Positions 1-14,446 of a stretch of 14,446 nt of DNA are shown here, one piece after another. Origin of the DNA: a virus (Duplodnaviria; Heunggongvirae; Uroviricota; Caudoviricetes); IMG/VR virus record IMGVR_UViG_3300013942_000056, positions 1 through 14,446 of that record; one strand, given 5' to 3'. Under the pieces are notes generated by a model. It was not told where the DNA came from. It searched no databases and saw only the letters and a program-made list of their open reading frames with translations. Within the stretch, counting starts at the first letter, position 1, and each line of letters starts with the position of its first letter. The translations under genes and the position numbers were made by a program.

Positions 1-706
1 CATCTCGGGAGATATCCCACTGTTGCAGGCCGGATTCAAACCATTCCTGCATTTTGTTCGCCACCTGCTCCTGCAACGCGCCGCTGCGGGTCCATGCCTG
101 CAACATTTCGCTGAAAGAAGGCAGATCAAAGAAGAAGTGTTCGGAATCACGCATTACCGGGGTAGCGCCAGAAACCACCGATTTCGGCTCGATCAATTCA
201 GTCGGGCTATATGTTGCGCCGCAGACTTCACAGTTATCGCCGTATTGATCTGGCGCTTTACATTTCGGGCAGGTGCCTTTTACAAAACGATCCGGCAGGA
301 ACATGCCTTTTTCCGGGTCGTACAACTGAGAGATAGTGCGGTTTTTAATAAAACCGTTCTCTTTCAGGCGAGTATAGATAAGCTCAGACAACTGACGGTT
401 CTCTTCGCTGTGCGTCGAGTGATAGTTGTCATAGCTGATGTTAAAGCCTGCGAAATCAGTCTGGTGTTCCTGACTCATTTCGCCAATCATCTGCTCCGGT
501 GTGATACCAAGCTGCTGTGCTTTCAGCATGATCGGCGTACCGTGGGCATCGTCGGCACAGATGAAATTAACCTCGTGGCCGCGCATTCGCTGGTAACGAA
601 CCCAGACATCAGCCTGGATGTGCTCCAGCATATGGCCGAGGTGGATTGAGCCGTTAGCGTACGGCAGCGCGCACGTCACCAGAATTTTCTTCGCGACTTG
701 GGTCAT
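1..706 (-). CDS. metG: Methionyl-tRNA synthetase, N-terminal part (3' end lies beyond window start)
   Basis: Reverse complement from 706 reads ATG ACC CAA GTC GCG AAG AAA ATT CTG GTG ACG TGC GCG CTG CCG TAC GCT AAC GGC TCA ATC CAC CTC GGC CAT = [25 protein letters not shown], the known MetRS N-terminus with the class I HIGH-type motif. The plus-strand ORFs 23..649 and 54..248 are antisense shadows of this gene. Confidence 0.95.
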
Positions 707-863
707 AGTAGGCATTACTTCTTTGTAGTGAAAAGGGGCTTGATAGTAACAAAATGGCCTTATGTCTGCCATGTGATAACAGCATTTCTCATAAATGATT
801 AAATGTCGTAGCTGGAGTACACTACAAGGCGACAATTGCGCAAATTAAAATAAAGGAGACGGG

Positions 864-1964
864 ATGAGCGAGTCCAAATCGCCGGATGCCCTGAGAGCAA
901 TGGTAGCCGGTACGCTGGCTAATTTTCAGCACCCAACCCTGAAACACAACCTGACTACGCTTAAAGCGTTACACCATGTTGCGTTGATGGATGACACACT
1001 GCATGTCGAACTAATCATGCCTTTCGTGTGGAATAAGCCTTTTGAAGACCTGAAAGAGCAATGTAGTGGTGATCTGCTCCGTATCACTGGAGCAAAGGCT
1101 ATTGACTGGAAGCTGTCGTACAACATTGCCACGCTTAAGCGCGTCAAAAACCAACCAGGCATTAATGGCGTTAAGAACATTATCGCCGTCAGCTCAGGCA
1201 AGGGCGGCGTGGGTAAATCCTCCACGGCGGTAAACCTGGCACTGGCGTTGGCTGCTGAAGGTGCGAAAGTTGGTATTTTGGATGCCGATATCTATGGTCC
1301 ATCAATTCCAAACATGCTGGGCGCGGAAAACCAACGTCCAACCTCACCTGACGGTACTCACATGGCACCTATCATGTCTCATGGCCTGGCAACCAACTCT
1401 ATTGGTTATCTGGTCACCGACGACAATGCAATGGTGTGGCGTGGACCGATGGCCAGCAAGGCGCTGATGCAGATGTTGCAGGAAACTCTATGGCCTGATC
1501 TGGACTATCTCGTTCTCGATATGCCGCCGGGCACTGGTGATATTCAGTTGACGCTGGCGCAGAACATTCCTGTAACTGGTGCGGTTGTGGTAACTACGCC
1601 GCAAGACATCGCGCTGATCGATGCGAAGAAAGGCATTGTGATGTTCGAAAAAGTCGAAGTGCCGGTACTGGGTATCGTCGAAAACATGAGTGTGCATATT
1701 TGCAGTAACTGCGGTCATCACGAGCCAATTTTTGGCACCGGTGGCGCACAGAAACTGGCCGAGAAATACAACACGCAGTTGTTAGGCCAAATGCCACTTC
1801 ATATCTCTCTTCGTGAAGATCTGGATAACGGAACACCAACCGTTATTAGTCGTCCAGATAGCGAATTTACGGCTATTTATCGTGACCTCGCAGATCGCGT
1901 TGCTGCCCAAATGTATTGGCAAGGTGAAGTAATACCTGGCGAAATCGCATTCCGCGCAGTGTGA
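864..1964 (+). CDS. apbC: Iron-sulfur cluster carrier ATPase Mrp/ApbC
   Basis: 366-aa ORF with AGGAG 7 nt upstream of ATG; Walker A GKGGVGKS; Mrp/NBP35-type CxxC (CSNCGHH); near-identity over long stretches to E. coli Mrp as recalled; divergent from metG as in E. coli. Confidence 0.93.
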   Translation: MSESKSPDALRAMVAGTLANFQHPTLKHNLTTLKALHHVALMDDTLHVELIMPFVWNKPFEDLKEQCSGDLLRITGAKAIDWKLSYNIATLKRVKNQPGINGVKNIIAVSSGKGGVGKSSTAVNLALALAAEGAKVGILDADIYGPSIPNMLGAENQRPTSPDGTHMAPIMSHGLATNSIGYLVTDDNAMVWRGPMASKALMQMLQETLWPDLDYLVLDMPPGTGDIQLTLAQNIPVTGAVVVTTPQDIALIDAKKGIVMFEKVEVPVLGIVENMSVHICSNCGHHEPIFGTGGAQKLAEKYNTQLLGQMPLHISLREDLDNGTPTVISRPDSEFTAIYRDLADRVAAQMYWQGEVIPGEIAFRAV

Positions 1965-1965
1965 T

Positions 1966-1989
1966 AAAAAGGCGGTGCATTGCACCGCC
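1966..1989. terminator. Bidirectional intrinsic terminator hairpin between mrp and the UmuD'-like gene
   Basis: AAAAA then GGCGGTGC (1971-1978), loop ATT, GCACCGCC (1982-1989); on the minus strand the hairpin is followed by TTTTTAT, so it is the better terminator for the minus-strand gene ending at 2002. Confidence 0.7.
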
Positions 1990-2001
1990 TAATCAGTTCT
2001 C

Positions 2002-2391
2002 CTACATCACGGGACAATCATCAAACTCGCCACTTCTTGCGTCGTTGATAATGTGAGTGATCACACCAAACACGGCATTGCTGCCCGTGCATCCATCGTC
2101 ATCCTTTGGCAATGCTTCCTTCTTACCGGTTCTTAAATCCTCCAGATGCTGACGTGGATACTTCCGGTATCTTTTTACGCGATATTCCCCATCCAGAGCG
2201 CATACAAGCAGAGAACCATCAACCGGGGTAAGTGAGGAATCGACCACCAGCAATGCACCCTGTAATATTCCCTCACGATGATGACTATCAGCTGCCCTCA
2301 TGAAGTAGGTCGCTGAAGGATGTCTAATTATCTGCTGATCAAGAGAAATACGGCTCTCAGCATAATCCGCCGCAGGAGAAGGGAAGCCCAT
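2002..2391 (-). CDS. UmuD'-like (HumD-type) S24 LexA-family peptidase lacking the N-terminal cleavable arm
   Basis: 129 aa beginning MGFPSPAADY, matching UmuD from its Cys24-Gly25 cleavage region onward (UmuD has GFPSPAADY); conserved Ser (AADSHHREG) and Lys (EYRVKRY) catalytic dyad positions; perfect SOS box directly upstream. Confidence 0.8.
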   Translation of the reverse strand: MGFPSPAADYAESRISLDQQIIRHPSATYFMRAADSHHREGILQGALLVVDSSLTPVDGSLLVCALDGEYRVKRYRKYPRQHLEDLRTGKKEALPKDDDGCTGSNAVFGVITHIINDARSGEFDDCPVM

Positions 2392-2407
2392 AATACTCGC
2401 CTCTTAA

Positions 2408-2452
2408 TACTGTATATACATACAGTATATGTTGAAGCTATATATTTTTGAA
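2408..2452 (-). promoter_or_regulatory. LexA (SOS) box overlapping a sigma70-like promoter of the UmuD'-like gene
   Basis: TACTGTATATACATACAGTA at 2408-2427 (CTGT-N8-ACAG palindrome, one centre mismatch to the consensus as recalled). Minus-strand reading gives -35 TTCAAA (plus 2447-2452), 17-nt spacer, -10 TATACT (plus 2424-2429) overlapping the box. Confidence 0.8.
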
Positions 2453-2722
2453 CTCTATCTCTTAAAAAAGATGTTAATAAGATGCTAACTATTGAAAGGC
2501 ATAAATATATACAATTCCAACAAACGTTATTTTTAACAAATTTTTTCTCTCTGTTGACTTTTGCGAAAGCCTTGTCTGGCCTAAATTGCGCGGAAGCTAC
2601 TTTTTCCTTCCTGAGTTATCCACAGAGTTATGCACTTGCATGCATAACCTATACACACTATCTTAATTCGCAAGACACTGATGTTGCGGTATTGAAGGTT
2701 CATTGGGTTAAAAATAGACATT

Positions 2723-2753
2723 AAAAAGCCCAGTTGACTAGGCTGGGCTTTTT
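2723..2753. terminator. Bidirectional intrinsic terminator-like hairpin
   Basis: AAAAAGCCCAG (2723-2733), 9-nt loop, CTGGGCTTTTT (2743-2753); perfect 11-bp complementarity with A/T runs on both sides. Confidence 0.55.
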
Positions 2754-3053
2754 AAAAGGAAACAGAGTTTGCGGCTCTGTTCCTGAGCCATAAGTATCTG
2801 GCGACTGAATTAAGATTAACCGAATGTACTGGATTCATCAAGAAACGTTGAGTGGTCATACCAGGTAATAATGACCATTTACTAAACATCGTTGTTCTCA
2901 AAGAAGATTTAAGTCCAGGTTTTTGGTGACTCTAAAACCTTACCTTAACTCGAAATCGTGCCGTAAGTATCTGGCGACTACAGATATTGCAACTGCAAAG
3001 GCAAGCCCAAAGGTATTTGCAGCTAGGCGCGATAAAACTAAGTGAGGCCTGTT

Positions 3054-3137
3054 ATGGTTAACTTACTGTTCAAAATCGTGCCGCCGATGTTCGCGATTAT
3101 CAAAGCGATCATTGAGTACGTAAACCAGCGTCCATAA
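3054..3137 (+). CDS. Putative 27-aa hydrophobic peptide MVNLLFKIVPPMFAIIKAIIEYVNQRP
   Basis: ATG preceded by GAGG at 6-nt spacing; stop TAA at 3135-3137; strong hairpin terminator 14 nt downstream; below the ORF-track size cutoff. No homolog recognised. Confidence 0.3.
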   Translation: MVNLLFKIVPPMFAIIKAIIEYVNQRP

Positions 3138-3150
3138 CGCTAGTTGCTAC

Positions 3151-3175
3151 AGGCCCCATCAAGAGCATGGGGCCT
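3151..3175 (+). terminator. Intrinsic terminator hairpin after the small ORF
   Basis: AGGCCCCAT (3151-3159), loop CAAGAGC, ATGGGGCCT (3167-3175), then CTTTAT on the plus strand. Confidence 0.6.
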
Positions 3176-3192
3176 CTTTATCGTACTATTGC

Positions 3193-3819
3193 TTATTTTT
3201 TACGGACTGAGTTGTTCACTGCTCTGGCAATCTTCTCCCGCAATTGCTGCGTTCCGTGGTACTGAACCGCAATATCTCTCAACTCGTTCACCAGTTCTCG
3301 AATCTGGTGATCTTTAAGCTCATTATTTGGGTGATTGGTAACAACTCTGGTTAATTCACCCTTGTCTTTTGCTCTTACGTATGCAGCTCTTGTGCATTCG
3401 ACCCATGTATTACCGCCTACATTAACTTCGTAGATTAGGCTGGACTTATCTGTCAATTCGGAACAAATACGGGCCGTGGTCTGGCAACTAGAGCATTCGC
3501 AGTTATCGCGGAAACCGTGATCTACCGGTCGAGAAAGAGGTTTAACTTTTTCATCCAACTTCATCACAGCATCGTGATAAGCGTTCCAGCCGTCATCTTT
3601 ACCAAGTTGATAAATCTCTGAAGGCTCCATGTAGTCTATATCGCAACCTTCTTCATCCGATCTATCTGGTCGCTTCCCTGGTAATCGCTCATAAAAACAA
3701 TTTCTGTCTCGACGTTCGGCTCTCAGTGCTAACGCAAGAAGTTGCTCAAGCGAGGTATTTGCACCAGCAATAATTTCATTGAGAATATCTTCTGTGAGAT
3801 CTTTCGCTACCGTGCTCAT
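3193..3819 (-). CDS. Hypothetical phage protein (208 aa), last gene of the coupled minus-strand operon
   Basis: ATG start at 3819 forms an ATGA overlap with the stop of the upstream gene; Cys-rich stretch (CECSSC...C); no family recognised. Confidence 0.6.
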   Translation of the reverse strand: MSTVAKDLTEDILNEIIAGANTSLEQLLALALRAERRDRNCFYERLPGKRPDRSDEEGCDIDYMEPSEIYQLGKDDGWNAYHDAVMKLDEKVKPLSRPVDHGFRDNCECSSCQTTARICSELTDKSSLIYEVNVGGNTWVECTRAAYVRAKDKGELTRVVTNHPNNELKDHQIRELVNELRDIAVQYHGTQQLREKIARAVNNSVRKK

Positions 3820-4199
3820 TTATCTCTCTCAGTATGTTGCGATGGCGTAAATTTGACGACATCAAATATTTTGGATGGCATCAACTTTATCCGCGAGCTT
3901 AGTTCGGCTCTTCTCTGTAATGCGGTTAATAATGTTTTCGTTCTGACGCCTTCGTGTATCCTCATCCCTGGCACAAGAACTACATCGCAGGGGAGATGCT
4001 CAGGTGACAAATCATTTTGGGCATCGCTAATCAGTCGTGTAATCTCTCTTTCAAGCCGACCGCCTAGCTCTGTTTTAGTGCAATGTTCTGACCAATCGCC
4101 AGCCTCAAGCAGCGCGAGAATGCTTAAAATATCGTCCAATAGATCAGTGGTATTATCGACTTCCTTCTGAAACTCACCGGCTACTGATTTATGCATCAT
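3816..4199 (-). CDS. Hypothetical phage protein (127 aa)
   Basis: ORF with 4-nt overlaps to both neighbours (translational coupling). Confidence 0.55.
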   Translation of the reverse strand: MMHKSVAGEFQKEVDNTTDLLDDILSILALLEAGDWSEHCTKTELGGRLEREITRLISDAQNDLSPEHLPCDVVLVPGMRIHEGVRTKTLLTALQRRAELSSRIKLMPSKIFDVVKFTPSQHTERDK

Positions 4200-4849
4200 T
4201 CGTCATCCTCATCCGAGTCATCCTCATCACAGGATGAGAGTAGTGGGTTAGTCATTCGCCCTACTTGAGTGGCGTAGCCACGCCGACAGAGATTGCGCAG
4301 CACACTGTATATTTCGAACATCTCGGTTCGTTCATCGCCAACATCAAGCTCAGATGCTATAGCGTGGCATTCAGTCGCGAGAGCCGATATTTTCTGAAAT
4401 AACTCTGCATTATTCACTGTTCGACTCCTGCGGCGTTCTGGTAGTGGCATCCAGTGTGTGACATTGCTAATCAGACCATATTCATTAGTTTGAGGATGGT
4501 TGCCGTTATCGTCTCCGTATTTAAGACTCTCCATAAAGCCATAATGCCTATCACCATTAACGCTCACAAAGCCGTAATAAGCAGGTATAACGCCGATCTC
4601 ACACGTAACCAGTAAAGGAAAACTAGTTCTCCAATTTAGCTCGCCAATTACAGGCATTCGCTCACTACAGCTTATCCAACCATCCTTAGATGCGGCTGTA
4701 TTGGCATAGGCCTTACGGTGCTTCTGTAGCTCTGCTGCAATCGCTCTCACGACTTCAACTGGTGCCCTTGCAGCAAACTCAATGTTGGTGATCAGCTCAT
4801 TAAGATATTTCTCGCTTGGGTAGCATTTCTTATTGTTAACGGTGGTCAT
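4196..4849 (-). CDS. Phage protein, DUF551-like (217 aa) with acidic C-terminal tail
   Basis: Contains WISCSERMP ... THWMPLPE, recalled as typical of prophage DUF551 proteins; C-terminus DEDDSDEDDE; stop/start overlap with neighbours. Confidence 0.5.
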   Translation of the reverse strand: MTTVNNKKCYPSEKYLNELITNIEFAARAPVEVVRAIAAELQKHRKAYANTAASKDGWISCSERMPVIGELNWRTSFPLLVTCEIGVIPAYYGFVSVNGDRHYGFMESLKYGDDNGNHPQTNEYGLISNVTHWMPLPERRRSRTVNNAELFQKISALATECHAIASELDVGDERTEMFEIYSVLRNLCRRGYATQVGRMTNPLLSSCDEDDSDEDDE

Positions 4850-5034
4850 TAGGCAGCTCTCTCAACAACAAGCAATTCGTCGTAGTCATAATCAGTTTCG
4901 GAACCATCCGTACCGAACAGAGTCACTTTGTCATTTTCCATCCAAAAAGATTTAACCGCACATTGTTGACCTTTAGATGTTATGAGCACATCACCAGGGA
5001 TTACGTCTTCAGCGCGAACCTCTAGTGTTCTCAT
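4849..5034 (-). CDS. Hypothetical small phage protein (61 aa)
   Basis: ATG start at 5034 in ATGA overlap with upstream stop; its own stop overlaps the next start (TAATG). Confidence 0.45.
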   Translation of the reverse strand: MRTLEVRAEDVIPGDVLITSKGQQCAVKSFWMENDKVTLFGTDGSETDYDYDELLVVERAA

Positions 5035-5561
5035 CGTGCTGCCCCCTCTTTGGTGAAAATGCCTGCTGCAATGCTGTTTATGATGCTGTCAGTGCATGGA
5101 GTAGAAAGCTGGGCATCTCCAGCAATTTTCATGACCTCAACATCCGCATATCGAATACCGAGGTGTATCAGACCGGCTATACCTGACTTAAGTCGAACAT
5201 TTTCCATAAACAGATCTTTTTCCCGCTGTTTAGCGGCTTCCAACTCCATCGACAATTTTTCCAACTGCTCTTTATGCTTCTTGTATTCCTGATACGCGTG
5301 CCAAGACTGACCTTTGCGCACACTATCAGCGATATCAGCAACCTGCTCTGGTGTTAGCGTGGTCAGTGGCTGTGATGGAAAAATCATCACTTGCCCGGCA
5401 TCCCAATCAAAACCCGCCTGAATTGACTGAACCTCAACTGATGGTGTTGAACCGATGCGACCAGGCGAATGAACAACGATCGTTACATCCATATCGCGAC
5501 GATGGCTGTGGTTGTTGGACAAAATACGATTCACCAACTCAGAAAATTTGGATAATTTCAT
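5031..5561 (-). CDS. Hypothetical phage protein (176 aa; start at MKLSKF)
   Basis: The internal ATG at 5561 gives an ATGA overlap with the stop of the upstream gene and has GGAGAGAAAGAGAGA upstream; the longer ORF-track extension to 5690 would overlap the upstream gene by 130 nt. Confidence 0.55.
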
Positions 5562-5881
5562 GCTGATCTCTCTTTCTCTCCCCGGATAATTCTGTTGCAC
5601 ACATCCACACACTCGTCGCAGATGAAAACGGCGTCCCCAGCAATTAACTTTTTGACGGCGTACTGGGATTTGTTGCAGAAGCTGCAACAAAGTGTTCGCC
5701 TGACTGATAAGGATGGAGCGCCAGATGTCAGCCGCTCCATATCGTTCTTGCGACGCAATATCACACGGCTGAACTCAACCAGTTTCTCCGGGGATATCTC
5801 CTCCTCCGTAGCGAGCGTCTCTAGTCGTTCGAGTATGTTGAAGGCTTTTTCTTGGGTAATAGCAGAGTGCGATGTGGTCAT
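5558..5881 (-). CDS. Phage protein with C-terminal ClpX-type C4 zinc-finger domain (107 aa)
   Basis: C-terminal [34 protein letters not shown] closely matches the ClpX N-terminal zinc-binding domain (E. coli ClpX has [34 protein letters not shown] as recalled). Confidence 0.7.
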
Positions 5882-6279
5882 TTTCTTTCACCTTCAATGT
5901 TCGTGGCGCTGGCAAGATTGTCCTTGCGAAGAAGAGCGGCTATGCGCTTACTTCCATCCGAGATAACGCCCTCGTAATACTCACGCTGCTCGTTGAGTTT
6001 TGATTTTGCCAACTCCAGTTGTTTTGTTAGTTCCGCAATACGGCAAACATCGTTGATACGCGTTTCCTCTAATGCGTTGATCTCATCCAGTAGTGCCAGC
6101 ACGGTTTCTGGTCCGGCCAGAAATTTGAAGGCGTTGAGGGCATCAATATCAACACCGCTATCTTTAAGTTCCTGTTCGCATATCAGATCATCATCAACTG
6201 GCAACATTAACAGGCGTTCCATTGCCGGAATTGCACGCTCTGCCGCCTCACGCAGTGCCTGATAGTCAATCTTGCTCAC
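5878..6279 (-). CDS. Ead/Ea22-like coiled-coil phage protein (133 aa), GTG start
   Basis: Start codon is GTG at 6279 with AAGGAG 7 nt upstream and a GTGA overlap with the upstream stop; [17 protein letters not shown]-terminus resembles Ea22-like proteins (from memory). Confidence 0.5.
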
Positions 6280-6776
6280 TGGATGACTCCTTTACGAAGC
6301 TGTTCAGCAATACTTACGCATATCTCTGCGCCTCTAATCAGCCCCGGAACGTTCTTGTTTGGCCCAACTTCACCATCAACAAAATCAATCATCGCGTTAC
6401 GAGCCATATCCACGCCCTGCGCACGTACTTCAGCCAGAAAAGCATCGGTGGCTGGAGTCTCCGTTAATTCGCTAACCCAATTATCTCCGTGTTCCTCGGC
6501 ACACATCGCATCGAATGCTCGCTCAGATTCTTTCAGGGCTGCATTCTCCGCCGCTAATGCGTCTCTCTGCGCTCGCAACTTCTCAATTTCGGCAGCCATG
6601 TAGTAACCAACCATAGCGAAAGTGGCGAAAGGGTAGTCAGAATCATCAGGAGATACGGAGGCCATTAGCAGACCATCGTGCATGTTCTGGCTTCCATCAG
6701 TGATGGATACCGCATAAGAATCGCTGGTTTCCCGTTTATACAATACGACGACCGGGTTCTTGATTTTCTCTCTCAT
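6276..6776 (-). CDS. Ea22-like phage protein (166 aa)
   Basis: ATG at 6776 overlaps the upstream stop (TAATG); contains ETPATDAFLAEVRAQGVDMARNAMIDF, similar to a motif recalled from Ea22-like prophage proteins. Confidence 0.5.
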   Translation of the reverse strand: MREKIKNPVVVLYKRETSDSYAVSITDGSQNMHDGLLMASVSPDDSDYPFATFAMVGYYMAAEIEKLRAQRDALAAENAALKESERAFDAMCAEEHGDNWVSELTETPATDAFLAEVRAQGVDMARNAMIDFVDGEVGPNKNVPGLIRGAEICVSIAEQLRKGVIQ

Positions 6777-7318
6777 TACGATGCCTCTAACTTATCTAAC
6801 TCTTTCAGCCCTTCACGTACCGCGTTCACAATGCGTTCCAGATACTGGTATTTCGGGTTTGGTACCGTTGGCCAGTCGGCATACCACGGATCATCACCAA
6901 AGAGATTCAGCAGTTTGTTACCGACGCCGAAACAACAGCAGCTTTCTTTTACGTCATCGGTGTTTTCCGCCTCGTCCCACATTTCACGAGCCAGTACGGC
7001 GTCGATTTCTCTCTCTCTTCGTAACTTTATGATTTCTGACTTCACGAAAAGCAGATTTGCATCGTTGTCATCGTCGACCGTGCTTCGCAGTTGAGAGTCG
7101 AAATAGCCGATTAGATACTCGTTGCTGACCCGCTTAATGAACGTCTGCACATCATCACCGCCCATAGCAAACCAAGCCGCAGTCCACGCTTTTCCGTAGC
7201 AGATGATGGTGATTCTTCCCTTACCAGGTTCGTAGTTTTCAATCATCACTCGAACCGGATCGAGGCGTTCCAGATCCGTCAGCACAAAGGAAAGAACATC
7301 TATTTTTTCGACCTTCAT
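6776..7318 (-). CDS. Hypothetical phage protein (180 aa; start at MKVEKI)
   Basis: The ORF-track start at 7330 is GTG; the ATG at 7318 forms an ATGA overlap with the stop of the HD-domain gene, so it is the preferred start. Confidence 0.55.
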   Translation of the reverse strand: MKVEKIDVLSFVLTDLERLDPVRVMIENYEPGKGRITIICYGKAWTAAWFAMGGDDVQTFIKRVSNEYLIGYFDSQLRSTVDDDNDANLLFVKSEIIKLRREREIDAVLAREMWDEAENTDDVKESCCCFGVGNKLLNLFGDDPWYADWPTVPNPKYQYLERIVNAVREGLKELDKLEAS

Positions 7319-7956
7319 GCAGCCTCCCACGCGCTCCAGATCAGCGATTTGTGTTTTTCATAACGTTTGATGTGTACCGGTTTCAGAAGCGCAATACCTT
7401 CAGTGACTTTCGCCATTGCGCTTAATAGCAACGGGTGTTCTATACCTATCCTCTCCATGTACTCGACAACATCAGCGTTGGCACCAATCTCTTTGCCGTG
7501 AAAGAGTACGTCCAGCATCAGTTCTTTCTCTGCGAGGTAGACAGCTGAAAACTCGGGATCGCGACTCACGATAGAAGAGGTATTGTCGAGCAGGTCAGCC
7601 AGCTTGATCATGCGCGTCTGCATGTCGAGATTTTGCTCCAGCTCCCGGACATTGATGATGAAACGCTGTATTCGATTGCCGTCTTCTGGCCTTGCAATGT
7701 TGGTCAGAGCCTGAACCATTTCAGCTACGCGCTCACCGAAGTGATCACGAACCATCTCTATGGTTACATGGGTGTCTTCGACCACATCATGCAGAAGCGC
7801 CGCGATTTGCATCTCCACGGTTCCGTCATGCAATGCAACAATCTCTCGGACAGCAACCGGGTGGTTGATGTAGTCTTCGCCGGTATATTTTCTTTTCTGA
7901 CCAACGCCACCATGAGCGCCAGCGGCGAACATATGAGCTTCGGAAATACTAGACAT
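7315..7956 (-). CDS. HD-domain (p)ppGpp hydrolase-like protein, SpoT/RelA hydrolase-type small alarmone hydrolase (213 aa)
   Basis: HPVAVREIV ... AALLHDVVEDT matches the His...HD...ED signature of the RelA/SpoT hydrolase domain; first gene after a terminator; ACGGAG RBS. Confidence 0.7.
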   Translation of the reverse strand: MSSISEAHMFAAGAHGGVGQKRKYTGEDYINHPVAVREIVALHDGTVEMQIAALLHDVVEDTHVTIEMVRDHFGERVAEMVQALTNIARPEDGNRIQRFIINVRELEQNLDMQTRMIKLADLLDNTSSIVSRDPEFSAVYLAEKELMLDVLFHGKEIGANADVVEYMERIGIEHPLLLSAMAKVTEGIALLKPVHIKRYEKHKSLIWSAWEAA

Positions 7957-8024
7957 TCTTAACTCCGTTGTTTTCTAGTTGTGGTTATTTTCACAAATAA
8001 GAAAAGGTAGAAAACAATTTATTT

Positions 8025-8045
8025 AAGGCCACAACTTATGGCCTT
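8025..8045 (-). terminator. Intrinsic terminator separating the MTase unit from the HD-domain operon
   Basis: AAGGCCA (8025-8031), loop CAACTTA, TGGCCTT (8039-8045); minus-strand downstream flank AAATAAATTGTTTTCT; sits 30 nt after the stop of gene 8076..8456. Confidence 0.6.
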
Positions 8046-8075
8046 TATTTATTCATGCCGAAGGATTTGTAGCGT

Positions 8076-8456
8076 CTAATTGCCGGATAAAATGGGGTGA
8101 GGTGCTTGCCAGTAGGCTCCACCGGTCCATGTGAACCCCATGCGAATAAGAGTGTTTATTGCGGCTTTGGTAGACTCCGATTCGACACTGGCTTTTCGAA
8201 ACTCTTGAACCTCTTTCGCCAACTTGTATGTAATTGTGCAGGGGACGATTGCAGCCCAGCCTTTCTCATGACTGTTAATGACCATCTGGATGTGACCATC
8301 CAGAATAGGTTGATTAGGCATGTTATTGAAAATGTCTGCCTGTTTTTGAATGTGAAGAAAAAGCCTTGCCAGCTCCATTTGCTCACTACGAGACAAGGGA
8401 TTATCAAGAGGGCTTTTTGCAAAAGCGGCTATACGCTGTGCGTCAATGCCAAACAT
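8076..8456 (-). CDS. Hypothetical protein (126 aa)
   Basis: ATG at 8456 overlaps the stop of the upstream gene (TGATG), indicating translational coupling; no family recognised. Confidence 0.55.
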   Translation of the reverse strand: MFGIDAQRIAAFAKSPLDNPLSRSEQMELARLFLHIQKQADIFNNMPNQPILDGHIQMVINSHEKGWAAIVPCTITYKLAKEVQEFRKASVESESTKAAINTLIRMGFTWTGGAYWQAPHPILSGN

Positions 8457-9160
8457 CAGCGCACCTCACCATCTTTATGGCTGGAGTTAACTTCCGCCAT
8501 TAAATGTCTGACGTAATCGACAAGAGAGCCACCTGGTGGAATCTGGCATTCCTCAACTAACTGGAAGTAGATATCCGCTGCATTACGTGTATTGCTACCC
8601 GCACATATTCTTTCTTCCCGAAGTGCATGAAGCTCGTTGATCAAACGGTCACACTCTCCGTTACGCTGATCCACAACGGCCTCAAGCTCTGCGACGCGTT
8701 CACCTGGCGTCTTACCTTCTTTGCGTTGGATGGTAACGACGAAATCGCCAATTGCAGGGACGTTGTAATCCAGCTCAAGGTAGTTTTTGGCACCGCTGCG
8801 GACGAACTCACCCGCGAACATGGTGGCGAACATCGCAGAGGCCACTTCGCCGTTGAAAAGTGACTCCAGATCTAACGGAGTCCCGGCATCAAGAGCCTCT
8901 TTTGCTGTATCCATTGCATCCATGAACCGATCAAACTCATTGGCGCGCTTTTCCAGGTTTTTCCATTGCTCGCTCCAACGTTTGGCAACGAAGTCTATGA
9001 ATGTTTTCGCGGATTCATCAAAATCCCCCTCAAACTTAACGATGCCTTTATCAATAATGATCTGGCCTACCGCATCCTCTGCATAACCTTTCAATGTAAA
9101 CTTGAAAGGAAAATCAGAATGGCCTGTGACGTTAAAATGCTCTAACTGGAGGTTGTTCAT
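8456..9160 (-). CDS. Hypothetical protein (234 aa)
   Basis: ATG at 9160 preceded by AGAGAAAAACAC, the same leader type found at two other genes in this block; no family recognised. Confidence 0.55.
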   Translation of the reverse strand: MNNLQLEHFNVTGHSDFPFKFTLKGYAEDAVGQIIIDKGIVKFEGDFDESAKTFIDFVAKRWSEQWKNLEKRANEFDRFMDAMDTAKEALDAGTPLDLESLFNGEVASAMFATMFAGEFVRSGAKNYLELDYNVPAIGDFVVTIQRKEGKTPGERVAELEAVVDQRNGECDRLINELHALREERICAGSNTRNAADIYFQLVEECQIPPGGSLVDYVRHLMAEVNSSHKDGEVR

Positions 9161-9203
9161 GTGTTTTTCTCTTATCGTTTAGTAACTACATTCTTACACA
9201 AAT

Positions 9204-9221
9204 TAGGTAAGTATTTACCTA
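9204..9221 (-). terminator. Weak AT-rich hairpin immediately after the MTase stop (possible attenuator)
   Basis: TAGGTAA (9204-9210), loop GTAT, TTACCTA (9215-9221), abutting the stop codon at 9222-9224. Confidence 0.3.
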
Positions 9222-10907
9222 TCATTTAACGCGTTTGAAAACGTATACGCTGACTGTGATCCCTGTGTCTTCAAACTCGTTGGTAAACGACTTCCCTCTG
9301 GCATAAACGTAATTATCCATCGTCATCCAGTCCAGTATTGGCGCAGTGCCCGGCAATACTGCTACAAGACGCCCGCCGACTTTCAGATGCCCCAGCGCAG
9401 CCAGCGTGTGCTCTCTATGACGACCAAGCGAGTACGGCGGGTTCATAACGATTTTGTCGAACTGATAACCTACGTTGTCCTCAGACCACTTTATGAAGTC
9501 GCAGCAAATCGTGTTCGTATACCCTTTTCCGCGCAGGATATCAGCGAAGAGAGGTGCGATTTCTATGCAGGTAACATCTTCCAGATCGGCGTTGATATAG
9601 GCCAGAAGATCCCCACGTCCGGCTTGAGGCTCCAGCAGCTTCTCACCAGACTTCAATTCAGTGGCTCTGGCAACGTACTCAGCAATCAAGCGTGGGGTAG
9701 GGTAGAACTGGTGTGATTTTGTATCCGGTATTAATCCGGTAGCCACAATCGTATTTAGCGTATGGCCGATCTCATACGGGAACTGCCAGTGCTTTTTCTC
9801 CTGCACGCCGCCAATGAAGCTCAGTGTGCGCTCAAGCTCTTCCACCTGCGACTTCTGGAGAGCTGAATCAGAGAAGTACCATACGCCTTTGTCTTTGCTT
9901 AATCGCCCGTCACGAAGCGCAGTGCGAACCGGCACGGAGATCGTCTTCTGGATTAACCCGAACTGCTTTGGTGCCCGTGTTTTTGGCGCGGTGCGACATG
10001 GCGCGGGGATTGCAGCAGGCATACTGTAAGCCAGCACCTCATTCAACTTCCAGGCCACGTCAGGATGTATTTCAAAGTGAACGTTGCCGTTCTTGAACAT
10101 CTTCACGCGCATTAGATTTCCATCGACGTTCATCCAGTCACCGGTCTGGCAGTCGTTTGCCCGATACGCAGCTGATAGCACCTCAGCAGTGCGGTTGATG
10201 GTAATAAATTCTTTGTGCGCGAAGAAATGAAGCAAGACACGCAGATCGTCGATATAGTCCTCTTTGCGATAGTTCACACTAACGCTGTCCCGCCAGAAAT
10301 CAGAAATGCAGTCAGCGATTATCAGACGTTCGCTGAAACCGTTTGTCTTATTTGTCTTGTGCGCAGGACTCAGCGCCTTAAACAAGCCATACACGCGCTC
10401 AGAGAGATATTTGTGCCTGTCATTCAGCAAATTAAGCATCGTGGGTATGACCGTTTCTGCTTTGAACTCCGGTACACCAACGAACTCTTTAACCTTCATC
10501 TGGTAGCCGGTTCTGTCAGTTTTGATGACTTCCTGTTTGCCCTCTATAAACTGCTCGCGCCACTCATCTCGACGGGAAGCTGGCATGATCAGCAAAACGT
10601 TAGTCATGTCCGTGACCTTCCTCCAGTACTCGGCCCAAATATTCTGTTTCACCCATTCCAGATCGACTTTATCCAACCAACCTCGATTTAAACGCGAGCG
10701 ATCTTCATCTGGTCGATGGTTTAGTCTCAGCAGGCGATTAATCATGTTGTGGCGTTCGTCGCCATAAACGAAGTCGTGTACCTGATACATGAAGGCGATC
10801 TCTTTCTCGCACTCGGCCACAATTTCGTGGATGACGTTCATTTCCTGCCGATAGTCGATAGCAGTGTTTGAGTTGGCATCGTCGATGATGGAAAGGGCTG
10901 TATTCAT
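9222..10907 (-). CDS. 561-aa protein: unknown ~400-aa N-terminal domain fused to a C-terminal gamma-type amino-methyltransferase domain (NPPY; probable N6-adenine DNA MTase)
   Basis: C-terminal region has the SAM-binding motif LEPQAGRGDLL followed about 50 aa later by KIVMNPPY, the order found in gamma-class N6-adenine MTases and HsdM; FYPTP precedes it. NPPY is also used by HemK/PrmC protein-glutamine MTases, so the target is inferred. Confidence 0.7.
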   Translation of the reverse strand: MNTALSIIDDANSNTAIDYRQEMNVIHEIVAECEKEIAFMYQVHDFVYGDERHNMINRLLRLNHRPDEDRSRLNRGWLDKVDLEWVKQNIWAEYWRKVTDMTNVLLIMPASRRDEWREQFIEGKQEVIKTDRTGYQMKVKEFVGVPEFKAETVIPTMLNLLNDRHKYLSERVYGLFKALSPAHKTNKTNGFSERLIIADCISDFWRDSVSVNYRKEDYIDDLRVLLHFFAHKEFITINRTAEVLSAAYRANDCQTGDWMNVDGNLMRVKMFKNGNVHFEIHPDVAWKLNEVLAYSMPAAIPAPCRTAPKTRAPKQFGLIQKTISVPVRTALRDGRLSKDKGVWYFSDSALQKSQVEELERTLSFIGGVQEKKHWQFPYEIGHTLNTIVATGLIPDTKSHQFYPTPRLIAEYVARATELKSGEKLLEPQAGRGDLLAYINADLEDVTCIEIAPLFADILRGKGYTNTICCDFIKWSEDNVGYQFDKIVMNPPYSLGRHREHTLAALGHLKVGGRLVAVLPGTAPILDWMTMDNYVYARGKSFTNEFEDTGITVSVYVFKRVK

Positions 10908-10947
10908 AATTGCACCATTAAGAAGTGATTTGTTTAATGGTGCAATT
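10908..10947 (-). promoter_or_regulatory. Perfect 14-bp inverted repeat over the MTase translation initiation region
   Basis: AATTGCACCATTAA (10908-10921), 12-nt spacer, TTAATGGTGCAATT (10934-10947); the left arm directly abuts the ATG at 10907, so the RBS lies inside the stem or operator. Confidence 0.55.
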
Positions 10948-11010
10948 ATTTCAAAAATGAAAAGGTACTAAATAGAAATAAACAGGCAATCCTTCAAATA
11001 AAGGCATTGG

Positions 11011-11625
11011 CTAATCATACTTGGAGGTATTTATCACCAGAATTTTGTTTGTATAAATCTTCTTAATATCCCATGTGACATTACCGGAATACCATTGACC
11101 GTTATATACTTGGTTTCCAGTTGCACCTGTCATTGTTACATAGACAGGTCTGTCGTAATCGGTTCGTCTATAGTTATATACCCCAACCATAGCAGGCATT
11201 ACCGCACATGGATACCCCATATCTATTGTAAATTGAGGGTCAGAAATAGTGATAAGTTTCGCATCAAGGGGCATCATCTCACCGTGATACACCATTGCGC
11301 CTGCGCTGTTATACATGGCAATGCCATAGCCAGAATGTGATAACACCATATCAGAAAAAGCATAAACTGTTATTGTTCCGGGGCTACCATTTACCTGATG
11401 CAATCTGAGAGCATTGTATCCGTTACTATGCTCATGAATAAACATCATGTTCGCCTTATTACTGCTTTTTATGAAGAAAAAGCATGATTTGTTTGATGGG
11501 ATTGATGTTTGAAAAACAGAACCTTTAGATGTAGACATTGTCCCTTTATTAATCAGATTTTGCGGAGTAAATTCTGGACTCATCCACAAACTTCCATCTG
11601 ATTGAGTAATTGACATCCCGAACAT
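11011..11625 (-). CDS. Hypothetical Tyr/Asn/Gly/Thr-rich protein (204 aa), AT-rich moron
   Basis: The ORF-track start at 11682 is TTG; the ATG at 11625 has GGGGA 6 nt upstream and lies 2 nt after the stop of the upstream 93-aa ORF; the region is visibly AT-rich relative to the flanks. Confidence 0.45.
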   Translation of the reverse strand: MFGMSITQSDGSLWMSPEFTPQNLINKGTMSTSKGSVFQTSIPSNKSCFFFIKSSNKANMMFIHEHSNGYNALRLHQVNGSPGTITVYAFSDMVLSHSGYGIAMYNSAGAMVYHGEMMPLDAKLITISDPQFTIDMGYPCAVMPAMVGVYNYRRTDYDRPVYVTMTGATGNQVYNGQWYSGNVTWDIKKIYTNKILVINTSKYD

Positions 11626-11627
11626 AA

Positions 11628-11909
11628 TTATCCCCAGTATGTGTATATGTAAGAACCAAGCCCCGTATATAAATTTGACCAACTAACCGTATTTCCATTA
11701 ATAGTAACTGTTGGAACAGGTAAATTAATGTAGTTGTCGTTGTTAAGAGGCATCAATGACCACACGGCATGTAGCGATTTACCCGGTGGCGGATTGGAGT
11801 ACGTCTTAGAGCCTGATGACGCAGTAAATCGATCAAGAAAAAAAATAGGAGTAAGGAAGCCAGTAACGTTAATTCCTTTATTGTTGTAAATCCCTGTACC
11901 GTATGCCAT
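11628..11909 (-). CDS. Hypothetical Tyr/Asn/Gly-rich protein (93 aa), AT-rich moron; possibly the N-terminal part of a frameshifted gene
   Basis: ATG at 11909 with AAGGA upstream; composition similar to the following ORF, which is in a different frame. Confidence 0.4.
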   Translation of the reverse strand: MAYGTGIYNNKGINVTGFLTPIFFLDRFTASSGSKTYSNPPPGKSLHAVWSLMPLNNDNYINLPVPTVTINGNTVSWSNLYTGLGSYIYTYWG

Positions 11910-11936
11910 TTTTCATCCTTGTTTTTTATCAACACA

Positions 11937-11960
11937 ATATGGCCGATCATGCGGCCATAT
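11937..11960 (-). terminator. Hairpin (8-bp stem) after the 189-aa gene; possible attenuator or operator
   Basis: ATATGGCC (11937-11944), loop GATCATGC, GGCCATAT (11953-11960), 4 nt after the stop codon at 11965-11967; the downstream flank is not T-rich. Confidence 0.35.
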
Positions 11961-11964
11961 CAGA

Positions 11965-12534
11965 TCAATTAGAGCTTTGAAAGGCTTTGTGTGGCTGTGT
12001 TGCGAGGTTATGTCGATGGCTTAACTCACGCATCATGTCTTCAAGCCGACTCTTTGTGTCGTCGAGTTGGTCGGCCATTGCTCCCAAAAGCTGACGAACG
12101 GCCATCGGATCATCGCTGTTTAGTGATGGCATTTTATAACCCGCCTGAGAAGACATAAGATTGAACGCAGACATCAACATCGTTAGAGAGGATTTAAGCC
12201 CAGCAATTTCACGATCTTTGCTGGCAATAATCGCCTCACTCTTGTTAGTGTCATCAGTTCGTTGAGTCTCGCTCACCATATCCAAAGTCGCCTGCAACTT
12301 ATCAGCGCGCTCTTTTTCAGCAAGATAATGAACACCGAAATGATGTGCTAAAGCTACAACCTGAGTTGGCTCTTCAAAGGTGGACTCAAAATTAAGTGCT
12401 GTAACCACTCTCTCAAATATGGAAACGTCTTCTATTCCTCGAAGAATGGCTAACATTTTGACCAGTTCATTAGCATCCATTTCTTCGAATAAGGCGTTTT
12501 GTTCATCAGCTATCGCTTTGCATTTCTTGCACAT
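11965..12534 (-). CDS. Hypothetical protein (189 aa)
   Basis: ATG at 12534 preceded by AGGAAAAACAC and the AGAAAACAACTTGTTT leader motif; no family recognised. Confidence 0.6.
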   Translation of the reverse strand: MCKKCKAIADEQNALFEEMDANELVKMLAILRGIEDVSIFERVVTALNFESTFEEPTQVVALAHHFGVHYLAEKERADKLQATLDMVSETQRTDDTNKSEAIIASKDREIAGLKSSLTMLMSAFNLMSSQAGYKMPSLNSDDPMAVRQLLGAMADQLDDTKSRLEDMMRELSHRHNLATQPHKAFQSSN

Positions 12535-12552
12535 GTGTTTTTCCTAATGCTT

Positions 12553-12568
12553 AAACAAGTTGTTTTCT
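12553..12568 (-). promoter_or_regulatory. Leader motif AGAAAACAACTTGTTT (palindromic core AAACAA-C-TTGTTT), copy 1
   Basis: Lies 18 nt upstream of the ATG at 12534; near-identical copy at 13281-13297 and partial copies at 7967-7976 and 13808-13822. Confidence 0.45.
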
Positions 12569-12649
12569 TATTGGCTTTATTGTGATGTGGCATAAAAGGG
12601 GAGCAAGCTAAACGTAAAGGTGCAAACTCTCTATTTCGGTCAACGAAAC

Positions 12650-12671
12650 ACAAGGGCCATTTGGCCCTTGT
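12650..12671 (-). terminator. Intrinsic terminator after the TerB / small membrane protein pair
   Basis: ACAAGGGCC (12650-12658), loop ATTT, GGCCCTTGT (12663-12671); 2 nt after the stop at 12674-12676; minus-strand downstream flank GTTTCGTTG. Confidence 0.55.
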
Positions 12672-12673
12672 CA

Positions 12674-12832
12674 TTAACACGTTGCTTTACGGACTAGCGG
12701 ATAAGCGAAGTAGATCGCCAGACCAATGAGGACGCCATCAGAAATGACAGACATCATCTTTCCCGTAAAATCCACCAACACCGCCATCACCAGAAGAGCA
12801 ATGACGGTCACAAGCCGGAATCTCTCAAGCAT
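12674..12832 (-). CDS. 52-aa two-helix membrane peptide translationally coupled to the TerB-like gene
   Basis: Minus-strand translation from the ATG at 12832 gives MLERFRLVTVIALLVMAVLVDFTGKMMSVISDGVLIGLAIYFAYPLVRKATC; the ATG overlaps the TerB-like stop (TAATG); two hydrophobic segments; terminator immediately downstream. Absent from the ORF track (below size cutoff). Confidence 0.5.
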   Translation of the reverse strand: MLERFRLVTVIALLVMAVLVDFTGKMMSVISDGVLIGLAIYFAYPLVRKATC

Positions 12833-13257
12833 TAGAGATAAGCATCCAGTGACAACTGAAGCGCCTGTGCGATCTTTTTCAGGGCCAGCTCTTCTTGTTC
12901 GCCAATACCGTCTTGGTCGGCAATATCAAGGCACAGACACAGTACATCTACTGCATCATTAGTCCCGGCCACATCAGCCAGCTCACGTAAAGCCTGGGCA
13001 TTAGCGCGGCGCGGTGAGGCTTCGTATTGAGCACGGATATTGGCGCTCATTTGGGCAATCTCACCAGCAAACGGAGAAAACGCAGGCAGAGCTGCAATTG
13101 TTTTCTCAAGAATGGAAATTTCCTTTGCGTCGCATGTGCCATCGGCATAGGAGATCATGTACGCGCCCCACACGGTGGCTTCAACCGCATCTCGGTTCTC
13201 CATTTTTTTGACCTCGATAACAGCTTTACGAGTTTTCTTTTTGAATAAACCTAACAT
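12832..13257 (-). CDS. TerB-like (tellurite-resistance TerB family) protein (141 aa)
   Basis: Two repeats of the TerB-like pattern: AYMISYADGTCDAKEISILEKTIAAL and LCLCLDIADQDGIGEQEELALKKIAQAL (compare TerB IAVASDGVSSEEK and IAVAKSDGNFDDDEKSAVREIALAL as recalled); AAGGAAAG RBS; leader motif upstream. Confidence 0.6.
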   Translation of the reverse strand: MLGLFKKKTRKAVIEVKKMENRDAVEATVWGAYMISYADGTCDAKEISILEKTIAALPAFSPFAGEIAQMSANIRAQYEASPRRANAQALRELADVAGTNDAVDVLCLCLDIADQDGIGEQEELALKKIAQALQLSLDAYL

Positions 13258-13280
13258 GTGCTTTCCTTTTGTTATTTGTT

Positions 13281-13297
13281 AAAACAAGTTGTTTTCT
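13281..13297 (-). promoter_or_regulatory. Leader motif AGAAAACAACTTGTTTT, copy 2, extended by further AACAA half-sites
   Basis: Minus strand reads CTAGAAAACAACTTGTTTTAACAAATAACAAAAGGAAAGCACATG: a 7-1-7 palindrome AAAACAA-C-TTGTTTT followed by two more AACAA repeats and the RBS. Confidence 0.45.
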
Positions 13298-13350
13298 AGT
13301 TACATGAATTGCTTACGAAAAGACGGTCAATGCATATGCACTAACAACCG

Positions 13351-13548
13351 TCAGAAATAACCAAGTACCGAACCGACTGGAAAAACAAAAATCCCAACAA
13401 CACGAGCCAAGGTCATACCAGCCTGAAACTGGAGATCACCAGAGCAAACGAGTTTTACAATGTTCGATACCCAACCGGCGGCCATGAGAGCTATGAAAGC
13501 CAGAATCGCCAGCCAAGTTTTTCCAAAGTGATTTGAAAACCAGTTCAT
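13351..13548 (-). CDS. Small membrane protein (65 aa, two hydrophobic segments)
   Basis: ATG at 13548 forms an ATGA overlap with the stop of the upstream signal-peptide gene; hydrophobic stretches WLAILAFIALMAAGWV and VVGIFVFPVGSVLGYF. Confidence 0.55.
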   Translation of the reverse strand: MNWFSNHFGKTWLAILAFIALMAAGWVSNIVKLVCSGDLQFQAGMTLARVVGIFVFPVGSVLGYF

Positions 13549-13796
13549 ACAACCGCCTTAGTCACAGCATGATCCTGAGTAACTGGATGAACTTGAGGTA
13601 TCGCATCCACCGTCATCCCATCCAGAGTGACAGGACGCTCTACTGGAGTGGTGGTAATTGTCGTCGACGGAGGTGTGGTGATGGATGAACCCGGCATCAA
13701 AAGGCTCTGGCCGGCTGGAACGGCTACCGTCGCCAGTGAAACTATAATGAGAACGTAGGCCATTGGTTTCAGCCTCTTTCTTTGAAAATTTTCCAT
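13545..13796 (-). CDS. Small Pro/Thr-rich protein with N-terminal signal-peptide-like or membrane-anchor segment (83 aa)
   Basis: MENFQRKRLKP (basic n-region) + MAYVLIIVSLATVAVPAG (hydrophobic core) + Pro/Thr-rich tail; AGGA 8 nt upstream of ATG; lies entirely inside the alternative frame of ORF 13558..14052. Confidence 0.5.
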   Translation of the reverse strand: MENFQRKRLKPMAYVLIIVSLATVAVPAGQSLLMPGSSITTPPSTTITTTPVERPVTLDGMTVDAIPQVHPVTQDHAVTKAVV

Positions 13797-14052
13797 TCGA
13801 ACTGTCCTTGTTGTTTTTCTCCTTCACTAAAGGCCGTGTACTTTTCGCTTCGCGTGAAGAACCAGAGGTAACAATCGCCCCCACGTTCGCAACAACTGAC
13901 GCTTGCTTATCTAAACGTTCATTCAGCAACCGAACGGCAGTCTCTAGTTCATCAAGACGTGACAGAACACGACCGCTAAATAATTCGGCCAAAATTTGAC
14001 GTAGTGAACGAGGACGTTTAGTTGCAGAAGTGAAATAGGTTTGACGTGCCAT
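13558..14052 (-). CDS. Hypothetical basic protein (start MARQTYF); true 3' end uncertain
   Basis: ATG at 14052 (the ORF-track start at 14100 is GTG inside the poly-C/G junction). First ~75 aa look protein-like (RVLSRLDELETAVRLLNERLDKQ); the remainder is Ser-rich low complexity and overlaps gene 13545..13796 in another frame. Confidence 0.35.
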   Translation of the reverse strand: MARQTYFTSATKRPRSLRQILAELFSGRVLSRLDELETAVRLLNERLDKQASVVANVGAIVTSGSSREAKSTRPLVKEKNNKDSSNGKFSKKEAETNGLRSHYSFTGDGSRSSRPEPFDAGFIHHHTSVDDNYHHSSRASCHSGWDDGGCDTSSSSSYSGSCCD

Positions 14053-14099
14053 GTGGACTCCATCCAGTGTCAGAAAGAGTTGCCCCCCGTGGCATTCCA

Positions 14100-14160
14100 C
14101 ACGCCCCCCCGGCCCCCCCCTCCCCGTTGAGGAGGGCCCAGTGGAGGGGAGCCGCCCCCC
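14100..14160. other. Poly-C/G low-complexity junction (probable chimeric assembly or sequencing artifact)
   Basis: CCCCCCC, CCCCCCCC and CCCCCC runs within 60 bp, coinciding with the end of the fmt homology and a clear rise in GC content to the right. Confidence 0.6.
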
Positions 14161-14446
14161 GGTATTTGGGCAGCAGGGACGAATGAACGTTGATGGAGCC
14201 GTAAGGTGGGGTGTTCAGAATGTCCTCCGGCAGGATGCGGCCATAGGCCGCCACCACGATCAGCTCCGGATGCAGCTCCCGCACCAGGGCCAGGGCCGTG
14301 CCGTCCCGCATTTTCGTGGGCTGATACACGGACAGCCCCTGGGCCAGGGCGTATTCCTTCACCGGTGAAAAGGCCAGCTTATGCCCCCGGTTTTTGGGGC
14401 GGTCCGGCTGGGTGAACACGCCGCAGATCTCGTGCCCGTCCTCCAC
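14120..14446 (-). CDS. fmt: Methionyl-tRNA formyltransferase fragment (residues ~25-135 only), GC-rich, non-enterobacterial codon usage
   Basis: Minus-strand translation [24 protein letters not shown] ... VVAAYGRILPEDIL ... INVHSSLLPKYRGAAPLHWALLNGE aligns with the Fmt N-terminal domain (E. coli [45 protein letters not shown]). Homology stops at the poly-G tract; the N-terminus lies beyond the window end. Confidence 0.75.

What the first reader, a model, noticed from the sequence alone, without database searches (positions are those of the whole stretch)
13545..14052. Signal-peptide gene embedded out of frame within a longer ORF (overlapping genes or frameshift)
The ORF starting at 14052 runs 165 codons without a stop, but only its first ~75 residues look protein-like; the rest is Ser-rich and exactly overlaps, in another frame, a well-formed gene (13545..13796) that has an RBS, a signal-peptide-like N-terminus and an ATGA coupling to the downstream membrane protein. 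This is either a fully embedded alternate-frame gene, an arrangement reminiscent of phage spanin genes though without a lipobox Cys, or a decayed upstream gene.
Basis: seen in the sequence. Interest (0 to 1): 0.4.

Follow-up and report, generated by a model that had tools for sequence, protein, structure and literature searches.

The report
Conserved overlapping gene pair, phage-plasmid
One stretch of DNA in a widespread SSU5-type phage-plasmid of gut bacteria encodes two proteins in two reading frames, one of them an exported small protein that standard annotation misses; it is a real, conserved overlapping gene pair, not a sequencing or decay artefact and not the phage's lysis (spanin) genes.

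Summary
On the minus strand, a 164-codon ORF (A, 14052..13558) contains a +1-frame ORF of 83 codons (A', 13796..13545). The stop codon of A' overlaps the start of a 65-aa two-TM gene (B) as ATGA.

The locus belongs to SSU5-like phage-plasmids (about 680 plasmids). I compared 47 distinct sequence versions plus two remote relatives. Both frames stay open in all but two singleton versions, which carry 1-nt indels.

A' is clearly a gene:
- Codon periodicity switches to its frame.
- Its dN/dS is 0.33-0.36 over the N-terminus and signal peptide.
- Its start codon and Shine-Dalgarno-like motif are conserved.

The A tail is predicted to be disordered, and its composition is largely a by-product of the Thr-rich A'. 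Even so, its frame is actively kept open. By chance this would happen with probability 0.03-0.14 per lineage. No stop-creating T occurs at 49 risk codons. A'-synonymous sites evolve about 2-3 times slower there than flanking synonymous sites.

It is not a spanin pair. A has no TMD and A' has no lipobox. The element has its own endolysin/Rz/Rz1 cassette elsewhere. A local stop-loss or decay is refuted.

The biological role is unknown. The pair sits in an early operon, downstream of RNase H and usually upstream of TerB. Interest is moderate.

The parts
13558..14052 (-). Gene A: 164-aa ORF (PGAP WP_021533181.1, phrog_10411). It has a basic N-terminus, one long helix (residues 17-67), and a predicted disordered Ser/Gly/Asp/His/Cys-rich tail ending in CCD.
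   Evidence: The non-overlapped part has dN/dS 0.33 with normal f0 periodicity.
13797..14052 (-). The part of A read in one frame only (codons 1-85).
   Evidence: Fitch steps per site at codon positions 1/2/3 are 1.50/1.12/2.71. dS is 0.89.
13545..13796 (-). Gene A': 83-aa ORF in the +1 frame (phrog_15659; not annotated by PGAP or GenBank). It has a Sec-type signal peptide or signal anchor, a Thr/Pro-rich segment, and a conserved T-L-D-G-M-x-x-D-x-I-P motif.
   Evidence: Selection in this frame.
13558..13796 (-). Dual-coding segment of 239 nt, read in both frames.
13805..13809 (-). Shine-Dalgarno-like AAGGA, 8 nt upstream of the A' start. A purine-rich equivalent is present in all lineages.
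13614..13625 (-). The 12-nt block CTGGATGGGATG (A' L-D-G-M; A G-W-D). It varies at only one base, in one of seven clades whose synonymous sites are otherwise near saturation.
13545..13548 (-). ATGA: the A' stop overlaps the B start (GTGA in the Klebsiella clade). The stop of A (13558-13560) lies 10 nt upstream, in the same frame as B.
13351..13548 (-). Gene B: 65-aa protein with two TMDs (phrog_6006), dN/dS 0.29. It is lost or truncated in some lineages. Stand-alone relatives occur in Vibrio and Aeromonas phages.
12832..13257 (-). TerB/TciA-like gene. It is the usual downstream neighbour, including in the remote relatives.
12674..12832 (-). DUF3927 / TciB-like small membrane protein gene, followed by a terminator-like hairpin at 12671..12650.

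Best explanation
This is a genuine, family-wide pair of same-strand overlapping genes in SSU5-type phage-plasmids.

**What is made.** One mRNA segment yields two proteins.
- Ribosomes that start at ATG 14052 make A. A is a cytoplasmic protein with a long N-terminal helix and a disordered tail. They read through to TAA 13558.
- Other ribosomes start independently at an internal Shine-Dalgarno site and ATG 13796 in the +1 frame. They make A', a small protein with a Sec-type signal peptide or signal anchor and a Thr/Pro-rich exported part.
- Termination of A' at ATGA hands ribosomes to gene B, which encodes a small two-TM membrane protein.

**How constraint is shared.**
- In the first half of the overlap (the A' N-terminus and hydrophobic segment), A' carries almost all of the constraint, and A is only a tolerant linker.
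- In the second half, both frames are moderately constrained.

**Shown here.**
- Both ORFs are conserved.
- A' is under selection.
- Stops in the A frame are selected against.
- The signals for independent initiation are conserved.
- The pair is not the phage's spanin.

**Inferred.**
- Both products are actually translated.
- A' is exported.
- A' is translationally coupled to B.
- The pair belongs to an early, membrane-directed accessory operon (RNase H - A/A' - B - TerB/TciA - TciB-like), perhaps for exclusion or envelope protection.
For: **Distribution**
- The locus is 100% identical to E. coli plasmids of about 110 kb, and homologous to about 680 SSU5-like plasmids and to phages SSU5, Cyrano and PhiR41_1.
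- Both frames are open in 45 of 47 unique versions from 7 clades. The other two, L040 and L066, carry a 1-nt indel.
- Both frames are also open in two remote syntenic relatives, L070 and L074.

**A' is coding**
- Substitution steps per site follow the periodicity of A in the non-overlapped part: positions 1/2/3 = 1.50/1.12/2.71.
- Over A' codons 1-35 they switch to the A' frame: A' positions 1/2/3 = 0.97/0.60/2.11.
- An OLGenie-type estimate gives A' dN/dS of 0.59 (CI 0.44-0.79) for the whole overlap.
- For the first half it gives 0.33-0.36, under two different alignments.
- The start codon is ATG in 45 of 45 versions and GTG in L070.
- A Shine-Dalgarno-like motif lies 6-9 nt upstream in every lineage.
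- PHROGs already holds a family for A', phrog_15659.

**The A frame is maintained**
- Given the A' protein and random synonymous codons, the A frame stays open with probability only 0.03-0.14 per lineage. Between-clade dS is about 1-2, so the lineages are close to independent. The product over eight near-independent lineages is about 3e-10.
- At 49 A' codons where a third-position T would create a stop in A, T occurs 0 times. At other codons it occurs 178 of 473 times (Fisher 4e-10).
- A'-synonymous sites evolve at d = 0.36 in the second half and about 0.6 in the first. Flanking dS is 0.89 (A N-terminus) and 1.17 (B).
- At invariant A' residues, 4-fold sites show 1.0 steps, against 3.67 outside the overlap (p = 0.003).
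- In the 12-nt block CTGGATGGGATG, 11 bases are invariant across all seven clades and one varies in a single clade.
Against: - There is no expression evidence for either product: no Ribo-seq, proteomics or fusions.
- The direct test for amino-acid-level selection on the A tail is not significant. dNN/dSN is 1.0 for the whole overlap and 0.69-0.70 (CI 0.39-1.21) for the second half.
- AlphaFold predicts the tail (residues 68-164) to be disordered.
- The His/Asn/Asp/Tyr-rich composition of the tail follows automatically from the Thr-rich A'. ACC is not enriched among the A' Thr codons.
- The Trp and first Cys of the tail motif are not kept in the remote relative L070.
- In the Thr/Pro-rich middle the alignment is uncertain.
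- A weak consensus hairpin (z = -3) around the invariant block cannot be excluded as a contributor to nucleotide conservation.
- The function of every member (A, A', B) is unknown.
Confidence: 0.8

Rival explanations
1. Only A' (and B) are functional in the overlap. The tail of A is translated read-through with no function of its own. Its frame is kept open because translation through the region matters in itself: for example to modulate access to the internal A' start site, to deliver ribosomes close to B, or to prevent Rho-dependent polarity on the downstream genes.
For: - dNN/dSN for the A tail is about 1 overall and is not significant in the second half.
- The tail is predicted to be disordered.
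- Its composition is a by-product of the A' sequence.
- Its motif residues are lost in L070.
- The stop of A lies 10 nt upstream of B's start and in frame with it.
Against: - The A frame stays open to the same position in lineages that have lost B: the L008 clade, L070 and L074.
- The rate at A'-synonymous sites is cut 2-3 fold, which is more than stop avoidance alone requires.
- C141, G144, W145 and G149 of A are invariant across seven clades, through constraints on A'-synonymous positions.
Confidence: 0.3
2. The pair is a two-component spanin (Rz/Rz1-like): an outer inner-membrane protein and an embedded outer-membrane lipoprotein that act in lysis.
For: - The gene architecture resembles lambda Rz/Rz1: a small gene in the +1 frame, almost wholly inside a longer one.
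- The inner product has a signal sequence and is Pro/Thr-rich.
- The outer product has a long helix.
- The downstream 65-aa protein gives a sub-threshold Pfam holin hit (E 0.036).
Against: - A has no TMD (maximum hydropathy 0.65).
- None of the 49 A' versions has a lipobox.
- The PHROG families hit are of unknown function, not spanin families.
- The locus lies among early and nucleotide-metabolism genes.
- The same element has a canonical lysis cassette elsewhere: a TM protein, an endolysin (phrog_873), an Rz-like i-spanin (phrog_1026), and an overlapping ORF with an ISGC lipobox.
Confidence: 0.02
3. Decay or stop-loss, or a sequencing frameshift: an originally short upstream gene lost its stop in this sequence, so the long ORF is an accident here.
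For: - The tail looks un-protein-like.
- Many single database entries carry 1-nt indels in homopolymer runs (T4 and A5) that swap the frames.
Against: - The 164-codon ORF, and the position of its stop, are conserved across seven clades with near-saturated synonymous divergence and in two remote relatives.
- No homologue has a stop in the A frame upstream of or inside A'.
- The window sequence is 100% identical to many complete plasmids.
Confidence: 0.02
4. Programmed +1 ribosomal frameshifting joins the N-terminal part of A to the A' frame, so the real product is an A-A' fusion and not two proteins.
For: - The A' frame is open for some distance upstream of its ATG in several lineages, and entirely open in the Cronobacter clade.
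- Fusion ORFs created by indels exist in databases.
Against: - No conserved slippery or stall site was found.
- The A' frame has stops 9-10 codons upstream of its ATG in the window.
- The start codon (ATG or GTG) and the Shine-Dalgarno-like motif are conserved in all lineages.
- The conserved N-terminus of A' is a typical signal-peptide n-region, which only makes sense at a free N-terminus.
Confidence: 0.03

Closest known systems
Lambda Rz/Rz1 (embedded two-component spanin genes)
   Same: - A small gene in the +1 frame lies almost entirely inside a longer gene on the same strand of a tailed-phage genome.
- The inner product has an N-terminal export signal and a Pro/Thr-rich mature part.
- The outer product is helical.
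   Different: - The outer protein has no N-terminal TMD.
- The inner protein has no lipobox Cys in any of the 49 versions.
- The pair is not in the lysis cassette.
- The element has its own Rz-like/Rz1-like pair next to its endolysin.
- There is no sequence or PHROG relationship to spanins.
PhiX174-type overprinted genes (for example lysis gene E inside D, +1 frame)
   Same: A membrane-targeted small protein is encoded in the +1 frame inside the gene for a soluble protein. Constraint is partitioned between the frames along the overlap.
   Different: - This is a dsDNA element of about 108 kb, with no obvious pressure for genome compression.
- The sequences are unrelated.
- The function here is unknown.
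- What I state about phiX174 rests on general knowledge and was not tested here.
P1 tciA-tciB-tciC / TerB-associated accessory operons
   Same: The downstream neighbours are a TerB-family protein (phrog_632, tellurite resistance) and a TciB-like DUF3927 membrane protein (phrog_1470). The order RNase H - A/A' - TerB is kept even in the remote relatives.
   Different: - A, A' and B have no detectable homology to Ter or Tci proteins.
- In SSU5 and in the Enterobacter plasmids, an antirepressor/Rha gene replaces TerB downstream of A/A'/B. The link is therefore one of position, not obligation.
PHROG families phrog_10411 (A), phrog_15659 (A') and phrog_6006 (B)
   Same: The window proteins match these families over their full length (E 2e-76, 1e-48 and 3e-27).
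   Different: All three families are of unknown function. The phrog_15659 profile starts at the second Met (M12). That residue is not conserved across lineages, whereas M1 is.

Membership tests
Two-component spanin (Rz/Rz1 type) | The i-spanin is a type II inner-membrane protein with an N-terminal TMD. | tested here: not met
   The maximum Kyte-Doolittle 19-residue window for A is 0.65. The AF2 helix at residues 17-67 is not hydrophobic.
Two-component spanin (Rz/Rz1 type) | The o-spanin is a lipoprotein with a lipobox and an acylated Cys. | tested here: not met
   The pattern [LVI][ASTVI][GAS]C is absent from all 49 A' versions. The window's A' has no Cys at all.
Two-component spanin (Rz/Rz1 type) | Location in the lysis cassette, with holin and endolysin. 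| tested here: not met
   The locus lies between rnhA and TerB in the early module. The endolysin, Rz-like and Rz1-like genes are at 17950-19368 of NZ_CP126951.1.
Same-strand overlapping (dual-coding) gene pair | Both ORFs are intact across diverged homologues. | tested here: met
   45 of 47 unique versions, plus L070 and L074. The two exceptions are singleton 1-nt indels.
Same-strand overlapping (dual-coding) gene pair | Purifying selection attributable to the embedded frame. | tested here: met
   The periodicity switches to the embedded frame, and dNN/dNS is 0.59 (CI 0.44-0.79) for the whole overlap and 0.33-0.36 for the first half.
Same-strand overlapping (dual-coding) gene pair | Selection attributable to the outer frame within the overlap. 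| tested here: inconclusive
   For: stop avoidance (0 of 49 against 178 of 473; per-lineage P(open) 0.03-0.14) and a 2-3 fold lower A'-synonymous rate. Not significant: dNN/dSN of 0.69-0.70, CI 0.39-1.21.
Same-strand overlapping (dual-coding) gene pair | Both products are translated. | not testable with these tools
   This needs Ribo-seq, initiation-site profiling, mass spectrometry or reporter fusions.
Programmed ribosomal frameshift gene | A conserved slippery or stall site, and no independent start in the second frame. | tested here: not met
   ATG or GTG plus a Shine-Dalgarno-like motif is conserved in all lineages. The T4 run at which database indels occur is not conserved across clades.
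Sec-exported small protein (A') | A positively charged n-region, a hydrophobic h-region and small residues at the cleavage site. | tested here: met
   The N-terminus reads n-region KRKRLK, h-region MAYVLIIVSLATVAV, c-region PAGQ-S/A, conserved in pattern across clades. I inspected the cleavage site by eye only, and actual export or cleavage was not testable.

The most novel reading that the evidence does not exclude
A, A' and B may form a previously unrecognised phage-plasmid envelope module. A would be a cytoplasmic coiled-coil protein with a Cys/His/Asp-rich, possibly metal-binding, tail. A' would be an exported Thr/Pro-rich peptide encoded inside that tail. The overlap would lock their co-inheritance and expression ratio. 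With B and the neighbouring TerB/TciB-like genes, the module would mediate superinfection exclusion, colicin or tellurite tolerance, or control of cell division during plasmid-state lysogeny.
Probability: 0.15. Interest if true: 0.6.

Novelty: new member of a known kind. Interest (0 to 1): 0.45.

Why it matters
- SSU5-type phage-plasmids are common in clinical E. coli, Klebsiella, Enterobacter and Salmonella, with about 680 records in PLSDB. They can carry resistance genes.
- RefSeq/PGAP and the phage GenBank records I inspected annotate only the long ORF. A conserved exported protein is therefore missing from the records I inspected.
- Well-supported same-strand dual-coding genes in large dsDNA phages, other than spanins, are few. 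This one shows a clear partition of constraint: the embedded frame dominates the first half, and the two frames share the second.
- Natural diversity spanning saturated synonymous distances makes it a good test case for overlapping-gene selection methods and for gene finders.
- It also offers clean genetic handles. Single-base changes exist that are silent in one frame and knock out the other.

Tried and rejected
- **Spanin hypothesis.** Rejected: no TMD, no lipobox, wrong location, and a real lysis cassette elsewhere.
- **Local stop-loss, decay or sequencing error.** Rejected by the comparative data.
- **Programmed frameshift.** Rejected: there is an independent conserved start, and no conserved slippery site.
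- **Known RNA family in the region.** Nothing credible in Rfam. RNAalifold gives only a weak short hairpin in a nearly invariant block, so covariation could not be assessed.
- **His-richness of the A tail as evidence of selection on A.** Rejected. ACC is not enriched among the A' Thr codons (25% against 29% background), so the composition follows from the Thr-rich A'.
- **Search for ancestral, non-overlapping versions.**
  - I tried a word-indexed search with A and with A', a HMMER profile search of 1.84 billion representatives, and tblastn of plasmids.
  - These found only SSU5-family loci and two remote syntenic relatives, all with the overlap.
  - Which frame is older therefore remains open.
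- **Pfam hits.**
  - Nothing above threshold for A, A' or B.
  - The holin hit of B is sub-threshold.
  - B's relatives in Vibrio and Aeromonas phages are unannotated TM proteins in moron-like positions, which gives no functional lead.
- **AlphaFold of A.** Only one confident helix, so a fold search was not worthwhile.
- **Literature.** Searches found nothing on this pair.
- **Tool failures.**
  - The genome-contig scan with alignment A1 failed for lack of a conserved stretch.
  - The first run of the ORF-openness simulation hit the time limit and printed nothing. I re-ran it.
Full report
**1. What is there**

All relevant genes lie on the minus strand.
- ORF A runs from ATG 14052 to TAA 13558 and encodes 164 aa. 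A GGAG ribosome-binding site sits 5 nt upstream.
- ORF A' runs from ATG 13796 to TGA 13545 and encodes 83 aa. It is in the +1 frame relative to A. An AAGGA motif lies 8 nt upstream of its start.
- 239 of the 252 nt of A' lie inside A.
- The A' stop overlaps the ATG of a 65-aa gene, B (13548..13351), as ATGA. A's own stop lies 10 nt upstream of that ATG, in frame with B.
- Downstream come a TerB-family gene (13257..12832) and a DUF3927 gene (12832..12674).

Hydropathy:
- A has no hydrophobic segment (maximum 0.65).
- A' has a typical n-h-c signal-peptide layout (maximum 2.03).
- B has two TMDs.

**2. Where it comes from**

- The segment 14083..12800 is 100% identical to E. coli plasmids of about 110 kb.
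- It has homologues in about 680 PLSDB plasmids from Klebsiella, Escherichia, Enterobacter, Salmonella, Citrobacter and Cronobacter. It also matches phages SSU5, Cyrano and PhiR41_1. These are the SSU5-type phage-plasmids.
- The mrp, metG and umuD-like genes at the left end of the window belong to the element too.
- The last 363 bases of the window (14084-14446) are foreign. They have 63% GC, encode a fragment of a formyltransferase, and are joined through a G-rich tract. This is probably an assembly chimera. It does not affect the finding.
- PGAP and the GenBank phage records annotate A and B but not A'.
- PHROGs has families for all three, each of unknown function.

**3. Comparative test**

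I collected 11 annotated loci and 56 IMG/VR loci. They gave 47 distinct nucleotide versions in seven clades. Synonymous divergence between clades is about 1-2, which is near saturation.

ORF integrity:
- Both ORFs are intact in 45 of the 47 versions. The other two, L040 and L066, are singletons with a 1-nt indel that swaps the C-termini.
- A HMMER profile search of 1.84 billion representative proteins found only 22 hits.
- Two of these are remote relatives, P0051 and P0058. Their loci show the same order, RNase H - A - TerB.
- Both remote relatives keep the embedded ORF and the open A frame. One starts A' with MENFQQK. The other starts it with GTG, followed by EKYQRKRLQP.
- No homologue has a stop in A before or inside A'.

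**4. Which frame is selected?**

Parsimony steps per site:

| Region | Frame-A position 1 | Frame-A position 2 | Frame-A position 3 |
|---|---|---|---|
| Non-overlapped part of A | 1.50 | 1.12 | 2.71 |
| Overlap, A' codons 1-35 | 2.11 | 0.97 | 0.60 |
| Overlap, remainder | 1.86 | 1.97 | 1.71 |

- The non-overlapped part shows ordinary coding in frame A.
- Over A' codons 1-35 the pattern is ordinary coding in the A' frame: A' positions 1/2/3 = 0.97/0.60/2.11.
- The remainder of the overlap shows no periodicity.

An OLGenie-type estimator, run on two alignments (one guided by the A protein, one by the A' protein), gives:

| Region | A' dN/dS | A tail dN/dS |
|---|---|---|
| Whole overlap | 0.59 (CI 0.44-0.79), 0.52 | 1.0 |
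| First half | 0.33, 0.36 | about 1.9 |
| Second half | 0.95, 0.72 | 0.69, 0.70 (CI 0.39-1.21) |

Where two values are shown, the first comes from the A-guided alignment and the second from the A'-guided alignment.

A' is therefore unquestionably under purifying selection. Direct amino-acid-level selection on the A tail is not demonstrated.

**5. Is the A frame merely open by chance?**

No.
- I re-coded each lineage's A' protein with random synonymous codons drawn from the element's own codon usage. The A frame stayed open in only 3-14% of trials per lineage. Over eight near-independent lineages the product is about 3e-10.
- At 49 A' codons where a third-position T would create a stop in A, T never occurs. 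Elsewhere in A' it is the commonest third base, at 178 of 473 (Fisher 4e-10). That p-value treats related sequences as independent.
- Sites that are synonymous in A' evolve at d of about 0.6 in the first half and 0.36 in the second. Flanking dS is 0.89 (CI 0.72-1.10) in the A N-terminus and 1.17 (CI 0.96-1.44) in B.
- At invariant A' residues, 4-fold sites show 1.0 steps, against 3.67 outside the overlap (p = 0.003).
- In the 12-nt block CTGGATGGGATG (L-D-G-M in A', G-W-D in A), 11 bases are invariant in all seven clades and one varies in a single clade (GGG>GGA in L007).

Against a sequence-specific role for the tail:
- AlphaFold sees only one helix, at residues 17-67, and disorder after it.
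- The His/Asn/Asp/Tyr richness of the tail follows automatically from Thr codons in A'. ACC is not enriched.
- The Trp and the first Cys are not kept in the remote relative L070.

**6. Mechanism**

- Independent initiation of A' is supported by an ATG in 45 of 45 versions, a GTG in L070, and a purine-rich Shine-Dalgarno-like motif 6-9 nt upstream in all lineages.
- The conserved N-terminus of A' is a signal-peptide n-region.
- A programmed frameshift is unlikely. No conserved slippery site exists, and the window has A'-frame stops just upstream of the ATG.
- The many frame-swapped proteins in databases arise from 1-nt indels in T4 or A5 runs. They look like assembly errors or sporadic mutants.
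- The ATGA (or GTGA) junction suggests that A' is translationally coupled to B. However, B is truncated or absent in some lineages that keep A/A', so A/A' is the conserved core.

**7. Not a spanin**

- The same plasmid, NZ_CP126951.1, has a canonical lysis cassette at 17950-19368. It comprises a TM protein, an endolysin (phrog_873), an Rz-like i-spanin with an N-terminal TMD (phrog_1026), and an overlapping unannotated ORF with an ISGC lipobox.
- A lacks a TMD, and no A' version has a lipobox.
- The A/A' locus lies in the early module, with ribonucleotide reductase, thyA, dfrA, dnaQ-like, dam and rnhA.

**8. Function**

The function is unknown.
- Pfam gives nothing above threshold.
- The C-terminal half of B has stand-alone relatives in Vibrio and Aeromonas phages. 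They sit in moron-like positions and are annotated only as TM-helix proteins.
- The recurrent neighbourhood is TerB (phrog_632) plus a TciB-like DUF3927 protein (phrog_1470, described as inhibition of cell division or resistance to colicin). Together with the membrane and export features, this makes an envelope-directed accessory role the most reasonable guess. That is inference from context only.

**9. Verdict**

This is a conserved same-strand overlapping gene pair, and a new example of a known kind of arrangement.
- The embedded gene is missing from the annotation records I inspected.
- Confidence that A' is a real gene is about 0.9. Confidence that the tail of A has a function beyond being translated is about 0.5-0.6.
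- No literature on this pair was found.

Noticed in passing
window 14084-14446: The last 363 bases have 63% GC and encode a fragment of a methionyl-tRNA formyltransferase-like protein (Pfam Formyl_trans_N, E 2e-26). They are joined to the phage-plasmid sequence through a G-rich tract (GGGGAGGGGGGGGCCGGGGGGG). All plasmid matches stop at 14083, where real plasmids carry rnhA upstream. This is probably an assembly chimera.
   Followed up: partly
L069 (NZ_CP126951.1) 17950-19368, minus strand: This is the element's canonical lysis cassette. It holds a 107-aa TM protein (phrog_5093), a 230-aa endolysin (phrog_873), and an 83-aa Rz-like i-spanin (phrog_1026). PGAP calls all three 'hypothetical'. 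A 71-aa ORF (18165..17950) with the lipobox ISGC overlaps the end of the i-spanin gene and is not annotated; it is likely the o-spanin.
   Followed up: partly
window 1-2400: The mrp (ApbC-like) gene, a methionyl-tRNA synthetase gene fragment and a umuD-like gene look chromosomal. They are in fact part of the phage-plasmid, in the same order as in phage PhiR41_1.
   Followed up: partly
window 13690-13700 (T4 run) and 13815-13819 (A5 run); proteins P0012, P0013, P0015, P0018, P0022, P0047, P0049, P0052; loci L040 and L066: Many database entries carry 1-nt indels that fuse the N-terminal part of A to the C-terminal part of A'. Several are at the same T4 run. One such variant, P0015, is seen on 5 contigs. 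They may be homopolymer sequencing errors or real mutants in which A' is truncated after its hydrophobic segment.
   Followed up: partly
L055 and protein P0008: These are mosaic versions of gene A. The N-terminal half comes from the L010-type clade and the C-terminal half from the window-type clade. Recombination breakpoints therefore fall inside the gene.
   Followed up: no
window 13351-13548; loci L076 and L077: The window's B protein has a 3-residue insertion (65 aa against 62 aa) relative to most relatives. The conserved C-terminal half of B (GW..N..KL...GDL....G.T.ARVVG.F..P.G..LG) also occurs in stand-alone small TM proteins of Vibrio and Aeromonas phages.
   Followed up: partly
window 10800-11950: This is a low-GC stretch (37-41%) within the element. 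It holds two ORFs, 11011..11682 and 11628..11909, both on the minus strand and annotated only as hypothetical in relatives. It may be a recently acquired insert.
   Followed up: no
L003 group (Klebsiella) and L008 group (Salmonella pSTM_Phi): Gene B is truncated to 35-45 codons by a rearrangement in the L003 group and absent in the L008 group. The TerB/DUF3927 pair is replaced by other genes in several clades; in SSU5 and the Enterobacter plasmids it is replaced by an antirepressor/Rha gene. A/A' is retained in all of them.
   Followed up: partly

Follow-up and report, generated by a model that had tools for sequence, protein, structure and literature searches.

A Firmicute fmt fragment at the end of an Escherichia coli phage-plasmid contig is very probably the product of a chimeric assembly

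Introduction

The window (the whole 14,446-nt stretch of viral DNA analysed here) ends on its right side with part of fmt, the gene for methionyl-tRNA formyltransferase (Fmt), which follows closely on DNA of enterobacterial phage type. Does an enterobacterial phage element really carry this gene, or were two unrelated genomes brought together during sequencing and assembly? The first-pass annotation favored the second reading and suggested poly-G read tails as the link. We compared both flanks, and the bases between them, with their closest relatives. The features around the junction are listed here.

13558-14052, minus strand: last genuine phage-plasmid gene, a 164-aa hypothetical protein with its ATG at 14052, corresponding to CDS WP_021533181.1 in pTHO-010-2
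14053-14083: final 31 nt of phage-plasmid identity, comprising the leader and Shine-Dalgarno sequence of the 164-aa gene; identity to the references ends at 14083
14084-14103: 20-nt orphan, CCCCCGTGGCATTCCACACG on the plus strand, clearly of neither parent in alignments to both
14104-14146, minus strand: fmt codons about 120-134, in register, with 9-10 miscall-like substitutions by comparison with the fmt loci L124 and L004
14147-14446, minus strand: clean fragment of fmt (codons 20-119), truncated at the contig end; 300/300 identity to the contigs L123 and L124; Pfam Formyl_trans_N
14083-88, 14104-10, 14113-20 and 14155-60, plus strand: runs of at least six C
14018-14446, minus strand: chimeric open reading frame of 142 aa by translation, made up of the Fmt fragment, error-laden bases and the phage-plasmid leader; stop at 14018-14020

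Results

Base composition at the junction

GC content rose markedly to the right of about 14100, as the first-pass annotation had described, from 0.475 in 13900-14099 to 0.695 in 14100-14299. All four runs of six or more C found in the 14.4-kb window on either strand lay within 14083-14160. The total number of such runs was unremarkable (7 overlapping matches vs 3.2 expected, with 17 of 200 shuffles reaching 7), and the striking feature is their confinement to 78 nt, not their number. The run at 14155-60 is a native GGGGGG of fmt, those at 14104-10 and 14113-20 were made by the miscall-like substitutions described below, and the one at 14083-88 lies in the orphan. The boundary had been placed exactly at the C runs; the runs do cluster there, but the coordinates needed correction, as phage identity ends at 14083, clean fmt at 14147, and error-laden fmt extends to 14104.

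The left flank

When 5,426 E. coli genomes were searched, positions 13300-14083 had 100% identity to a large number of RefSeq E. coli plasmids, about 108-120 kb in size, and 208 of the 210 matching places were on plasmids. The whole of 1-14083 was collinear with E. coli plasmids of this size at 97-99% identity, with the exception of an accessory block at 6730-7981, and 89-91% of the 14.1 kb matched plasmids at 97-99%. The phages Cyrano, PhiR41_1 and CMS-2020a were likewise collinear with this region, and a 561-aa DUF4942/methylase-like protein (9222-10907) was 92% identical to its syntenic counterpart in Salmonella phage SSU5. On these matches, we assign 1-14083 to an extrachromosomal SSU5-group E. 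coli phage-plasmid, not an integrated prophage. The term "enterobacterial prophage" in the first-pass annotation was therefore right as to enterobacterial phage DNA and wrong as to integration. It had also been remarked that an early regulatory region is missing at this end. Such a region is indeed absent, and this carries no special meaning, being trivial for a 14-kb contig of an element of about 110 kb.

All 5,426 E. coli genomes matched the window at 80-90%, because of their chromosomal copies of metG and apbC. The phage-plasmid has its own metG at 1-706 (minus strand), cut by the left contig end, and its own apbC at 864-1964 (plus strand). The 1.25-kb block at 6730-7981 is without counterpart in pAVS0223-B, the closest plasmid, whose corresponding stretch is 91 nt long. 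This block falls among small DUF551 and ead/Ea22-like accessory genes, and the difference is ordinary accessory-gene variation. At 12674-13257 (minus strand), the window encodes a TerB-family protein and a DUF3927 protein, which bear the annotations P1 TciA-like and TciB-like in phage Cyrano.

The phage-side break

None of the 209 E. coli records that matched the query from 13300 onward (5,426 genomes searched) covered it beyond base 784, which is window position 14083, and none of four phage genomes (Cyrano, PhiR41_1 and two CMS-2020a) extended further. In the three references read (among them L001 and L084), GAGTTGC is followed by GGCTGGCGATTGCCAGCCGC. The hairpin after the break in these references has 9 pairs, 8 of them GC, with a dG of about -25 kcal/mol; it scores as terminator-like on both strands, and rnhA comes next. 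Only the first two stem bases, G14082 and C14083, are retained in the window.

In pTHO-010-2 (L001, 2399-3062), the annotation gives the rnhA gene past the break as frameshifted; in pAVS0223-B (L084, 15537-16130), the gene is intact. An ungapped comparison of the two plasmids to the right of the hairpin gave 478 mismatches in 1,400 nt, which probably reflect indels. Variability of the rnhA region could be a reason for a tip in the assembly graph at this point.

The right flank

Positions 14147-14446 were identical at 300 of 300 bases to two human-gut metagenome contigs (L123 and L124), and at 296 of 300 (98.7%) to the genome of Brotocaccenecus cirricatena CLA-AA-H272. The 4 differences from B. 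cirricatena were considered as errors and this was rejected, as they also occur in the assemblies with 300/300 identity and are natural strain variation. In a scan of species-representative genomes, the Fmt fragment had 99% amino-acid identity to B. cirricatena CLA-AA-H272 and 98% to Oscillibacter sp. CAG:241, and the other matches from protein searches were Oscillospiraceae Fmt fragments. Judged by identity at both levels, the source of 14147-14446 is best taken to be fmt of a B. cirricatena-like member of the Oscillospiraceae, a gut Firmicute.

Translated from 14446 on the minus strand, the window gives an Fmt fragment including SSLLPKYRGAAP, then aberrant residues up to the stop at 14018. 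The minus strand between 14446 and 14121 matched positions 29-133 of the 181 in the Pfam Formyl_trans_N profile (E = 1.7e-26), in agreement with the initial statement that only the central part of the Fmt N-terminal domain is encoded. The native homologue in L124 has both Formyl_trans_N and Formyl_trans_C in one reading frame; the window copy holds neither a complete N-domain nor any C-domain. Its N-terminus is missing only because the contig ends at 14446. In the native context examined, fmt directly adjoins def, in the order priA-def-fmt in L124 and def-fmt-rsmB-rlmN-PP2C in L002.

The fmt piece had no match of 80% or more in PLSDB or INPHARED. Phages or plasmids naturally carrying this fmt were considered as a source and rejected, since the only matches, at 66-75%, were to Oscillospiraceae-type replicons and to unannotated "Bacteriophage sp." faecal contigs. 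The fmt piece is not a gene of the phage-plasmid element.

Several irregularities were seen in native copies of this gene. The fmt open reading frame of L124 (318-1616, minus strand), a low-coverage contig, is 432 aa long from the first upstream start, vs about 307 aa implied by L002; the extra length may come from an artefactual upstream start or from read-through into the gene that follows. In L002, fmt is split by a 1-nt frameshift (at about 1950-1975) from GGGG to GGG in GATGCC(G)nACATTCT, where 56 of 57 loci have GGGG, and this split probably represents one more assembly error at a G run of this gene. Several ENA gut assemblies also have the fmt of this species split into two open reading frames ending in GTFCMC and a stop (P0002, P0003, P0010 and P0101). 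Finally, a truncated Fmt of the same clade (P0005, 138 aa, 37 member sequences, one 700-nt contig) departs from the family after NGERETG (continuing RVHYQSSRPDQ), a few codons from where the fmt of the window degrades, and may mark a second artefact-prone or rearranged spot.

Substitutions between 14146 and 14104

From 14146 down to 14104 the ungapped fmt register continued, with 9 of 43 bases differing from L124 and 10 of 43 from L004. Relative to the contigs with 300/300 identity, mismatches numbered 0 of 300 in the clean part vs 9 of 43 in this zone (Fisher p = 3.5e-9). The substitutions were ordered along the fmt strand. A>C changes came first (14146, 14143 and 14134), followed by changes of C, A or T to G at 14119, 14115, 14113, 14108, 14106 and 14104, and also at 14123 when L004 was the reference. 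In every case (9/9 against L124, 10/10 against L004; chance about 5e-5) the substituted base was the preceding base on the fmt-coding strand, a pattern that on the plus strand equals copying of the following base and that fixes neither read direction nor chemistry. The substituted base also equalled the following base in only 5 of 10 cases, with L004 as the reference.

At the protein level, most substitutions hit positions (I, N, I, T and V) with little or no variation among 80 relatives, and the residues that they produce were seen in 0 of the 80. The first miscall, at 14146, lies 5 nt past GGCGGC (14156-14151), with GGC at 14156-14154 and again at 14153-14151 on the minus strand. These properties mark 14104-14146 as bearing what we read as a signature of miscalls, not natural variation.

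The orphan at 14084-14103

In unanchored local alignments, the orphan matched the fmt continuation and the phage hairpin no better than shuffles did (P = 0.27 and 0.57). Its position and length are exactly those of the remaining phage hairpin, and an anchored alignment to that hairpin gave TGGC, ATT, CCA and CGCC blocks. The anchored alignment had P = 0.002-0.05 vs random phage-plasmid segments and 0.02-0.38 vs composition-matched shuffles, values that vary with gap costs. A hairpin remnant is suggested by this alignment only as a hint, and we do not claim it. Adapter read-through was rejected as an origin, as the orphan had no match to TruSeq, Nextera, P5 or P7 sequences.

Search for the junction in other assemblies

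We looked for the same junction in independent assemblies, an observation that the first-pass annotation had set against its own reading. Neither IMG/VR nor the metagenome contig collection had an exact match (0 in each) to junction 30- and 35-mers; the contig of the window is itself absent from the collections scanned, and these zeros speak only for other assemblies. The junction was likewise absent from the 209 E. coli records and the 4 phages, and 141 fmt-bearing loci (about 980 kb) contained no phage-plasmid DNA. Each flank thus matches references of its own, from different organisms and at 100% up to the transition zone, with miscall-like bases between them and a junction that was reproduced in none of the independent assemblies and genomes searched. 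The initial view that enterobacterial phage DNA and a foreign fmt were joined artefactually is borne out by these results.

The 142-aa chimeric product (P0001) is already present in a public protein collection, as a singleton cluster with the Pfam label PF00551 (Formyl_trans_N), from one JGI contig of 14,446 nt; the window thus represents a whole contig.

Discussion

The chimeric contig end is not a real feature. We are highly confident, from the sequence comparisons, that it is an in-silico chimera in which an SSU5-group phage-plasmid and an Oscillospiraceae fmt were connected through a miscalled bridge, with no real DNA junction. Genuine phage-plasmid DNA stops at 14083, where the stem of a strong GC hairpin starts, and genuine fmt DNA stops at 14147, just past the GGGGGGCGGC motif. 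The roughly 63 nt between them would be low-quality base calls that represent no cellular DNA sequence. On the fmt side, the template would have been read in register while non-G bases were increasingly called as the preceding base (A>C at first, then A, C or T>G), and a G-rich stretch would thereby be turned into G runs, which are C runs on the plus strand. Both parents live in the gut and would have occurred in the same sample, and the assembler may have joined their two dangling contig tips through this error-laden, low-complexity bridge. A small number of poor reads, or low-complexity k-mers that were shared, would have produced the join. It is possible, and compatible with the consensus, that two error tails met at a shared low-complexity C7GGC8 (14104-14120) and were joined there.

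As to the errors themselves, the consensus points to a sequence-specific type such as that produced by dephasing on Illumina instruments. Nakamura et al. 2011 (PMC3141275) described sequence-specific Illumina errors with lagging-strand dephasing, in which consecutive miscalls occur a few bases past GGC and the miscalled bases are the preceding reference base. An inverted repeat longer than 8 bp is the other trigger in that study, which also cites earlier reports of an excess of A>C and C>G. We propose dephasing here because both break points sit at these two published triggers. On the fmt side, GGC precedes the first miscall, in the read direction, by no more than about 10 nt, the limit taken from PMC3141275. 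On the phage side an inverted repeat of more than 8 bp is present, and phage-plasmid identity stops at base 2 of its stem.

Sequencers with two-colour chemistry produce poly-G tails, and poly-G trimming is practiced for this reason. The cause named by the first-pass annotation was of this kind: signal lost in dark cycles is called as G, and the resulting tails become a common point through which unrelated contigs are joined. The error-laden bases are G-rich on the fmt-coding strand and lie at the end of fmt identity, as such tails would. An excess of T>G/A>C miscalls in NT[TG] contexts has moreover been documented on NovaSeq (Fu et al. 2026, PMC13218037), and the three A>C changes are T>G at NTG contexts on the plus strand. 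However, the longest run is 8 bases, with no long uninterrupted G tail; correct C is kept in register within the G-rich stretch (14111-12 and 14103); the first errors are A>C; and the G runs are followed by the non-G TGTGGAATGCCAC before clean phage sequence begins. T is also retained at 14145, 14140, 14133 and 14130 while the adjacent A became C, and on this ground a simple two-colour model of "green channel loss" was rejected. In-register, dephasing-type miscalls in a template that was already G-rich would fit the bases better than dark cycles. The bases therefore do not bear out poly-G tails as the cause, and we regard them as an unlikely, though possible, contributor.

A physical chimera made in vitro, with ligation or PCR template switching at the hairpin linking an fmt fragment to a phage-plasmid fragment as the library was prepared, is an unlikely explanation. 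A de Bruijn join needs k-mers that lead from the error-laden bases into clean phage sequence, so one read or more must have been truly chimeric or very odd, and a read of this kind is what library preparation could supply. The phage break at the foot of a stable hairpin is also a plausible site of polymerase stalling or template switching. A clean ligation or switch would nevertheless leave an abrupt junction, not 43 nt of in-register, direction-consistent miscalls and a 20-nt orphan. Such a chimera may have acted together with poor base calling, but by itself it does not suffice as an explanation.

We give almost no credence to a real in-vivo recombinant, in which an E. coli SSU5-type phage-plasmid very recently captured the Oscillospiraceae fmt fragment, and just as little to a version in which illegitimate recombination took place at the rnhA terminator hairpin and the odd bases are repair scars rather than miscalls: both organisms live in the gut and the phage-plasmid already has translation-related cargo (metG) beside variable accessory regions, but 100% nucleotide identity to a Firmicute gene would need an extremely recent cross-phylum transfer, the fragment is non-functional and its decay affects invariant residues, the hairpin/terminator of the phage is lost, the contig runs on for 363 nt after phage-plasmid identity stops at 14083, and the junction occurs in none of the collections searched.

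The significance of the chimeric assembly is one of quality control only. The last 363 bases (14084-14446) should be trimmed before host assignment, an auxiliary-gene call or a claim of gene transfer is made. If the end is left untrimmed, an E. coli phage-plasmid seems to carry a Firmicute fmt beside its genuine metG, and a scan for auxiliary genes could be misled by the combination of metG at one end and a spurious fmt at the opposite end. The error is no longer confined to the contig, as the 142-aa chimeric frame stands in public data as a "Formyl_trans_N" singleton. The pattern also offers a read-free diagnostic for such joins, namely a fall from 100% to about 79% in identity to the nearest relatives, with every change copying the preceding base, that starts just past GGC motifs or at a terminator hairpin.

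Compared with known systems, neither parent is exceptional. SSU5/pHCM2-group phage-plasmids of Enterobacteriaceae were reportedly described by Pfeifer and colleagues in 2021. The left flank shares the collinearity of this group and the SSU5 homologue, and nothing in it is unusual; it differs from its closest plasmid in the 1.25-kb accessory region. On the right, residues 20-119 reproduce an Oscillospiraceae Fmt N-domain exactly. Unlike a full Fmt, the window copy lacks the N-terminus, the remaining N-domain with its conserved ELDAGD motif farther downstream, and all of the C-domain.

The bridge shares with two-colour poly-G/T>G artefacts (PMC13218037) a bias toward G calls on one strand and the A>C / T>G class at NTG contexts, and it differs from them in the absence of a long G tail and in the C and T bases retained in register. 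With the Illumina dephasing errors of PMC3141275 it shares the GGC trigger, the copies of the preceding base, the A>C and C>G changes and a terminator-like inverted repeat of more than 8 bp. In that study reads were mapped to references and the other strand outvotes the errors, whereas here the errors survived into the consensus; very low coverage is therefore implied. The contig as a whole resembles inter-genome chimeras from short-read metagenomes, in which unrelated genomes of one community are joined at a contig end, with flanks identical or nearly so to references, a low-complexity join and a junction unique to one assembly. In most chimeras described, the join lies at a shared repeat or a conserved gene, whereas the two parents here share no sequence and the bridge consists of miscalled bases.
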